From contig JBBSQY010000001.1 in NCBI GenBank assembly GCA_038243585.1, forward strand, positions 64,001-128,000: DNA of 64,000 nt, read 5' to 3'. Each line of letters begins with the position of its first letter. Position 1 is the first letter of the stretch. Below the pieces are notes generated by a model. That model made no database searches, was not told where the DNA came from, and saw only the letters and a program-made list of their open reading frames with translations. The position numbers were made by a program, and so were the translations under genes. This document shows positions 1 to 64,000 of the stretch, in pieces. The DNA is from Candidatus Sumerlaeales bacterium. GTDB taxonomy: Bacteria > Sumerlaeota > Sumerlaeia > Sumerlaeales > Sumerlaeaceae.

Positions 1-685
1 GCCACGGCAGAAGTTCTGCAAATGGCGTCCGCGTAGCTACCACCGCCAGCAACCACGCCCCTGGCACAGCTCCCAGGTAAATATCAGAAAGCCAGGTAGT
101 CCCCGCAATACAACGGGCAAGCGATGCTGCAAATCCCAAAACGACAGCGGCAACACCCCACTTGCGAGCCTTCATGAAAATAAGCGTGAAGCCCCACACC
201 AACATAAACCAGGCTTCGTCCGATGGGAAGGTATGTCTTTCCTTAGGGGTAAAATCCGTCCAGCCATATATCTTACGCAGATTCTCGAAAGACTTTACCG
301 TAAAGGCGGGGCTCTGCCGATTCACAATAAGGTCAACTTGCTTTTCAATGACCATTGCTATGGCAAGCACCACGACCATAAAAAGGATAAATGCAAAACG
401 ACGATAGCGATCTAACTGGTCGTTCGCCCGGTAAAGATAAATCACCAGTCCGATAAGTACAGGTATTATAAACTGGAGTCGCCGGTCTTCAACAGCAAAC
501 AGTCGAATCAAACGATCAAAAACCGGGGAGTTTGCCACCAGCGGATTAAGTTGATTAAACCCAAGATAATCCAGGATAAGAATTTGTTCCACAACAGCCG
601 GGACACAGCAAAGGGCGATTAGGGCGATGCAAAACATTAGCGGCACCGTGGCATTTTTCCACGCAAGTTCTTTAGAAAAAATCAT
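1..685 (-). CDS. PAP2/LpxT-like membrane protein with degenerate catalytic motifs; partial, 3' end runs off the window
   Basis: Not in the ORF track; translated by hand from ATG at 685: MIFSKELAWKNATVPLMFCIALIALCCVP...EKQVDLIVNRQSP...HTFPSDEA...ARCIAGTTWLSDIYLG. Open to position 2, with several TM helices and motif spacing like PAP2 C1/C2/C3. Confidence 0.75.
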   Translation of the reverse strand, partial: MIFSKELAWKNATVPLMFCIALIALCCVPAVVEQILILDYLGFNQLNPLVANSPVFDRLIRLFAVEDRRLQFIIPVLIGLVIYLYRANDQLDRYRRFAFILFMVVVLAIAMVIEKQVDLIVNRQSPAFTVKSFENLRKIYGWTDFTPKERHTFPSDEAWFMLVWGFTLIFMKARKWGVAAVVLGFAASLARCIAGTTWLSDIYLGAVPGAWLLAVVATRTPFAELLPW

Positions 686-995
686 TCTCGCCAAACCCAA
701 CAATATCATTCGTTGCACTAATCTCTTTTGGGGACCTTACCACTGCCCCCCATACCAAACGGAATTATTCGGGTTTTACTTTAAGCCTGAAGATAAAAAT
801 AGCAGCCATACCTGTCTGTCCTGATTTTTCTTTTTCCGAAGTTAAAGAAACTCCAGCTCCTTAACGTTCCATCCAATAGCCATTATTGCAAAGCACCGTG
901 ATTGCCATTTCAAACCGGCGGACCACGCACGCTCCTATTTACAGGTTGGTCGGGTAATTCTTGCATATGGGGCAGGGGTCTATTCTAATCGGTCC

Positions 996-2096
996 ATGAT
1001 GATCGATAGAGCATGGTTTCGCTTGGGTTTTGCATGCTGCGTGGCGGTGAGTTCTGGTTTTTCCGGGGCTTGGGCGGCGGGGTTTGTTTTGGATGGACAA
1101 CTTGTCGTGGCTGATGCGGCGACGTCGCGGGTGGTGGAGCTTTCGGGTTCTGGCGCGCGATCGGTGGGGGGCGAGGCTGAGCGGGTTTCGAAGTATTGGG
1201 GCGCGTTGGGCGATGGCCGTTTGCTGGTTACGCTGGAACATTCTCATGAGGCGGTTGCCGGGACTGCGAATGCCGTGATGGATGCCGTGGATGAGGCTGT
1301 ACCGGGTCATACGTGCTCGACATCATCGCCTGGGGAGGCGGCTGTTCTGGTGAACGCGGACGGGTCTCGAGGGGCGGCGGTTTGTCCGGATGTTTTACGG
1401 GCTTATCCGGCACCGGTGGGTAACCGGATTGCGATTATATCTCCTGAACGGGATTTGCAGCTTTGGGATGATGGCGAACTGACGACGGTGACGGCTCCGG
1501 GGCGGGTGAGTAATGCGGGGTGGTCTCCGGATGGGCAGCGGCTGGTGGTTTCTGTTTATCCGCCGGACTGGTCGGAGGGAGCGGTGAGCAGCGCCCTGAC
1601 TACGGCAGAATTTTTGCGGCTCCAGAATGCGGATTTGTATTTGTATGATGTGGCGCGGGGTGAGTTTGTCTCTCACCTTACGGATAATCCGGGTACGGAG
1701 TATGGTGCTTTCTTTTCTGAGGATGGACGGTCGCTTTTTTATATCTGGCTGCATCTTACAGAGGACATTGGCGGGCTGATGCGGATGGAACTGGACCTGG
1801 ATGATCGGACTTCGGCTTCGACGCCGGCGTTGCAACTGACGCAGGCAGGTGAAGATATTGGCGAGACGCCGCTGGGGCGGGTGGGCACTTATGTGTGGAC
1901 TCGGGACAATAACCAGCTTGTGTTTGAGGCGGGGCGTCCGGATGGGTCGGGGGTTATCTGGGCAATGGCGGCTAATGGCCAGGCCGCTGTAGCTGTGGCC
2001 GCGGGACGAACGCCGCAGCGACTCTCGGACCGGGAGGTCATCTTCCAGGATGGCCTTGGGGCTATTCAGGTCGCCACGCCGGAGGTGCAGCCATGA
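996..2096 (+). CDS. Secreted TolB-like (PD40/WD40-like) beta-propeller protein
   Basis: Signal peptide ending AWA; PD40-like motifs WSPDGQRLV and FSEDGRSLFY; LYLYD...LTDNPG; ATGA overlap with the next gene. Confidence 0.75.
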   Translation: MMIDRAWFRLGFACCVAVSSGFSGAWAAGFVLDGQLVVADAATSRVVELSGSGARSVGGEAERVSKYWGALGDGRLLVTLEHSHEAVAGTANAVMDAVDEAVPGHTCSTSSPGEAAVLVNADGSRGAAVCPDVLRAYPAPVGNRIAIISPERDLQLWDDGELTTVTAPGRVSNAGWSPDGQRLVVSVYPPDWSEGAVSSALTTAEFLRLQNADLYLYDVARGEFVSHLTDNPGTEYGAFFSEDGRSLFYIWLHLTEDIGGLMRMELDLDDRTSASTPALQLTQAGEDIGETPLGRVGTYVWTRDNNQLVFEAGRPDGSGVIWAMAANGQAAVAVAAGRTPQRLSDREVIFQDGLGAIQVATPEVQP

Positions 2097-4153
2097 AGCA
2101 TTTTAACTTAAAACCGGCCACGCTGGCTCCCGCATTTGCGGCGGCGCTTTGGGCTTTTTGTGCCGCTGGTCATGCGGCTCCGGCGGAGACGGCTCCCGCA
2201 TTTGGATGGCCTTTTGGCAGTTCAAACCGTTATGTGACGGCTGCCTTTGATCTTGATCGCGCCACCGGATCGCAAGCAGACTGGACCGGATGGTTTTCTG
2301 GCGAGGCAACGGCGGGCTCTGGTCATGCGTATGATAACCATGCCGGCCATGATTACGGGATGCCGACCGGAAGTGACTTGTATGCCGTGGCCAACGGCAG
2401 GGTCAACGCTATCCGGGAATCGGTTCCCAATGATGATCACAGCGATACGGGCAACTATCTTATTGTTGATCATAAGGCCGCCACTGGCACAGCCGTGGGA
2501 GGAAAAGATTATCGCAGCCGCTATTGGCACCTGGCGCAAAACGGGGTGATTCCGAGTGCCGTTGGCACGGCTGTGACTAAGGGGGCGCAGGTTGCAGATT
2601 CTGACAATACAGGCAATTCCACTGGCCCTCACCTGCACTATGGGATCTCGCTGTTGCCGAGCGACCAGCTGACCTGTGCGTTTTATCATGGATGGTGGGA
2701 AAATGATGAGTTTTTCACCCACACTACGCGGCCTTGCATCGTGTACCTGAACACAGGATCGGATTTTTTGAACTGTCGGGAAGGGGCGTCTGCGGGCTAT
2801 AATATTATCACGTCTTTTCCGCCGAACACTCAGGTTGTGGCCACCCAGCAAAATAACTGGTGGCGGGTGATGCTGCCGCTGCCGCCGGCATCGGTGGGCG
2901 AGTCCAGAACCGTGGGCGGTGGGTTGGCCAGCGGTTACAGTGAGGCAGGCGTCTGGTCGAATTTGGCTGAGAAATCTGGAGCGGTGAGCGCAACCGATGA
3001 CGATCCGAACCGGGTCATTCTCGAAGGGGCGGGAAGCCGGGCTTCGACGTTTGCCACCACAGGGGACGCGGCCGACTTCGCTACGTTTAATTTTACGATG
3101 CCGTACCAGGCGGGTTTGTATGATGTTTATGCGACCTGGCCGAAGCAGGCTAATGCCGCCAATGTAACCTATCGAGTGGCTCACGCGGGCGGAACGACAG
3201 ACGTTCCGGTTAATCAAAATGGTAATTTGCTGCCGGCGGGCATCGGAACGAAAGCGAATCCGTACCTGATCGCAAGAAATCCATTCGTGGTGAATCACAC
3301 CACGGTGGGCGCTCCTGATGAATGGAATCTTTATACGCCGGAGGGAAGCAATCTGCCCCAGCAAGGGCCGGAAAATCTTTACAAATTCACGCTGACAAAA
3401 CCCGGTACCGTAACTGTGACGGTGGATCATGCAGGATATCCGACGAAGGATATTGATCTGCACCTGCTGAGTTCGGCGAACCCGGCAACGTGTTTCCTGA
3501 GGGCGAACTGGACCATGACTACGACCCTGGCGACGGGGACTTATTATCTGGCGTGCGATTCCTATGGCACTGGCGCGGCTGGTGAATTGGCCGCAAGCCC
3601 CTATAAACTGACGGTTTCGTTTTCTGAAGATCAGCCTTTTCCTGATAGCTGGGTTAAGCTGGGACAGTTTAACTATACTGCCGGCGCCGCGGGCAGTGTG
3701 CAGGTGCGAGAGGCGGGGGTAACGGGTCGGATAGATGGGTCGGTTCCCGGGCAGGTCGTTGCGGATGCCATTAAGCTGGTGCCCCGGATTACTCGGCGCA
3801 CCGGCTGGATCAGCAATGGAATCGCAACGCGGATCAACACCGCCACTACTCCGGTGTCCAGCGTGTTGATCAAAACCGACGCCACCAGCCTGGGTGATTC
3901 CAACGATATCAGTGAGTTCGTGGAAGTGCCTATTTATACGCAGGCGGGCATCGGACAGGACAATCCGTCGCCGCTTGCAGGGAAGGCAGTGACGGGCCAG
4001 CGTTTCGTCTGCACGGGGCGCGCCGGGGACTGGTACCGGGTCAGTCTGACTAACGGCACAGCAGCCGCCAGCGGTTGGATACTGGGTGACCATCTTATTG
4101 GCTGGAACATGAACCAAGTGTCCGAAGTCCAGGAGTGGAGCCTCTACGATTAA
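2093..4153 (+). CDS. Secreted M23 metallopeptidase with SH3b, golvesin-like and PPC-like accessory domains
   Basis: Signal peptide; M23 Zn motifs HAGHD (HxxxD) and STGPHLHY (HxH); SH3b motifs LNCREG...WWRV and DWYRV...GWI; golvesin-like YDVYATWP...VPVNQ...WVKLGQF...VVADAIKL. Confidence 0.85.
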   Translation: MKHFNLKPATLAPAFAAALWAFCAAGHAAPAETAPAFGWPFGSSNRYVTAAFDLDRATGSQADWTGWFSGEATAGSGHAYDNHAGHDYGMPTGSDLYAVANGRVNAIRESVPNDDHSDTGNYLIVDHKAATGTAVGGKDYRSRYWHLAQNGVIPSAVGTAVTKGAQVADSDNTGNSTGPHLHYGISLLPSDQLTCAFYHGWWENDEFFTHTTRPCIVYLNTGSDFLNCREGASAGYNIITSFPPNTQVVATQQNNWWRVMLPLPPASVGESRTVGGGLASGYSEAGVWSNLAEKSGAVSATDDDPNRVILEGAGSRASTFATTGDAADFATFNFTMPYQAGLYDVYATWPKQANAANVTYRVAHAGGTTDVPVNQNGNLLPAGIGTKANPYLIARNPFVVNHTTVGAPDEWNLYTPEGSNLPQQGPENLYKFTLTKPGTVTVTVDHAGYPTKDIDLHLLSSANPATCFLRANWTMTTTLATGTYYLACDSYGTGAAGELAASPYKLTVSFSEDQPFPDSWVKLGQFNYTAGAAGSVQVREAGVTGRIDGSVPGQVVADAIKLVPRITRRTGWISNGIATRINTATTPVSSVLIKTDATSLGDSNDISEFVEVPIYTQAGIGQDNPSPLAGKAVTGQRFVCTGRAGDWYRVSLTNGTAAASGWILGDHLIGWNMNQVSEVQEWSLYD

Positions 4154-4460
4154 TTAAAGGCGGGCGAATCAAGATCGCGGCGGCGCTGACGGATAGGAAA
4201 TCGGTCGGGCCGCCGCGGTAGCCTGCAAAGGATTTTGCGAATGGCTTTCCGTCGTAATTACGTATAAAAATGACGTCGTAGGTTTTTACGGCGGATTCCC
4301 TTGTTGGTAAAGGCCGAGCGGCGGTTTTACCAAAAGCGGAGGTTTTTGTGCCGCTCAACGTTGTGGGCCGGGGGGTTGCGAGATGTTTTGCGCACGTTTT
4401 TGCATTTTTCTTTTTTTCGTGGTTTTTGCTGTCAAATCTCATGGTACTGGTGTGTCTCAT
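4095..4460 (-). CDS. Possible small basic hypothetical protein
   Basis: 121-aa ORF with AAAGGAG about 10 nt upstream of the ATG. It overlaps the M23 3' end and has no recognisable motif. Confidence 0.25.
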   Translation of the reverse strand: MRHTSTMRFDSKNHEKKKNAKTCAKHLATPRPTTLSGTKTSAFGKTAARPLPTRESAVKTYDVIFIRNYDGKPFAKSFAGYRGGPTDFLSVSAAAILIRPPLINRRGSTPGLRTLGSCSSQ

Positions 4461-4564
4461 CGTCGTCTGTCTCCTTTGGAATTGGTTGTATTTAAGGGAG
4501 ACATTAGTCGGCGAAACGGGGCTGGGTATTCCCGCACGGGGTCTTAAGTGCGATTTTTGAAGAT

Positions 4565-4614
4565 TTTGACACGACGGCCGAAAGGCACTAAGGAAAGCAA
4601 AAGATTGAACAGCA
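4565..4614. repeat. Left arm of a degenerate inverted repeat (pairs with 5976-6027)
   Basis: TTTGACACGACGGCCGAAAGGCACTAAGGAAAGCAAAAGATTGAACAGCA aligns by hand to the reverse complement of 5976-6027 at 39 of 52 columns. Confidence 0.6.
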
Positions 4615-4693
4615 GATGGCTGGCAGAGAACGGTGTGCGGCTGAATTAACGCATAGGCTATTCAATAATGACACCCCAAGAGGTACCATATTT

Positions 4694-4915
4694 ATGAGCC
4701 TGGAACGCATAACTGTCGACCCGCATCAGTGTGGTGGTCGTCCATGTATTAGAGGTCTACGTATTCGCGTAAAAGACATACTGGAACTTTTGGCCGCAGG
4801 CAATACGCCTAAGGAAATTTTAGAAACATACCCATACCTGGAAGTTGACGACATCCCTGCGGTTCTTGAATATGCTGCCCGACAGGTAGACCATCCGATT
4901 TTAAGATCAGCCTGA
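4694..4915 (+). CDS. DUF433-family antitoxin (VapB45-like)
   Basis: RITVDPHQCGGRPCIRGLRIRVKDILELLAAG...EILETYPYLE is a typical DUF433 signature. Start moved to the ATG at 4694. Confidence 0.9.
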   Translation: MSLERITVDPHQCGGRPCIRGLRIRVKDILELLAAGNTPKEILETYPYLEVDDIPAVLEYAARQVDHPILRSA

Positions 4916-4919
4916 AACC

Positions 4920-5249
4920 GTGGATTTTTTAATCGACGCCCAACTGCCTCCCGCACTAGCGGATTGGCTGGCGGCGGAGGGGCATCACGCCGCGCACGTT
5001 GTTGATCTTGGGCTGATTGCGTCGTCGGATTCGGAAATCTGGAATTACGCTGCCCGCAACAACCAAGTGATAGTGACAAAAGACGAAGACTTCGCCATAC
5101 GCGCCATCCACAATTCCGCTGGCCCGCCGATCGTTTGGGTGAGAATAGGCAACTGCGGCAACAATGCGCTGCGTAAATGGTTGATTCCGCTTTTTCCTCT
5201 GGCTGTCAATGCGTTAGAGTCAGGGGAGAAGCTTGTTGAGCTAGCTTGA
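4920..5249 (+). CDS. DUF5615 PIN-like toxin (VapC45-like)
   Basis: FLIDAQLP...DSEIWNYA...VIVTKDEDF carries the acidic PIN residues; directly downstream of the DUF433 gene. Confidence 0.9.
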   Translation: MDFLIDAQLPPALADWLAAEGHHAAHVVDLGLIASSDSEIWNYAARNNQVIVTKDEDFAIRAIHNSAGPPIVWVRIGNCGNNALRKWLIPLFPLAVNALESGEKLVELA

Positions 5250-5277
5250 CAAATAACAAAGATCGCCGATTAGCAAT

Positions 5278-5409
5278 TTAATGACATGTTTGCCGATTAA
5301 CCTGATTGCCATGGCGAGTTATTGTGACACGCTCCCCTTTCTCCACCGGGGCAATAAGACTGGCCAGCCTGGTTTTTGCGTCATAAACACCTACAATTGT
5401 TTCAGACAT
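5278..5409 (-). pseudogene. Truncated Phd/YefM-family antitoxin (43 aa)
   Basis: Hand translation MSETIVGVYDAKTRLASLIAPVEKGERVTITRHGNQVNRQTCH*. It matches the Phd N-terminal pattern (eAKtxLsxLi...GexVxItRhG) and then diverges and stops. No toxin follows. Confidence 0.75.
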
Positions 5410-5589
5410 TTCAACACGCCCCTCAAATTGAAATTGTGCCGAGTTATCGGACAGCCGTTTAGTCTTTACGGAATTAGGCTATTCAATTTCCGCCTCCGTA
5501 AGAGGTTCCAACACGGAATTTGGATCAAGCCATTTTTAGGGAATTCTCTATATATATCAACGAGGATCATTATGATCAGGGTAAGCATG

Positions 5590-5735
5590 TGGGGCTGACC
5601 GCGAGGCTAAAGCGGGGGGCAAGCCACGCTAAAGCGCGCTTTGGTTTTCTCTTTCAGTTATACCCCCCACATAAATGCGGGGGCAAAGACTGGGCGGCTA
5701 AAGCCGCCAAACTGGCTTCTCTAGCGCGGCTAGCA
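5590..5735. repeat. Cluster of REP-like short palindromes
   Basis: Three GCTAAAGC-centred units (e.g. GGCGGCTAAAGCCGCC) and CCCCCACATAAATGCGGGGG. Confidence 0.55.
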
Positions 5736-5975
5736 GAATTTCGCAACCGATCTAAAACCTGGTCAGTTCTTTTTGACTGCCCAGTATGGTTCGCGGAGAG
5801 TACGCCGGGGAATAGGAGCGAAGACGCTGCCCCCGGTCGGTTCAAGCACGGAATCCATATAGGCCTCGTCTTCCATCTGTCATAATCACAGAATTGCGAT
5901 GCTATTCTGCTTCAGGATTAACCGCATATTCTCCGCTCTCTGCGCCCCTCCCCGCCTCTGGGCCTCTGCGTTAAA

Positions 5976-6027
5976 TGCTTTTCGTTCTTTTACTTTTCCT
6001 TCGCGCCCTCCGCGCCTTTGCGTCAAA
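5976..6027. repeat. Right arm of the degenerate inverted repeat, next to CTCTGCG/CGCGCC short tandem units
   Basis: Reverse complement TTTGACGCAAAGGCGCGGAGGGCGCGAAGGAAAAGTAAAAGAACGAAAAGCA matches 4565-4614. Pyrimidine-rich repeats extend to about 5930. Confidence 0.6.
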
Positions 6028-6059
6028 TTACTCAGCCCCACATTTACCCCCAGGCGCTT

Positions 6060-7673
6060 TTACTTCGTCTTCAACTCCAGTTCCATTACCACGTCCAGCT
6101 TTCGCAGGCGGGCGGTCAGTTCTTTGGCTGGTAATTCCTGCACGTCTGTGCTGGCTTTGCTTGCCATGGCTGCGGCTACTCCGGCGGCCTCGCCTATTAT
6201 CATGTATTGCGGCTCCATGCGCAAGGTGCTGTAGGCTACGTGGCTGGCTGACATACATACCGGCACGAGGAGATTCCGGGCTTCCTGCTTTTTGGGCAGC
6301 ATCACGCGGTAAGGAATCTGGTACGGCGCTTTTACTTTGACCTGCATGTCGCCTTCGTTTTCTGCATGGCCCTGCGCGTTTTCGAACCGTTGCACGTTGT
6401 GGCTGTCGCTCATGTAGCTGCCCATCCCTATCACGTCTGGCTTGGTGATGCTTGTCTGGATATCATTCTGCGACATCACAAAATCACCCACCATGCGGCG
6501 GCCTTCGCGGACGTAGAGCTGGCGGGGCCAGTTGTCTGTATCTTTAAACTCATTTGCCGCCAGGCCCCAGGTGTTCATCTCGTCGCGCAGGGATTTCGGC
6601 ATCCGCTCATCGTGAGCCAGGAAGTAGAAGAAGCCGGCGGTGTAGTCGTAATGATCCTGCCAGATGGCTTTGCGCCCGGCATAGGTGCCATCGGGATAAC
6701 CCCAGCTTCCGCCAATGTGATCGGTGGAAAACGCGCCGTAGTTGTTGATATCAATTTTGCCGTTCTGGATTTTATCCATGCGCATCAGGTCAATGCACTT
6801 TGGCGGTTTTCCGTCTTTCGCGGTCTTGGCTTCCACCAGGCGCGCCAGCAGATCGAAGCGTTTCGCATCGTAATTATCAGGCTTGGGCCAGGATGTTATG
6901 TTGTCCTCACGCTGGGTCGCTATCACCCGGAAATTGTAAGCCTGCACCTTGTGATCCTGTGCGCCGGTCTCGCCCTTGGGGTTGTCCTGTATGCCGGGCA
7001 TCAGTTTGCCGTTTTGATCGCGGGCTTTCACATCCACAAGAAACTGGTGGATTGGGGTCCGCTCGCGGACGCCGGCCAGCGATTCGCCGTAGGCGGCCAT
7101 GCTCTCGCGGCCGATGGTGTATTTTACGCCCGCCTGGGCCATGAGATCGCCTTCGTAGCTGCAATCTATAAATACATCGCCCTTGTACGCCTTGCCGTTT
7201 TCCATGCGCACGCTCTCGATGATGCCGTTGGCGCTGGTGGTTACGCCGTCGTGCTCGGCCAGGCGACTGTCGAATATCAGTGTCGCGCTCGTCTCTTTCA
7301 GCATTGCATTCATCATGGCTTCCACGGTGTGAGGTTCGGGGAAACGCTCCATTATACGCTTGCCATCATACTGCACGCCCAGCCGGCGATACATCTCGCG
7401 GGCAAACCCGCCTATAGCGTACTTGTTTCCGAAATCGGATTTGCTCAGGCCGCCCGTGGCCATGCCGCCGATGTGTCTAGAGGGCTCGAGTAAAACCACC
7501 GAGCTGCCTTCCCGACTCGCCGCATAAGCCGCAGCCACGCCCCCGGCAGTGCCGCCGTAAATGACGACGTCGAAGGATTGCGTCGTGGAGGTGGTCTCTG
7601 CCGCAAACACCGCCAGCCCTGAACTCAAAACCACTGACGCACAAACAATCGCAAACAGCCTGGAACCAAACAT
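6060..7673 (-). CDS. Secreted FAD-dependent oxidoreductase (FAD_oxidored family)
   Basis: DVVIYGGTAGG dinucleotide-binding motif; IDCSYEGDL; YVREGRRM; SASHVAYSTLRMEP; signal peptide. Start uncertain (7673, 7688 or 7718). Confidence 0.85.
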   Translation of the reverse strand: MFGSRLFAIVCASVVLSSGLAVFAAETTSTTQSFDVVIYGGTAGGVAAAYAASREGSSVVLLEPSRHIGGMATGGLSKSDFGNKYAIGGFAREMYRRLGVQYDGKRIMERFPEPHTVEAMMNAMLKETSATLIFDSRLAEHDGVTTSANGIIESVRMENGKAYKGDVFIDCSYEGDLMAQAGVKYTIGRESMAAYGESLAGVRERTPIHQFLVDVKARDQNGKLMPGIQDNPKGETGAQDHKVQAYNFRVIATQREDNITSWPKPDNYDAKRFDLLARLVEAKTAKDGKPPKCIDLMRMDKIQNGKIDINNYGAFSTDHIGGSWGYPDGTYAGRKAIWQDHYDYTAGFFYFLAHDERMPKSLRDEMNTWGLAANEFKDTDNWPRQLYVREGRRMVGDFVMSQNDIQTSITKPDVIGMGSYMSDSHNVQRFENAQGHAENEGDMQVKVKAPYQIPYRVMLPKKQEARNLLVPVCMSASHVAYSTLRMEPQYMIIGEAAGVAAAMASKASTDVQELPAKELTARLRKLDVVMELELKTK

Positions 7674-7869
7674 AATTTTCTCACCCATGAACGTATTATG
7701 CACCTTGATTGCCGCCAAAATGCTTATGTGTAAACCCTAAAGGGGCATGGAACGAAACGGGGGGCGGCGTATTCGTATTAGCCGCACCCGGACGAATGCG
7801 TTTGACTCTGTTGGAACAATTTGTTTTCCTTCTATTTCCCATAGCTTGATCATGTCAGGAGGCAGTTTC

Positions 7870-10203
7870 ATGCTGTTACGCGTTTTCGTTTCGTTTGCTA
7901 TTTTTTGTCTCACTTTTACAGGCGGTGCTCAGGATCCCAGAAAAGTGGCGGAAATTTACGAAACAGAGGTATATGGCGTTTCTGGAAACTCCCCTGCAGC
8001 TGGAGAATTTCTGCTGTCTGCGCGGCTTGTAGTTCGCCCGGCGGAGCTGAATGGGGGCACAACAAGCATCACGCTGGAGTTTGACTCGCCCACAACCGCC
8101 GCGCTCATCCGCCTGACCAAGTTTTCGCTCCCGCAGGAATACGAAAGCGTGCTGGAGAATCAGGATGAGGTGTGGCTGGAGACCAGCCGGCGCGGCGGGC
8201 CCCTGGGCAGTGGCCGCTATGACATTACGGCCCTCGCAAAAGGACGCGGCGCATCGGCGGCAGCGTATGATGTTCTGGTGACAAACGCACTGGGACAGCC
8301 GGCGGGGGGTGTGCGGCTGGACGTGCGGGCGGGTATGGGCGATGCCGGTATTTCGCTGGGATCGCAGACGGTGCCTGCGAATGGCCGGGTTCGTCTGCAC
8401 ATCCCGCAGCCGGCAGACAAAGAGAGCGATCACAATCCCGGTTCGTTTGTCTATAGACCGTTTTCAGTTTTACAGATTACCGCCACCGACCCGACAGGGC
8501 AACGGCAGCGCTTGCAATTTCCGGGAGTGCCGCGACCGAACATTCCACCTGATTTCGAAAACATTCACCTGGCGTTGATGCCGAGGGAAACCACAGCCAC
8601 GGCTTTCCGGGGTCGTGTGCTGGGCCCCGACGACCTACCAGCTCCCGAGACTCAAATCACCTACCACTGGCTGGCGTTTCCAGGTATGGGAGGAGCGCAG
8701 TTCCAAGGGTACGGGGTTAGTATTTATCCAGCGCCAGACGGCATCTTCTGCACCGGGGTGCCGCAAGATTTCCTGCAGCAAAACCTGGGTGTACTGGATT
8801 TGCCGGCGTCTTCAACGCTTAACGTAAACGTAAGCGGCGGCTCCGGTATGACATTACGCACTGATAGAGAGAACCTTGTTCGATTGCCGCATGTGGAGCA
8901 GGTGCGTTTGCAACTTCTTGATAGCAGCGGTGGGCCGTTGACCGGGCTCAAGGCTAATAATATTCGTGTGGAAGCACTTACAAGCTCTGAGTCGGGGCAG
9001 GAAGCGGGTACTTCCATTCACCTGGCGGCGAAGCTGACCGATTCTTCGAATGCCCTGTTGACGTTGGACAATGTGCCTGTGCCCCGTCGCTATGCATTTG
9101 AAATTAATGACATAAAGTTCGAGCCGGTGCTGGTAAAGAAGGGCACAGGAGACGGAGTCGTTCAGTTGCGTCCAATGATCGACCGCGCCGAGGTAACGGG
9201 AAGGGTGGTTGCCGCAGAAAACGGCCAGCCTTTGGGTGGGGTATACGTGCTGAGCGCATGGGAATCTAATTCGCTTCACAGTATGGCGAAGCTATCGCCA
9301 GATCTTCTAAAATCCACTTGGGCGGCTTGGGACCCTTCCACACTCACGCTTGACAGTCCCGATCTAGATGTCAATCTGGGTAAAAACGGCACCTTGTTCA
9401 ATGTGGATGCGATGATGATAACCGATGACGAGGGGCGGTTTACGGTGGTATACGAGAACGGCCTCACGCCAAAAACAGTTCACGTGTTTGTGCCGGGCCG
9501 CATTGGCGCAACGGCGCGCGTACTTGACATGGATATGCCATCGGGCACGTCGGCTGTTTACACGGTGCCGGATGTGGCCCTACCGCTTTCGGCTTCGGTA
9601 ACCGTGCCCATTATTCCGCCTGACAAAGTTCCTGATAAGTTTTTGGATGGGGATGGGGTGGTGGGCAGCTCGCTGCGCAACGTGTTTATGGCGCATGTAG
9701 GTTTTGACCGCGAGGGACCCTGGCGGGCGGCTTTGCCACGGGAGAATTCTGGAAAGCAGAACCCGTGGGCACTCTTGACAACCAGCGGCTGGGCCGCGCC
9801 GGGAAACAGGCTGGAGCTCGCCATTCCAGCAGGGGTTAAGTTTCAGGTGACGGTGTCCGCCAGTTATCATCCAACCATCGGAACGGCCAGATGGAACGAT
9901 GTGGGGCCGCTCGCGCCCGGTGAAAACCTGGTGCTGCCAGATCAACCGGTTCCTGCAAAAATTCCTTTCCTGGTTTCAGTGAAAAAGAAAGAGGGAACAC
10001 CGGCCGTAGGAGTCTCCGTAAGAATCGATGGACAGCAGCCCCTTACCACAGATGCTGACGGCAACGTGATCGGTTGGACATCTGGCCACGTCGAGCGAAT
10101 TGAGGTAATGCTTGATAGCGGGTGGGAGGTGGCTGCGGAAAAGCGGGATATTACGGTAAACCCTAACGAAAGCCTGACCCGCGTGGAGATGGTAATCCCA
10201 TAG
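7870..10203 (+). CDS. Large secreted hypothetical protein with carboxypeptidase-regulatory-like beta-sandwich repeats
   Basis: AGGAGG before the ATG at 7870; signal peptide; repeated G-R-V-x-x-x-x-G-x-P and T-D-x-x-G-x-F motifs. Confidence 0.7.
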   Translation: MLLRVFVSFAIFCLTFTGGAQDPRKVAEIYETEVYGVSGNSPAAGEFLLSARLVVRPAELNGGTTSITLEFDSPTTAALIRLTKFSLPQEYESVLENQDEVWLETSRRGGPLGSGRYDITALAKGRGASAAAYDVLVTNALGQPAGGVRLDVRAGMGDAGISLGSQTVPANGRVRLHIPQPADKESDHNPGSFVYRPFSVLQITATDPTGQRQRLQFPGVPRPNIPPDFENIHLALMPRETTATAFRGRVLGPDDLPAPETQITYHWLAFPGMGGAQFQGYGVSIYPAPDGIFCTGVPQDFLQQNLGVLDLPASSTLNVNVSGGSGMTLRTDRENLVRLPHVEQVRLQLLDSSGGPLTGLKANNIRVEALTSSESGQEAGTSIHLAAKLTDSSNALLTLDNVPVPRRYAFEINDIKFEPVLVKKGTGDGVVQLRPMIDRAEVTGRVVAAENGQPLGGVYVLSAWESNSLHSMAKLSPDLLKSTWAAWDPSTLTLDSPDLDVNLGKNGTLFNVDAMMITDDEGRFTVVYENGLTPKTVHVFVPGRIGATARVLDMDMPSGTSAVYTVPDVALPLSASVTVPIIPPDKVPDKFLDGDGVVGSSLRNVFMAHVGFDREGPWRAALPRENSGKQNPWALLTTSGWAAPGNRLELAIPAGVKFQVTVSASYHPTIGTARWNDVGPLAPGENLVLPDQPVPAKIPFLVSVKKKEGTPAVGVSVRIDGQQPLTTDADGNVIGWTSGHVERIEVMLDSGWEVAAEKRDITVNPNESLTRVEMVIP

Positions 10204-10312
10204 AACCAGTCTGCTGTAAGTCTTTTTGTCTCTTCAGGTATTTCAGTTTTGTATGGAGAGTGGCTGCACCCCTTCCCGAGCGGGTGCAACCAACAGACGG
10301 GGCCGCGCGCTT

Positions 10313-11194
10313 TTAGTCCAGCATTCGCTGGGTTATTGGGGCGTAGGCGTCTATTCGGCGGTCTCGGAGGAATGGCCAGTTGCGGCGCACTTCTTCCTGC
10401 CATTTGCGATCGCATTCCGCGTAAAGGGTTTCTTCTGTGTCGGTCCCGGCTTCGGCCAATATCACGCCGAAGGGGTCGCAGATGAAACTCCGGCCCCAGA
10501 ACTCTATCCCGCCGTCCGCAGGGCCTTCGTGGCCGGTACGGTTCACCGCAGCCACATAAACCCCGTTGGCGATGGCGTGGGCCCGCTGGATCGTGCGCCA
10601 GGCATCATGCTGGCGGACGCCGTATTCTTCTTTCTCGGCCGGATGCCAGCCGATGGCCGTCGGATAAAACAGGATGTCGGCGCCTTTCATGGCTGTTAGG
10701 CGTGCCGCCTCGGGATACCACTGATCCCAGCAGACAAGCGTTCCGACTTTCGCCTGCGGCGTTTGAAATGCCTGGAAGTCCAGGTCTCCTGGCGTGAAGT
10801 AATACTTTTCGAAAAACAGCGGATCATCGGGTATGTGCATCTTACGATACTTGCCGATGATTTCGCCGGTAGGGCCGATGACGACCAGCGTATTATGATA
10901 AAGGCCGGCGGCGCGGCGTTCGAACAATGATGCCAGAACGGTCACCTTTTTGTCTTTGGCGACAGCGCCGAGCACGGCTGTGCTATCGCCGGGGATGCTT
11001 TCGGCCAGGTCGAAGGTGTTGCAATCCTGGGTCTGGCAAAAATACTGTGACCGGAACAACTCTGGCAGACAGATGATCTGGGCACCGTTGTCGGCGGCGT
11101 CAATCACACGATCACATGCCTTATCCAGGTTGGCGGCGGTGTCGGTGGAACACTGCATTTGCACGCAACCAATCGTATATTTATCAAGCATCAT
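10313..11194 (-). CDS. Carbon-nitrogen hydrolase, N-carbamoylputrescine amidase-like
   Basis: Nitrilase-superfamily triad LPELF (E), YRKMHIPDDP (K), VCWDQWYPEAAR (C); YPTAIGW. Confidence 0.9.
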   Translation of the reverse strand: MMLDKYTIGCVQMQCSTDTAANLDKACDRVIDAADNGAQIICLPELFRSQYFCQTQDCNTFDLAESIPGDSTAVLGAVAKDKKVTVLASLFERRAAGLYHNTLVVIGPTGEIIGKYRKMHIPDDPLFFEKYYFTPGDLDFQAFQTPQAKVGTLVCWDQWYPEAARLTAMKGADILFYPTAIGWHPAEKEEYGVRQHDAWRTIQRAHAIANGVYVAAVNRTGHEGPADGGIEFWGRSFICDPFGVILAEAGTDTEETLYAECDRKWQEEVRRNWPFLRDRRIDAYAPITQRMLD

Positions 11195-11290
11195 GGCTCC
11201 TATCACAAGCGGATTTAAATGGGTCTAATGTTTTTCTAAGGTATGCCGGGTACCGTGTAAGTCAGGACCTTAGCCCTTGCCTTAATGATA

Positions 11291-11325
11291 AATAAAATAA
11301 ACCCAGGCCAAAGGCCTGGGTTTAT
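11291..11325 (-). terminator. Intrinsic terminator after the L,D-transpeptidase gene
   Basis: Perfect stem ATAAACCCAGGCC-aaa-GGCCTGGGTTTAT with a T-rich tail on the minus strand. Confidence 0.75.
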
Positions 11326-11395
11326 AAGAGTAACCTGCTGCTTCGCAGTACCTCTGACACCTTCAGTTGTTACTCAGTTATAAGTGGTCAGTAGA

Positions 11396-12607
11396 TTACT
11401 GTACAAATTCCAGTTTGACGCCGGCTTTAACCCGCGATGCCAGCAGTTTTGCGTCCCAATTGGCAAGGCGAATACAGCCGTGGCTGTTATTTTTACTGAT
11501 GTTTTCAGGGTTCGGAGTTCCATGGATGCCCACGCTTTTGCGGGTGGTGCCGATCCACATATTTCCGACTGGGCTGTTGGGTCCCGGCGGAATAAGATAT
11601 TCCCGGCCAAGCTCGTCATCCCACATATTTTCGGGTTTGTACATGAACGGAGGATTTTTTATGGCGGTGGTGATAGCATACGTTTTACCGACAGGGAGAG
11701 GGTCTTTTTCACTTCCCAAAGTGCATGGAAAGTAGAACATCAGGTTGCCGGCGCTATCGTAGGCCATGATCCACTTGTTGTATTTGGAAATGCGGACAAC
11801 GTCTACGTCTCCGCGTTTAGTGTCAATGCCGTCTAATACGTTAAGAACCAGTAGTTTCTGCCCGGCTGTTACCCGCTCTAAATCCACATTTGGATTCAGT
11901 TTTTTCAGCAGGCCCTGGGACAGATGAAACTTTTCAGCCATCGCTTCCGCGCGACTCTCATAGGGTAGCCATTTCAGTTTAGACTGTTCCGGGTATGTCC
12001 TCGGAATGGAGCCCACCTTGTCGCTGACATCTTCACTTTTGAGGGTGTATTCCAACAGGTAGCCATCCTGAAACGCGTCCAGCCGGGAAATCATTTTGCT
12101 ATCCAGCTGCCCGGTAGGGGGCATATCGTTCATTTTCTGATAAACGAACAGACCGCGCTCAGTATTATAGCCCCATTTTCCGTCGATCTCGCCGGGGGAA
12201 AATCCGTTATAGTCCAGGAACACCTGCAAACGCAGCACGTCGACATCGTCGCCGGACTCGCTGGGAAAGTTGATGTCAAATCCTGTCGCGCCCAGGCTGC
12301 CTGCGGAAACTGCGCGGGCTGGCTGTTGCATTGCGCCCGGTGCCTGTTGAATCGGCGGTGCCTGTTGTGCCGGCTGCTGATACATCGGCTGTTGGCCGTA
12401 TGGCCTTGAAGGCGCGGGCTGCTGCTGAGCCGGCTGCTGCTGGGCTCCATAATAATACGATGCTCCGCCGTAGGCGGGCTGCTGCGGATAGGCAGGCGCA
12501 GCCTGCTGGGCGGCAGGGTAACCATAAGACTGGGCCATCGCGCCATAAGGCAGCGCCAGTCCGCAAACTATTGCAACGGCAATGGAAACTTTATCTGAAC
12601 TATACAT
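11396..12607 (-). CDS. L,D-transpeptidase (YkuD) with PG-binding and LysM-like domains and a Q/P/Y-rich N-terminus
   Basis: GIHGT...SHGCIRL catalytic motif; PG_binding_1-like LQVFLDYNGFSPGEIDGKWG; LLKKLNP; signal peptide. Confidence 0.9.
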   Translation of the reverse strand: MYSSDKVSIAVAIVCGLALPYGAMAQSYGYPAAQQAAPAYPQQPAYGGASYYYGAQQQPAQQQPAPSRPYGQQPMYQQPAQQAPPIQQAPGAMQQPARAVSAGSLGATGFDINFPSESGDDVDVLRLQVFLDYNGFSPGEIDGKWGYNTERGLFVYQKMNDMPPTGQLDSKMISRLDAFQDGYLLEYTLKSEDVSDKVGSIPRTYPEQSKLKWLPYESRAEAMAEKFHLSQGLLKKLNPNVDLERVTAGQKLLVLNVLDGIDTKRGDVDVVRISKYNKWIMAYDSAGNLMFYFPCTLGSEKDPLPVGKTYAITTAIKNPPFMYKPENMWDDELGREYLIPPGPNSPVGNMWIGTTRKSVGIHGTPNPENISKNNSHGCIRLANWDAKLLASRVKAGVKLEFVQ

Positions 12608-12820
12608 CTTGCTCCTGCACTTGAAACATGGTTTATATCCGAAAATCGAACACCCCGGATTAATACGGCGAACATCCGCAAATAGAATGCCACGGACAAT
12701 TACATCGAAGTGCGGAGGAATTCAGCGAAAGACGTGAAATACGGCCTCTGAGATGCGCAACCGGTCAATACGTGACACTTGTCAGGCGGATGCCATGACG
12801 CCGCGGGTTTCGGCTTCGGG

Positions 12821-13681
12821 TCAATCCTCTACCAGAGACCGCAGCACCCGCATATTTTCGACGTCCTCGCTCATCGCCGTATCCTTCTCCGTCTCCAGCA
12901 CCATGGGCACGCTTCGCAGCGATTCGTCGTTCATCAGAAAACGAAATGCTTCAAGGCCGATCTCTCCCTGCCCGATGTGATGGTGGCGGTCCTTTCGGCT
13001 TCCGCACGGCTGTTTGCTGTCATTTATGTGGATCGCCTTGAGATGCTGTTTCCCAATGGACGCGTCGAAATCTGCCCACATCGCGTCATAGCCTTCCCGG
13101 CTGCGGATGTCGTAGCCGGCGGCGAATACATGGCAGGTATCCAGACAGACCCCGACTCGTTCAGGCTGGCGCACCCGCTCAATGATGTGGCCGATTTCGC
13201 CAAACTGCCAACCGAGACAGGACCCCTGTCCGGCTGTCGTTTCCAGCAGGATCTGCGCGGCAAACCCGTCGGTCTTTTCAAACACCTCATCCAAACCTGC
13301 CACGATGGCCGCGAGCCCCGCTTCTTCTCCCCCGCCGCAGTGCGCCCCTGGATGGAGCACGAGCCCCGGAATCCCCAGCGCCTCGCAGCGGCTCAGTTCA
13401 TCGACCAGGTCGTCTATTGATTTGCGCACGAATTCCGGGTTATTGGAAGCCAGGTTGGCCAGGTAGATGGCATGGGCGATTACCGACTTTATGTTGCCCC
13501 GTTTCATTCCCTCGCGAAACGCCGCAATATCCTCATCCTTATGGGGAGGTGAGCTCCAGCGGGTGTTGCTTTTTACGAAAACCTGGATGGCCGTGCATCC
13601 AATGGATTCTCCCCGTTCAATGGCTTTGGCCATTCCTCCGGCCACGCTCATGTGGCTCCCCAACAGCAGATCAGTAGTCAT
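12821..13681 (-). CDS. nfo: Endonuclease IV
   Basis: LGSHMSVAGG, HAIYLANLAS, VLHPG, LLETTAGQG, CLDTCH, HINDSK...DRHHHIGQG. Confidence 0.95.
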   Translation of the reverse strand: MTTDLLLGSHMSVAGGMAKAIERGESIGCTAIQVFVKSNTRWSSPPHKDEDIAAFREGMKRGNIKSVIAHAIYLANLASNNPEFVRKSIDDLVDELSRCEALGIPGLVLHPGAHCGGGEEAGLAAIVAGLDEVFEKTDGFAAQILLETTAGQGSCLGWQFGEIGHIIERVRQPERVGVCLDTCHVFAAGYDIRSREGYDAMWADFDASIGKQHLKAIHINDSKQPCGSRKDRHHHIGQGEIGLEAFRFLMNDESLRSVPMVLETEKDTAMSEDVENMRVLRSLVED

Positions 13682-13792
13682 GGCAGGGTTCTAAACACTT
13701 CTCCTGCAAAAAGTTCCAGGAAATCGGCGGTGAATAGGAAACGGTCGCAGGAAACACTGCTTTCAAGATTCTTAAGTATAAGGAAGTTCACG

Positions 13793-14470
13793 ATGCTACG
13801 TCCCGATGAAGCTCTCGAGCGCCTCATGAACGGTAATAAACGGTATGCAAGCAGCACACAGACCCGGCCTAATCAGGATGCTCTGCGCCGTGCGGAAGTT
13901 GCCAATGGCCAAGATCCCTTCGCCATAGTCGTGGGCTGTTCAGACTCCCGTGTCCCTGTAGAGGTTATTTTTGACGTTGGAGTGGGCGATCTTTTCGTCA
14001 TCCGCACCGCCGGAAACCTGATGGAAGATGTCTGCATTGCGAGTGTTGAGTTTGGTGTCGCTGTGTTGGGCATTCGCTTGGTGATGGTTATGGGACATCT
14101 CCGTTGCGGTGCCGTAGGGTCTGCCGTTGAGGCAACCCTCAATAAGGAAAATCGAATTCCCGCCTCGTCGTGGGATGATGAATCGGCAATGGATGAGCCT
14201 CGAAGCTTTGTGGACGGTCTGGTGGACAAAATTCGTCCCGCTGTGGACAATGTAAGGCATCTGCCCGGCGATCTCCTGGATAACGCTATCCGGGCCAATG
14301 CCGAAATGATGGTTTGCCGCATGAGAGACCGCAGCTCGATCATTAATGGAGCGGAAAAATCTGGGAAGCTCCAACTCCTTTCTTCCGTGTATGACCTCGA
14401 TGCCGGGCTTGTGGTTTTAAATCCTGTAAATCTAGATCGCGCCCCCAGAAAAACCGATAAAAATTTATGA
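13793..14470 (+). CDS. Beta-class carbonic anhydrase
   Basis: GCSDSRVP and GHLRCGAV Zn ligands; GDLFVIRTAGN. Confidence 0.93.
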   Translation: MLRPDEALERLMNGNKRYASSTQTRPNQDALRRAEVANGQDPFAIVVGCSDSRVPVEVIFDVGVGDLFVIRTAGNLMEDVCIASVEFGVAVLGIRLVMVMGHLRCGAVGSAVEATLNKENRIPASSWDDESAMDEPRSFVDGLVDKIRPAVDNVRHLPGDLLDNAIRANAEMMVCRMRDRSSIINGAEKSGKLQLLSSVYDLDAGLVVLNPVNLDRAPRKTDKNL

Positions 14471-14491
14471 GCACACAAGGACCGGTTTCCC

Positions 14492-15145
14492 ATGGATGAT
14501 AACAAGCTGCTTTTTGAAGATCAGGATCGCAAACCGGCAGTATTTATGGATCGCGACGGCACCATGACCGTGGAAGGCGGATATATTAATCATCCGTCAC
14601 GGCTGGAGCTGATCGCAGGCACTGCCGACGCCGTGCGCCTTTGTAACGAAAATGACCTGCTGGCCGTGGTAACCACGAACCAGGCGGGGGTGGCCCGAGG
14701 GTATTTTACGGAGGACCTGATCCATGTCGTCCATGGTCGCCTGAGGGAAATGCTGGCAGAAAAAAATGCCGTTCTGGATGCCATTTACTATTGCCCTCAC
14801 CATCCCCACGAGGGCAAGCCACCCTATCGGGCCGAGTGTGACTGCCGCAAACCCGGGCCAGGCATGATTGAACGGGCCTGCCGTGAACTGCCTGTGGATA
14901 AATCACGCAGCTATATGGTTGGCGATAAAATCAGCGACAGTGAATTTGGGCACCGGCTGGGTCTGCGTACGGTGATGGTGCTCACGGGGTATGGACGGGG
15001 CGAACACGAGTATCAGCGCCAGGACTGGAAGGACACTCCGGACTTCATTGCGGAGGACCTGAAGTGTGCGGTCGAATGGATCATTGATGATCTGAAAAAC
15101 AGAGATGCCGAAGCAACACCGCCAAATCAGCAGGCCCAGGTTTGA
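14492..15145 (+). CDS. gmhB: D-glycero-D-manno-heptose 1,7-bisphosphate phosphatase
   Basis: HAD motifs FMDRDGT, TNQAGVARG, YCPHHP...CDCRKP, MVGDK. Confidence 0.9.
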   Translation: MDDNKLLFEDQDRKPAVFMDRDGTMTVEGGYINHPSRLELIAGTADAVRLCNENDLLAVVTTNQAGVARGYFTEDLIHVVHGRLREMLAEKNAVLDAIYYCPHHPHEGKPPYRAECDCRKPGPGMIERACRELPVDKSRSYMVGDKISDSEFGHRLGLRTVMVLTGYGRGEHEYQRQDWKDTPDFIAEDLKCAVEWIIDDLKNRDAEATPPNQQAQV

Positions 15146-15627
15146 TCGCCAAGTTAAAAACTGTGGAGCAAGCCACGGGCTTTCGCGAGCAACTGCGTGG
15201 CGAACACAAACGGGTCATCTTTGCCAACGGCTGCTTTGATGTTTTGCACGGGGGTCATGTCAGCTACCTGGCCGATTCTCGCGCCCAGGGCGATGTGCTG
15301 ATTGTCGGGGTGAACAGCGACGCCAGTGAGCGGGGCCTGAAGGGTCCGACGCGGCCCATCTACACCCAGGACGAACGTCTGGTTCTTCTTGATGCGATCC
15401 GCTACATCGACTGTCTGGTCCTGTTTGACGAGCCGACCTGTGAGAATCTGCTTCGCGCACTCAGGCCGGATGTTCATGCAAAAGGCACTGACTACACAGC
15501 CGATACCATACCGGAAAAAGAGGTGGCGCGGGAACTTGGAATTGAAGTTTATATCGCCGGTCCGCCTAAAGAAAACGCGTCTCGCGGAGTGATCGCGACC
15601 GTGGTGGAACGCTTTGGCCGTGGCTGA
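15142..15627 (+). CDS. ADP-heptose synthase, stand-alone adenylyltransferase domain (HldC/RfaE2-like)
   Basis: FANGCFDVLHGGH, VGVNSDAS, KGPTRP, KGTDY; lies between gmhB and a GT9 gene. Confidence 0.88.
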   Translation: MIAKLKTVEQATGFREQLRGEHKRVIFANGCFDVLHGGHVSYLADSRAQGDVLIVGVNSDASERGLKGPTRPIYTQDERLVLLDAIRYIDCLVLFDEPTCENLLRALRPDVHAKGTDYTADTIPEKEVARELGIEVYIAGPPKENASRGVIATVVERFGRG

Positions 15628-16687
15628 TCCCCAGCGCGCCACATCCCGCAAGCCGCGCATTCTGATCGTTAAACTCAGTGCCGTTGGCGATGTTGTCCAC
15701 ACACTGCCGGCTCTCCACGCCCTGCGCCGCCACCTGCCAAACGCGCACATCGGATGGGTTGCTCATCCGGGCCCCGCCAATCTGCTGGAGGGGCATCCGG
15801 AAATAGATGAACTCATTCTGCTTCCCCGCCGCCCGGCCCAGTATGGCGGACTTTCTGGATTCAGGAGCCTTGTCAAAAAACTAAAATCTGACGGGGCCGG
15901 GTGGGACTGGGCTATCGACTTTCAGGGCCTCACCAAAAGCGGCCTGGTGGCGTTGATCAGCGGAGCCACGGAACGCGTGGGGTTTGGAAACAAGGCCAGT
16001 CGCGAATTAAATTCGCTGCTTATCAATCACCGCGTTTTCACGAAGAGTTCCCAGGTCATTCAAATGAACATGGAACTGCTTAAGCCGCTGGGTGTGCCGT
16101 CGAACACTCCCGCAGACGCCATTTTCCCCTGTACGGATGAGGACAACGACTACATCCGGCGGTGGCTAGCCTCGGCCGGTTTGGTGGGTGAGCGCTTTCT
16201 GATTCTTGATCCGTTTGCGGGATGGGAAACGAAACTGTGGCCGGTAAGCCACTGGACGGAAACCGCCCGGCTTGCACGGGAAAAGCTGGGTCTGCGATCC
16301 ATCATCTTTCATGGCCCGGAAGAGCGCACCCGCGCGGCTCAGCTTCTGGCCACAATACCCGGCTCAGTGCTGCCGCCGGAAACCAGTCTTCGTCAGTATG
16401 TCGCGTTGCTCTGCCAATCTGCCACCGCTATGGTGGCTGCGGATACCGGCCCCATGCACATTGCCGCTGCCCTGGGCATTCCGGTGGTCGCGTTGTATGG
16501 GCCGTCAGACCGCCACCGCAACTCCCCGGTCTTTGCCCGCGCCCGGTTCGTGACCCTGCAGGACGATGCCCAGCCCTGCGCGGGAACGTTTGCCCGCCGA
16601 TGTGCTCACCACGAAAGCGGTCAGTGCATGGCCACCCTGACGCCGGAAATGGTAGCAGAGGCACTTTCGGATGTTTTGAAAAAGTGA
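15614..16687 (+). CDS. GT9 LPS heptosyltransferase (WaaC/WaaF-like)
   Basis: RILIVKLSAVGDVVHTLP, IDFQGLTKS, DTGPMHIAAALG...LYGP. Confidence 0.9.
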   Translation: MAVADPQRATSRKPRILIVKLSAVGDVVHTLPALHALRRHLPNAHIGWVAHPGPANLLEGHPEIDELILLPRRPAQYGGLSGFRSLVKKLKSDGAGWDWAIDFQGLTKSGLVALISGATERVGFGNKASRELNSLLINHRVFTKSSQVIQMNMELLKPLGVPSNTPADAIFPCTDEDNDYIRRWLASAGLVGERFLILDPFAGWETKLWPVSHWTETARLAREKLGLRSIIFHGPEERTRAAQLLATIPGSVLPPETSLRQYVALLCQSATAMVAADTGPMHIAAALGIPVVALYGPSDRHRNSPVFARARFVTLQDDAQPCAGTFARRCAHHESGQCMATLTPEMVAEALSDVLKK

Positions 16688-16688
16688 C

Positions 16689-16779
16689 GGGTTATAAATC
16701 GGGCCTTCAGCCCTTCAACGGCAGGAAAATCCAACCCAGGCCGTTGGCTTGGGCTGGTATAGACCGCACCTTCGGTGCT
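16689..16779. repeat. REP-like multi-hairpin element between convergent genes
   Basis: Successive short imperfect palindromes GGGCCTTCAGCCC, CCCAGGCCGTTGGCTTGGG and GCACCTTCGGTGC. Confidence 0.45.
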
Positions 16780-16907
16780 AGTTAAGCTTGCACCTTTGGT
16801 GATTCTTTTATCTCGCATCTTCGATGCTTGGTATCGCTCGCATCCGTGGCGCTGTGATATCCGGCATGGCCCTGTAATATCACGCCACTTTCGGCGCTTA
16901 TTGGGAC

Positions 16908-17966
16908 TTAATCCGCCCAGACGTCTTCTGCGTTTGTTGCTTCCTCGGTTGCCTGTGTTTCTCTTAGAAGCTGCATGTGGCTTTTTATGCCCTCAATCAA
17001 TTCTTCAAGACCCTGACCGGATTCGGCGGAAATCACAAGGGTTTCTACCCCGCGATTTAGAAACTCCGCCTTGATTTCTGCCATGGCTTCCGGCGACATC
17101 AGATCCGCCTTAGTCAGACAAACAATCTGATGTTTGGCCGCGAGCTTGTCTGAGTAGGCGGCCAGTTCCTGATTGATCAGTTCGTAGCTATACCAGAAGT
17201 GTTCGAAGTCCGCGAAATCCACATCTTCGCCCGGTGCCACCAGATGCACAAGAAACCCGGTCCGTTCTACGTGACGAAGAAACCGGTGGCCGAGCCCGGC
17301 ACCTTGATGTGCGCCTTCGATCAGACCAGGAATATCCGCAATCACGCAGCGCGTGTTCATGTCCAGATCCAACACGCCGAGGTTAGGGTGGATGGTGGTA
17401 AACGGGTACGATGCAACCTTAGGGGTCGCTTTTGTCAGGTGACTGAGGAGCGTGCTTTTTCCCGCGTTTGGCAACCCGGCCAAGCCCACATCGGCAATCA
17501 TCTTCAGTTCAAGGATCAACACGCGATGCTCACCGTCTCCACCATACTCCCAGCGGCGAGGTGCCTTGTTGTTTGGCGTGGCGAAATGTTGATTTCCGCG
17601 TCCGCCGCGTCCGGCTTTCGCCGCCATCCATTTCTGGTCCGGCTCCACGAGATCAACGAGGACTTCGCCATCTTCCGTGGATATGGTGGTGCCTTGCGGC
17701 ACACGGATGATAATATCCTCCGCGTCGCGGCCAGTACACTGGTTTCCGCTGCCATGGTCTCCGCGCTTTGCAATGTACTGCGGGCGCGTTTTCACATCCA
17801 GAAGCGTATTAATCTGGGATGCAACTTCCAGATAGATATGGCCGCCCCGCCCACCGTCTCCGCCGTCCGGGCCACCCAGTGGCACGTATTTTTCCCGACG
17901 AAAACTTATGCAGCCATCGCCGCCGTCGCCAGCCTGGACATTAATTTTTACATAATCAACAAACAT
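16908..17966 (-). CDS. obgE: Obg-family GTPase
   Basis: Gly-rich Obg fold FRREKYVPLGGPDGGDGG; GLPNAGKST; YPFTT; DIPGLIEGA; TKAD. Confidence 0.97.
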   Translation of the reverse strand: MFVDYVKINVQAGDGGDGCISFRREKYVPLGGPDGGDGGRGGHIYLEVASQINTLLDVKTRPQYIAKRGDHGSGNQCTGRDAEDIIIRVPQGTTISTEDGEVLVDLVEPDQKWMAAKAGRGGRGNQHFATPNNKAPRRWEYGGDGEHRVLILELKMIADVGLAGLPNAGKSTLLSHLTKATPKVASYPFTTIHPNLGVLDLDMNTRCVIADIPGLIEGAHQGAGLGHRFLRHVERTGFLVHLVAPGEDVDFADFEHFWYSYELINQELAAYSDKLAAKHQIVCLTKADLMSPEAMAEIKAEFLNRGVETLVISAESGQGLEELIEGIKSHMQLLRETQATEEATNAEDVWAD

Positions 17967-17976
17967 ATACTTTTAG

Positions 17977-18133
17977 GTGAGAAAGTGAGAAGGTGCGTAA
18001 GTGAAAAAGTGGGAACGCTGCTTTGCAACATTGGCGCGGAGCGACTGTTCACATCATCGCATGGCGCTTAAATCCGTACTTTGTCACAGTATCACATTCT
18101 CACAATGTCGTTCTCACATTCTCACTTTCTTAC
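17977..18133. repeat. Two inverted arrays of a degenerate 8-mer (GTGAGAAA / TTTCTCAC)
   Basis: Left array 17977-18016: gtgagaaa gtgagaag gtgcgtaa gtgaaaaa gtgggaac. Right array 18080-18133: tttgtcac agtatcac attctcac ... gttctcac attctcac tttcttac. Confidence 0.75.
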
Positions 18134-18148
18134 GTTTCTAGCTATCTT

Positions 18149-19015
18149 TTACAGCGGAACCCGCTGAAAATCCGGGGGCACATCCATAATTGTTAACGGT
18201 TGATCTCGCGGCGCATTCGGCTGCAGGTCACGGGCTTCCACGGTGGCCACGGCTCCGGTAGGCAGTTGGGCCTCGAAGCGTGAGGGCAGCAGATGGGTGG
18301 TTTTGCCGTTGGGATTGGGATAAAACGCATATCCATCAAAGCGCACGCTGCCCATTGATCGGCGTCCCGAGTTCCGTTCAATCTTATCGACCAGCAGGTC
18401 ATTCATGCGGAGATGGTAATTTTCCGAAGTACCCGTTGCATAATTGACCGTTACAATATAATGGTCCGGCGTCTGCTGAATGGTTGTGCCGGGGTTGCTC
18501 GTCAGGTGGCGATAGAGATTCTGGTCTACCAGAAAACTATACATAAGATCATCGGGCTGAAGTCCGGCCATTAGCGTTGGATTGGCACGAAGAGCGGCGA
18601 CAGTGCCTACATGGATCTTTTTCTCCGGCACCAGCATCACCTGCACCTGGTCGCCTTCCATTTTGAAGTCAAACAGAGTGCCAGCGTCGGCGGCACCGCG
18701 CACCCGCAGGAAATCCGGAGGAGCGAAATACATATTTGCGTCAAACTGAAGGCGGGTCCGGCTGCGGGCTTCGCCGACGATAATACTGAGCTGCCCCAGG
18801 ATGGAACGGGTGTCGGACTGTCTTTGCTTTAACGCATTCGCTATATCCGCGATTGCCATTCCGGGACCACCAATCACCTGTGTAATGGGAGATTGAAATG
18901 GCGGAGGCGGCTCTGCCTGAACGCGACGGGCACGACGGAAAATATCGCAGCCGCTCAGCATCACTACAGCCAAAGCTAAGATGATCAGTAGAACAATGCG
19001 CCGACGATTAATCAA
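18149..19015 (-). CDS. Lipoprotein, possibly LolA/LolB-like fold (DUF4292-like)
   Basis: Lipobox LSGC after a basic and hydrophobic leader; beta-rich body; TTG start overlaps the hpt stop. Confidence 0.65.
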   Translation of the reverse strand: MINRRRIVLLIILALAVVMLSGCDIFRRARRVQAEPPPPFQSPITQVIGGPGMAIADIANALKQRQSDTRSILGQLSIIVGEARSRTRLQFDANMYFAPPDFLRVRGAADAGTLFDFKMEGDQVQVMLVPEKKIHVGTVAALRANPTLMAGLQPDDLMYSFLVDQNLYRHLTSNPGTTIQQTPDHYIVTVNYATGTSENYHLRMNDLLVDKIERNSGRRSMGSVRFDGYAFYPNPNGKTTHLLPSRFEAQLPTGAVATVEARDLQPNAPRDQPLTIMDVPPDFQRVPL

Positions 19016-19574
19016 GATAGATCTCCGGCTTTAACACGCCGATTCCGGAAAGGTTGCGGTAATTTTCATTAAAATCAAGGCCGTATCCAACCACGTACTC
19101 ATCGGTGATCTCAAATCCCGTGTAGCGAAGGGGAATGACATATTTGCGCTCTCTCTGCTTTTTAAGCAGGCAGCAGACTTCTACGCTGGCCGGATCCTGG
19201 ATTTTAAGTAATTCGATTACGACGCTCAGGGTGTGACCGGTATCCAGTATATCTTCCACCAGAAGAATGTCTCGCCCCTGCAGGTCCAGTTCAGTATCTT
19301 TCGTAATGATCACGCGGCCAGAGGATCGCGCACCCTTATAACTGGAAGCGCCCATCAGATCAAATGCATGAGGAATAGTGATTGCCCGGGTCATGTCGGC
19401 AAGAAATAAAATACCGCCCTTCAATATGCTGATCAGCACCAGGGATTTGCCCCGATAATCATCGCTTATCTCTCGGCCAAGTTGGCCAACCCGTTCATGA
19501 ATCTGTTCTTCTGTATATAGAACTCTTTCCAGGTCTTTAGAAAGGTCTTTTTCCTCGTCTTTTGGAAAAGACAA
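19008..19574 (-). CDS. hpt: Hypoxanthine phosphoribosyltransferase
   Basis: ILKGGILFLAD, PRPP loop LLVEDILDTGHTL, YVVGYGLD. Start placed at TTG 19574 with GGAG upstream. Confidence 0.93.
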   Translation of the reverse strand: MSFPKDEEKDLSKDLERVLYTEEQIHERVGQLGREISDDYRGKSLVLISILKGGILFLADMTRAITIPHAFDLMGASSYKGARSSGRVIITKDTELDLQGRDILLVEDILDTGHTLSVVIELLKIQDPASVEVCCLLKKQRERKYVIPLRYTGFEITDEYVVGYGLDFNENYRNLSGIGVLKPEIYLD

Positions 19575-19708
19575 TATTATAGCTCCAGGTGTAAGTGAGT
19601 GGATAAAAAGCGCTGCCACTGGTATAACTTTTGTGGCCTGCTTAATTGGTACGATGGGCACGACAAAAAAATCGAAGCTAATCATACAGACAGGTGGAGG
19701 AAGCCAAT

Positions 19709-20299
19709 ATGAAAAGTAACCTATGGATAGCAATGCTGGCCATTTTACTGGCCGCGGCGCCTTCGGCGGGTTGGAGCCAGCGGGGCGTAATTAACTACGA
19801 AGATCTGTCTCAGCGGAAAACGCAGCGCACCGATCGGGATGCCCGAAAAAAGGAAGACGCTAAAAAAGCCGACGACGCCAAAAAAAAGGCGGACGAGGAT
19901 CAGCGACGGGATGAACGTCGCAAACGGTATGAAGAGGAACGAAATAAAGATAGCAAAGACGACAAGAAGCCTGCCGATCCTGCCAAAAACACCGCGTCCG
20001 CCAAGCCTATGGGCGCAACCGGATCTGCAGCAGACGCCATGAAAGCCGCCATCGCAGCCCGTGCCGCCCGCAAAACGGGGGGAAAAGCAGGTGGCCAGCC
20101 TGGAGCGGCGGGTTCAGGATCTGATCCGACGGGCCGCGAAGTTACGGAAGTCATGCTGGACGCCGTCAGAACACAAACGGTGGAATTCAGCGTTGAGACG
20201 GCGAAGGAGGACCCCGGAATGATTATGCTGAACCCCCCCAAATTTACTCCAACTGAGCGAGTGCGCGCCGGGGATTCCGCCATGGGTCAGCCGTTGTAA
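19709..20299 (+). CDS. Secreted hypothetical protein with a charged coiled-coil region
   Basis: GGAGG RBS; signal peptide; K/D/E/R-rich segment; terminator downstream. Confidence 0.7.
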   Translation: MKSNLWIAMLAILLAAAPSAGWSQRGVINYEDLSQRKTQRTDRDARKKEDAKKADDAKKKADEDQRRDERRKRYEEERNKDSKDDKKPADPAKNTASAKPMGATGSAADAMKAAIAARAARKTGGKAGGQPGAAGSGSDPTGREVTEVMLDAVRTQTVEFSVETAKEDPGMIMLNPPKFTPTERVRAGDSAMGQPL

Positions 20300-20354
20300 G
20301 CCGAAACAGGGTAGCATCGGATATTCCCAAAAAGAAATCGAAGCAGGAGTGCAT

Positions 20355-20385
20355 GGACGGGGGAAATCCCCGTCCTATTTTTTTT
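20355..20385 (+). terminator. Intrinsic terminator
   Basis: GGACGGGG-gaaat-CCCCGTCC followed by a T run. Confidence 0.8.
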
Positions 20386-20504
20386 CCGACTTCACGACAT
20401 TTCTCCTAACTGCCTGAATTCACTTGGCCGGAAAAAACTTGACTTGATTGCGCCCCACCCACACATATTTTATATATACATTAACTAGGCGGTTTAATAG
20501 TCAT

Positions 20505-22124
20505 ATGAAAAAAAGGTTTGGTTTCATGCTCCTGTCGTCAATAATTCTGGCCCCGGCCACCCTGGCAGCCCAAAATTCAAGCGTACCCTCACCCTCAGCG
20601 TTTGAAATCCGCGGTCTCAAAGGCCTCTTTTGGGAAGGTATCGATAAGTATTACAAGGCCGTGCCGTGGATGGCAGACCATAATATGAACTGGCTGATGC
20701 TCTGTTATACCGCCTATCCCGAGAGTGGCACAGACTGGCGCGCCGACTACTCAGATCAGCACCTTGCGGAAATGAAGGAACTTGTGACCAGAGCCGGCGA
20801 CAAAGGCATTACTGTCAGCCTTAGTTTTAATCCCGGCATCTGGAGCAAACCGCCTTTATGCCACTCATGTGAGGAAGATTACCAAGCCGCATGGCGCAAA
20901 GTAAAAGACGCCCACAGCATCGGCATCTATTCCATTGCCCTCTGCCTTGACGATATCGCCCGTGAGCTTCTGCCGGCTGATAAAGAAAAATACGGAACGC
21001 TGCAGGAAGCCCAGGTGGATTTCGTTAACCGGATGTGGAGGGACATTCAGAGCCTCTCTCCCCGGCCGCAGTTCATTTTTTGCCCGAGCGCCTATACCAC
21101 TGACGACATGAAACGGCACATGGATTATACCCTAACCATTGGCGAGAAGCTCGCGCCGGGCATTGAAATTTTCTGGACTGGCCCGACGGTGGTGGCGGAA
21201 ACCATTACCGTGGCCGATACCAACCTGGTAGCGGGCTGGCTTAAGCGGAAGCCATTCATCTGGGATAACTATCCTGTTAACGATATGTTCCCATGGCGCC
21301 CATTGCTGGCTCCGATTGATGGCCGCGACGCAAACCTGGCGGGCGCAGTGTCCGGCATACTTTTTAACCCAATGAAGCAATGGGAGGCCAATAAAATCCC
21401 GCTGGTTTCCGTTGCGGATTATCTATCGGATCCCGCTGGCTATAACCCTGCCGAGGCAGATGGAAAAGTGCTTGCCGAGTACCCAGCGCAGGATCATCCG
21501 GCGATAAGGCTTCTGACGAAATACTACGGGTCGTCGTTTGTTGGCGAAAAGAACTACCCGCCGGGTCCCCAGGCAGGTAGTAATAACGCTGAGATTGTAG
21601 CGGACCTGAAAAAGCTGCAATCTCTGATGCGTGATGGTTCGCCTGAAATGCAGGCGTTATGGGCCGATGTGAAAGATACGGTGGAAGCTGATTTAAAAAA
21701 CCTGGAGATCATGGCACAGGCACCGGTTTTCGGCGGTGAGGCCATGAGCGGCGGCGCGATGGATCTGGCCGAAAAGGCCTTTGGCCACAAAGCCGCACTG
21801 GTGTATGCAAAAGCCTCTGGCAAGTCGCAGGCAGAGGTGGTATTGAGTACAGATTCCACCACAGCATCGCCGACCCGCCTTCGGCTGTTTGCGCGTAACG
21901 GCGACGGCAAAAAGCCCAACGTGAAAGTAAGCCTGAACGGCCAGACAATTGTGGAGGGCATAACGGATTTCTCCCAGTCTGCTTTTGAGGCACGGGAATT
22001 CTCGTTGCCAGCGGATAACCTTTCTACTGGCAGTGCCGTATTAAAAATCGAAAATCTGGAGCCAAACGGAGTAGTCGGAAGCCCGCCATGGTTCGCGGTA
22101 AAATGGGTCCAGTTGCTGCAGTAG
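20505..22124 (+). CDS. Secreted GH84 beta-N-acetylglucosaminidase (O-GlcNAcase/hyaluronidase-like) with a C-terminal beta-sandwich
   Basis: ALCLDDI (catalytic DD), FCPSAY, FWTGPTVV, IWDNYPVND, NPM; signal peptide. Confidence 0.88.
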   Translation: MKKRFGFMLLSSIILAPATLAAQNSSVPSPSAFEIRGLKGLFWEGIDKYYKAVPWMADHNMNWLMLCYTAYPESGTDWRADYSDQHLAEMKELVTRAGDKGITVSLSFNPGIWSKPPLCHSCEEDYQAAWRKVKDAHSIGIYSIALCLDDIARELLPADKEKYGTLQEAQVDFVNRMWRDIQSLSPRPQFIFCPSAYTTDDMKRHMDYTLTIGEKLAPGIEIFWTGPTVVAETITVADTNLVAGWLKRKPFIWDNYPVNDMFPWRPLLAPIDGRDANLAGAVSGILFNPMKQWEANKIPLVSVADYLSDPAGYNPAEADGKVLAEYPAQDHPAIRLLTKYYGSSFVGEKNYPPGPQAGSNNAEIVADLKKLQSLMRDGSPEMQALWADVKDTVEADLKNLEIMAQAPVFGGEAMSGGAMDLAEKAFGHKAALVYAKASGKSQAEVVLSTDSTTASPTRLRLFARNGDGKKPNVKVSLNGQTIVEGITDFSQSAFEAREFSLPADNLSTGSAVLKIENLEPNGVVGSPPWFAVKWVQLLQ

Positions 22125-22130
22125 AGGGAC

Positions 22131-22169
22131 AAAAAAAGGTGGTTCCGGACATCGAGTTCCGGAACCACC
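22131..22169 (-). terminator. Intrinsic terminator between convergent genes
   Basis: GGTGGTTCCGGA...TCCGGAACCACC stem with an A7 tract on the left. Confidence 0.8.
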
Positions 22170-22191
22170 GATGATCTAGAGACGCCTCTGC

Positions 22192-25100
22192 CTAATCGCC
22201 GTAGGACGCCCAGGCGTTTACTGTCTGTTCATTACCTGGATTATTAAAGACTGTCGTCACTGGCACATAAAAGCTCGCGCCTTCCTTGACATTGTACACG
22301 TACCCTTTACTGTAATCGGCAGAATTAACGAAGCCCCTCGCGAAGGTACCCGGCCCGCAGGTAATCTTCCACAGCTCGCCGTCCCGCTGAACGTCCATGA
22401 TATCGTAGCACGCATTGCGGACGCCGTCATTGGCGAAGATAATTTGCGATCCTTTGATCGTATCCGGATCGCCTTCGGATATCTGCACCCACGCAACCGC
22501 GGGTACATTTACATTTTTTTCAAATCGGACCAGTGTACCTGCAATATTGCCAGTCCCCGCGACTGCTTTGCCTCCAAAGCTGAGATTCGTGCCCTGGGTA
22601 AGGCTGGCGCTGGTGATCTTTCCGTCTGAAACGCGAAGCCAGGCGTAGGCTCCGTCGGTAGCGATTCCGCCGCTTGCCTGCACGCTTTTTCGGGTTGGAT
22701 TGCTGATGAAATAATCTGTCGTTCCGCCGGCCAAGTCCACCTTTACGGCCACCACCTCCGCGGAGTCTGGCGTTGTTATCGGCAGACGCGTTACGTTTTC
22801 CACAAACGGCGTAGCCTTCCAAGGTTCTGCCACGGAGACGAACTGTGACGACAACGCGGTCGAACTGGCACGATGAAGCAGGGCATAACGCATGAGTTCG
22901 GGATTGCCGGGCTTGTTCTGTGCGGGCACTCCGTCGGCCAGGGCCACGTCGGTCAGCGCCCCCACAAAATGAAGGCGCATGTGGATATCATCCGTGGTCT
23001 TTACTCCGCGATAACCTGTGTCCGCTTTCCAATCGACCTTAAACGATGTCGCCGGGGCAACTGAACGCTGGACATTTTTAAGGTAAGAATACCCAAACGG
23101 GTGGGCGGTGGAATTATCGCCATACGCCACAGTTGGTCCGGCATAGGTGCCCGTGGTTTGGCGGTTCAGCGACATCCCGTCTAGTGTAACAGCGCCGGGC
23201 GGCCCATGAAAGCTCATTAAATGGTCTGTGCCGCCAGATACGCGAAAAATGTCCACGGCGTAAGCATTGCCATCCGGCGCCTCAACAAACGAAATAGTAC
23301 GCGCGTATTCCGTGCATTGCGGATACACGTTCTTGCTTTGAACCTCTGCCACGCCGAAACCGGGAGCGGCGCCGTAAAAGCGAGGGTAACCGGTCCAGTT
23401 TTGCGTCTGGATTTTCTTATCAACCACTACAGTGTTATGACTTAGCGTGTTGTTGTTCCAGGCCGCGCGCGGCTTGTATGTCGAGCTGGCGAAATCCGGA
23501 TATCCCAGGTCGGGCGTCAGGTCGGTGTTAAAGGCATAAATGCTATAGTTGAGTCGATCCTGGTGTCCATGGCCTTTGTTGCGGCCATAATACATCCACA
23601 GCGCCTTGCCCGCGGCAGTATTACCAAACTCGAAGCTCGCCAGGCCGTAGCCGGCCATGTTCTCGCCGAATCGCGGCGCGCCGTTATAATTAAGTGCCGC
23701 CTGCTCCAGACGTTCGTTCATTACGTCCGGAGTCGTGCTGCCGACGTCTGTCAGCAGGCCGGTAGATCGACGACCATTTGCTTCCCAGGCATACCTTGCT
23801 GCTGTCTCATCGCCAAAAAACTCATAACCCGCCGCCAGCACATCTGGGCTTATGCCTGGAGTTATGGTTCCGACCGCCCCGGTGTCGCCGATATTAGGCA
23901 TAAAAGTGTTAAGAGCCTGCACCCGCCAAGGCGCGCGAAACGCGTTGCGGAAGTATGGAAAGTCTCGGCTGATTCTGTTTTTTGTGTAGGAAGAATATGG
24001 CTCCAGAATATCCATGATTTCTTTAATTTTCCCGGGCCATAAATAACAATAGCCCGGAGCAGCCTCATCCGCCATACCGTCGCGATCAAACAGCTCGATC
24101 ATCATCTTAGGAATGTGGCCACCGTCGGCTGCGAAAATCCAGTCCAGCCACTGCGACGTCTTCGGCTCCGTGTTCAATGCCAGAGCTGCGCATGCCATGC
24201 TGCTCTGGTGCATGCCTTCGTTTCCCTTAATCTGGCCCGAAATCAGCGCCGCCGCAGCGGTATTCAGAACTCCGGAATCGATGTTGGTTACGAGCGCCGC
24301 GCGGGTGCCTTTGACTCCGGGCAGATTGAATTGTTGATCTTTAGCCTGCAGAAAAGCGTACAACTCGGGGTTTTCCACCGTACCGCTAATAATCCTGTCA
24401 TAGGCGCGGGCCAGTTGCTGGACGGTTTGTGTCTCCCAAATTCGGCCTTCGATTTTACCTACCCGGTTGCCACCATCGCTATGATACCATCCGCGATCGG
24501 CGTAAGGTTTCCAGTCCATCGCGGGATAAACATCCGCGATTCGGTCCATCATGATTGCTGCCTTACGAGCATACATTTTGTCGCCGCTGAACACATAAGC
24601 CTCGCTGAGCAAAGTCAGGCCGGACAAGATATGACGCCAGTATTTCCACGCGTAATAGCCGATGAACTTGTGTTCCCGTCCGTTAACATCTACATAGCCA
24701 TACCCGTCGTCCACGCCATACTTGTGTAGCGGGTCGGCAGGGTTGGGATGGGCCGCGTTAAACAACAGCGAACTGTCCGCCGTTGTCCGATTAAACAACC
24801 CTTGCCCGTCAATACCACTTCGATAATATTGTTCAAAGTCATTGGTGGGAAACACAACAGCGCAATTAGGACAGGTCAGCTTCCACGGCTTGGTTTCAAA
24901 GTCTGGCGTGTATGGATAATTGCCATATTTGGCTATTTCAAGTCCGCAGTTCAAACAGCCGAGTTGCAGTTTCGACGGGAAGTCGTAGTCCCAGGTCACA
25001 TCAATAGTGCGGGGCAATTGCTGCCCCGGTATCATGGCCCAGAGCTCCTCGTCGCTTTTTGCGGCCCACGGGGCGGCAGCGGAGGTAGCGGCGTCGCGCT

Positions 25101-25278
25101 GAACACCAACCCAATCTACCGTATTGGCATTGTTCCTGGTATTTTGCAGCCGTTGTTCCGGATACATCCCGCCGAATTCACGCTGTGCCGTCAGTGCGCC
25201 GGGCATTAAAAATAGAAATAGTAAAACTCCTGATAGTTTATTGCTTGTAAGCCGCATATTGATACTCCTCATTTTCAC
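22192..25278 (-). CDS. Secreted heparinase II/III-like polysaccharide lyase
   Basis: GHGHQDRLN, DLGYP, TLSHNTVVVD, Y.RTI...YAVDIFRV.GG are Hepar_II_III-type motifs; DGMADEAAPGY; signal peptide. Confidence 0.8.
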   Translation of the reverse strand: MKMRSINMRLTSNKLSGVLLFLFLMPGALTAQREFGGMYPEQRLQNTRNNANTVDWVGVQRDAATSAAAPWAAKSDEELWAMIPGQQLPRTIDVTWDYDFPSKLQLGCLNCGLEIAKYGNYPYTPDFETKPWKLTCPNCAVVFPTNDFEQYYRSGIDGQGLFNRTTADSSLLFNAAHPNPADPLHKYGVDDGYGYVDVNGREHKFIGYYAWKYWRHILSGLTLLSEAYVFSGDKMYARKAAIMMDRIADVYPAMDWKPYADRGWYHSDGGNRVGKIEGRIWETQTVQQLARAYDRIISGTVENPELYAFLQAKDQQFNLPGVKGTRAALVTNIDSGVLNTAAAALISGQIKGNEGMHQSSMACAALALNTEPKTSQWLDWIFAADGGHIPKMMIELFDRDGMADEAAPGYCYLWPGKIKEIMDILEPYSSYTKNRISRDFPYFRNAFRAPWRVQALNTFMPNIGDTGAVGTITPGISPDVLAAGYEFFGDETAARYAWEANGRRSTGLLTDVGSTTPDVMNERLEQAALNYNGAPRFGENMAGYGLASFEFGNTAAGKALWMYYGRNKGHGHQDRLNYSIYAFNTDLTPDLGYPDFASSTYKPRAAWNNNTLSHNTVVVDKKIQTQNWTGYPRFYGAAPGFGVAEVQSKNVYPQCTEYARTISFVEAPDGNAYAVDIFRVSGGTDHLMSFHGPPGAVTLDGMSLNRQTTGTYAGPTVAYGDNSTAHPFGYSYLKNVQRSVAPATSFKVDWKADTGYRGVKTTDDIHMRLHFVGALTDVALADGVPAQNKPGNPELMRYALLHRASSTALSSQFVSVAEPWKATPFVENVTRLPITTPDSAEVVAVKVDLAGGTTDYFISNPTRKSVQASGGIATDGAYAWLRVSDGKITSASLTQGTNLSFGGKAVAGTGNIAGTLVRFEKNVNVPAVAWVQISEGDPDTIKGSQIIFANDGVRNACYDIMDVQRDGELWKITCGPGTFARGFVNSADYSKGYVYNVKEGASFYVPVTTVFNNPGNEQTVNAWASYGD

Positions 25279-25308
25279 TTAAATCCGGGTGATTCTGACC
25301 CCGAAGGA

Positions 25309-26175
25309 ATGGAAATTTTCATGTCGAAATTGAAAATAGGCTTTCTTGATCACCACCTGAACACGTCACATTCAATGAAGTTCTTAGCTCTTTTGCGGGG
25401 ATGTGTCGGAAATGGGGAAGTTGAGATCGCCGGCGCCTGGGAATCTCACCCGGAAGTGCCCGACTGGTGTGAGACCAACGGGGTTACGCGGATGCACAGC
25501 GCTGCCGAAGTAATCGCCGCCAGCGACGTCATCATGGTGCTGGCGCCCAACAACTCTGAAGCGCACCTTGATCTGGCCCGCCCTGCCCTGGAAGCGGGCA
25601 AGCGGGTGTTCATCGATAAGTGCATCTCTGGCTGCTTAAAAAGCGCGCGGGAAATCGCGCGGCTTTCCGATCGGCATAACGCCCCGGTGATGGCCGCCTC
25701 TGGATTACGCTTTGCCAGCGAAATCGACGCGCTGGAAGAACGGGAGCCGCCACCCTATGAAGCTGTGTATGCCCGTGGCCTGGGCAAATGGAACGGCTAC
25801 GGCGTACACACCATTACCATGGCCCTGCGCCTGTTTGGCTCCCGGGTAACGCGGGTAATCGATACTGGCACTGACGAGGCCCGCTATGTGACCATCGACG
25901 ACGGGACCCGGCGCGCTGTTATCGAAGTACGCGTATCCGAAAACCAATATGAGGCCACGCCATGGCAGGTCGGGGCGCTGGTTTCTAACAAGTATGAAAC
26001 GGCAACAATCGCAAGATTTGACCAATTTTACCAGAATCTGATGCAGGAAGCGTTGGAGTTTTTCAGAAGCGGCATTTCCCCGGTTTCCATGGACGAAATG
26101 ATCATGACCATCGCCATCGAAAAGGCGGCGGAACTCAGCATGGCAAACGGCGGCGTTTGGGTGGAACTGGATTGA
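25309..26175 (+). CDS. Gfo/Idh/MocA-family oxidoreductase
   Basis: KIGFLD...SH, H..LARPALEAGKRVFIDK, SGLRFA, YGVH. Start may be 25321. Confidence 0.8.
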   Translation: MEIFMSKLKIGFLDHHLNTSHSMKFLALLRGCVGNGEVEIAGAWESHPEVPDWCETNGVTRMHSAAEVIAASDVIMVLAPNNSEAHLDLARPALEAGKRVFIDKCISGCLKSAREIARLSDRHNAPVMAASGLRFASEIDALEEREPPPYEAVYARGLGKWNGYGVHTITMALRLFGSRVTRVIDTGTDEARYVTIDDGTRRAVIEVRVSENQYEATPWQVGALVSNKYETATIARFDQFYQNLMQEALEFFRSGISPVSMDEMIMTIAIEKAAELSMANGGVWVELD

Positions 26176-26294
26176 GAAGTTGCACAGACATAAGTTGAAC
26201 CCGCGCAGTCCAGAAAGTCGTTTTACGTAAATGCTGGCCGATTCCACTGAGAACCTTGTCGACCTCGTCGGTGAGGCTCTTGTGGAAGATAATG

Positions 26295-26384
26295 TGGCGG
26301 AGGGACAGGGATTCGAACCCTGGGGACCCTTTCGAGCACACACGCTTTCCAAGCGTGCTCCTTAAGCCACTCGGACATCCCTCC
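26295..26384 (-). tRNA. tRNA-Ser(GGA)
   Basis: GGAGGGATGTCCGAGTGGCTTAAGGAGCACGCTTGGAAAGCGTGTGTGCTCGAAAGGGTCCCCAGGGTTCGAATCCCTGTCCCTCCGCCA: anticodon GGA, long variable arm, encoded CCA. Confidence 0.97.
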
Positions 26385-26504
26385 GCACAGCGCCAAATGG
26401 CCCAAAATCACCAGTCAGCAGCGATTCAATCTTAGCGATGCAGTATCGATTTATTCAACAGCCCGGCATTGGGCATAGCTTCGCATACAGCCGTAAGGCC
26501 TGTG

Positions 26505-27494
26505 CTACTTGCTGACGTCGTGGAGTTCCTGCATTGCCGTTTTGTATTCCAAGGTCAGCGTTTTGTTGATCGCGACCGCCGCCACAGCTCCTTCTGCCGC
26601 TGCGACTATCACTAACTGCGCATTATGAGACGCATCTCCACAGCAATACACGCCCTCTATATTCGTCATCTCATGCGCCCCGACCCATATGCAGTCCTGC
26701 TCTGTCATCCGACACCCAAGTTTCAGGGGCAACTCGCCACAATGCAGTTTCTGAGGTCCGCAAAAAAACAGGGCATCCCGCTCCAGATGCGTTCCATCGC
26801 TCAAAACGACTCTCTCCAACTTGCCATTTTCACCTTCCAGAGCGGTTACACATTCCTGTTTCACAGAGATGCGCATCTTTTCCAGGTAAGCGATTTGCGA
26901 CTCGGCGAAGTCGCACTTTCCATCGGTTAGCAGTATAAGATCCCGCGTCCACGCGGTCATCTCCTGGACCAGACCGAATCCACTACAATTTTTCCCGTAA
27001 ACGGCAATGCGCTTGTCGCGCCACTCATACCCGTCGCAGATTGGACAATGATGAACACTGGTGCCATAAAAATCATCTATGCCTGGGATGTCTGGAATTT
27101 CGTCAACAACCCCTGTGGCAACGAGTAGTTTTCGCGCCAGGTAGCGGCTGCCGTCTTCCAATAAGACAACAAATCGGTTGTCGTCAGTACAGAAACCGTC
27201 CACTACCAAACCATCTATCGAAGTCACGGTAGGATACGCGGTCAGTTCCTTTCGGGCGATTTCTTTTAAATCCGCAGGCGACATGCCGTCACGGGTCAGG
27301 TACCCGTGCATGGATTTCGACCGCCCGTTGCGGGGCTTGCCGGAATCCACCATGAGAACCTTGCGCCGACACCGACCGAGGATAAGCGCTGCGCTCATGC
27401 CTGCGGGACCGCCGCCTATAATTATGACGTCAAAAGCATCAGGATCTGTGAGCCTGGGAAAGGTATATAGGGTCTGTGGGGCGAGATTTTTCAT
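26505..27494 (-). CDS. Thioredoxin-reductase-like FAD/NAD(P)H disulfide oxidoreductase
   Basis: IIGGGPAGMSAA, LLVATG, HCPICDG (CxxC), GVYCCGD. Confidence 0.88.
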   Translation of the reverse strand: MKNLAPQTLYTFPRLTDPDAFDVIIIGGGPAGMSAALILGRCRRKVLMVDSGKPRNGRSKSMHGYLTRDGMSPADLKEIARKELTAYPTVTSIDGLVVDGFCTDDNRFVVLLEDGSRYLARKLLVATGVVDEIPDIPGIDDFYGTSVHHCPICDGYEWRDKRIAVYGKNCSGFGLVQEMTAWTRDLILLTDGKCDFAESQIAYLEKMRISVKQECVTALEGENGKLERVVLSDGTHLERDALFFCGPQKLHCGELPLKLGCRMTEQDCIWVGAHEMTNIEGVYCCGDASHNAQLVIVAAAEGAVAAVAINKTLTLEYKTAMQELHDVSK

Positions 27495-27558
27495 ACTATC
27501 CAATAAGAGTTAGAGTACAATGTCTGGCGAGTTGGGTACACCAAGATTCGGCGGTGCA

Positions 27559-28131
27559 CTATTCGATGCTGGTCGCGCCGGCCAGTTCCACCAGCGCGCA
27601 AAGTTCTTCAAATGCAACGCGGCAGGCAGGGTCGGTCTGGTAAATTTCCCGCACCTTTGCCCTTCCCGCTGAAACATCGCCAATGGCTTTGCCTTTGGCC
27701 ACCCACAGGCGGCAATCTGCCTGCATCGGACCCCAGTTCCCACATTCTACGAAGGTCTCGTTCAAAAATATAAATTTAGGAATCGCCTCGCCGCCGTTGG
27801 TGAGAAAACGCGCGAACACCTCGGGATTGTCGCTCCGGGAAATGAACCGGGTCTCTATATGCGGGCTCGAAGTAGAGATTCGCGCCATTACCGGCGCGTG
27901 ACGAACTACGTCGCCACACCAGTCTTCCGCAATGGCGATCACGTGAACCGGGGAAGAAATCTGGCCGATCAGCTTGGCACATTCCTCCGGCACCTCCAGG
28001 CTTTCATACCGCTCACGCATCCGTGTCGCTTTTTCATCGCTCTCGGCGGCTTCCAGCCAGTCTTCCCATGTCTTGGCGCTGCTATAAATACTTTTCCAGT
28101 CAAGAACCGGCAAGGTCGGTGGGCGGGGCAT
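27559..28131 (-). CDS. Thioredoxin-family protein (WCGD type)
   Basis: AEDWCGD, TNGGEAIPKFIF, NWGP; directly upstream of the reductase. Confidence 0.85.
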   Translation of the reverse strand: MPRPPTLPVLDWKSIYSSAKTWEDWLEAAESDEKATRMRERYESLEVPEECAKLIGQISSPVHVIAIAEDWCGDVVRHAPVMARISTSSPHIETRFISRSDNPEVFARFLTNGGEAIPKFIFLNETFVECGNWGPMQADCRLWVAKGKAIGDVSAGRAKVREIYQTDPACRVAFEELCALVELAGATSIE

Positions 28132-28246
28132 GAATTAACTCCTGTAAGAATTTTGACGCAATGTCACAAAAGAGTACGAAGATACGCGGCAGCAACAAAA
28201 GCAAATGATACAGGCAAAAAGCATACCGGGAAGAAGTTTGCCAGCC

Positions 28247-28888
28247 TCACCGCCGATGTTTCAATCCTTCGCGGACCAATTCCGCGGTGGTCGCTTCCGC
28301 ACCGAGTATGTCAGACGCAGTGCGCACCGCTCGTTCGGCGGTTATGGGCTTGCAGCCGAGAGCGATAAGCGCTTCGACGGCCTCGCTTTTCTCATTTGTC
28401 ATTGGGCCCGTGGCGTACCCACCGGCTCCCGGTTCTCCATCTGCGCCCGACTGTCCGTCAGTGCTTCGCGGAGCCTCAAATACCATGTCCTTTAGCTTGT
28501 CCTTGAGTTCAAGCGAAAGGCGTTCTGCCGTCTTTTTTCCAATGCCCGGAATTCGCGTAAGGGTTTTAAGGTCCCCCTGCAATATGGCCCGTACGAATGT
28601 CGGCATCTCGATATTAGATAGAATGGCCACGGCCGTGCGAGGGCCTATCCCGCTGGTGTTCAGGAATATCTCAAATACTTCCCTCTCCTGCCGGCTTGCA
28701 AACCCGTACAGACGCAGCACTGCCTCTTGAACATAAAGGAACACGTGCAGTTCGCCGGTCTGGCCAATCTCAGGAAGCGACGTGGCCGCGGCAGCGGTTA
28801 TTTCAAGGCCATAGCCCACGCCGTTGACGTCAAGCACGACTCGTCCGCCGGATAGGCTGATCACTGTCCCACGCAGGTACTCAATCAT
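28247..28888 (-). CDS. ruvA: Holliday junction branch-migration protein
   Basis: MIEYLRG, VNGVGY, LYGF, HhH motifs GIGPRTA and IPGIGKKTAERL, ALIALG. Confidence 0.96.
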   Translation of the reverse strand: MIEYLRGTVISLSGGRVVLDVNGVGYGLEITAAAATSLPEIGQTGELHVFLYVQEAVLRLYGFASRQEREVFEIFLNTSGIGPRTAVAILSNIEMPTFVRAILQGDLKTLTRIPGIGKKTAERLSLELKDKLKDMVFEAPRSTDGQSGADGEPGAGGYATGPMTNEKSEAVEALIALGCKPITAERAVRTASDILGAEATTAELVREGLKHRR

Positions 28889-28944
28889 TTCGGGCTCTGA
28901 AACCCACTATCTATTTTCAAGCTGCGCCTGCGCTCTTCATAATT

Positions 28945-30114
28945 TCAAGCCGCAGGGGTGGCAGCTTCCGCAACCGGCTGAGCAACTACTGGAAACAGCG
29001 ATTCAATCCAAGCCTTCAAGCCAGCCAGTTCCAGGTCAATTATCACAGTCATGCCCCTTGCGGCCGCTGTGCCCTTTAGCTTAAACATTGTCGCTGCGTC
29101 GTCGCTGGAGAGTCTAGGCAACACCTCTGTAAACATTGCGGCCAGTTTGACCGCCGCATCCGCGCTGGGGCAATACAAGGTCAGTTGGCCGTTTACCACG
29201 TCTGCCGATACAAGGTCCGCAGTCAGTTTCATTCCCGAGATATCCGAAAACGTCAACTGCTTCGCGGCAAGGGATGCCGCAACACGGTCTGAAATCCCGG
29301 AGATACCCACAAAATCCTCGAACACAAATATCATGTTCGTAATACGGCTCTCCTCGTTGACCAGGGCGACAGCCAGTTCTTCACCCTCCGGCGGCTCGTC
29401 CAGGGCAAGCTGATCGACGAACCATTGCAAGTCATCAGACGGCGTTTCGCTGCGACCCACTTCTTTGGCGTAGGCAACGCCTTTCGTCATTAGCTTCTGA
29501 CTATCAGAAATAATGATTTCGGTCGGATCCAGAGACAACACGGTTGATGTGCCGGTTTCAGACACGTGTAGGGGGTAGATTTCCGCTACGCCCGACGTGC
29601 TTACCGGTTCCTTAGCAATATTTTCTTTGATAAACTGCCGCACGAGCATCCACGCCATCCGGTTTTTCAGCGGTGCGGATATGAGCACGCTTTCGTCCGC
29701 GGTCTCAGGATTATACTTCGTGTACATCAGGACTTCCGGCTGGATAATCTGAGATAGCAGGTTCTTGGAATACTTAACGAGAACTCCCACAACTTTGGCC
29801 CTGCCGGAATCCGCCTCTGAGCTTGTAGCCACGGGCTCGGATTCCGACCCTGACGACTTTTCAATACGCTGGGCAAAAAACTTAATAAATTCTTCAGATC
29901 CTTTATCATCGGGGTTTATCCGCAATATTCCAAAACCGTCCATCTCAGGATCAATCATTGAATAGCGAGCCACCTCTGGATGAGGCTTCAGGCCAAAATA
30001 AGAAAACACGGCTCCGGCGATGATCACAACAATCAGGATCATCACGCACCCGCAGGTACATCCCCAGCGCCGGCGCTTGCGGGTTGATTCATGGGCAGGA
30101 AAGTCATAACTCAT
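28945..30114 (-). CDS. Membrane-anchored hypothetical protein
   Basis: Long ORF; RRRWGCTCGC followed by one TM helix and a large soluble domain. Confidence 0.7.
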   Translation of the reverse strand: MSYDFPAHESTRKRRRWGCTCGCVMILIVVIIAGAVFSYFGLKPHPEVARYSMIDPEMDGFGILRINPDDKGSEEFIKFFAQRIEKSSGSESEPVATSSEADSGRAKVVGVLVKYSKNLLSQIIQPEVLMYTKYNPETADESVLISAPLKNRMAWMLVRQFIKENIAKEPVSTSGVAEIYPLHVSETGTSTVLSLDPTEIIISDSQKLMTKGVAYAKEVGRSETPSDDLQWFVDQLALDEPPEGEELAVALVNEESRITNMIFVFEDFVGISGISDRVAASLAAKQLTFSDISGMKLTADLVSADVVNGQLTLYCPSADAAVKLAAMFTEVLPRLSSDDAATMFKLKGTAAARGMTVIIDLELAGLKAWIESLFPVVAQPVAEAATPAA

Positions 30115-30224
30115 GAGAACCAAATCTGGAGACCACGATCAGGCAGTAAAGAGGAATCTGCATTGAGAAGAAAAAAGGGTGCATTGACCACAATTATTAT
30201 ATGCTGCCTACGTCAGCGTATAAC

Positions 30225-30254
30225 AAAAAAAGGCGGTGTCCGAAGACACCGCCT
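30225..30254 (-). terminator. Intrinsic terminator of the pilin-like gene
   Basis: Minus strand AGGCGGTGTC-TTCG-GACACCGCCT-TTTTTT. Confidence 0.9.
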
Positions 30255-30285
30255 GATTGGAATTTCAAATGAACAACAACTGGAG

Positions 30286-30969
30286 TTACTTGGTGCGGTA
30301 AGTGTCACCGGTAGAAGCTGTTCCATTAGTTGCATCATACGTGTAGGATTCTGAGCCACTTGGCGTACCAGCTCCACCAGTCGGAGCTGTTCCGACAGTT
30401 GGACCAGTGATCAGGAACGAAGACGGCAATGATTGGCTTCCACGAACGAAGGATTCAGCAGATTTACCCTGGTCAAGCTGATCTTTGGTGTCTGGGCCTG
30501 GGCTCCAGATAAGAAAACCAGCAGGGCCTGATGCGTAGCTGAAAGTTGCCTGCTTAATCTGTCCAAATGTGTCCGGAACATAAGTATTTAGATATGACAC
30601 AGGAGTCGTCAGACTGATTGGCGGAACTGTACCGGCAGCATTTTTCTTAGCAAAGCTAGGAAGGGTCGTATACGGATTTGGACTTGGGACCGGGTTTTGC
30701 AAAGCGGCTATAGCTGAGTTATAAGACTCAGAAACACCAGCTGGAGCTACGTATCCTGCGGCAGCGGTGAAAGGATAGTGCAGCGGATAAGTGCTGTTAT
30801 CAATCTGATACGTTTCCAACGCCGTAGCATAGGTTCTCTGATCGCTCAGCACGCGTGCGATTTTCGCGCGGGTCTGGGCCTCCAGGAAGTTTGGTACTGC
30901 TATGGCTGCCAGAATCGCGATGATTGCCACCACGATTAGGAGCTCAATGAGCGTGAATGCTTTTTTCAA
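30286..30969 (-). CDS. Type IV pilin / pseudopilin-like protein (prepilin N-terminal methylation motif)
   Basis: MKKA|FTLIELLIVVAIIAILAAIAVPNF; WSPGPD; strong RBS AAGGAGG before a TTG start. Confidence 0.92.
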   Translation of the reverse strand: MKKAFTLIELLIVVAIIAILAAIAVPNFLEAQTRAKIARVLSDQRTYATALETYQIDNSTYPLHYPFTAAAGYVAPAGVSESYNSAIAALQNPVPSPNPYTTLPSFAKKNAAGTVPPISLTTPVSYLNTYVPDTFGQIKQATFSYASGPAGFLIWSPGPDTKDQLDQGKSAESFVRGSQSLPSSFLITGPTVGTAPTGGAGTPSGSESYTYDATNGTASTGDTYRTK

Positions 30970-31085
30970 TTTAATTCCCTCCTTCCACTGGGAAGATATC
31001 TAATTTATTAGAGTCGCCCGTGGTTACATATATATTTTGAATTACGAATACGTTCCGCTCTTTAACCGTGTCAATGAGAAAAAAA

Positions 31086-31277
31086 TCATATCAGGCTAAA
31101 AAAGAAAACCACCACGGCCAGGGCAGCCAGAACGCCAAGAAGCCGCATAAACCTGTATAACATCGACCGGACCAGCTTTTTGCCGTCGGCATGGACCTCC
31201 ACAGCCATAGTATATACCGAACAAACCACCAACGACAAAAAAATGAGGGACGGCAGAAAAATGAGGCCTGACATCAT
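31086..31277 (-). CDS. Small two-TM membrane protein
   Basis: Two hydrophobic segments; ATGA overlap with the upstream gene. Confidence 0.65.
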   Translation of the reverse strand: MMSGLIFLPSLIFLSLVVCSVYTMAVEVHADGKKLVRSMLYRFMRLLGVLAALAVVVFFFSLI

Positions 31278-31759
31278 GCGTGTTTTTCCTCTCGAGCCGG
31301 GACTACAAGGGGGTCAGCGTCTTCGGAATAGAAATTATCCCAGGTTCCGATCATCACAAAATAGTTCATTCCGCCGCTGACCAGTAGATAAAAAGCTCCC
31401 AGATCCGCCCATGTCGCAGATTCTTCGTACGGCAACACTGCGCCGGACGGTCCCGTTAATTCCGGTAGCATACTGAGCAGGCCCAGCCCGCCATTGAACA
31501 TCTGGGTCATGAAGGTAAGGATATTTACAAGATTAAAGCCGGGGCTCCGGAAGTTAAACTCTGGCACCAGAACGGTGCCGCGCAGCCACGCCCCCAGCAG
31601 AAACGTAACCTGGAGGATGACAAAGAAAAAGATTCCTCGCCCGACAAAACCGTTCCGCATGAACCCGTACCCGGGGATAAGCCAGCTAAGCAACATAGGC
31701 CAAAATGCGGATTTCTTCTTTCGGGCGTAACTGCGGGTTTTGTAGGTAGGGGTGCTCAT
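31274..31759 (-). CDS. Membrane protein (DUF6677-like)
   Basis: LLSWLIPGYG...RGIFFF, G.FYLLVSGGMN; GGAG RBS. Confidence 0.7.
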   Translation of the reverse strand: MSTPTYKTRSYARKKKSAFWPMLLSWLIPGYGFMRNGFVGRGIFFFVILQVTFLLGAWLRGTVLVPEFNFRSPGFNLVNILTFMTQMFNGGLGLLSMLPELTGPSGAVLPYEESATWADLGAFYLLVSGGMNYFVMIGTWDNFYSEDADPLVVPAREEKHA

Positions 31760-31958
31760 TTGAATTAGGGATTCTCCTGTGACGAAACTGGTACAGTTCT
31801 AAAGGGGAAATAAATTCTCATGGGACCGTCATGGCCCAGACAGATAAAGAGCAACTAACAACAACGGTTTTTCATCCCGGTGCAATGCGGCTTGGAAAAC
31901 TGAGGTGGCGTAATTACGGGTTTCTCCTCTTGCATCGCGCGCGGACGATCACCCACCG

Positions 31959-33629
31959 TTGATTATGATTACAATAAGACGCTTAAAGCTCTCCAACCAT
32001 GCGATCCTTATCTCAATAGCGGGCTTTTGCCTGGGGCTGGCAGCTTATACCCCTTCTATAGCAGCATGGTTCTCCGCCGAGGAACTGACCGGGATTTTCA
32101 TTGTGCGCCATGATCCGTTTAACTTGTGGAGCGGGCGCGGCGGACCCGGATTTTTCCGTCCGGTAATTCCCATGATTCTGTGGGTATGGCATTATCTGTT
32201 CGGACTTGAACCGCGCCCATACCACCTGCTAAACCTGACAGTCCATCTGCTGAACACCTGTCTTGTCTATAGCGTCGCCCGTGGATGGACGCGACTGCTG
32301 CCGGAGTCCCATCGGTTGCGTTCATCCACCGCCGCCGGTGCGGCCGCCCTCCTCTTTTGGGTGTGGCCGTCGCACTCGGAACCGGTTTCCTGGATTCCGG
32401 CGCTTACGGATGTCGCTGCCGCCGTGTGGGCCCTGAGCAGCATTGCGGCTTATTTGCGTTACAGAAACGGTGGATCTTGGGGCTGGGCGTTAGGGGCCGT
32501 GCTCCTATACATAGGCGGTCTCTGCACCAAAGAATCGGTTATCACTCTGCCTGCAGCCATTTTCGCCTACGAAATCATGCGTGCGCTGCTGCTGAGGAAA
32601 TGGCGTGCCAGGGATTTTTTGTTCCCGATGGCATTTGCCGTCGTTTTTTTCAACTATTTCCTATTCAGTAGGGGTGTGACGGGGGCTTTTCTGGGGGGGT
32701 ATGGCACAGGGGTCCATTCAGACTTCTCTTGGACGCGAATGCGCTATACGCTTACGCCAAACCTCGCGAACGCGTTCCTGCCTTTGCCGGGCCTGAACGC
32801 AAATCAGACGAACCTGTTGATGCTATTTTTTGCCCTCGTGTGCGCCACTGCAATATTCTGGAGAAGCTCACGCAATTTCCGCAAAGCGGCAGGCAATCAA
32901 AGCGAAAGCGCGACGGTTGAGGTTCAAGCCTTCCGTTACGCGATACTGCCCATTATGGCGATGGCAGTGGCCGCGGTGCTCATATTTCTGCCGGGGCTCA
33001 ACCTAGTTATTGGACATATCACGGACGGACAGCGTTTTTCCTATCTTGCGTCGGCCCTCGCCGTGATCTCCGTGGCCTATACAGCGGCCTATGCGCTGCC
33101 GTCCGGGCGTTGGTTCCTGGCGATTGTGGGGTTATTGGCCATCGCCTGTGCGGGACTTCTTGCCACCTATAACACGAACTGGTATAATGCCGGGAAAATA
33201 GCCCGGAAAGGGGTGCGAGGTATGAAGGATCTTCCTCCTGCCCGAAAACTCTACGTGCTTACGACGACGGGATCCTACCACGGGGCATTCGTTCTGCCCC
33301 ACAGCCTTGATCTCATATCGCAAATGATGCTGAAAACGCCCCGCGAAGGGCAGATTATCATGGCGGGAACTGTCCGTAACTGGACTCCGCAGACCGACGT
33401 CCGCGTCAACCAAACCCACCGCGATGGCGCAATCGGATATCTCGTCCGCCTGGAAAATGAGAAACCAGATGCTGGACCGGCCCCACGCCTCGAACCTTTA
33501 AGTGGGCCGTCAGATGTTCTCGCTGCGATTAAATTGGAAGGGGAAACCCTTTATGTGCAGCCGAGGGATTTTGATCCCACACTGGACAAGGTTGTCTGGC
33601 TCGACGGCGGGACTTGGGAGCAGCTATAA
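31959..33629 (+). CDS. Multi-TM GT-C superfamily glycosyltransferase-like protein
   Basis: FFRPV...FGLEPRPYHLLNLTVHLLN, LLFWVWPSHSEPVSWI, KESVITLP, QRFSYL. Confidence 0.75.
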   Translation: MIMITIRRLKLSNHAILISIAGFCLGLAAYTPSIAAWFSAEELTGIFIVRHDPFNLWSGRGGPGFFRPVIPMILWVWHYLFGLEPRPYHLLNLTVHLLNTCLVYSVARGWTRLLPESHRLRSSTAAGAAALLFWVWPSHSEPVSWIPALTDVAAAVWALSSIAAYLRYRNGGSWGWALGAVLLYIGGLCTKESVITLPAAIFAYEIMRALLLRKWRARDFLFPMAFAVVFFNYFLFSRGVTGAFLGGYGTGVHSDFSWTRMRYTLTPNLANAFLPLPGLNANQTNLLMLFFALVCATAIFWRSSRNFRKAAGNQSESATVEVQAFRYAILPIMAMAVAAVLIFLPGLNLVIGHITDGQRFSYLASALAVISVAYTAAYALPSGRWFLAIVGLLAIACAGLLATYNTNWYNAGKIARKGVRGMKDLPPARKLYVLTTTGSYHGAFVLPHSLDLISQMMLKTPREGQIIMAGTVRNWTPQTDVRVNQTHRDGAIGYLVRLENEKPDAGPAPRLEPLSGPSDVLAAIKLEGETLYVQPRDFDPTLDKVVWLDGGTWEQL

Positions 33630-34190
33630 AAGCGGCTCAGCCTGCGGTTCAGGGGCTTCTTCCGCTGATGGCGGATCGAAAATCGTCGTAAAGGCTGTCA
33701 GGTACATAAACAGCCCAATTCCTCCAACGATGGCCATATCCGCTACGTTGAAGGTCGGCCAGAAGTGTTCTTTGCCGTTACGGATAAAGTACGCGTGGAG
33801 AAAGTCTATCACGTAACCATACCGCACCCGATCAATCAGATTGCCGACGGCGCCACCGATGATAAGCCCGAAGGACAATTGCACTATAGGCTGTTTCTGA
33901 CGCATCACGAAGGACCAGATGAGAATTCCAAAGATCATGACGCTGGATACCATCAGGATTACCCAGGGAAATTCTTCCATAAAGGAAAAGGCCGCCCCGC
34001 GATTTTCTGCCCAGCGGAAGTCAAAATACCCTGGTATGACTTCTATCCATCGCGGATATGGATAACCTCGCTCCAGGGCTGGAGCGAGGTTTTCCTTTGC
34101 CAGATGCTTTGTGTACAAATCCAACACCAGCACAAACTCTGCGGTTAGAATCATCCAGATACGCCAACTACGAAGCTTGCTCAAATACAA
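33624..34190 (-). CDS. lspA: Lipoprotein signal peptidase II
   Basis: LDLYTK, NRGAAFS, GAVGNLIDR, VIDFL, PTFNVAD. Confidence 0.95.
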   Translation of the reverse strand: MYLSKLRSWRIWMILTAEFVLVLDLYTKHLAKENLAPALERGYPYPRWIEVIPGYFDFRWAENRGAAFSFMEEFPWVILMVSSVMIFGILIWSFVMRQKQPIVQLSFGLIIGGAVGNLIDRVRYGYVIDFLHAYFIRNGKEHFWPTFNVADMAIVGGIGLFMYLTAFTTIFDPPSAEEAPEPQAEPLL

Positions 34191-34196
34191 TACCGC

Positions 34197-35453
34197 TTAG
34201 GCCTTTCCGGCTTCCAGCAAACGAAGGCAGGCTACACAATACCGCGCGTTTGGCTTGGCTTTAAGACGCTCGAAATCAATGTTTTGCTGGCACCGGTTGC
34301 AGGTTCCGTAGTCCCCGGTTTCGATGGACCGCAATGCATCATCGATCTGGATGAGCTGTTCGGCTTCAATATTTCGAATTGCCAGGTCTGTCTCTACTTG
34401 GATATTATCCGTGGCGCTATCTGCCAACTGCAACGAAAAGCCCGGTTGCTGCGAGTCGTCGCTGTCGGAGCTTGGTGTTAAGGAACGGTCGTCCAGCGTA
34501 CGCATTTCCTCAACAATTCGTTCCCGTTCATGCAACAGCATCTGCTTAAGCTTTACTAAATCTTCTGGCTTAAGCTTACGCCCTGGTTTGGACTGAGGTT
34601 GCGGAGCAGCGGACTTGATGCTAATTTTGTTATTATCTGTTCCGGATTTGCTGTCGTTTGTAATCATCGAGTTTTTTTCCTTCCCCTTAACTGCGGGTTT
34701 GGAAGTCTCTTTAACAGGATTCGGACCAGACATCACAACGGCCGGCGCAGCGAATTTTTCTGTCGCTTTATCCGTGGCACGGACAACGGTTCTGTTCGTG
34801 GCTTTACTTAGCTTGGCAGGAGACGGTATAGGCGTTCCCGCGTCTTTCCCCTTCGGATTGACTGAGGGAACTTTCTTGGCAGGAACCGGCGCTAAGGCCT
34901 TTCCAGCCGCTGATTTACCTTTAGCTGATGGTTGTGCTTTTGCAGTGCCAACGTTCTTGGGTGCTGGTGAACTGGCCGCTTTGCCGATAGAGCCAACTTT
35001 GGTCGGTTTGGCAGCGTCTTGCTTTTGCGTTTTTGTAGAAGTTTCAGTTGTTTTGGATTTTGTGTTCTTTACAGGTGCGGATTGTTTTGCCTTTGGTGCG
35101 GCGGCGGGAGCCTTGACGGCAGATTTCGACGTCGCCTTAACGGCAGGTTTTGCAACAACCTTGGCCGCAGGCTTCGCGGCAGGTTTGGAAACAGGCTTGG
35201 CCGCAGCTTTTGCAGGCGACTTTGACGCCGACGTGGCCGACTTGCTCGCCACTGCCGTTTTTGCTGGGGCAGCAGATTTCGCGGGCGCGGCTTTGCCGGC
35301 CGGAGTGGCAGCCTTTGCGGTTACGGCCTTCGTAGAAGATTTAACCGGTGCCTTGGCGACGGTTTTATCTTTGGCTGCCTGTGTTGTGGCGGCCGGTTTG
35401 GCCACCGTCTTTTTAGCGGTTGCCTTGGCTACCGTTTTCTTGCCTACAGCCAT
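34197..35453 (-). CDS. DksA/TraR C4 zinc-finger protein with a long Ala/Lys/Pro-rich N-terminal extension
   Basis: C-terminal IDDALRSIETGDYGTCNRC...ERLKAKPNARYCVAC; AGGAGG RBS; lies between ileS and lspA. Confidence 0.88.
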   Translation of the reverse strand: MAVGKKTVAKATAKKTVAKPAATTQAAKDKTVAKAPVKSSTKAVTAKAATPAGKAAPAKSAAPAKTAVASKSATSASKSPAKAAAKPVSKPAAKPAAKVVAKPAVKATSKSAVKAPAAAPKAKQSAPVKNTKSKTTETSTKTQKQDAAKPTKVGSIGKAASSPAPKNVGTAKAQPSAKGKSAAGKALAPVPAKKVPSVNPKGKDAGTPIPSPAKLSKATNRTVVRATDKATEKFAAPAVVMSGPNPVKETSKPAVKGKEKNSMITNDSKSGTDNNKISIKSAAPQPQSKPGRKLKPEDLVKLKQMLLHERERIVEEMRTLDDRSLTPSSDSDDSQQPGFSLQLADSATDNIQVETDLAIRNIEAEQLIQIDDALRSIETGDYGTCNRCQQNIDFERLKAKPNARYCVACLRLLEAGKA

Positions 35454-38304
35454 GCTCTGTGTGCCTCCTCAAGACATTTCCACATCGGTCGCATAACCCC
35501 GGATACTCCGCATCATTACCGGTATCCGGTAATATGCGCCAGCACCTTTCACATTTCGAGCCCTCTGCCGGCAACACCGTGACGTGCACGATATCTCCCT
35601 TGAGAGACGTGATCACGTTATCCGCACCGATGTCGGCTCCAGATTCCGCGACTTCCGCCTGCGACGTGATAAAGAGTTCAGGCAACAGCCCGGCCTTTTC
35701 CCGTAACAGCTCAGCCAGTTTTCCATCGCCGGGCTGCACAATGACCCGCGCTTCCAGGCTTTGGCCGATGGCTTTCTTAATTTGGCGAGCATCTTCGAGC
35801 GCACGCAAAACGTCGTTTCGCACGGCCAGAAGTTGCTGCCAGCGAGCGCCAATTTCGGGCTGATTCCATGAATTTGGCAACTCATTAAAGGGGAGCAGAT
35901 GAACGCTCTCTATAGTGCTGTCAAGATATTGATACGCTTCATCGCAAGTAAATACCAAAATCGGCGCAAGCAGCCGCAAAAGGGTGATGGCAACGGCATG
36001 TTGAGCCGTCTGCGCCGCCCTGCGATTGGCGCTGGTTTCTCCGCCGCAATACATACGGTCTTTGGTTATATCCAGGTAGACGGAGCTAAGCTGAACCACG
36101 CAAAATTGCGTGGCCTGGTGATAGATCCGATGAAACTCATAATCGTTGTAAGCCTTTTGGATTGAGGTATTCAGAGTGTAAAGTTCATGGAGGATCCACT
36201 GATCTATTTCCTGAAGCTGATCATAAGGGACAGCGTCGGTTTCTGCGTTGAAGCCTTCCAGATTTCCCAGCAAATACCGCATGGTGTTACGGACGCGGCG
36301 ATACCCTTCCGCCACACGGCTCAGGATTTCTTCTGAAACCTTTACATCGTTGCGATAATCTTCGCTGGTCACCCACAGGCGCAGCACGTCGGCGCCGTAT
36401 TTTTTGACCACTTCGTCCGGTGCGATCACGTTGCCTTTGCTCTTGCTCATGGCCTCGCCCTTGCCGTCCAGCACGAAACCATGCGTAAGCACGGCCTTAT
36501 AAGGCGGAGCGCCCTTGATTCCCATGCTGGTCAGCAGTGACGTATGAAACCAGCCGCGATGCTGATCGCTGCCTTCGAGATAGAGATCTGCCGGCCACTG
36601 CATATCCGGCCAGTGTCCGCTTTCCAGCACGGCGAGATGGCTTATCCCGCTGTCAAACCACACATCGAGAATGTTCTGTTCCTTCTCAAAATCCTGGCCG
36701 CCGCATTGTTTGCATTTCGATTCAGGAGAAAGAAACTTTTCAAGCGGTTCACTCCACCAGCAATCGCTTCCGTCGCGGGTGGCCTGCTCACGCACCTTTT
36801 CGATCACCTCCGGCAGCAGAGACGACGTGTTGCAGGACTGACAGATCACGGCCGGGATGGGAACGCCCCACACCCGCTGGCGCGACAGGCACCAATCCGG
36901 ACGCGCGGCCATCATGTTGCGAATGCGATCACGGCCCCAGGCCGGAATCCACTTGATGGTGTTGTCGATCTCGTTGATCGTTTTGTCGCGCAGGTCTGCA
37001 TGATCCACCCGCATAAACCATTGTTCCGTCGCCCGGTAGATGATCGGGTTGTGACAGCGCCAGCAGTGGGGGTAACTATGGGCGTACTGCTTGTGATTGA
37101 CAAGCAGGTGCTTCTCATCCAGGTAACGGATGATCGGCGTATTGGCTTCCCAGACGGACATGCCCTCCATGAGAGAGAACTTCTCCGTAAAACGTCCTGC
37201 ATGATCGACCGGCAGATAAACTTCCAGATCGTATTTCCGACCAACAATAAAATCGTCCATGCCGTGGGCCGGCGCCGTATGAACCGCACCGGTACCCGCT
37301 TCCAGAGTCACATGCTCGCCCAGGATAACCATGCTGGTGCGGTCGGGAAACATGGGATGCTCCAGTAGCGCTCGTTCAAGTTCCCGGCTGCTGACTGGTT
37401 TCACTATAGTAAATTTTTCGATGCCGGCGTCTGCCGTAAACGACTCAACCAGTTCCCGGGCTACGATATAATCATCTTCGCCGTCGCCGTCAATTGCCGG
37501 GACGCGGATTGCCACGTATTCGAGGTCTGGATGCAGAGACACCGCCATGTTGGCGGGCATTGTCCAGGGGGTAGTAGTCCAGATGACAACGGACGGGCGA
37601 TTGAGCCCCTCCAGCGCCGGGATGGTCTCTGGTGATTGAAACGGAAATTTTACATAAATTGCCGGTGACTCGTGGTTTGCGTATTCCACTTCTGCGTCCG
37701 CCAGGGCGGTCTGGCAGCTTGCGCACCAGAACACGGGTTTCAAGCCCTTATAAACGTAATCCTTCTCAACCAGTGCCTTGAGCGCGCCAAGCTCGCTCGC
37801 TTCGAATGCAGGGGCCAGGGTCAGATAGCGCTGCTCCCAGCGGCCGCCAATGCCCAGCCGCTTAAAAGCGTCTTCCTGGGTCTTTACCCATTTCTGGGCA
37901 TATTCGGCGCACTTTTTCCGAATATCCAGAACCGTCATGTCCAGCTTTTTGCGGCCAAGATCAGACGAAACTTTCAGTTCAATAGGCAGGCCGTGACAGT
38001 CCCACCCGGGGACATAAGGGGAGTTATATCCGGACATTGTGCGCTGGCGCACGAGGATGTCTTTAAGAATCTTGTTTAGGGCATGGCCCACATGGATTGC
38101 GCCGTTGGCGTAAGGAGGGCCGTCATGCAGAATGAACTTTCCCTTACGTGCGGTAAGATTATCGATCTTACTCTGCAAGCCGATTTCGGTCCAGCGTTTA
38201 AGCACTTCCGGCTCGCGCTGGTTGAGGTTCGCCCGCATGGGGAAGCCGGTTTTCGGCAGTAGGATTGTTGCTTTGTAGTCGTTTTTCTTATCTTCAGTGG
38301 TCAT
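35413..38304 (-). CDS. ileS: Isoleucine-tRNA ligase (type 1)
   Basis: DGPPYANGAIHVGH, GWDCHGLP, WTTTPWT, EGSDQHRGWF, AMSKS, C-terminal KCERCW...CDRC. Confidence 0.98.
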   Translation of the reverse strand: MTTEDKKNDYKATILLPKTGFPMRANLNQREPEVLKRWTEIGLQSKIDNLTARKGKFILHDGPPYANGAIHVGHALNKILKDILVRQRTMSGYNSPYVPGWDCHGLPIELKVSSDLGRKKLDMTVLDIRKKCAEYAQKWVKTQEDAFKRLGIGGRWEQRYLTLAPAFEASELGALKALVEKDYVYKGLKPVFWCASCQTALADAEVEYANHESPAIYVKFPFQSPETIPALEGLNRPSVVIWTTTPWTMPANMAVSLHPDLEYVAIRVPAIDGDGEDDYIVARELVESFTADAGIEKFTIVKPVSSRELERALLEHPMFPDRTSMVILGEHVTLEAGTGAVHTAPAHGMDDFIVGRKYDLEVYLPVDHAGRFTEKFSLMEGMSVWEANTPIIRYLDEKHLLVNHKQYAHSYPHCWRCHNPIIYRATEQWFMRVDHADLRDKTINEIDNTIKWIPAWGRDRIRNMMAARPDWCLSRQRVWGVPIPAVICQSCNTSSLLPEVIEKVREQATRDGSDCWWSEPLEKFLSPESKCKQCGGQDFEKEQNILDVWFDSGISHLAVLESGHWPDMQWPADLYLEGSDQHRGWFHTSLLTSMGIKGAPPYKAVLTHGFVLDGKGEAMSKSKGNVIAPDEVVKKYGADVLRLWVTSEDYRNDVKVSEEILSRVAEGYRRVRNTMRYLLGNLEGFNAETDAVPYDQLQEIDQWILHELYTLNTSIQKAYNDYEFHRIYHQATQFCVVQLSSVYLDITKDRMYCGGETSANRRAAQTAQHAVAITLLRLLAPILVFTCDEAYQYLDSTIESVHLLPFNELPNSWNQPEIGARWQQLLAVRNDVLRALEDARQIKKAIGQSLEARVIVQPGDGKLAELLREKAGLLPELFITSQAEVAESGADIGADNVITSLKGDIVHVTVLPAEGSKCERCWRILPDTGNDAEYPGLCDRCGNVLRRHTEHGCRQENGSQGNR

Positions 38305-38370
38305 GGCGGATTGAGAAATAGGCGTGCGGGTGCAATATTCCAGTCAAATTGCGCACTATAAGTAAAAGAA

Positions 38371-38500
38371 GTCGCATAGGCGTCTCGCCTGTGTAAAATC
38401 AGCGGTAATGATCAGGCTGCAGGATAGAACGGGCGTGGTCTTCCGCGGCTACTTCATCTGACCCCCGACTGACTCGTCACAGGCGAGACGCCAACGCGAC
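38371..38500. repeat. REPIN-like element: two 23-bp inverted REP-like arms
   Basis: GTCGCATAGGCGTCTCGCCTGTG (38371-38393) and CACAGGCGAGACGCCAACGCGAC (38478-38500) are complementary at 21 of 23 positions; each arm has an internal palindrome. Confidence 0.85.
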
Positions 38501-38506
38501 ATGGTG

Positions 38507-39088
38507 TTACGCAAAAACCAGCACCTGGGCGGGTCTGATTACGTAGCCATTCAGTTCAAAACCTTTCAGCACTTCCTGGCCGATAGTATTTTGATTATTC
38601 TCGTCGCCCGGCATGGTGCCTACTGCGTCATGAAGATTGGGGTCAAAGGCGGTACCCGGCTGACAGGGTATTTCTTTAAGATTCTGACGATGGAAGACCT
38701 CCTGCATCTGCTGGAGAATTCCCTGGATCCCGGCCCGGAGTGACCCGTAATCTTCCACTTCTTCGGCGTGGCCCATCGCGCGTAAAAAATTATCGTAAAT
38801 AGGCAGTAGTTCCAGCATTATGTCACGCCGCGCTTCTTCCCGCGCCTCCGTGCGTCCCGCAGCCGTGCGTTTGCGATAGTTGTCAAAATCCGCCTGCAGG
38901 CGCATCAACTTGTTCATGAGGTCTGCATGCACAGCTGCCGCCTGCGCCTTAAAATCCGGCTGTTCATCCAACTCGCCAGCCTGGTCTATATCTTGCGCCG
39001 CAATGTCCACTATTTCCGCGTCCTGCTCTTCTGTTCTATCGTCCACTTTATTGTCGCCCTTTGCTTTTCTGAAAAATTGCCTAAACAT
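38507..39088 (-). CDS. grpE: Nucleotide exchange factor GrpE
   Basis: RLQADFDNYRKR, LLPIYDNF, FDPNLHDAV, KGFELNGYVIRPAQV. Confidence 0.95.
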   Translation of the reverse strand: MFRQFFRKAKGDNKVDDRTEEQDAEIVDIAAQDIDQAGELDEQPDFKAQAAAVHADLMNKLMRLQADFDNYRKRTAAGRTEAREEARRDIMLELLPIYDNFLRAMGHAEEVEDYGSLRAGIQGILQQMQEVFHRQNLKEIPCQPGTAFDPNLHDAVGTMPGDENNQNTIGQEVLKGFELNGYVIRPAQVLVFA

Positions 39089-39181
39089 GGGTGGCCGGGC
39101 CTCCCGATTAGCACCTGTCGATCATGTCGCCCGAAAGCGCAGCATATCTAACGTACTTTGACCGAACTTCCGTCGATTTGT

Positions 39182-40078
39182 TCAGCGAGACGCGGGCATC
39201 GGGCGGATCCTGCTTCCGCCTGTCGTCCCCTGAGCTTTCAGCCCCATAATGGCCGCGATACGCTTTTCCGTAGGCGGGTGGGTGCTGAAAAGCTGAGACA
39301 TTCCCCTACCCGTCAACGGATTAATAATAAACATATGCTGAGTGCCTTGGGCCGTTGGCAGCTGCTGACTATGGGCAAAGCTCTCAATCCGACGCAAAGC
39401 GTTCGCCATGGCGTCGGGGTTGCCCGTGGCCTCCACAGCGGCCCGGTCAGCGCCGTACTCCCGGGTGCGGGAAATGGCCATTTGCAACACCATGGCCAGC
39501 ATCGGAGCCAGTATCGCCATCATCAGCAAGACTATCGGGTTGCCGCCTTCCCGGTTGCCACCGCCGAAAAACATACCGAACTGTCCTACGTTCGCCAGCA
39601 TGGCCACCGCCCCAGCGATACTCGCAGCCACGGTGCTGATCAGCGTATCACGGTTGCGTATGTGCCCCAGTTCATGGGCGATGACGCCCTCAAGTTCATC
39701 GGCAGACAAGGCTCGCATGATTCCCTGCGTAACGGCCACAACCCCATGCTCCGGATTCCGACCCGTTGCAAATGCGTTCGGAACTTCCGTCGGAACTATG
39801 CAAATCTTAGGTTTCGGCAGCTTCATCAGTCCGCACAAGCGCTCGACCATCTCATGCAATCGCGGCTCCTCCGACGCACTAACTTCCCTCGCCTTATACA
39901 TTTTAAGGACGATTTTGTCTGAGTGGAAGTAGCTAATCCAATTCATCACAATGCCAACACCCAGGAATAGAACCGTCAACAATCCGCCGGTTCCCATCAT
40001 GCGGTCCAGCACCATGCCGAAGACGCCCAGCAGCCCCGTGAGACCGGCCAGAAGAAAAGTTGTTTTCAGTACACCCAT
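39182..40078 (-). CDS. htpX: M48 zinc metalloprotease HtpX
   Basis: PNAFATGRNP, AHELGH (HExxH), SRTREYGAD, FSTHPP. Confidence 0.95.
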   Translation of the reverse strand: MGVLKTTFLLAGLTGLLGVFGMVLDRMMGTGGLLTVLFLGVGIVMNWISYFHSDKIVLKMYKAREVSASEEPRLHEMVERLCGLMKLPKPKICIVPTEVPNAFATGRNPEHGVVAVTQGIMRALSADELEGVIAHELGHIRNRDTLISTVAASIAGAVAMLANVGQFGMFFGGGNREGGNPIVLLMMAILAPMLAMVLQMAISRTREYGADRAAVEATGNPDAMANALRRIESFAHSQQLPTAQGTQHMFIINPLTGRGMSQLFSTHPPTEKRIAAIMGLKAQGTTGGSRIRPMPASR

Positions 40079-40235
40079 ATCATTGATTCTCCATTAAAAT
40101 ATCCACTGTGAAAGCACGATTAAGTGTTGTGTCTTGCCTTATGATTACAATCTCCGTGCCATCACGAACTCAGGCAATAGCCGCTATTTTTACAAGTTGA
40201 TATTTTTACAATGAAAAGCTGAGGATACAGCACTT

Positions 40236-40742
40236 ATGACGTACACCCCGATACTGGCCACCCTTGGATACATTCTGTCCGACGATGGCCGGTGCGTCTT
40301 AATGATACACCGAAACGCCAGGCCCGGTGATTTGCATCTGGGGAAATTTAATGGCCTCGGCGGAAAGGTGGAGCCTGAAGAAGACATCGGCAGCTGCATG
40401 ATCCGAGAGATTCGCGAAGAAGCGGGCATCGAGGTACAGGCTATGACCCTCCGCGCCACCATAAGCTGGCCGGGGTTTGGGCGAAACGGAGAAGACTGGT
40501 TCGGGTTCATCTTTCTCATAACGAAGTGGACCGGTCAGCCAGCCCTGAAGAATCACGAAGGAGACCTTGAGTGGGTCGAACTGGAAGCTCTGCTGGCCGG
40601 AAAAGTGCCTCTATGGGGCGGCGACCACTTTTTCATTCCCATGATCTTTGATAACAATCCTGAGACGTTCCACGGCGTAATGCCCTACGCCGACGGCAAG
40701 CCCGCCCGCTGGACTTATTACCGTAACAATTCTTTATTGTGA
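40236..40742 (+). CDS. Nudix hydrolase, 8-oxo-dGTPase-like
   Basis: Nudix box GGKVEPEEDIGSCMIREIREEAG; EGDLEW. Confidence 0.9.
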   Translation: MTYTPILATLGYILSDDGRCVLMIHRNARPGDLHLGKFNGLGGKVEPEEDIGSCMIREIREEAGIEVQAMTLRATISWPGFGRNGEDWFGFIFLITKWTGQPALKNHEGDLEWVELEALLAGKVPLWGGDHFFIPMIFDNNPETFHGVMPYADGKPARWTYYRNNSLL

Positions 40743-40924
40743 AACGTCGGACTGGGTAATATCTTGTTTGTAGCAACTGGTTTTCGTGCCAAAATCCTAC
40801 TTTTTCGACCGTGGCGCTGTCCGTTCACGCTGCCATATCGCCATCCTCCCATTATCGAATACTTATGGAATATCGGTTTAAGGTTTCCCTTGGTTACAAG
40901 ATCAGGAGTTATCCGAAAAAAACC

Positions 40925-43000
40925 ATGACTTTTATTCCCCGTTTATGCGCCGTAGCTGCGCTGTTGGGAACAACCTTTTCCCTGTCCGCGGCTGACTATT
41001 ATGTAGCCGACACCGGGCGCACCGCCCGCACCGAGGTGTCAACCTCCGCCGCTCTTTCCATAGTTGGAGATGACGGCCATAATCACACCCCAGGCGATGG
41101 CCATGATCATGGCCCCGATGATTCCGGCCCGATAGATGAAATGACCGTTAAACAGATGGTTTCTCCTGAGGTGGAGGCGGCCATTCTGAGCAGCGGCATT
41201 GACAAGCTGGGCGTACAGAATGAAGGCGTGGAGAGCACCCTGCGCACGTTTGCGGAGATTCAGGTTACCGCCATCACCGGCAAAACAAAGTATGAGGGCA
41301 TGGACCCGGTTTACGCCGTGCTGGGGATGATCTACCAGAACATGAGCTGGGCGCGGGTGCCGATGATTCCAGTTGAAGACGCGGAATTGGCAAAGGCTTT
41401 CGGGCTTGATCCCAACAAGCACAACCGCGTGAGCAGCGTGTGGGTGATGAAAACGCCTAAAGCCCGCATGATGGTGATGAGCAAGCTGCAGGGGATGGAA
41501 TCCCCCGAGGCGGCCGCGCTGTCTGACGACGCGGCGAAGGCGCTTCAAAATTTTTCTTACCGGCTGGGTACGTTTTTGAATCTGCCTGGCGAACTGAAAA
41601 TCGTGCCGATGGCGGGCAATCCCGGCGTATGGCTGGCTCCACTACACCTGGAGCGCCCGGAACTGCTGACCGGGATGGATGAGACGCTGGCCCGGGACGT
41701 AGCGGGTCTGGATAAAAAAGTACAGCCTTACAAGGAATTGATGAGCCTGGACACGGCCCTGAAAGACGCTTTCAATGTAAAAAAGACGGATGGGCTTGCT
41801 GCCTCGACTGGAGCATTTCTGGCCGCCGCCGAGAACGCGGACGGTTATATGTCCCCTCTCAAACGGCAGATGGATTATCTGCAGACGACGATTCATCCGT
41901 TTAAGCGGTCAGCTCAGCTTTTCATGCTGGCCTTTTTTGGCTTTCTCATTTACCTGGCGCTGTTGCGCCGGCAGCGCGGTCCGGCGCCTCGCAATGACGA
42001 GCCGAGGGGCCAGGGGCTAGTGGATGGCCGGGCGGAGGAGTATTCTCCCGGCGGCAAGGATTCTGTTACGTCTCCCATGGCCACGGCTTTGCAGGGGCTA
42101 AACCTGGCACCGGCCATGGCAATGAACGCCGATGGCGCTGATGCGGGCCCAATTGGGGGTTTTCCATCGACAGGGGTCGCTTTTGACAATACCGGTGCCC
42201 GCAACTATGGGGATCCCGTGACCACTGCGACGCTTGAGATTCCAAAGGGAAGCCGCATTTCGTGGGGCATTGCGTTCGGGCTGATGGTGGCGGCGACGGT
42301 TGCGCTGGTGCTTGCACTGGCGAATCGCGCTTATCTCGGCGGACGTATGCCTGTTTCCAATATGTATGAATCCATCACCTTTGCTATGGGCGCGTTTGCA
42401 GTCGTTTCCTGCTTTTACGAAGCGATCCATCGCCGCGCATGGGTAGGAGTGGGGGCCAGTTTCGCCGGATGGGTCCTAATGACCATGGCTAACAGCATGC
42501 CGCTTCATGCCCGCAAAATTGATCCGCTGGTTGCGGTACTCAATTCCGTCTGGCTGAACTTCCACGTGACCTCCCTTCTTATCAGCTATAGCCTGTTCTT
42601 ACTGGCTTTCGTGTTTGGGGTTCTATTTCTGATCAAAGACTTGACCGGAAACCGTGCAGGTGTGCTGCCGCGCGCAGAGACATTTGAATACCTGACCTAT
42701 CGATCCGTTCAGTTTGGCTGGCCGCTGCTGACCCTGGGAATCTTTTTAGGCGCGGTGTGGGCAAATACAGCGTGGGGAAGCTTCTGGAGCTGGGATCCGA
42801 AGGAAACCTGGGCGCTTATCACATGGCTCACGTACACGATTTACCTGCATTTGCGCATCAATCTGGGGTGGAACGGGAAGCGTTCCATCGTGGCCAGTAT
42901 GATAGGTTTCGTGATGGTGTTGCTGACCTATTTCGGGGTTTCCTACCTGCCGGGTCTGGCTGGCGGAATGCATTCCTATGCAGAACCAATCACTCGGTAA
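40925..43000 (+). CDS. ccsA: System II cytochrome c biogenesis protein CcsA with a large N-terminal extracytoplasmic domain
   Basis: WWD motif GAVWANTAWGSFWSWDPKETW; P.SNMYES; VLNSVWLNFHV; terminal GMHSYA. Confidence 0.9.
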   Translation: MTFIPRLCAVAALLGTTFSLSAADYYVADTGRTARTEVSTSAALSIVGDDGHNHTPGDGHDHGPDDSGPIDEMTVKQMVSPEVEAAILSSGIDKLGVQNEGVESTLRTFAEIQVTAITGKTKYEGMDPVYAVLGMIYQNMSWARVPMIPVEDAELAKAFGLDPNKHNRVSSVWVMKTPKARMMVMSKLQGMESPEAAALSDDAAKALQNFSYRLGTFLNLPGELKIVPMAGNPGVWLAPLHLERPELLTGMDETLARDVAGLDKKVQPYKELMSLDTALKDAFNVKKTDGLAASTGAFLAAAENADGYMSPLKRQMDYLQTTIHPFKRSAQLFMLAFFGFLIYLALLRRQRGPAPRNDEPRGQGLVDGRAEEYSPGGKDSVTSPMATALQGLNLAPAMAMNADGADAGPIGGFPSTGVAFDNTGARNYGDPVTTATLEIPKGSRISWGIAFGLMVAATVALVLALANRAYLGGRMPVSNMYESITFAMGAFAVVSCFYEAIHRRAWVGVGASFAGWVLMTMANSMPLHARKIDPLVAVLNSVWLNFHVTSLLISYSLFLLAFVFGVLFLIKDLTGNRAGVLPRAETFEYLTYRSVQFGWPLLTLGIFLGAVWANTAWGSFWSWDPKETWALITWLTYTIYLHLRINLGWNGKRSIVASMIGFVMVLLTYFGVSYLPGLAGGMHSYAEPITR

Positions 43001-43131
43001 TGTCGGGCACGCTTAAAGCGTGATCATTTTTCGTGCAGTCAGCAAAACGATGTACGATTAAGTGGGAGTTAAGTCCGGAAATCGAGTAATTTTCGGTGTT
43101 AGACAGTGACGATGCAGATCGGATGGGTGCC

Positions 43132-43701
43132 ATGATGACGGAACAGAAAATTTCAGCCGGAAACAGTATGGGGGATCAGGAAGCGCATGATTCTATATGC
43201 TTTGCCGCGTTGCCGGACGACATCGTCGTCGTGCGGATTAGCGGTCGTGGCACGTTCCATAACAGCATGGAGTTGCGTCGCCTGGCGGATGCTATCGTCC
43301 GCCAGAAGGTAGCACCGGCCCCTCAATTTATCGTCGATCTGGAAAACTGTATTACCATGGATTCCACTTTCATGGGAGTGCTGGCAAGCATTGGACTGCG
43401 GCAGTTGAAACAGGTAGGCAAACAGCTGGTAGTGGCCAATGCGAATCAGCAAAACGTACGTCTATTGACAACCCTGGGCTTAACGCAGTTCATCACTGTG
43501 CGACAATGTCAGGAAGATGCTTTGCGGATCTCTGATGACGAATTTCAATGCATGATCCGCGAGGACGTTAGCCGCACGGATCGGATAGTTCACATGATAG
43601 AAGCCCATAGAGATTTGTGTCAGGCGGATCCTTCAAACAATCTAAGGTTTGAAAGCGTCTTAAAATACCTGAATGACAGCTTGGAGAACGAACCAAAGTA
43701 G
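43132..43701 (+). CDS. STAS-domain anti-sigma-factor antagonist
   Basis: VDLENCITMDSTFMGVL with the phospho-acceptor Ser; LLTTLGL; C-terminal EAHRDL...N..RF. Start uncertain. Confidence 0.85.
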   Translation: MMTEQKISAGNSMGDQEAHDSICFAALPDDIVVVRISGRGTFHNSMELRRLADAIVRQKVAPAPQFIVDLENCITMDSTFMGVLASIGLRQLKQVGKQLVVANANQQNVRLLTTLGLTQFITVRQCQEDALRISDDEFQCMIREDVSRTDRIVHMIEAHRDLCQADPSNNLRFESVLKYLNDSLENEPK

Positions 43702-43811
43702 GATCTGAGTAGATCAGGGCTATGGCGCTTGTAAATCCGTCTTATCTCAAATGCGCCTGACGAGATAATTATCGGAAATAACCTCAATTCTATTAAGACC
43801 TTTAAACATTC

Positions 43812-44933
43812 GTGGTAGGATTAACGGGCGACCAAGCGCCAATAACTTCCTTTCAGGGACTTAGACTTTTGACGACGACTCAACTTAAGACCTTATCAAA
43901 ACAGCATCTCTTTCTATTAATTAACGCGGGGCTGATCCTAACAACACTTCTATCCGGACCATCGGCCTTTGCCCAAGCCAGCAATACCACGAACCTAGAA
44001 GGCGTGGATATAACCTTGTCCCTGGACAAGACCCGCGTTCATGTGGGCGAGCCGGTGATACTTAATATCACTATGGAAAACTCATCCGGGGTGCCCAGGG
44101 TTAATCTGCTGGCGAATTTCCAATTGCCGGAAGGCAATAACCTGGAGGTCACTGTGCAACCGGCGGGAGAACTGGATTATCGTTACGCAGGCGCTTTCGA
44201 TCCGGGAACGTTTCCGTCCATTCCGATTTCTTTGTATAGGAACGATCCAAAATCTCTCGATACACTACTTCTTTATGACAGAAAACAAGATTCCGGGCTT
44301 CTTTTCAGCAAGCCGGGTAAATATGAGGTTTCTGCTAAGTTTAAATTAAGGATTGGTGGCAGCGTTAATTTTTCAACCGCCAACCTTCCGCCTGTGGCGA
44401 TTGATGTGGTTCCCGCGGTGGGTCTCGACCTGGAAGCACTTGGACTGCTAAAGGAACCTGATACAATCCGGGCATTACACCTGGGGGTTATTCCCACAAC
44501 CGGAAGTCTACTGAATACCGTTGTCGATCTGGCAAAACGCTACCCGTCAACAGCCGTTGGTACGCTAGCCATGCGCGCTGCGGGCCACTATTATGCACGC
44601 GGAAACGGCAATGATCTGGAGCGGGGAACCCAGCTGCTGCAAGACTTCATAGCCTCGGGACGTGTTCCCGTTGATCTTGATGGTACTGCCTGGACGATCA
44701 TGACTTCCTACCATCTGAACAAAAAGTTTGATCTGGCGAGAGAATGGGCGTTTTATCTAATTCGCACATATCCTGAGTCCATCCGAATTCGGGCCGAAGA
44801 TGCACTCCTTTATTATTATTACTATGAGCCGGAGCAGTTCGCCTCTGAAATACCCTGGTATTTATTTAAAGCTCCGTGGGTAGTTCCTGGCGTCGAACCG
44901 CCGACTGATCTGAAACCGCGCCAGGGTGAGTAA
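43812..44933 (+). CDS. Secreted hypothetical protein (Ig-like domain plus TPR-like helices)
   Basis: Hydrophobic leader ending AFA; LSLDK...VGEPV.L.I...N; PGKYEV; YPS helical repeats. Start uncertain. Confidence 0.65.
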   Translation: MVGLTGDQAPITSFQGLRLLTTTQLKTLSKQHLFLLINAGLILTTLLSGPSAFAQASNTTNLEGVDITLSLDKTRVHVGEPVILNITMENSSGVPRVNLLANFQLPEGNNLEVTVQPAGELDYRYAGAFDPGTFPSIPISLYRNDPKSLDTLLLYDRKQDSGLLFSKPGKYEVSAKFKLRIGGSVNFSTANLPPVAIDVVPAVGLDLEALGLLKEPDTIRALHLGVIPTTGSLLNTVVDLAKRYPSTAVGTLAMRAAGHYYARGNGNDLERGTQLLQDFIASGRVPVDLDGTAWTIMTSYHLNKKFDLAREWAFYLIRTYPESIRIRAEDALLYYYYYEPEQFASEIPWYLFKAPWVVPGVEPPTDLKPRQGE

Positions 44934-44938
44934 TAAAA

Positions 44939-45817
44939 ATGCCTTTGTCTAACTCCCCGGCACCGTCGTGGCGCTGGAAGGTGCGCGGGCGCGACTTTGA
45001 CCTGCGCGAAAAGACGCTGATCATGGGCGTTCTCAATCTGACGCCGGATTCTTTCAGCGACGGAGGCCGCTTTTACGATAGTAACTCCGCCCTGGTTCAC
45101 GGCGAAGCGCTGGTGGAAGCCGGAGCGGATATCATAGACCTGGGCGCGAAAAGCACAAGGCCGGGAAGCATTGATGATACTGTATCGGCGGATGAGGAGT
45201 GGATCCGTCTTGAACCTGTCCTTAAGACACTGAGAACGAGATTTCCGACACTTATGCTTAGCGTGGACACTTACCGAGGTGCAACGGCGGAACGCGCGCT
45301 GGATGCGGGCGCCGATATAATTAATGACATTTACGCGCTGCGCCACTCGCCTGAGATTGCGAGCCACTGTGCCAGTCACGGGGCGGGGCTATTGTTAATG
45401 CACATGCAGGGGACGCCGGAGACAATGCAGGCAAACCCGGTCTACGAAAATGTACTTGCGGAAATACGAGACCAGCTGCGGGCGGCCATGGACACGGCAA
45501 CGGCGGCAGGCCTCCCGGAAGATAATGTGGCCGTGGACCCGGGCATTGGATTCGGAAAGACGGTGGAGCATAACATTGAAATTCTTGCAGGACTTGAGTA
45601 CCTGCGCCTTATGCAGCGGCCTATTTGCGTTGGCGCGTCACGCAAGGGTTTCCTGGGTAAACTGACCGGCGGACTGCCGGTAGATGAGCGCGAGGAAGCC
45701 ACCCTTGCAGCCCATTGCGCCGCGATCCTTCACGGCGCTACGATCATACGAACGCACAACGTTCAAGCGGCAACACGCTCGGTCGCGGTAATTGATGCAA
45801 TCCGGCAGCGAATGTAG
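44939..45817 (+). CDS. folP: Dihydropteroate synthase
   Basis: MGVLNLTPDSFSDGG, STRPG, SVDT, IIND, MHMQG, DPGIGFGK, SRK, RTHNV. Confidence 0.96.
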   Translation: MPLSNSPAPSWRWKVRGRDFDLREKTLIMGVLNLTPDSFSDGGRFYDSNSALVHGEALVEAGADIIDLGAKSTRPGSIDDTVSADEEWIRLEPVLKTLRTRFPTLMLSVDTYRGATAERALDAGADIINDIYALRHSPEIASHCASHGAGLLLMHMQGTPETMQANPVYENVLAEIRDQLRAAMDTATAAGLPEDNVAVDPGIGFGKTVEHNIEILAGLEYLRLMQRPICVGASRKGFLGKLTGGLPVDEREEATLAAHCAAILHGATIIRTHNVQAATRSVAVIDAIRQRM

Positions 45818-45838
45818 CAGCGCTAAACGCTGCCATTC

Positions 45839-47053
45839 TTAAAATGGAGGATGAGGGCCAAACATTGGGCCACCCTGCATCATCGGCATAGGCGGCGGCA
45901 TAAGCCCGAAAGGTGGTGGCATACCTACGGGTCCCATGGGCATACCGAACTGTCCTTCGGTAACATGGCGGGACATTACAGTTTCCTGCACCGGGGCAAA
46001 GTCAATTTCCGATTGCCGGGGGGATGTTGCTTGCTGTTTAATTGCTTCACCGCGAGTTATGCTGACCGATTGAGCTCTGATGACGGGTCTGCCGTTCGCG
46101 CCGCCGATCTCGCGGCCTTTTATGGAAACAAAGGATCCCGGCGCGGGAACATCCTCATCCTCATCTTCCAATATCACCTGGATCATCCGGCTATCATCGG
46201 TGTTCAGCAAAATCCGCGGCTTACCATCGGACGATCGCATCATTCCCACAACTTGACCGGACATCGACTGCCGTTCACCGTTTCCGCTCGCGCCGCTGCG
46301 TTCAGGCTGCATTTGACCACCATTGGTCCGTGCAGCCGCCTGCTCCGCCTTCCGCTCTTCATCGCCTATCGGCATTGAAGTTTTAACGCTTATCCCGCTC
46401 CCAAGCTCTTTGGTTGATACCGTTTCAATAATGGTCTTTTCCGGAACAGCTGTGCTGTCGGAATCCTCACTATAAAAAGAATTGCCTTCATTGGATTTGC
46501 TTTTGGACTCCTTTGACGACGCAACGGTCTTCTCGTTTTTTGCGGATTTCGGAGTGTTCTTTTCTGGAGTTTTGGCTTCAACCTTATCCAGGTTTTTCAC
46601 ATCTGACTTTGCCTCCGCCTGCACCTTAGCCGTGGCCTCTGCGGCCGCTTTTTTCTCACTATCGGCCGATTTAATAACCGATTTAGCCATCTCAGCTTTC
46701 TTATCAGCGGCAGCCTTTTTCGCTTCTGCGGCTTTTACTGCAGCCTGCTCTGACTCGTTCAACTCTGTTTTGCGACGTGTTTCCGCCGCTAAAACCGCTG
46801 CCTCGTCAGCCCGCTTTTTAATCTCGTCCTTTTGTTCTTCCTGGGCCAGTTTCGCGGCCTTTTGTTCCTCCAACTCCAGCCGAGCGTCTTCCATTGCCTT
46901 GCGCATAAGCCGGTCACGTTCCGCATCCGAAATGTGATTTTTCGCTGCCGACCCCGCAGCGGTCTGGCTTGTCGCATCCTGGCCCACAGCCGTCCAACTT
47001 CCGGCGATCCCGATTATGGTTAGAATTCCAACAATTGCAAGACTTCTGGACAC
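45839..47053 (-). CDS. Secreted hypothetical protein with an A/E/K-rich coiled coil, possible OB-like domain and Pro/Met-rich tail
   Basis: Signal-like leader; low-complexity helical region; short beta-rich C-terminal domain. Confidence 0.65.
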   Translation of the reverse strand: MSRSLAIVGILTIIGIAGSWTAVGQDATSQTAAGSAAKNHISDAERDRLMRKAMEDARLELEEQKAAKLAQEEQKDEIKKRADEAAVLAAETRRKTELNESEQAAVKAAEAKKAAADKKAEMAKSVIKSADSEKKAAAEATAKVQAEAKSDVKNLDKVEAKTPEKNTPKSAKNEKTVASSKESKSKSNEGNSFYSEDSDSTAVPEKTIIETVSTKELGSGISVKTSMPIGDEERKAEQAAARTNGGQMQPERSGASGNGERQSMSGQVVGMMRSSDGKPRILLNTDDSRMIQVILEDEDEDVPAPGSFVSIKGREIGGANGRPVIRAQSVSITRGEAIKQQATSPRQSEIDFAPVQETVMSRHVTEGQFGMPMGPVGMPPPFGLMPPPMPMMQGGPMFGPHPPF

Positions 47054-47161
47054 TATGCCACCTCTATCATTTTACTCTGTCTACCGGTAGACAGGGGTTT
47101 GGACAAAAAAGATTCGAAAACGATACAACCGTTTGTATCTTATGGCATGGTTTGTTCCAGA

Positions 47162-48088
47162 TCATCCACTCTTCTGAGGAACGGGCTCAACCGATGACTT
47201 TTTGTCCTCTACGGACGCGTTCCGCGTCGGCCACGAAACTAATACCACCGCGCCAATTATCAGACAAGCCGCAATCAGACTTCGCCCGGTCACCACCTCT
47301 CCAGCTACCGCCCAGCCGATAAAGACAGCTACTACAGGATTGACATACGCGTAAGTAGACGCCACGGCAGGGGTCGCATGGCGAAGCACGTAAATGTACG
47401 CGCTAAAACCGACCAACGACCCAAATACGACAAGGTACAATAAGGCCAGCCAGGAATCCAGCGTAACAGCCGCAACATCAAATCCCTGGTGTTCGCCGCT
47501 GACAAATCCTGCCGTGGTTAGCAACACGAACCCGACAAGCATTTGCAAAGCCGACATCATAACGGGACTCGCCTGCGAATGCAGCGTCTTAGAATAGATC
47601 GACCCGACGCTCCAGGCAAACGACGCTGCCACGACAACCAGACCAGGAACCAGCGGGACATGGCCAGCCACTCCGGATATCCGACCCGGGCCAATCAAAA
47701 TAATAAGGCCGATAAAACCGATGACGAGGCCGCCTATGGCCAGGGGTCCAGGCCGCGGCCCCTTCAGCCAAAGCCAGCCCAGCAACTGAAACCAGAACGG
47801 CCCCGATCCTACCATGAGAGCGGTTAGCCCGCTTGGCACATATTGTTCCGCATAGGTGACTCCCCCGTTGCCACACAACAGAAGAAGAAATCCCATAATG
47901 GCCGCGGATTTCCACATATGCCTCTGGATGCGCTCCCCTTTGATATAACGCATATAACCGTACAGGATACTGCCGGCCAGTAAAAACCTGAAACCTGCCA
48001 TGAAAAAAGGGGGTATCGTATGAATTGCGCGCGCGATGGCTAAATAGGTCGAACCCCAAAACACATAAACGAGCAGCAACGCCGTCAC
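47162..48088 (-). CDS. EamA/DMT-family transporter (YedA-like)
   Basis: YVFWGSTYLAI, PPF.MAG.RF, YAYVNPVVAV; about 10 TM helices. Start uncertain. Confidence 0.92.
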   Translation of the reverse strand: MTALLLVYVFWGSTYLAIARAIHTIPPFFMAGFRFLLAGSILYGYMRYIKGERIQRHMWKSAAIMGFLLLLCGNGGVTYAEQYVPSGLTALMVGSGPFWFQLLGWLWLKGPRPGPLAIGGLVIGFIGLIILIGPGRISGVAGHVPLVPGLVVVAASFAWSVGSIYSKTLHSQASPVMMSALQMLVGFVLLTTAGFVSGEHQGFDVAAVTLDSWLALLYLVVFGSLVGFSAYIYVLRHATPAVASTYAYVNPVVAVFIGWAVAGEVVTGRSLIAACLIIGAVVLVSWPTRNASVEDKKSSVEPVPQKSG

Positions 48089-48239
48089 AAGCCGGGCAGG
48101 AATAGTCTTACCCCCAGACCCTGGTCTGCAAAATCAACAAGTGCCATAATCCATCTGAGCCCGAAAACATTAATATGTGCGAAGATTACGCAGGCTTGCC
48201 TTCTATTCATCACTCACATCAAATGAAAGCGACAACGCG

Positions 48240-49292
48240 ATGAACTCGAAAGTAGTACTGTTAATTGCAGCCATAGTAGTGGTTGGTGGAGGCTATTTCG
48301 CCGTCCAGAATCTAACATCTGTCAACGAAGTGGATGGCGGGATCGCTCAGCAAACCGGGCCAACGGCAGAGACCGAGCCCGTGACAAGCGTTTCCACAAT
48401 GGACACAGAAGCAGACGCTCGAATTAGCGCTGTAGATGCAGACAAGACAGCGCGCAGACCAGACACGGGGGGCAGAACCTTCAATCGCACAGAAGGTGCC
48501 GCGGCAATCGACGTGACCCCCGCGACAACGACCTCACAGCAACTCGCGGTTATTCCCGTTCAGACTCCACAAACTACGACAACTGAAGAGAGCATGGACA
48601 ATAACCGCACCATCGCCGATCTCGCCAGCATGTTCCGAACGAAAACAGATCCGGATGACCGTATTGATATCGCCGATGAACTGGGGCTAATTGACGACCC
48701 GGCGGGCATCAGAAAAGTGCTTGAACTCCTGAGAGACGAGAAGGACGTTACCGTGCAGGCTGCTCTATTGGAAGCTATGCAAGGGTTGGAAGCCCTTGAA
48801 GCAACCGGACCAGAGGTGTTGCAGGCGGTAGCCGGAATATTGGGAAGCACTACAGACACGGACGTTCGTATCGCCGCTCAGGATTTGCTTGGTGATATTG
48901 CTAATGCGGAAGCGGCCTCGCTTCTGGCAGCGGAACGTGCGAATGAGCAGGCTGATCCGGCGGAGAGGCTGAACGCCGCAGAGAATCTTTTGAGCGTGGG
49001 GGCGGGAGAACCAGAGCTGGTTCCGGCTCAGGAGATGGCCGCTATTACGCAGCAGCTTAAGGAAGACTATCAGGCCGGACCGGACGCAGCCTTCAGAACT
49101 CAGGCAATTATGGCGCTTGGTATCAATGGACGCGAGAATGTCGAGTTTTTACAACAGGCCGCACAGACGGAACAGGATCCACAGTTAAAAACACTGATTG
49201 ACCGTATGGTTCGGATGTTTACGGCAGCCCCACCGACCTCGCCACCTCCCGGCACTATTGTGACTCCTGTGCCAACGCTGGACACTCAGTAA
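48240..49292 (+). CDS. Membrane-anchored HEAT-repeat protein
   Basis: N-terminal TM, Thr-rich linker, repeated D..VR.AA..LG helical units. Confidence 0.75.
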   Translation: MNSKVVLLIAAIVVVGGGYFAVQNLTSVNEVDGGIAQQTGPTAETEPVTSVSTMDTEADARISAVDADKTARRPDTGGRTFNRTEGAAAIDVTPATTTSQQLAVIPVQTPQTTTTEESMDNNRTIADLASMFRTKTDPDDRIDIADELGLIDDPAGIRKVLELLRDEKDVTVQAALLEAMQGLEALEATGPEVLQAVAGILGSTTDTDVRIAAQDLLGDIANAEAASLLAAERANEQADPAERLNAAENLLSVGAGEPELVPAQEMAAITQQLKEDYQAGPDAAFRTQAIMALGINGRENVEFLQQAAQTEQDPQLKTLIDRMVRMFTAAPPTSPPPGTIVTPVPTLDTQ

Positions 49293-49374
49293 GCCCGGTG
49301 GGCGACAGATTCTGTTGGGCATATGCGCTCTTCATACTTGAGGCAGGGACGGCTCGTCGAGCCGCCCGCCTCAC

Positions 49375-50442
49375 ATGCGCATTAGCACGGACATCCCTTC
49401 TTTCATGAACCCAAGCGGACAGAAAATCATCGATAAAATGGAAGCGCTGGTTCGCCTGGCGCCCCGGCGTATCCTGCTGCCGGAAGGCTCCTACGACGCG
49501 CGAACGCTCCACGCCGCCAGCGAGCTGGCCCGCCATGGCCAGGTGCAACCGATCATTTGCGGGTCAAAAGCGGTCCTGTGCGAACTGGCTTCTCAGGAGT
49601 CTGTTGATCTGGAGGGCATAGAGGTTCTTGATCCGGAGGCCGACTCGGGACTGCTCCATGATATGATCATGTTGTATGACGAAAAAATGAAAGCAGCCGG
49701 GAAAATCGCCTCCGGTAATTCCCAAGTCAGCGATCCTCTTTATTTTTCAGGCTTGATGTTGTCTCTGGGCTGGGCAGACGGAATGGTCGCCGGCGCCGCA
49801 AATACAACCGCGGACGTTTTTCGCGCAGTCATCCGCTGTGTAGGCATGGCGACGGGCATCAGTACTGTGTCCAGCTGTTTCATAATGGCACTGCCAGATG
49901 AATCTCCCATGGGGGCCAGGGTGCTGCTCTTCGCGGATTGTGCTCTTGTAGTTGATCCTCCTGCAGACCAGTTAGCTGATATTGCAATCTCTAGCGCGGA
50001 GACATGCCGCTGGTTGCTGGGAGAAGAGCCCCGCATCGCCATGCTGTCGTTTTCTACCCGCGGCAGTGCTCAGCACCCTTCGGTCACCAAAATGCGTGAA
50101 GCCGCCGCCTTGGTTAACAAGCGCAGACCAGAATTGATCTGTGATGGTGAACTCCAGCTCGACGCCGCCCTGGTGCCCGCCGTAGCCAGTCGAAAAGCGC
50201 CGGGATCGGTATTAGGGGGAGATGCCAACATCCTTGTCTTTCCAGATCTGGACGCCGGAAACATAGCTTACAAGCTCATCCAGAGGCTGGCGGGCGCAGA
50301 CGCCCTCGGCCCACTATTGCAGGGTCTTGCCCGGCCGGTAAGCGACCTTAGCCGAGGATCATCCGTGTCCGACATCGTCGCGGCGGCAAAGCTGACGGCT
50401 GCGAGAGTAAACGCAGGATTGGCCCCAGGCACGACTTTGTAA
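49375..50442 (+). CDS. pta: Phosphate acetyltransferase
   Basis: [57 protein letters not shown]. Confidence 0.93.
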
Positions 50443-50571
50443 GCAGCAACTGCAGTCGTTTTCTATTGAGGGCGGGGAAAAAGGCTGATCAGGTCCTGTT
50501 ATCGAGTCGATTACTGTCGATTGCACGTCAATTGGTCCTGAAAGAAGCGAGGTTGGAACAGCCTTCTATAG

Positions 50572-52098
50572 ATGAATCACTTGGATCCCGACATGGATAT
50601 GCCCGGAGATGAAAGCCTTCCAGATGACAGACGTCGCGTGGGACGGTTTGCCATTGATTACCTGTTGGGCCGCGGCGGCATGGGAGAAGTCTATAAAGCC
50701 TGGGATCCGCTTAACAATCGCACAGTCGCCTTAAAAGTCCTCGATATCCGAGGCTACGAAAACCCCGATACGCTTCGGCGTTTTCAACGAGAATCGGAAG
50801 CGGCGCTGGTGTTGGACCACACGAATATCGCCCGGTTTTACGGGGCCGAAAAAGATGACCTGGACCAACCTGTTATCGCCATGGAATACATCAAGGGACG
50901 TGGGCTCGACGTGGTCATGGATGAGGAGCCTGATATGCCGTTTTCACTTCTGGTCGATTTTGTCATTCAAACGGCACGAGGGCTGGAAAACGCTTTCCGA
51001 CGCTCTATTATCCATCGCGACATCAAGCCCGGGAATCTGCTTATTGATGACGACTGGCACTTGAAGATCATCGACTTCGGGCTGGCGAAAAGCATGTGGG
51101 ACAACTCCAGCCTTACCAGCAGTGGGCTGGTGGTGGGTACCCCGCGCTATATTTCGCCGGAGCAGGGCATGGGCCGGAACGTTGACCATCGGAGCGACAT
51201 CTATTCCCTGGGCGCGACCTTTTACGAATTGATGACCGGCCAGACACCGTATGAGGGTGACACTCCCCTGGCCATTATGATGAAGCACATCAGCGCTCCG
51301 CTTGTGCCTCCGTACCTGGTCAACCCCAAGGTTCCAGCCGACATCAGTGAAGTGATATTAAAAATGATGGAAAAAGATCCCGACCATCGCTACCAGGATT
51401 ATGAGCCGCTCATACGCGATCTGGAGTCAGCAAAAATACACCGCCTGGCCAAAGAACGGCGTTCGCACGGCAACCTTAGCGGGATGAACACTGTGATGCT
51501 TCCTGAAAACGTTACCGGATCGGATGGCGAACGCACCACCGGAAGCAGTTACCTAACCGAAGGCTTGGTCAACGTTGAGCTGTCTGAAACAGAGGATCGT
51601 CCACAGTCTTACGCGAAAATCGTTTTGCTGTCTCTTGCAGGCATGGCTGTTCTGGGGTTTGCGGGTATTTTTCTAACAAAGCCAATCTCCCTGGAATCTA
51701 GCGAAGGGGCGAGCCTCGGGCAGAACATCGCCGGGCTTTTTTCCCGGAATCGGCTAATAATGAATGATCATTTAACTCCGGCTGAGACTTCCCGACTCGA
51801 CCAGATTAATATTAGCCTTACCAAATCCAGAATGGACGCGGTCGTGAGCCGGATGCTGCAAATGCCAGTAGCAGATAAAGCGGGCGGCGTTTCGACGATC
51901 GCGGCGTTGCGCACAAACGGCGTCTTTACAGAAAACCAAACCCGCGATGCCTGGGGAAACGATATGTTTATCACTGACAGCGGCGGCTTGGGCACTCTAG
52001 TGGCGCCAGGTCGGGATGGCCGTGAAAACACAGATGACGATTTTCGCCTATCGCTGGACGGCAGCAAGCAGATTATCCCTCCGGCATTAAAGGAGTGA
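50572..52098 (+). CDS. Hanks-type Ser/Thr kinase with a TM helix and a GspG-like C-terminal domain
   Basis: LGRGGMGEVY, VALK, HRDIKPGN, DFG, GTPRYISPEQ, SDIYSLG; TM IVLLSLAGMAVLGFAGIFL; DAWGN...PGRDGRENTDDD. Confidence 0.92.
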   Translation: MNHLDPDMDMPGDESLPDDRRRVGRFAIDYLLGRGGMGEVYKAWDPLNNRTVALKVLDIRGYENPDTLRRFQRESEAALVLDHTNIARFYGAEKDDLDQPVIAMEYIKGRGLDVVMDEEPDMPFSLLVDFVIQTARGLENAFRRSIIHRDIKPGNLLIDDDWHLKIIDFGLAKSMWDNSSLTSSGLVVGTPRYISPEQGMGRNVDHRSDIYSLGATFYELMTGQTPYEGDTPLAIMMKHISAPLVPPYLVNPKVPADISEVILKMMEKDPDHRYQDYEPLIRDLESAKIHRLAKERRSHGNLSGMNTVMLPENVTGSDGERTTGSSYLTEGLVNVELSETEDRPQSYAKIVLLSLAGMAVLGFAGIFLTKPISLESSEGASLGQNIAGLFSRNRLIMNDHLTPAETSRLDQINISLTKSRMDAVVSRMLQMPVADKAGGVSTIAALRTNGVFTENQTRDAWGNDMFITDSGGLGTLVAPGRDGRENTDDDFRLSLDGSKQIIPPALKE

Positions 52099-52113
52099 TG
52101 GACATAGTCCCAC

Positions 52114-52902
52114 CTACCGCGTCAACTTGTTCTCCGCGCGCCACAGTGCATGCGGAGCCGTCTCATACGGTTCCAGATCTACTGGCATCGGTCCGTAAAT
52201 TGTGACTGCCTCCTCTGTATGCGTAACGCCGATAGCCGAAAATCTGACTCCGCGGCTTGCAGCCACTCGGGCCGCGGCGGCAAAAACGGGATCGTGTAAA
52301 TCGCTTGGACGCACGCCTGCGGCCTCGGCGATCTGAACCACGAACAGCACTTCTGCCGTCACACAGCCATTGGCGGCTGTGTCGCTGCCGGCGATGCAAT
52401 TACAGAGTTCATGCAGATGCCCCGCCGCCCGCGCGCTTACGCAATCCGGGAAATACGCGTAGCTGTCCGGATAGAGCAGGTGACAATTTTTTACTTCCAG
52501 AAAGTGTTCCCTGTCTCCAGTTGACAGCCAGAAGTCAACCCGGCTCTTTTCGCCATACGGTTTTTCCGGACGTATGTGAGTCCAGTCCGCGAGCCAGGGC
52601 AGTTTCCGCTCCGCCAGGAGCCGGGCCACTATTCGGTTGGGCAAGCTCGTATTGACGCCCCACATTCTCCCCCCGACTTCGGCCAGCTCCCAGGTATATT
52701 TCAGCTTACGTTTCGGATTATCCGACTGGCTCAGCCAAACCGGAATCCCGGGCCGTGTCAGCCCTTCCATGGCCCCAGTGTTTACGCAGTGGGCTGTCAC
52801 GACCTCGCCAGTATCCAGTCTCACATCGGCAAGGAAACGCTTATAACGTTGTAGAAGCACCCCTCGTAGCAGTGCATCTGTACGTGGCCATTCGGTTACC
52901 AC
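52114..52902 (-). CDS. sfsA: Sugar fermentation stimulation protein / nuclease SfsA
   Basis: RYKRFLADV, AHCVNTGAM, RKLKYTWE, SRVDF, EVK, FPDCVSARAAGHL. Confidence 0.93.
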   Translation of the reverse strand: MVTEWPRTDALLRGVLLQRYKRFLADVRLDTGEVVTAHCVNTGAMEGLTRPGIPVWLSQSDNPKRKLKYTWELAEVGGRMWGVNTSLPNRIVARLLAERKLPWLADWTHIRPEKPYGEKSRVDFWLSTGDREHFLEVKNCHLLYPDSYAYFPDCVSARAAGHLHELCNCIAGSDTAANGCVTAEVLFVVQIAEAAGVRPSDLHDPVFAAAARVAASRGVRFSAIGVTHTEEAVTIYGPMPVDLEPYETAPHALWRAENKLTR

Positions 52903-52915
52903 GTCGCCAGAAATA

Positions 52916-53968
52916 TCAGCCGCCCTGTGGTCCCGGCGCTACTACTCCTGAAGGGCCCTGGGTTCCTGTCGTAGCCTGGTCCTGTACTGCTCCGGTTTTT
53001 ACGTTCAAAGATTTTATCGGCGTTACCACTGGGACATCCGTTTCAGCGCCGTAGGACTCTTTCATCACCTGCAAGGTGGCGCCATCTTTCCATGTCGTTA
53101 AAAAGCGGCTGTCGCTCATGGTGTGCTCTCCCGCTTCGCCTGTCGAATGCTGGCTACAGGAAAGAGATAAACCAGCAGTTTTGACCGCGCGGGTTCTTTC
53201 TAATACATCTGATGCAGTTCCGCCAGTCAATGGAATGCCCAGCAGGTATGATTCGGTTCCTCCACAGGCTAGAGTTCCAAGCCAGGATTCATCCTCACTG
53301 AAAGATTCGCTAGCCTGCTCCGGCTCCAGTGAGGTAATGTTATTACGCTTGAGGAAATCTTTATAAGCGGAAAGGGCGTCATTTAATGCCTTGAGAAAAG
53401 CCGCATCATAAGGTTGTCCGTCAAAAGAAGGAAGAGGCGGCAATACAAGGGGAAAAGCGCTTCCGCCCTTCCATGGGATATTGCGGGTTTTCAAAACGCC
53501 CTGGGCAGAAAATTCCGCCACTTCAAGGCTGGTCAATTCCTGTTCAACTTTTCCCGAGGCGGCCATTTGACGAGCGGGCATTACGAATTCGACCTGCAGT
53601 GCGCGATTCGTTTCTGGCTCGAAATATACAATGCCATTACTGTTTTTTGCAACGTTATAGACAAAGGCGCAGGTCCGATTTCCGTCGATCCAAACCGGCG
53701 GCTGAATCACTCGCACCTGGCTTGCTTCAATGTAACGCTGGCGCGCCGCCGATCCATCCGATGACGTTACCCGCACCAGCATCCGCCCTGAAAAACGCTC
53801 CGGTTCTCCGTCAACCATAGGAGTAAAGCGATCAACAACCACGGTTTTTTTTCCATCGGCAGACGTGACCGCGCGTCCGCTCTCCACCTTTGTGTCCGTC
53901 TGGGCCCACAAGGCTGATCCCGCAAGCAGCATTACAGCAGTCGCTGCCCTGGCCAATATCCAAATCAT
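52916..53968 (-). CDS. Secreted hypothetical protein
   Basis: ATG at 53968 immediately after the HIT stop; signal peptide ending LWA; long ORF. Confidence 0.7.
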   Translation of the reverse strand: MIWILARAATAVMLLAGSALWAQTDTKVESGRAVTSADGKKTVVVDRFTPMVDGEPERFSGRMLVRVTSSDGSAARQRYIEASQVRVIQPPVWIDGNRTCAFVYNVAKNSNGIVYFEPETNRALQVEFVMPARQMAASGKVEQELTSLEVAEFSAQGVLKTRNIPWKGGSAFPLVLPPLPSFDGQPYDAAFLKALNDALSAYKDFLKRNNITSLEPEQASESFSEDESWLGTLACGGTESYLLGIPLTGGTASDVLERTRAVKTAGLSLSCSQHSTGEAGEHTMSDSRFLTTWKDGATLQVMKESYGAETDVPVVTPIKSLNVKTGAVQDQATTGTQGPSGVVAPGPQGG

Positions 53969-53969
53969 T

Positions 53970-54401
53970 TTAATTGCAGTCTTTCGTAAATTCTTCATAA
54001 CCCAGGCTACGTAATGCGCTACGAATTTTTTCGGCAGCCTCTTCCAGTTCCGCAGTAGAGGTATCACCTTTTTGCAAAGCAAAATTCAAGTCGCTGATCT
54101 CGCGTATGGGAATTAGATGATAATGCACATGCGGCACTTCAAGCCCTGCTACCATCACACCCACTTTAATCGGATTGAAAGCTTTTTGTATTCCCCGCCC
54201 TACGATCTTGCTTACAGTCATGACCCGCGCTGCAAGGTCGTCCGGCATATCGATCCAATGGTCAATCTCATGGCGAGGCACAACCAGGGTATGGCCAGTA
54301 TTAATAGGAGAAATTGTCATAAAAGCAACAACATGATCGTCCTTATAGACGAACTTGCCGGGTACGCTTCCATTGATAATTTTTGTAAACAGCGAAGCCA
54401 T
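53970..54401 (-). CDS. HIT-family protein
   Basis: SLFTKIING, GHTLVVP, histidine triad VPHVHYHLIP. Confidence 0.93.
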   Translation of the reverse strand: MASLFTKIINGSVPGKFVYKDDHVVAFMTISPINTGHTLVVPRHEIDHWIDMPDDLAARVMTVSKIVGRGIQKAFNPIKVGVMVAGLEVPHVHYHLIPIREISDLNFALQKGDTSTAELEEAAEKIRSALRSLGYEEFTKDCN

Positions 54402-54403
54402 GG

Positions 54404-54847
54404 TTAGTCGCCCCCGGCTTCGTCTTCTTTTCCCATATAAGCTGAAAGATGATCTACCTCGGCATTTAGTGTCTCTATACGCTCACTCAGAAGCGTCCGA
54501 TAGCTGAGGACTCCGATAAGTTTTTGCTCTTCGTTGATCAACGCGAGATGAAACACTGTTTTCGCGAGCATAATTGCCAAAGCATCATCCCCGGTACGAT
54601 CTGACGGAATCGCAAGGCACGGAGACGTCATCACCTGCTTTACTGTCGTCGAAGCAGCGTCTAGCCCGCCGACTACAATTTTTTGCAGAACGTCGCGTTC
54701 CGTAACAATCCCGAGGGGACGGTCATCACCGGAAACCACGACCACGGCCCCGACGTTCTTTTCTTTCATTTTCTCACAGGCGCTCAGCACAGAAGTCTCT
54801 GGAGTGACAGTCAACGGTGGATGGTGAGATGCAGTTAATAAACTCAT
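54404..54847 (-). CDS. CBS-domain pair protein
   Basis: VGAVVV...GIVTERD; VKQVMT...; HL..I...LIGVLS. Confidence 0.9.
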   Translation of the reverse strand: MSLLTASHHPPLTVTPETSVLSACEKMKEKNVGAVVVVSGDDRPLGIVTERDVLQKIVVGGLDAASTTVKQVMTSPCLAIPSDRTGDDALAIMLAKTVFHLALINEEQKLIGVLSYRTLLSERIETLNAEVDHLSAYMGKEDEAGGD

Positions 54848-54942
54848 GTTTGGACCCTCGTATTATCAGTGAAACCGTGATATGCGTTAAAGATTGCTTT
54901 GAGCAAGTGAAATGCCGAAAAAAATCCGTTGCGTCCGCTGGG

Positions 54943-55902
54943 TTAAGATTCTTTTTCGGGTCCCCGCAACTGCCCGGCCTGGGTTGAACGCAGCAATATT
55001 TTGACCGAGTCGTTGAGACATTGGAACTCCAGGTTTTTACGATCTTCCGGCTTGATAGGCTCGCCGTCTATCTGGACGGACAGCTTCCGGTTGCTTCGGA
55101 CTTTCACCCACCGTACTGTTCGGAAGATGTGACCGCTTTCAGGACGGGATTTTTCCAGCCCTAAAATACGCAAAAGGGTGAACCATACCACCATCGGCAT
55201 CAGCTGGTTTCGTCGAAAGCTGGTCAGTTCGAAATAACCGGGACTGGCAGGGTCTTCCGCTGTAATTGTTCCGAAACCCGCGTAGTTGGCAACATTGCTG
55301 AGAGTAAATGAGTAAGCATAATCTTTCACGATGTGCTCGCCCGGCGGCGCATCGTCAAGTTCTGCCTGGAGAATGAATCGCGGCAAAGTGCTTTTCTTCC
55401 AAATTGTGCGGAAGGCACTGTCCCAAAACGCCAGTTTTCCCCAGCGCTTTTTCAAACTTTTATTGATGTTGTGAAAAACCGCCGCGTGCATTCCTACTGT
55501 TGCATACGTGAAGAAATATCGTCCGGCAACCAGACCAATGTCCATAGGGACTGGTTCCGATTTTAACAGATAGCGAACCGCATCCAGCGGATCAAGAGGC
55601 ATGCGCAGCGCCTGGGCCAGCGCGTTTACAGTGCCCATGGGCACTATTCCGTAGGCGATGTCCTGTCCGAATGTGCAGTTGAGGGCATGATTAATGGTTC
55701 CGTCGCCACCGCCGATCCAAAGCTGATCATAGCCGTTTTTTCTGGCTGTCACCAGACATGCTTCCGATTCCTCGATGGAACTGGAATGAGAAATCTCGTA
55801 ATCGACTCCCGCTTCTTTCAATAGCGTGTGGAACTGATCAATCAGTGCTTCGTCGGGACCTTGATCCCTTCGGCCTTTATTGATGATAAAAAGAATTTTC
55901 AT
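54943..55902 (-). CDS. Diacylglycerol-kinase-family lipid kinase (YegS/BmrU-like)
   Basis: GGGDGTINH, PMGTVNALA, MDIG, QIDGE. Confidence 0.9.
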   Translation of the reverse strand: MKILFIINKGRRDQGPDEALIDQFHTLLKEAGVDYEISHSSSIEESEACLVTARKNGYDQLWIGGGDGTINHALNCTFGQDIAYGIVPMGTVNALAQALRMPLDPLDAVRYLLKSEPVPMDIGLVAGRYFFTYATVGMHAAVFHNINKSLKKRWGKLAFWDSAFRTIWKKSTLPRFILQAELDDAPPGEHIVKDYAYSFTLSNVANYAGFGTITAEDPASPGYFELTSFRRNQLMPMVVWFTLLRILGLEKSRPESGHIFRTVRWVKVRSNRKLSVQIDGEPIKPEDRKNLEFQCLNDSVKILLRSTQAGQLRGPEKES

Positions 55903-55981
55903 CGGGAAGCTATTTCAATTTCAGATTCACGCCCTGCCATCGCGTACGTCGAGCCTGCCTGAAATCTCAGACCTTTCTTGC

Positions 55982-57184
55982 TCATGCGGGAGTAACGCTT
56001 TCCGCTCGAATTCGATAAACTACACCGGCGATTATGTTCGCGGATTGGCGTGCGTCCTCTTCCGTCTGGTATCGGCCGAACAGCAGCCGGATAGCGCCGC
56101 TTCTGCGCTCTCCCGCCAGCCCCATTGCCTCGAGAACGTGGGACTCTTCCACCACGCCGCTGTGGCAGGCAGACGTGCTGCTAAGACTGACGCCTTCCAG
56201 GTCGAGAGCGATCTGGAGATCTTCGCGACTGACCACCCCGGCAAAAGACAAGTTCAGAAATCCCGGCAGGCGCGCTACGTCTCCGGAGTTCGCCACCGGA
56301 ACCTCGCCGTTTATCTGAAAATCCTGGACGTGTTGCTTGAGTTCCTCGAGAAATGCCTTTTCCAAAACAGCCAGGCGTTCGCAATAAGCTGTCGGTGAAG
56401 GAGCCAGATCTACGGCCGCGGCAAAACCCACAGCTCCCAGCATATTCTCTGTGCCGGCTCGACGATATTTCTCCTGGGAACCGCCAACAATCATGGGATC
56501 AATATCAAAGCCCGACCGTACATACAAGGCACCGATTCCCTTGGGACCGTAAATTTTGTGGGCAGCGAAACTCATCATATCAAAGGGCCACAGGCGAACG
56601 TCCATTTGGATTTTCGTATGCGCCTGCACGACGTCCAGCAGCCACGGTACCTTAGGATAAGCGAATTTCCGCTTTCTCAGCTCATCCACATTCTGAGTCA
56701 CGCCGGTTTCGTTGTTCACCAGCAGGAATGCCACCAGCGTTGTTTCCGGCGACAGGTATTCGTCAAGCTTCTCCAGGCAAAGTTGTCCGATGCTATCCAC
56801 CGGAACATAACAAACCTCCAGCGCATCGCCGTGGATTCTTTTCTCCCACGCGAGCCGCGTACGCACGCCTGCGTGTTCGGTTGTTGATGTGATCACCTTT
56901 GCCCGGCCATGATTTTTGACCGCGCGAGAGATGGCGCTCGCGATGGCGAGGTTGTTGGCTTCCGTACCGGAGCCGGTAAACACAATCTCCGCCGGCTTCG
57001 CGCCAATGGACTCGGCGATGGTCTTTCTGGCCTCCGCCAGCGCGTGAGCTGCCAGCCGTCCCTCATGATGTATGCTGGACGGATTGCCATGAATTCGCGC
57101 CATACAATCAGTTATGGCCGCAGCCACCTCCGGGGCCATGGGGGTCGTGGCGCAGTTATCCAGGTAATAGCGCTTCACCGGCAT
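55982..57184 (-). CDS. Group I cysteine desulfurase (IscS/NifS-like)
   Basis: YLDNCATTP, GNPSS, FTGSGTEANN, PLP lysine in AHKIYGPKG, catalytic SSTSACHSG. Confidence 0.93.
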   Translation of the reverse strand: MPVKRYYLDNCATTPMAPEVAAAITDCMARIHGNPSSIHHEGRLAAHALAEARKTIAESIGAKPAEIVFTGSGTEANNLAIASAISRAVKNHGRAKVITSTTEHAGVRTRLAWEKRIHGDALEVCYVPVDSIGQLCLEKLDEYLSPETTLVAFLLVNNETGVTQNVDELRKRKFAYPKVPWLLDVVQAHTKIQMDVRLWPFDMMSFAAHKIYGPKGIGALYVRSGFDIDPMIVGGSQEKYRRAGTENMLGAVGFAAAVDLAPSPTAYCERLAVLEKAFLEELKQHVQDFQINGEVPVANSGDVARLPGFLNLSFAGVVSREDLQIALDLEGVSLSSTSACHSGVVEESHVLEAMGLAGERRSGAIRLLFGRYQTEEDARQSANIIAGVVYRIRAESVTPA

Positions 57185-57840
57185 ACGATGCCCCAGAACC
57201 AGCGATCCTTTTCCAGCATCAACACCGGCCAGCCGGGCTCCATGACAACGGGGCTTTGAAGCTTCATATGAAACCTCGGAACGCCAGATGGGGCGCCAGG
57301 CGCTACCCAGCGATCTGCGGGCTCGGATTCAAACGGAATCCGCTTCATCATATAATAGAACAGCACTCCGCCGCCTGTCGGCGCAGCGGATCCATCAGGC
57401 AACGCAATTTCGTATTCGCGGTTTTGGACTGCCTCCGGCCCGGTAATGATCATGCCCGGCTCCAGCAGTTCGCTGCCGGCGGCATCGGATTCACAGCCAA
57501 AAACAAGAAAAGGATCAACGATCTGGTCCAGCATTGTGCGGCCTTTTTCCCGGCAACGAACCGTTCCGCTGCGGGTGATGGTCACCGGCAACTGCTTTCC
57601 GAAATTCATAACCCGCGCCGACCAGGGAAACTTGACTGTCAGGTTTCCAAAATTAAAGCAATGCAGCGTCTGATGGCCACGATACCGAACAATGCTGCTG
57701 ATGATGCCCCAGTAGTGCAGGCCCTCAGGCTCCTGGAGTTCCGCATTGGCCTCTGCCATTGCTTCATAGCCAGCCTGATCCAGATATGGGAGACGTCCGC
57801 CGGACTTTTTCCAGAGCTTTTGAAAAGCGAGCGGATGCAC
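57175..57840 (-). CDS. Hypothetical protein
   Basis: Fills the gap between the PTPS and desulfurase genes on the same strand with a short overlap; no motif recognised. Confidence 0.6.
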   Translation of the reverse strand: MHPLAFQKLWKKSGGRLPYLDQAGYEAMAEANAELQEPEGLHYWGIISSIVRYRGHQTLHCFNFGNLTVKFPWSARVMNFGKQLPVTITRSGTVRCREKGRTMLDQIVDPFLVFGCESDAAGSELLEPGMIITGPEAVQNREYEIALPDGSAAPTGGGVLFYYMMKRIPFESEPADRWVAPGAPSGVPRFHMKLQSPVVMEPGWPVLMLEKDRWFWGIVCR

Positions 57841-57876
57841 TAGTTACAGACTACCCGGTAGCAGCAATGTACGAGG

Positions 57877-58287
57877 CTACTCACCCCGGTAAAACGCAAC
57901 ATTGTTATCCGTCTCCCACAGCCGTACCTCAAAAAGTCGGCAATTCTCCGGCAGCCTGTTTTCCAGGTAGCCCCAAAACTTGATTACCATATTTTCCGCA
58001 GTCGGAATGACCCCCTGCATGAAGTCGACATCCACGTTCAAATTTTTGTGATCGACCCGATCCACAATCTCCTGATCCAGAAGATCCTTCAGAGCTTTCA
58101 AGTCCATCACCATGCCAGTATTCTCGCCCACTGAGCCGCATACTGTCACTTCGAGCACATAGTTGTGCCCATGGCCGTTTGCGCTATTGCATTTGCCATA
58201 CAAAGCCACATTCTCGGCGTCGGTCAGCGCCGGACTGTGAAGCCGGTGACTCGCACAAAAATCAACTTTCCTGCTGATATAGATCAT
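57877..58287 (-). CDS. 6-pyruvoyl-tetrahydropterin synthase / QueD family (C-X5-HGH type)
   Basis: FCASHRL, GKCNSANGHGHNY, GMVMDL, DHKNLN, PTAEN, LWET. Confidence 0.92.
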   Translation of the reverse strand: MIYISRKVDFCASHRLHSPALTDAENVALYGKCNSANGHGHNYVLEVTVCGSVGENTGMVMDLKALKDLLDQEIVDRVDHKNLNVDVDFMQGVIPTAENMVIKFWGYLENRLPENCRLFEVRLWETDNNVAFYRGE

Positions 58288-58564
58288 CTTTTATCAAGTT
58301 CCCGTATCTTAGGATAGTCTTATAGAAAAACGGACGGGTCCCCTATTCGACCTTTGCGCGCTGATTAACGTCTTCGGTAAAATAAACCCTTATAAGTCCA
58401 TCTGCGGTTACGGCTGTTGCTCCGGTTTTTTCAAGATATCGGGAATTTCCATGAATGGAAAGCTGTCTGAATGCTCTTCGGGTAAGGTTGCACGGGGCTA
58501 AACAGAATTTCGCGCCGGAAAACCGCCAAAGTGTATGCGCGTCAGCCCCCGTATTTGCAGATGA

Positions 58565-59938
<1,374 letters not shown>

Positions 59939-59998
59939 CTATTTGACGCACAGCTACAGGGCACAATGATAAGCCAAAAACAAAACACCTGGAAATAG

Positions 59999-60031
59999 AA
60001 AAGCCCCTGATCATTTCGATCAGGGGCTTTT
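59999..60031. terminator. Bidirectional intrinsic terminator
   Basis: AAAAGCCCCTGATC-atttc-GATCAGGGGCTTTT between convergent genes. Confidence 0.88.
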
Positions 60032-60044
60032 AGTTTAATATTGC

Positions 60045-60386
60045 TTAGTGGAAAATCAGATAGCCCAGTCCGATGCCAAGCAGACCGGCGGTAAACACAT
60101 CGCTGCCCACGCCAAATCCTGGACGGCCGTAGGTGTTGCCATAAGGCATTGTTGCACAAGGGCCGCAGCCATAGCCGGCGTTGTACATCCCTACCGGGCG
60201 CGCGTAGTTTGCAGGCATTGGGGGAGCATATGCACCGCTATTATAACCGGTGTAGCTGGAAGTGGCGCTATAGCCCGTATAAGGCCGCTCGTAACCCTGA
60301 AGTTCGCCACCGGCAGATCCGGAGGTTGGGGCCGCGACGCTAAGGGCGGCTAAAGCGATTGCTGCTGCTAAAGTCTTGATGCTCAT
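60045..60386 (-). CDS. Small secreted Gly/Tyr/Pro-rich protein with a hydrophobic Gly-zipper-like C-terminus
   Basis: AGGAG RBS; signal peptide then GGELQ; ends VFTAGLLGIGLGYLIFH. Confidence 0.75.
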   Translation of the reverse strand: MSIKTLAAAIALAALSVAAPTSGSAGGELQGYERPYTGYSATSSYTGYNSGAYAPPMPANYARPVGMYNAGYGCGPCATMPYGNTYGRPGFGVGSDVFTAGLLGIGLGYLIFH

Positions 60387-60526
60387 GATAATCTCCTAAG
60401 GTATGTTGTCCACCGAAACCCGGTTTTGACCAGAAGTCGGGGCTATTGCAAATCTAATGGAATAAGGACACGGGTGTTATACGACAGGGAAGCGACCAAA
60501 TCAGATAATGCGACTCAAGGCAATGC

Positions 60527-60865
60527 TTAATTCATGCCAACTGAACAGGAAACAACGCATATCTTGCGTGGAATCTCGACTTCCTGTTTGTACATTCGTT
60601 CGCCGTTGTCCACATACTTATCCGAGTAAACCACTGTCGGATAAAGTTTAAAAGAGCCCTGCGGAACAGATGAAACATCGAGTTCCACGCCGCCCTTGCC
60701 TAGCCAGCCAGTCATGGCTTCGCAGGCAGAACAGCCTTTTATCATGTGAATCATTGAGACACAGACTTTGGCTGGTTTAGGTTTTGCTTTTGGCGCAGCC
60801 TGACTGCTGGAGACGACCAGCAATCCTAATATGCACATCATGCATAGTCTTGTAAAAATTTTCAT
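60527..60865 (-). CDS. Small secreted glutaredoxin/thioredoxin-like CxxC protein
   Basis: Signal peptide ending SQA; KGCSACEAM; YPTVVY resembles the cis-Pro motif. Confidence 0.6.
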   Translation of the reverse strand: MKIFTRLCMMCILGLLVVSSSQAAPKAKPKPAKVCVSMIHMIKGCSACEAMTGWLGKGGVELDVSSVPQGSFKLYPTVVYSDKYVDNGERMYKQEVEIPRKICVVSCSVGMN

Positions 60866-61143
60866 TATCAACCCTGGTTGCTTCCTTGCCCGCCAGGCAA
60901 ACTCTCATGATCAGGGTTTGGCGGAATGGAAACTTTTAAATTATTACCAATTCAGTGGGAGAACGCGCCACGGGGTCGTCAAGGAATTTTTCACACCACG
61001 GCATGACGAGTATTTGATAAAGTAGTACAGGCGTCTGGCCCGTGGTAAAATCCGTTATTTTATTACGCGCCTCGACTAAAAAACAGGGATATTGGGGTTG
61101 GAAGAGGACTTGTTCATACAGGCGGGATGCCTAAGGCTACTTC

Positions 61144-61190
61144 AAAAAAAAATAGGTCCCGGTATCGCCTGTTCTAGCGATGCCGGGACC
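61144..61190 (-). terminator. Intrinsic terminator after the ECF sigma gene
   Basis: GGTCCCGGTATCGC...GCGATGCCGGGACC stem with an A9 tract on the left. Confidence 0.8.
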
Positions 61191-61233
61191 ATAAACTTGC
61201 CACCCGCTTAACGGGCGATTAATACTTGGGACG

Positions 61234-61899
61234 TCAGTCCAGAATTTCCTTCATCAGTTCCCGCAATTCCTGGCGGGCGTTAAACAAACGGCTCATTACA
61301 GTTCCGATGGGGATGTTTAGTGCTTCCGCGATCTCTTTATAGGACAGGTTATGAAAGTGCTTCATGATGATGATCTCACGGAAATCCGGTTTTAGCCGAT
61401 CAATAGCGCGCCACAGATTAATACGGGTTTCGCTCTCTTCATACATATCCCGCGGCGTCGGCTTATCGTCCTCAAACTGCGCGAACGTCTCTTCTTCCAG
61501 CTCTTCCAGCGAGTCATTGCGGACGCGCTGATTCTTTTTGATGTAGTTCAGGCAATGGTTCTTAATGATTTTATAGAACCATGGGAAGAAGGGGGAGTTC
61601 AGATCAAACGTCTTGATCGCTTTGAAGGCTTTCACGAACGCATCCTGCGAAAGATCCAGCGCGTCTTCATGGTTGCCCACAAAGCCCAGTGCAACATAAT
61701 AAGCCTTCTGCTTATATGCGTTCACCAGATCTTCAAAGGCGGCGACTTCGCCATATTGCACGCGGCGGATGATCTCTTTTTCTTCTTCAGGAGACAGGAA
61801 CCGCTGGCCTGCATCCTCCTCAAGGGTGCGGGTACGGGTTTCCGGTTTTTCAACCGCCGTCTCGCGTTCTTCCAGTTCTATCGTTTTCGTTTTTGGCAT
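61234..61899 (-). CDS. ECF sigma-70 factor
   Basis: Region 2 DALDLSQDAFVKAF...FFPWFYKIIKNHCLN; region 4 LSYKEIAEALNIPIGTVMSRLFNAR. Start placed at MPKTK. Confidence 0.93.
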   Translation of the reverse strand: MPKTKTIELEERETAVEKPETRTRTLEEDAGQRFLSPEEEKEIIRRVQYGEVAAFEDLVNAYKQKAYYVALGFVGNHEDALDLSQDAFVKAFKAIKTFDLNSPFFPWFYKIIKNHCLNYIKKNQRVRNDSLEELEEETFAQFEDDKPTPRDMYEESETRINLWRAIDRLKPDFREIIIMKHFHNLSYKEIAEALNIPIGTVMSRLFNARQELRELMKEILD

Positions 61900-62291
61900 A
61901 GTATTGTCTTGTGACTCCAGAGTCTCCCGTCGTGTTTCTTGGTATTTCGGGTACCCCCCGTCGAACGGGAAACGGAGCAAACCCCTTTACAAATTTTTAA
62001 GTCGTTCCTGTGTAAACAGAAAGTATATGCATAAATCGTTCCGGCGCAGTGTATTTGGCGCGCTTTAGATACAAGACGAACTGCAGTCCCTTACCCAAAG
62101 CCCCCGTATCGCTCTGATCCAATTACTCTTATGAAGTGCAGTCCTGTTTTAACTATCGTCCTTTTTAATTTATCGGGGTATTGGGCTTAGCAGTTTGCCT
62201 CCGATAAAAAACCTCACTTAAGACGTTTTAGACAACATTTCTTCTTTTCAGGCAAAAAACTGGTTCATAATGTCACACCGGATGCAGCGAC

Positions 62292-62759
62292 CTACTGATG
62301 TTGACCGTAGCGGCCGCCTCGAACCCAGTCGTCGTAGCTGTCCCAGTACCAGTGGCTTCGGCTTGAGCCACAGAGCTGTCCTGGACAGTATATGCCGCCA
62401 GCCTTATAGTTGGCCGTTTTCTGGTCAGGATTCATGAACGGGTAGTAAGTCGGGTGAAGCCCTTCATACATATTATGTTCTGAAGGATAGTAGTAAGTAG
62501 GACCGTAGAAGTCGTTCATTTCCGCTCCGTGCCCCGTGGGGTGCAGTGGGGCCGGCAAGGGTACACTTCGAGTTACCTGATCGCCTGCACGATATATGGG
62601 GCGAAGCGCGCTGCGTTCAATGCTGCGAGGCGCTGGGAGTTTTTGACGGGTTGGCACAGGCATTTGCCATTGCCCCGGCTGCAGCTCGCCACCCGCCAGG
62701 GCGGGCGCTGCTACAGCCGATGCCATTAAAAGTACTATCCAGCGCAATTGGATGATCAC
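62292..62759 (-). CDS. Secreted Tyr/Pro/Gly-rich protein
   Basis: GTG start at 62759 with AAGGA upstream; signal peptide ending ALA, then GGELQ; aromatic-rich tail with two Cys. Confidence 0.7.
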   Translation of the reverse strand: MIIQLRWIVLLMASAVAAPALAGGELQPGQWQMPVPTRQKLPAPRSIERSALRPIYRAGDQVTRSVPLPAPLHPTGHGAEMNDFYGPTYYYPSEHNMYEGLHPTYYPFMNPDQKTANYKAGGIYCPGQLCGSSRSHWYWDSYDDWVRGGRYGQHQ

Positions 62760-63064
62760 GTTTTTTCCTTGGTTCCATAGTAACCCAATATATTCAGCGG
62801 ACATACAAGAGGTTGGAACGCTTGTCTGCGATTGCAAAAGGGTGTTCAATAGAAATCGACAGGTGATATGAATTTTTTTCCCTGCGAGGGCACCTGAACC
62901 AAAGACCGGGTGGGTAAAATAGAGATGCCAACTAATGGAACGGGACATGATGACCCTCCGTGCAGCAGAGTAGCGGCGCGTTAATTTTATTAACCCAGCT
63001 CTTGACACGCCCTTCGTCCCAGCGCAGCCATTGGATATTCGCCTGTATATAAAGAGGTCGCAAA

Positions 63065-63736
63065 ATGAACAAGCCAGCCGGATTACCTAAAGTTCTATCC
63101 AGTGCATTAACCATATTTGTGGCGATGTTCGCCGCGAGCGCCGTTGCCCAGACCAGCCCTCATACCCTCTGGACTGAGCCGGTTACTGAAGCTGGCGTCA
63201 CCTATCAGCGTCCGCCCAAGTTCAACTACACCCAGCAGGGTCAGCCGGTCATGGAAAAGCGTTTTCCATATCTGGAGAGCCGACGTTACTCTCCGCTGAA
63301 AAAGTTTCGTTACCTGGAAAACATGGGCGGCGCCGTCGCAATGATGGCCAGCCTGCAGACATTTCCCGGCGGCGGACAATGCCGCCCCCTGAGTGAACAA
63401 CAAAACAAGATTCTCCGGGAGTGGGGCGAGCCTGACTACATTCGCGGTCCGTATAAAAGTACCCGCAATGATTTCATCATCGACTGGGCTTACCACCAGA
63501 GCAATCGCATCTTTCAGTTTGCCGATGCTGTTATGGTTTATGAAGGCCCGCTCACAGATCAGGATCGCACCGCCATTACCTACGGCATTCCAGAAGAAGC
63601 TATTATTAATTATATGGAACCGAACATCAAACGGGAAACGTGGATTTACAGGCCTGTTTTCATACTCGGTACTGGTCGGGAAAGACTTTTCAGCTTCTCC
63701 AATGGTGAACTTGTCCACCATCAGGAAAGCCCATAA
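63065..63736 (+). CDS. Secreted protein with two SmpA/OmlA(BamE)-like repeats
   Basis: Signal peptide; ILREWGEPD...DWAY...FQF and ITYGIPE...ETWIY...FSFSNGELV. Confidence 0.65.
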   Translation: MNKPAGLPKVLSSALTIFVAMFAASAVAQTSPHTLWTEPVTEAGVTYQRPPKFNYTQQGQPVMEKRFPYLESRRYSPLKKFRYLENMGGAVAMMASLQTFPGGGQCRPLSEQQNKILREWGEPDYIRGPYKSTRNDFIIDWAYHQSNRIFQFADAVMVYEGPLTDQDRTAITYGIPEEAIINYMEPNIKRETWIYRPVFILGTGRERLFSFSNGELVHHQESP

Positions 63737-63795
63737 ACAACCGTATCCCTGCCAGGTGTAAGCCTGGTCTACGGTGTCATAATTATCGGAGTGTT

Positions 63796-64000
63796 ATGTC
63801 GTATTCTAACAATATAACCGCATTGCTTTGCGTCATGTGTCTGGCTGCCAGCCTTACGGCGGCACCACCTTCTCGTGCAGCGGGCGGACGTGCGCGCGCA
63901 ATTGATCTACTTGCGGAGGGCCAGACCCTCGAAAATCAGGGAAACTCCCAGGGTGCATACCAGAAATATTATGAGTCAGCCCAGCTGGCCCCCAGCCCAT
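63796..64000 (+). CDS. Secreted TPR-like protein; partial, runs off the window
   Basis: Hand translation MSYSNNITALLCVMCLAASLTA...AIDLLAEGQTLENQGNSQGAYQKYYESAQLAPSP; GGAG RBS. Confidence 0.7.
   Translation, partial: MSYSNNITALLCVMCLAASLTAAPPSRAAGGRARAIDLLAEGQTLENQGNSQGAYQKYYESAQLAPSP

Follow-up and report, generated by a model that had tools for sequence, protein, structure and literature searches.

A shared C-terminal tail on two exported enzymes

Why should two unrelated enzymes encoded in the window (the whole stretch of 64,000 nucleotides that was analysed) end in nearly the same short peptide, and could that peptide be a sorting signal? The first is an exported multidomain M23 peptidase of 686 aa (positions 2093 to 4153, plus strand) with Pfam matches to Peptidase_M23, SH3_3, Golvesin_C and PPC. 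Pfam matches and the AF2 fold together give the order M23, SH3_3, Golvesin_C, PPC, a C-terminal SH3-like domain and the tail; NCBIfam matches to MepM/ShyA-like models were below cut-off. The second is an exported heparinase II/III-like lyase of 1028 aa (22192 to 25278, minus strand; Pfam Hepar_II_III_C). Signal-peptide-like N termini, MKHFNLKPATLAPAFAAALWAFCAAGHAA for the peptidase (2093 to 2179, plus strand) and …NKLSGVLLFLFLMPGALTAQ for the lyase (25186 to 25278, minus strand), were read from the sequence and scored with our own heuristic in place of a dedicated predictor. This agrees with the preliminary description of the locus, which had assigned signal peptides to both proteins and had noted that they share a C-terminal motif.

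Both translated tails close their ORFs. The peptidase ends SEVQEWSLYD* (4121 to 4153, plus strand), which is degenerate, with E for D before the W and an extra D after the Y. The lyase ends QTVNAWASYGD* (22192 to 22227, minus strand) and is strongly degenerate: A replaces D, S replaces L and GD is added at the end. No comparable tail was found on any other ORF of the window. The motif had originally been written V-x-x-W-x-x-Y-(x)-D. Its W/Y core holds in the wider comparison described below; its register does not, as the conserved acidic residue precedes the W (D-W) and the trailing D or GD is optional. Likewise, the count of two instances is correct for the window, while the genome as a whole contains about 70.

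The window tails are weak copies of a modular tag located at the extreme C terminus. All seven readable same-family M23 orthologues carry the tag at their end, five of them in canonical form (…SGVTDWSLY and similar). Among lyase homologues of the same genus, one stops at …TAFNSTGK without a tail and another ends …DVPEWQPYQVH.

Genome-wide frequency and position of the tag

Across the 3.4-Mb genome, the consensus tail is [STA]-x-[VIA]-x-D-W-x-[LIV]-Y-COOH. The simpler pattern W..Y.{0,2}$ closes 71 of 2757 ORFs in a set obtained by our own naive calling, a crude heuristic that retained non-shadow ORFs of at least 80 aa. The internal W..Y frequency predicts about 4.5 such tails, so that the motif, for which occurrence at background frequency had been named as a refuting outcome, is roughly 15-fold above background. 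In the shadow-ORF control, only 3 of 5700 ORFs ended in this way, and a check at the DNA level gave 32 matches for the back-translated D-W-x-[LIVMF]-Y-stop pattern versus 3 for a reversed-pattern control. One of the 71 W..Y tails, on a lactate permease, is a chance match.

Placement of the tag is nearly invariant. Whole-genome searches with the 9-residue motif found 62 copies ending 0 to 1 residues from the C terminus, one at 4 and one at 6 residues, and internal copies occurred five times in 1.03 million positions. The protein ends exactly at the Y in 47 of the 71 tails and one or two residues later in the other 24; across all tails 0 to 3 residues follow the Y, often acidic or amide. With up to three residues beyond the aromatic, a reader that strictly requires the free carboxylate is unlikely. 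The nonapeptide was the sole enriched C-terminal pattern in this genome. A de novo search of a 400-kb sample (285 ORFs, about 7% of the genome) from a tag-free genome, G021, found no enriched C-terminal motif.

About 2.5% of the proteome, chiefly of the extracellular-enzyme class, thus bears the tag. The tag is very probably a real sorting or address label that acts after export across the inner membrane.

Cargo proteins and modularity of the tail

Tagged proteins are enriched in signal peptides, as would be predicted for secreted cargo. With our own crude heuristics, 58 of 71 tagged proteins were called positive compared to 1146 of 2757 ORFs (p = 3e-12), and a stricter version gave 38 of 70 compared to 444 of 2757 (odds ratio 6.7, p = 1e-13). 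One tagged protein, a DUF1501 member, has a twin-arginine leader. Neither a lipobox nor a TM segment after the motif was found in any tagged protein, and all end 0 to 3 residues beyond it. Lipoprotein sorting can therefore be ruled out. These leader sequences suggest that tagged proteins mostly reach the periplasm via Sec and one via Tat. At least one protein, a PIG-L family enzyme, is tagged yet shows no signal peptide.

Large glycosidases, proteases, nucleases and proteins with repeats or binding functions make up most of the approximately 70 cargo proteins; among them are adhesin-like proteins with FG-GAP, Kelch or ELWxxDGT repeats, which reach 2246 aa. Cargo of this size is unusual for a type II secretion system (T2SS). 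An outer-membrane protein (OMP) β-signal was considered and judged unlikely, as the cargo consists of soluble enzymes and the hydrophobic pattern lacks alternation.

Pfam matches were obtained for 40 of 59 tagged proteins, and the last domains before the tag are diverse (Golvesin_C, GH43_C2/DUF1349, LTD, P_proprotein, CarboxypepD_reg, TIG, Flg_new_2, GSDH and others). Tagged and untagged versions of the same enzyme occur: among the 120 best GH43 homologues, 16 are tagged, and untagged ones stop 0 to 8 residues past the shared last strand …FDYFrΦ. In the AF2 model of a canonical GH43 cargo protein (80-sequence alignment; mean pLDDT, 95.2), the last strand spans residues 514 to 524, and the tail that follows has no secondary structure, with pLDDT dropping to 51. 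Residues 677 to 686 of the M23 peptidase are likewise modelled without secondary structure, at a pLDDT of <50. In these models, the tag is a flexible tail appended after whatever folded domain comes last. The suspicion that it might be a structural strand of the final domain is ruled out by the diversity of last domains, the low-confidence, unstructured tails in AF2 and the untagged GH43 homologues that stop before the tag. Enrichment, the association with signal peptides and the nonstructural character of the tail all lend support to the original suggestion of a tag of about 10 aa for export, attachment or docking.

A second dialect and the distribution among genomes

Orthologues in two other families (f15 and f3) end …VPVELSVFSAD, …VPVELSIFAIE or …IPAELTVLTAD in place of the DWxLY tag (dialect A). 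This second form, dialect B, has the consensus [VIL]-P-[VA]-E-L-S-V-F-x-x-[DE]-COOH. It is the ORF end at all 30 loci read, places three residues past the aromatic in 30 of 30, and has V, I or L at position -11 in 30 of 30, a position that lies outside the search pattern. Dialect B matches numbered 19 in G014, 10 in G023, 7 in G040 and 2 in G036, with none in controls; it is absent from 68 of the other 71 genomes, and G050 and G029 have one match each. Both dialects occur together within G040 and G036. M23 orthologues bear the dialect that is used in their lineage. Golvesin_C cargo was followed as a route to local dialects in tag-free families; the domain proved rare there, with three matches in five genomes.

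In the window's phylum, which is probably Sumerlaeota, 20 of 75 genomes had at least eight dialect A matches, compared to at most five in controls. Tagged ORF ends were read directly in four genomes (G041, G004, G036 and G013). In a second small uncultured phylum, 28 of 35 genomes had at least eight matches. As read from these match counts, the tag is common to two phyla and patchy within the window's phylum. The preliminary description was therefore right to call it restricted in lineage and wrong to assign it to a single one, and its mention of similar tails on Sumerlaeota/BRC1 proteins fits named records that carry the tag.

Candidate machinery and proposed pathway

Among large gene families, GspG-like pseudopilins alone were repeatedly found as neighbors of tagged genes; outer-membrane or scaffold genes did not recur there. 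Of the 69 genes that flank pilin-like genes, 10 are tagged, compared to 60 of 2650 genes elsewhere (odds ratio 7.3, p = 7e-6), and the association persisted when signal-peptide proteins alone were compared (odds ratio 5.2, p = 0.02). A weaker adjacency was also observed in other genomes, for 8 of 78 tagged genes (2/16, 2/22, 1/9 and 0/10, and 3/21 in the second phylum). About 85% of tagged genes have no pilin neighbor, and the adjacency could stem from coregulated "secretome" or substrate utilization loci. The window contains one of about 32 GspG-like pseudopilin paralogues (30286 to 30969, minus strand), with a prepilin N_methyl N terminus and the motifs LTTPxxYL, DPF, GPD and YDATNGTxSxGD. 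It is located about 5 kb from the lyase gene and adjoins no tagged gene.

The genome is diderm and encodes a complete T2SS-like cluster and three secretins. T2SS substrates reach the periplasm via Sec or Tat, fold there and are then released through the secretin; the tagged set is enriched in signal peptides and includes one Tat leader, and the presence of a T2SS does not track the tag. Phylogenetic profiling, proposed earlier as a way to find co-occurring genes, was applied to three candidate families, none of which tracks the tag: all 75 genomes, tag-free families included, have an expanded set of the pseudopilins, the N-terminal part of a giant TPR-secretin was found in 70 of 75 and a GspK-like T2SS marker in 72 of 75. 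The same full-length pseudopilin family occurs in the second phylum, with 119 to 150 or more matches in four tag-rich genomes and 41 in the one tag-free genome. The link to pilins or a T2SS that had been put forward is thus borne out in part, by gene adjacency, and is not reflected in phylogenetic profiles. Complex prediction for the globular domain of the pseudopilin (residues 28 to 211) with a 40-aa tagged tail scored 0.02, which gives no reading either way. A GspC-type PDZ reader was rejected, as the genome has just four PDZ ORFs and none in the T2SS cluster; at the GspC position lies a 222-aa bitopic protein without a Pfam match.

On balance, we favor the explanation that the tail is a C-terminal address tag, bound by a receptor in the periplasm, that directs its protein, once folded, to or through the outer membrane. 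Exported, folded cargo would expose the tail to a candidate periplasmic receptor, presenting a small hydrophobic hook (acidic-Φ-x-Φ-aromatic) with the W and Y three residues apart, and the receptor would route the protein across, or onto, the outer membrane. A destination beyond the periplasm, whether secreted or at the surface, is likely. Our preferred candidate receptor would be an apparatus of the type IV filament/T2SS class, contacted either on the surface of a GspG-like pseudopilin or at some other periplasmic component of the T2SS or the secretin, and docking may resemble that of TcpF and CofJ, with an aromatic terminal peptide hooked into a minor-pilin pocket. Recognition by such pseudopilin/T2SS-class machinery is a tentative proposal. 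Equally tentatively, the nonapeptide may serve a type II or type IV filament apparatus as a C-terminal secretion signal that is linear and transplantable, and its dialects (DWxLY and ELSVF) would coevolve with the reader.

Alternative explanations

The tail might instead be a surface retention or docking peptide that, whatever the route by which the protein crosses the outer membrane, is then, in the manner of a minimal dockerin, held noncovalently by a surface partner (an outer-membrane protein, S-layer or scaffold) and decides attachment rather than translocation. We regard this as rather unlikely, even if several observations are compatible with it. The mixture of adhesin-like repeat proteins and polymer-degrading enzymes resembles surface-displayed sets, the tail is flexible and exposed in AF2 models, and the side-by-side dialects in G040 and G036 are what interchangeable docking pairs would predict. 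Furthermore, as tagged proteins have no TM segment or lipobox, anchoring, if any, must be peptide mediated. However, nine residues are very few for stable attachment, and what recurs beside tagged genes is pseudopilins alone, not a gene for an outer-membrane or scaffold partner.

HtrA-family and Ctp PDZ domains bind hydrophobic or aromatic C termini, and Ctp substrates in other bacteria include M23 and other wall hydrolases. The tag may resemble such ligands, the window's tagged peptidase belongs to such a substrate class and the four PDZ-bearing ORFs could supply a reader. In this view, the tail would be recognized or processed by a periplasmic PDZ protease (HtrA/DegP-like or Ctp/Prc-like) and would act as a degron, activation switch or propeptide controlling the level or maturation of exported hydrolases. 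This is improbable. The PDZ proteins are of housekeeping types and present in all control genomes, while the tag is patchily distributed; in dialect B, and in a third of dialect A tails, one to three residues follow the aromatic, a poor match to a fixed carboxylate register; and some 70 unrelated cargo proteins with strong orthologue conservation argue for targeting over turnover.

That the tails carry no signal at all, and instead look alike by chance, form the final strand of a domain held in common or are remnants inherited with a common C-terminal module, is hardly credible: the tag does lie only 4 to 8 residues past the last β-strand in many cargo proteins and both window copies are degenerate, but the 15-fold enrichment, the near absence from shadow ORFs, the strictly terminal position after unrelated domains, the unstructured AF2 tails, the completeness of untagged homologues without a tail and the swapping of dialects between orthologues all speak against it.

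Implications

How cells choose which folded proteins cross the outer membrane, in particular through the T2SS, is a long-standing open question, and to our knowledge no general linear signal has been reported. The receptor-bound address tag that we favor looks like a hitherto undescribed label that marks folded proteins for release from the cell. If its reading by a T2SS is correct, T2SS-class export of folded proteins would have its first general linear signal, and this reading could also account for the tens to hundreds of GspG-like pseudopilin paralogues in these phyla. The finding supplies a short, delimited peptide, two natural dialects and enzymes that occur in nature both with and without the tag, which together make the question of outer-membrane selection directly testable. 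In addition, the tag would improve secretome prediction and annotation for Sumerlaeota and the second uncultured phylum, and a compact biotechnological export tag may be possible if the machinery is found.

Comparison with known systems

No description of the tag was found in the open-access papers searched, and the terms "secretion system," "pili" and "outer membrane" do not occur in a Sumerlaeota genomics paper (PMC8092238). The tag had been held distinct from LPXTG, PEP-CTERM, GlyGly-CTERM and T9SS C-terminal domain (CTD) signals, and indeed no such model matched. A previous study describes LPXTG/sortase, PEP-CTERM/exosortase, GlyGly-CTERM/rhombosortase and MYXO-CTERM/myxosortase as small tripartite sorting domains cleaved by sortase-like enzymes (bioRxiv 10.1101/2023.06.07.544157). 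The tag resembles these in being a lineage-specific C-terminal signature on many unrelated signal-peptide proteins, and the same comparative logic finds both. However, tripartite signals consist of a motif, a TM helix and a basic cluster, whereas here no TM segment follows and all 71 W..Y-pattern proteins end 0 to 2 residues past the motif. NCBIfam CTERM models had no matches in 20 dialect A and 10 dialect B tails (E ≤ 10), and no Pfam or NCBIfam model covers either tail. Two curated models, NF053834 (ultrashort_CTERM) and NF050076 (sort_motif_YLP), likewise describe putative sorting motifs that are very short, at 10 to 11 positions. Both were absent from the tail scans; in the whole genome NF053834 had no match at E ≤ 10, and NF050076 had one subthreshold match, in a 25-aa frame outside tagged genes.

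The CTDs of T9SS cargo are folded β-sandwich domains of about 70 to 100 aa. Type A (TIGR04183/PF18962 Por_Secre_tail) and type B CTDs share with the tag their C-terminal location, presence on a few percent of the proteome, lineage restriction, Sec signal peptides and cargo classes (glycosidases, proteases, nucleases and adhesins). In contrast to these domains, the tag comprises about nine unstructured residues, and TIGR04183 and PF18962 had no matches in 62 tagged proteins (NCBIfam E ≤ 0.05; Pfam). The eukaryotic peroxisomal tripeptide PTS1 (-SKL-COOH) requires a strict free carboxylate and is read by the TPR domain of PEX5. It, too, is an ultrashort tag at the extreme C terminus, and it targets folded proteins across a membrane; the TPR-bearing giant secretin found here does not track the tag. 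Canonical PDZ ligands and the YxF ends of OMPs have a hydrophobic or aromatic residue at the very C terminus, with a free carboxylate in a fixed register; of the 71 W..Y tails, 47 end at the Y and 24 extend one or two residues beyond it, and dialect B is extended by three residues in 30 of 30.

A close parallel is offered by proteins secreted through type IV pili. In enterotoxigenic Escherichia coli (ETEC), an N-terminal aromatic peptide of CofJ reportedly docks on the minor pilin CofB. For TcpF of Vibrio cholerae, PMC9565799 describes an N-terminal Phe1-Tyr5 hook that binds the TcpB trimer and constitutes the secretion signal. These signals are N-terminal, following signal-peptide cleavage, while the tag lies at the extreme C terminus; each pilus system serves one dedicated cargo protein, compared to about 70 here; and pilin binding has been demonstrated for TcpF and CofJ, whereas here docking on a pilin would be a candidate mechanism, suggested by gene adjacency. 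Nevertheless, in both cases a protein that is exported via Sec and folded, and that is secreted in the case of TcpF and CofJ, carries at one terminus a short, flexible peptide with two aromatics a few positions apart, which in TcpF and CofJ are the key determinants. Both also point to machinery of the type IV filament/T2SS class, here as a candidate, with cargo genes, here some of them, adjoining pilin genes.

The two window tails belong to a genome-wide set

Translation confirmed the preliminary description of two unrelated secreted enzymes ending in a common tail. The 686-aa M23 peptidase (M23, SH3_3, Golvesin_C and PPC domains) ends in SEVQEWSLYD (window 4121-4153, plus strand) and the 1028-aa heparinase II/III-like protein in QTVNAWASYGD (window 22192-22227, minus strand), and both have a signal-peptide-like N-terminus. 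No further such tail was present among the ORFs of the 64-kb window, in line with the two instances originally counted. The whole source assembly (G000; 3.43 Mb, 99 contigs, 52.5% G+C), of which the window is C1:64001-128000, was then searched with naively called ORFs; ORF and signal-peptide calls are our own heuristics, and this genome and its relatives are incomplete MAGs. W..Y followed by zero to two residues ended 71 of 2757 non-shadow ORFs, compared with ~4.5 expected from the internal frequency of W..Y, and only 3 of 5700 shadow ORFs. The shared tail is therefore real and well above background, but it is far from restricted to two cases. The set includes a single chance match, on a lactate permease.

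Aligned on the Trp, the 71 tails gave the consensus [S37/A16/T15]-x-[V46/A13/I9]-x-[D41]-W-x-[L41/I9/V7]-Y (dialect A), with Pro, Gly and Thr enriched directly upstream. Most tails (47/71) stop at the Tyr, and most others carry one extra residue (E, D, N or Q). The trailing Asp initially included in the motif need not be present, and the Asp that is conserved stands before the Trp. The fuller motif was found 62 times at 0 to 1 residues from the C terminus, once each at 4 and 6 residues, and 5 times internally in 1.03 million positions. Likewise, D-W-x-[LIVMF]-Y-stop had 32 matches in this genome versus 3 for the reversed-pattern control, and a search of the genome's ORF ends returned no other enriched C-terminal pattern.

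Compared with this consensus, both window tails are degenerate members of the set. M23 orthologues were present in 14 of 41 relatives, and the tag ends all seven readable orthologues of the same family, five canonically (…SGVMDWSVY, …AGVDDWTLY, …AGVSDWSLY, …SSVEDWSLY and …SGVTDWSLY) and two in degenerate form (…EWQLYD and …EWENY). Judged by these orthologues, …EWSLYD is a genuine, slightly decayed tag copy. Close homologues of the heparinase-like protein were found in one same-genus genome only; one copy there stops, tail-less, at the domain boundary and another ends …DVPEWQPYQVH, so …NAWASYGD is a marginal copy that is possibly decaying. The same-genus relative G002 carries two to three heparinase-like gene copies with differing C termini (one tail-less, one with a degenerate tail) on contigs C316 (L156, L159) and C337 (L160), two of them in tandem and one match broken by a TAA. 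Just 3' of the M23 gene lie two small adjacent ORFs (window 4616-4915, plus strand, 99 aa; window 4920-5249, plus strand, 109 aa), which we take to resemble a DUF433-type/PIN-like (DUF5615) toxin-antitoxin-like pair.

Tagged proteins are exported and mostly of extracellular type

The proposed enrichment among signal-peptide proteins was borne out by a crude test for a signal-peptide-like N-terminus (58/71 tagged versus 1146/2757; p = 3e-12) and by a stricter one (38/70 versus 444/2757; odds ratio, 6.7; p = 1e-13). Several tagged ORFs without a signal peptide sit at or near contig ends, and their starts are thus probably missing. No tagged protein has a lipobox, and the median length was 534 aa versus 323 aa for all ORFs. 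Pfam domains were found in 40 of 59 tagged proteins. The Pfam and NCBIfam assignments included glycosidases (GH43, GHL10, NAGPA), proteases (S8, M12, trypsin-like), nucleases/phosphatases (Exo_endo_phos, Metallophos), BNR sialidase-like, glucose/sorbosone dehydrogenase and ice-binding proteins, and repeat proteins (FG-GAP, Kelch, ELWxxDGT). Such a set is what one expects of proteins outside the cell or on its surface, and not of housekeeping proteins in the periplasm. A PIG-L family deacetylase (L059; G000:C65:12821-13591) has a cytoplasmic-looking N-terminus without a signal peptide, yet carries the canonical tag …TTDVTDWELY. Two adjacent, overlapping tagged genes (L037 and L038; G000:C34:31483-33596) encode a DNRLRE/CBM96 protein and a DUF1501 protein, the latter with a twin-arginine leader (RRQFLK) and a degenerate tag, …VKGWNQYG.

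The tag is a flexible tail

The possibility raised earlier that the tag is a structural strand of the last domain is ruled out by the variety of last domains, the GH43 domain boundary and the AF2 tails. The domain preceding the tag may be Golvesin_C, GH43_C2/DUF1349, LTD, P_proprotein, CarboxypepD_reg, TIG, Flg_new_2 or another, and in 30 aligned tails conservation was confined to the last ~10 columns. L016 is a GH43 cargo (tagged protein), and among its 120 best homologues in the database 16 had the tag; tagged homologues run ~12 residues beyond the shared last strand (…FDYFrΦ), whereas untagged ones stop 0 to 8 residues past it. In the AF2 model of L016 (80-sequence alignment; mean pLDDT, 95.2), the last strand spans residues 514-524 and the tail has no secondary structure, with pLDDT falling to 51. 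In the model of the M23 peptidase (mean pLDDT, 69.7, from 13 orthologues), the last strand ends at 668-671 and residues 677-686 have a pLDDT of <50. The tag is a modular, flexible, strictly terminal peptide.

GH43 homologues of other lineages, some labelled Planctomycetota or Phycisphaerales by their sources, have a different recurrent extension, …GPxLGxPSxP[RK][PR], and a second group ends …IEPxxxxAxR (the homologues concerned include P0019, P0021, P0031, P0035, P0040, P0041, P0048, P0049, P0059, P0060 and P0069, among others). These may be further lineage-specific tails.

Two dialects and two phyla

Spread was scored as D-W-x-[LIVMF]-Y-stop; for each dialect these pattern counts are limited to its most frequent form, and related genomes are not independent observations. 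At least 8 dialect A matches were found in 20 of 75 genomes of the phylum, probably Sumerlaeota (controls, ≤5). Within the source genome's own family, 11 of 12 other genomes had 5 to 28 matches and the twelfth, 66% complete, had none. Dialect A also occurred in parts of families f2, f9, f12, f14 and f15 and in both genomes outside the source genome's class (23 versus 1 and 8 versus 0 for the control), and was at background in f3, f7, f8, f10, f11 and f13. Tagged ORF ends were read in G041 (16), G004 (22), G036 (9) and G013 (10), all relatives' genomes. A 400-kb sample (285 ORFs) of the tag-free single-contig genome G021 showed no enriched C-terminal motif.

Across 185,579 species genomes, a scan with a strict form of the pattern returned at least 116 stretches; among the matches listed, ~62 long ORFs closed with full tag context, and the named carriers were Candidatus Sumerlaeota, Sumerlaeales, Sumerlaeaceae and one Candidatus Omnitrophota. 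Five of the assemblies with listed matches belong to a second phylum (35 genomes, 4 to 8 Mb), in which 28 of 35 genomes had at least 8 matches (e.g., 31 versus 5, 30 versus 3 and 23 versus 1 for the control); 21 tagged ORF ends were read in one of them, G076.

M23 orthologues of f15 end in …VVPVELSVFSAD and …VVPVELSIFAIE in place of dialect A, and one of f3 ends in …SIPAELTVLTAD. A back-translated search of the 75 genomes for this dialect B (P-x-E-L-[ST]-[VI]-Φ-x-x-[DE]-stop) had 19 and 10 hits in the two f3 genomes, and two f15 genomes had 7 and 2, with no control matches in these four; 68 of the 71 other genomes had none, and G050 and G029 had one each. Each of the 30 loci read closes with [TVA]-[VIL]-P-[VA]-E-L-S-V-F-x-x-[DE], position -11, outside the search pattern, being conserved in 30/30, and signal peptides were visible wherever the locus included the N-terminus. 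The dialects align as acidic-Φ-x-Φ-aromatic (D-W-x-L-Y versus E-L-S-V-F). Family f3 has only B, f1 only A, and f15 both; in G040 and G036 (f15), DWxLY and PxELSVFxx[DE] occur in one genome on different proteins, which implies two readers or one tolerant reader. The tag is under selection, with lineage dialects. The initial proposal of a ~10-aa lineage tag for export, surface attachment or docking was largely right, except that two phyla carry it.

Candidate machinery

The source genome is diderm (two Omp85 homologues) and encodes three secretin systems: a PilMNOPQ operon; a complete T2SS-like cluster (GspE, F, H/I/J/K-like pseudopilins, L, M, D); and a giant 1692-aa TPR secretin (G000:C32:28553-33631, minus strand; L168:8545-13623), in which TPR repeats (~600-750) precede the Secretin_N and Secretin domains. 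A 222-aa bitopic protein without Pfam matches (G000:C45:14328-14996, minus strand; L167:10299-10967) lies between the GspM-like and secretin genes of the T2SS-like cluster, the place of GspC in classical operons. Frames of similar length (~1200-1950 aa) are found across most of the phylum (70/75 genomes match), with conservation outside the own family only in residues ~709-1150.

Unbiased clustering of genes within three positions of tagged genes yielded one large recurrent family, GspG-like pseudopilins of 200 to 260 aa whose prepilin N-termini are nearly identical and whose globular part is uncatalogued (motifs LTTPxxYL, DPF, GPD and YDATNGTxSxGD). One of the ~32 copies in the source genome lies at window 30286-30969 (minus strand; others include L061-L080). 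Tagged genes made up 10 of 69 genes flanking 38 pilin-like genes compared with 60 of the 2650 remaining genes (odds ratio, 7.3; p = 7e-6) and, among signal-peptide proteins only, 4 of 13 compared with 34 of the 431 others (odds ratio, 5.2; p = 0.02). The pairs occur in both gene orders, with some ORFs overlapping or nearly abutting. Adjacency recurred, though weakly, in other genomes (2/16, 2/22, 1/9 and 0/10 tagged genes; 3/21 in the second phylum). The second phylum has full-length members of this family as well; four of its tag-rich genomes had 119 to 150 or more matches, and the only tag-free one had 41. The adjacency gives partial support to the earlier suggestion of pilin/T2SS-like machinery, but none of the three phylogenetic profiles tracks the tag: the pseudopilins are expanded in 75/75 genomes, tag-free ones included, and the T2SS marker (72/75) and TPR-secretin (70/75) are likewise universal.

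The tag would be read after inner-membrane export, on already folded proteins (one cargo has a Tat leader), and probably sends them through the outer membrane or onto it. Its most strongly supported reader, though at low odds, would belong to the T2SS/type-IV-filament class, by analogy with the aromatic hook at the terminus of TcpF and CofJ that binds a minor pilin (PMC9565799). The tag may instead serve surface docking or, less probably, be recognized by a PDZ protease. The source genome has only four PDZ ORFs, all housekeeping-looking and none within the T2SS cluster.

Comparison with known C-terminal signals

Neither dialect falls under any Pfam or NCBIfam model, the short-motif models NF053834 (ultrashort_CTERM) and NF050076 (sort_motif_YLP) do not match the tag, and no description of it was found in the open-access literature searched. 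This agrees with the preliminary view that the tails are not LPXTG, PEP-CTERM, GlyGly-CTERM or T9SS CTD signals. What the two proteins share is a short C-terminal tag of sorting type, so far undescribed. Sortase-type signals have a TM helix and a basic cluster and T9SS CTDs are folded domains, whereas the tag has none of these.
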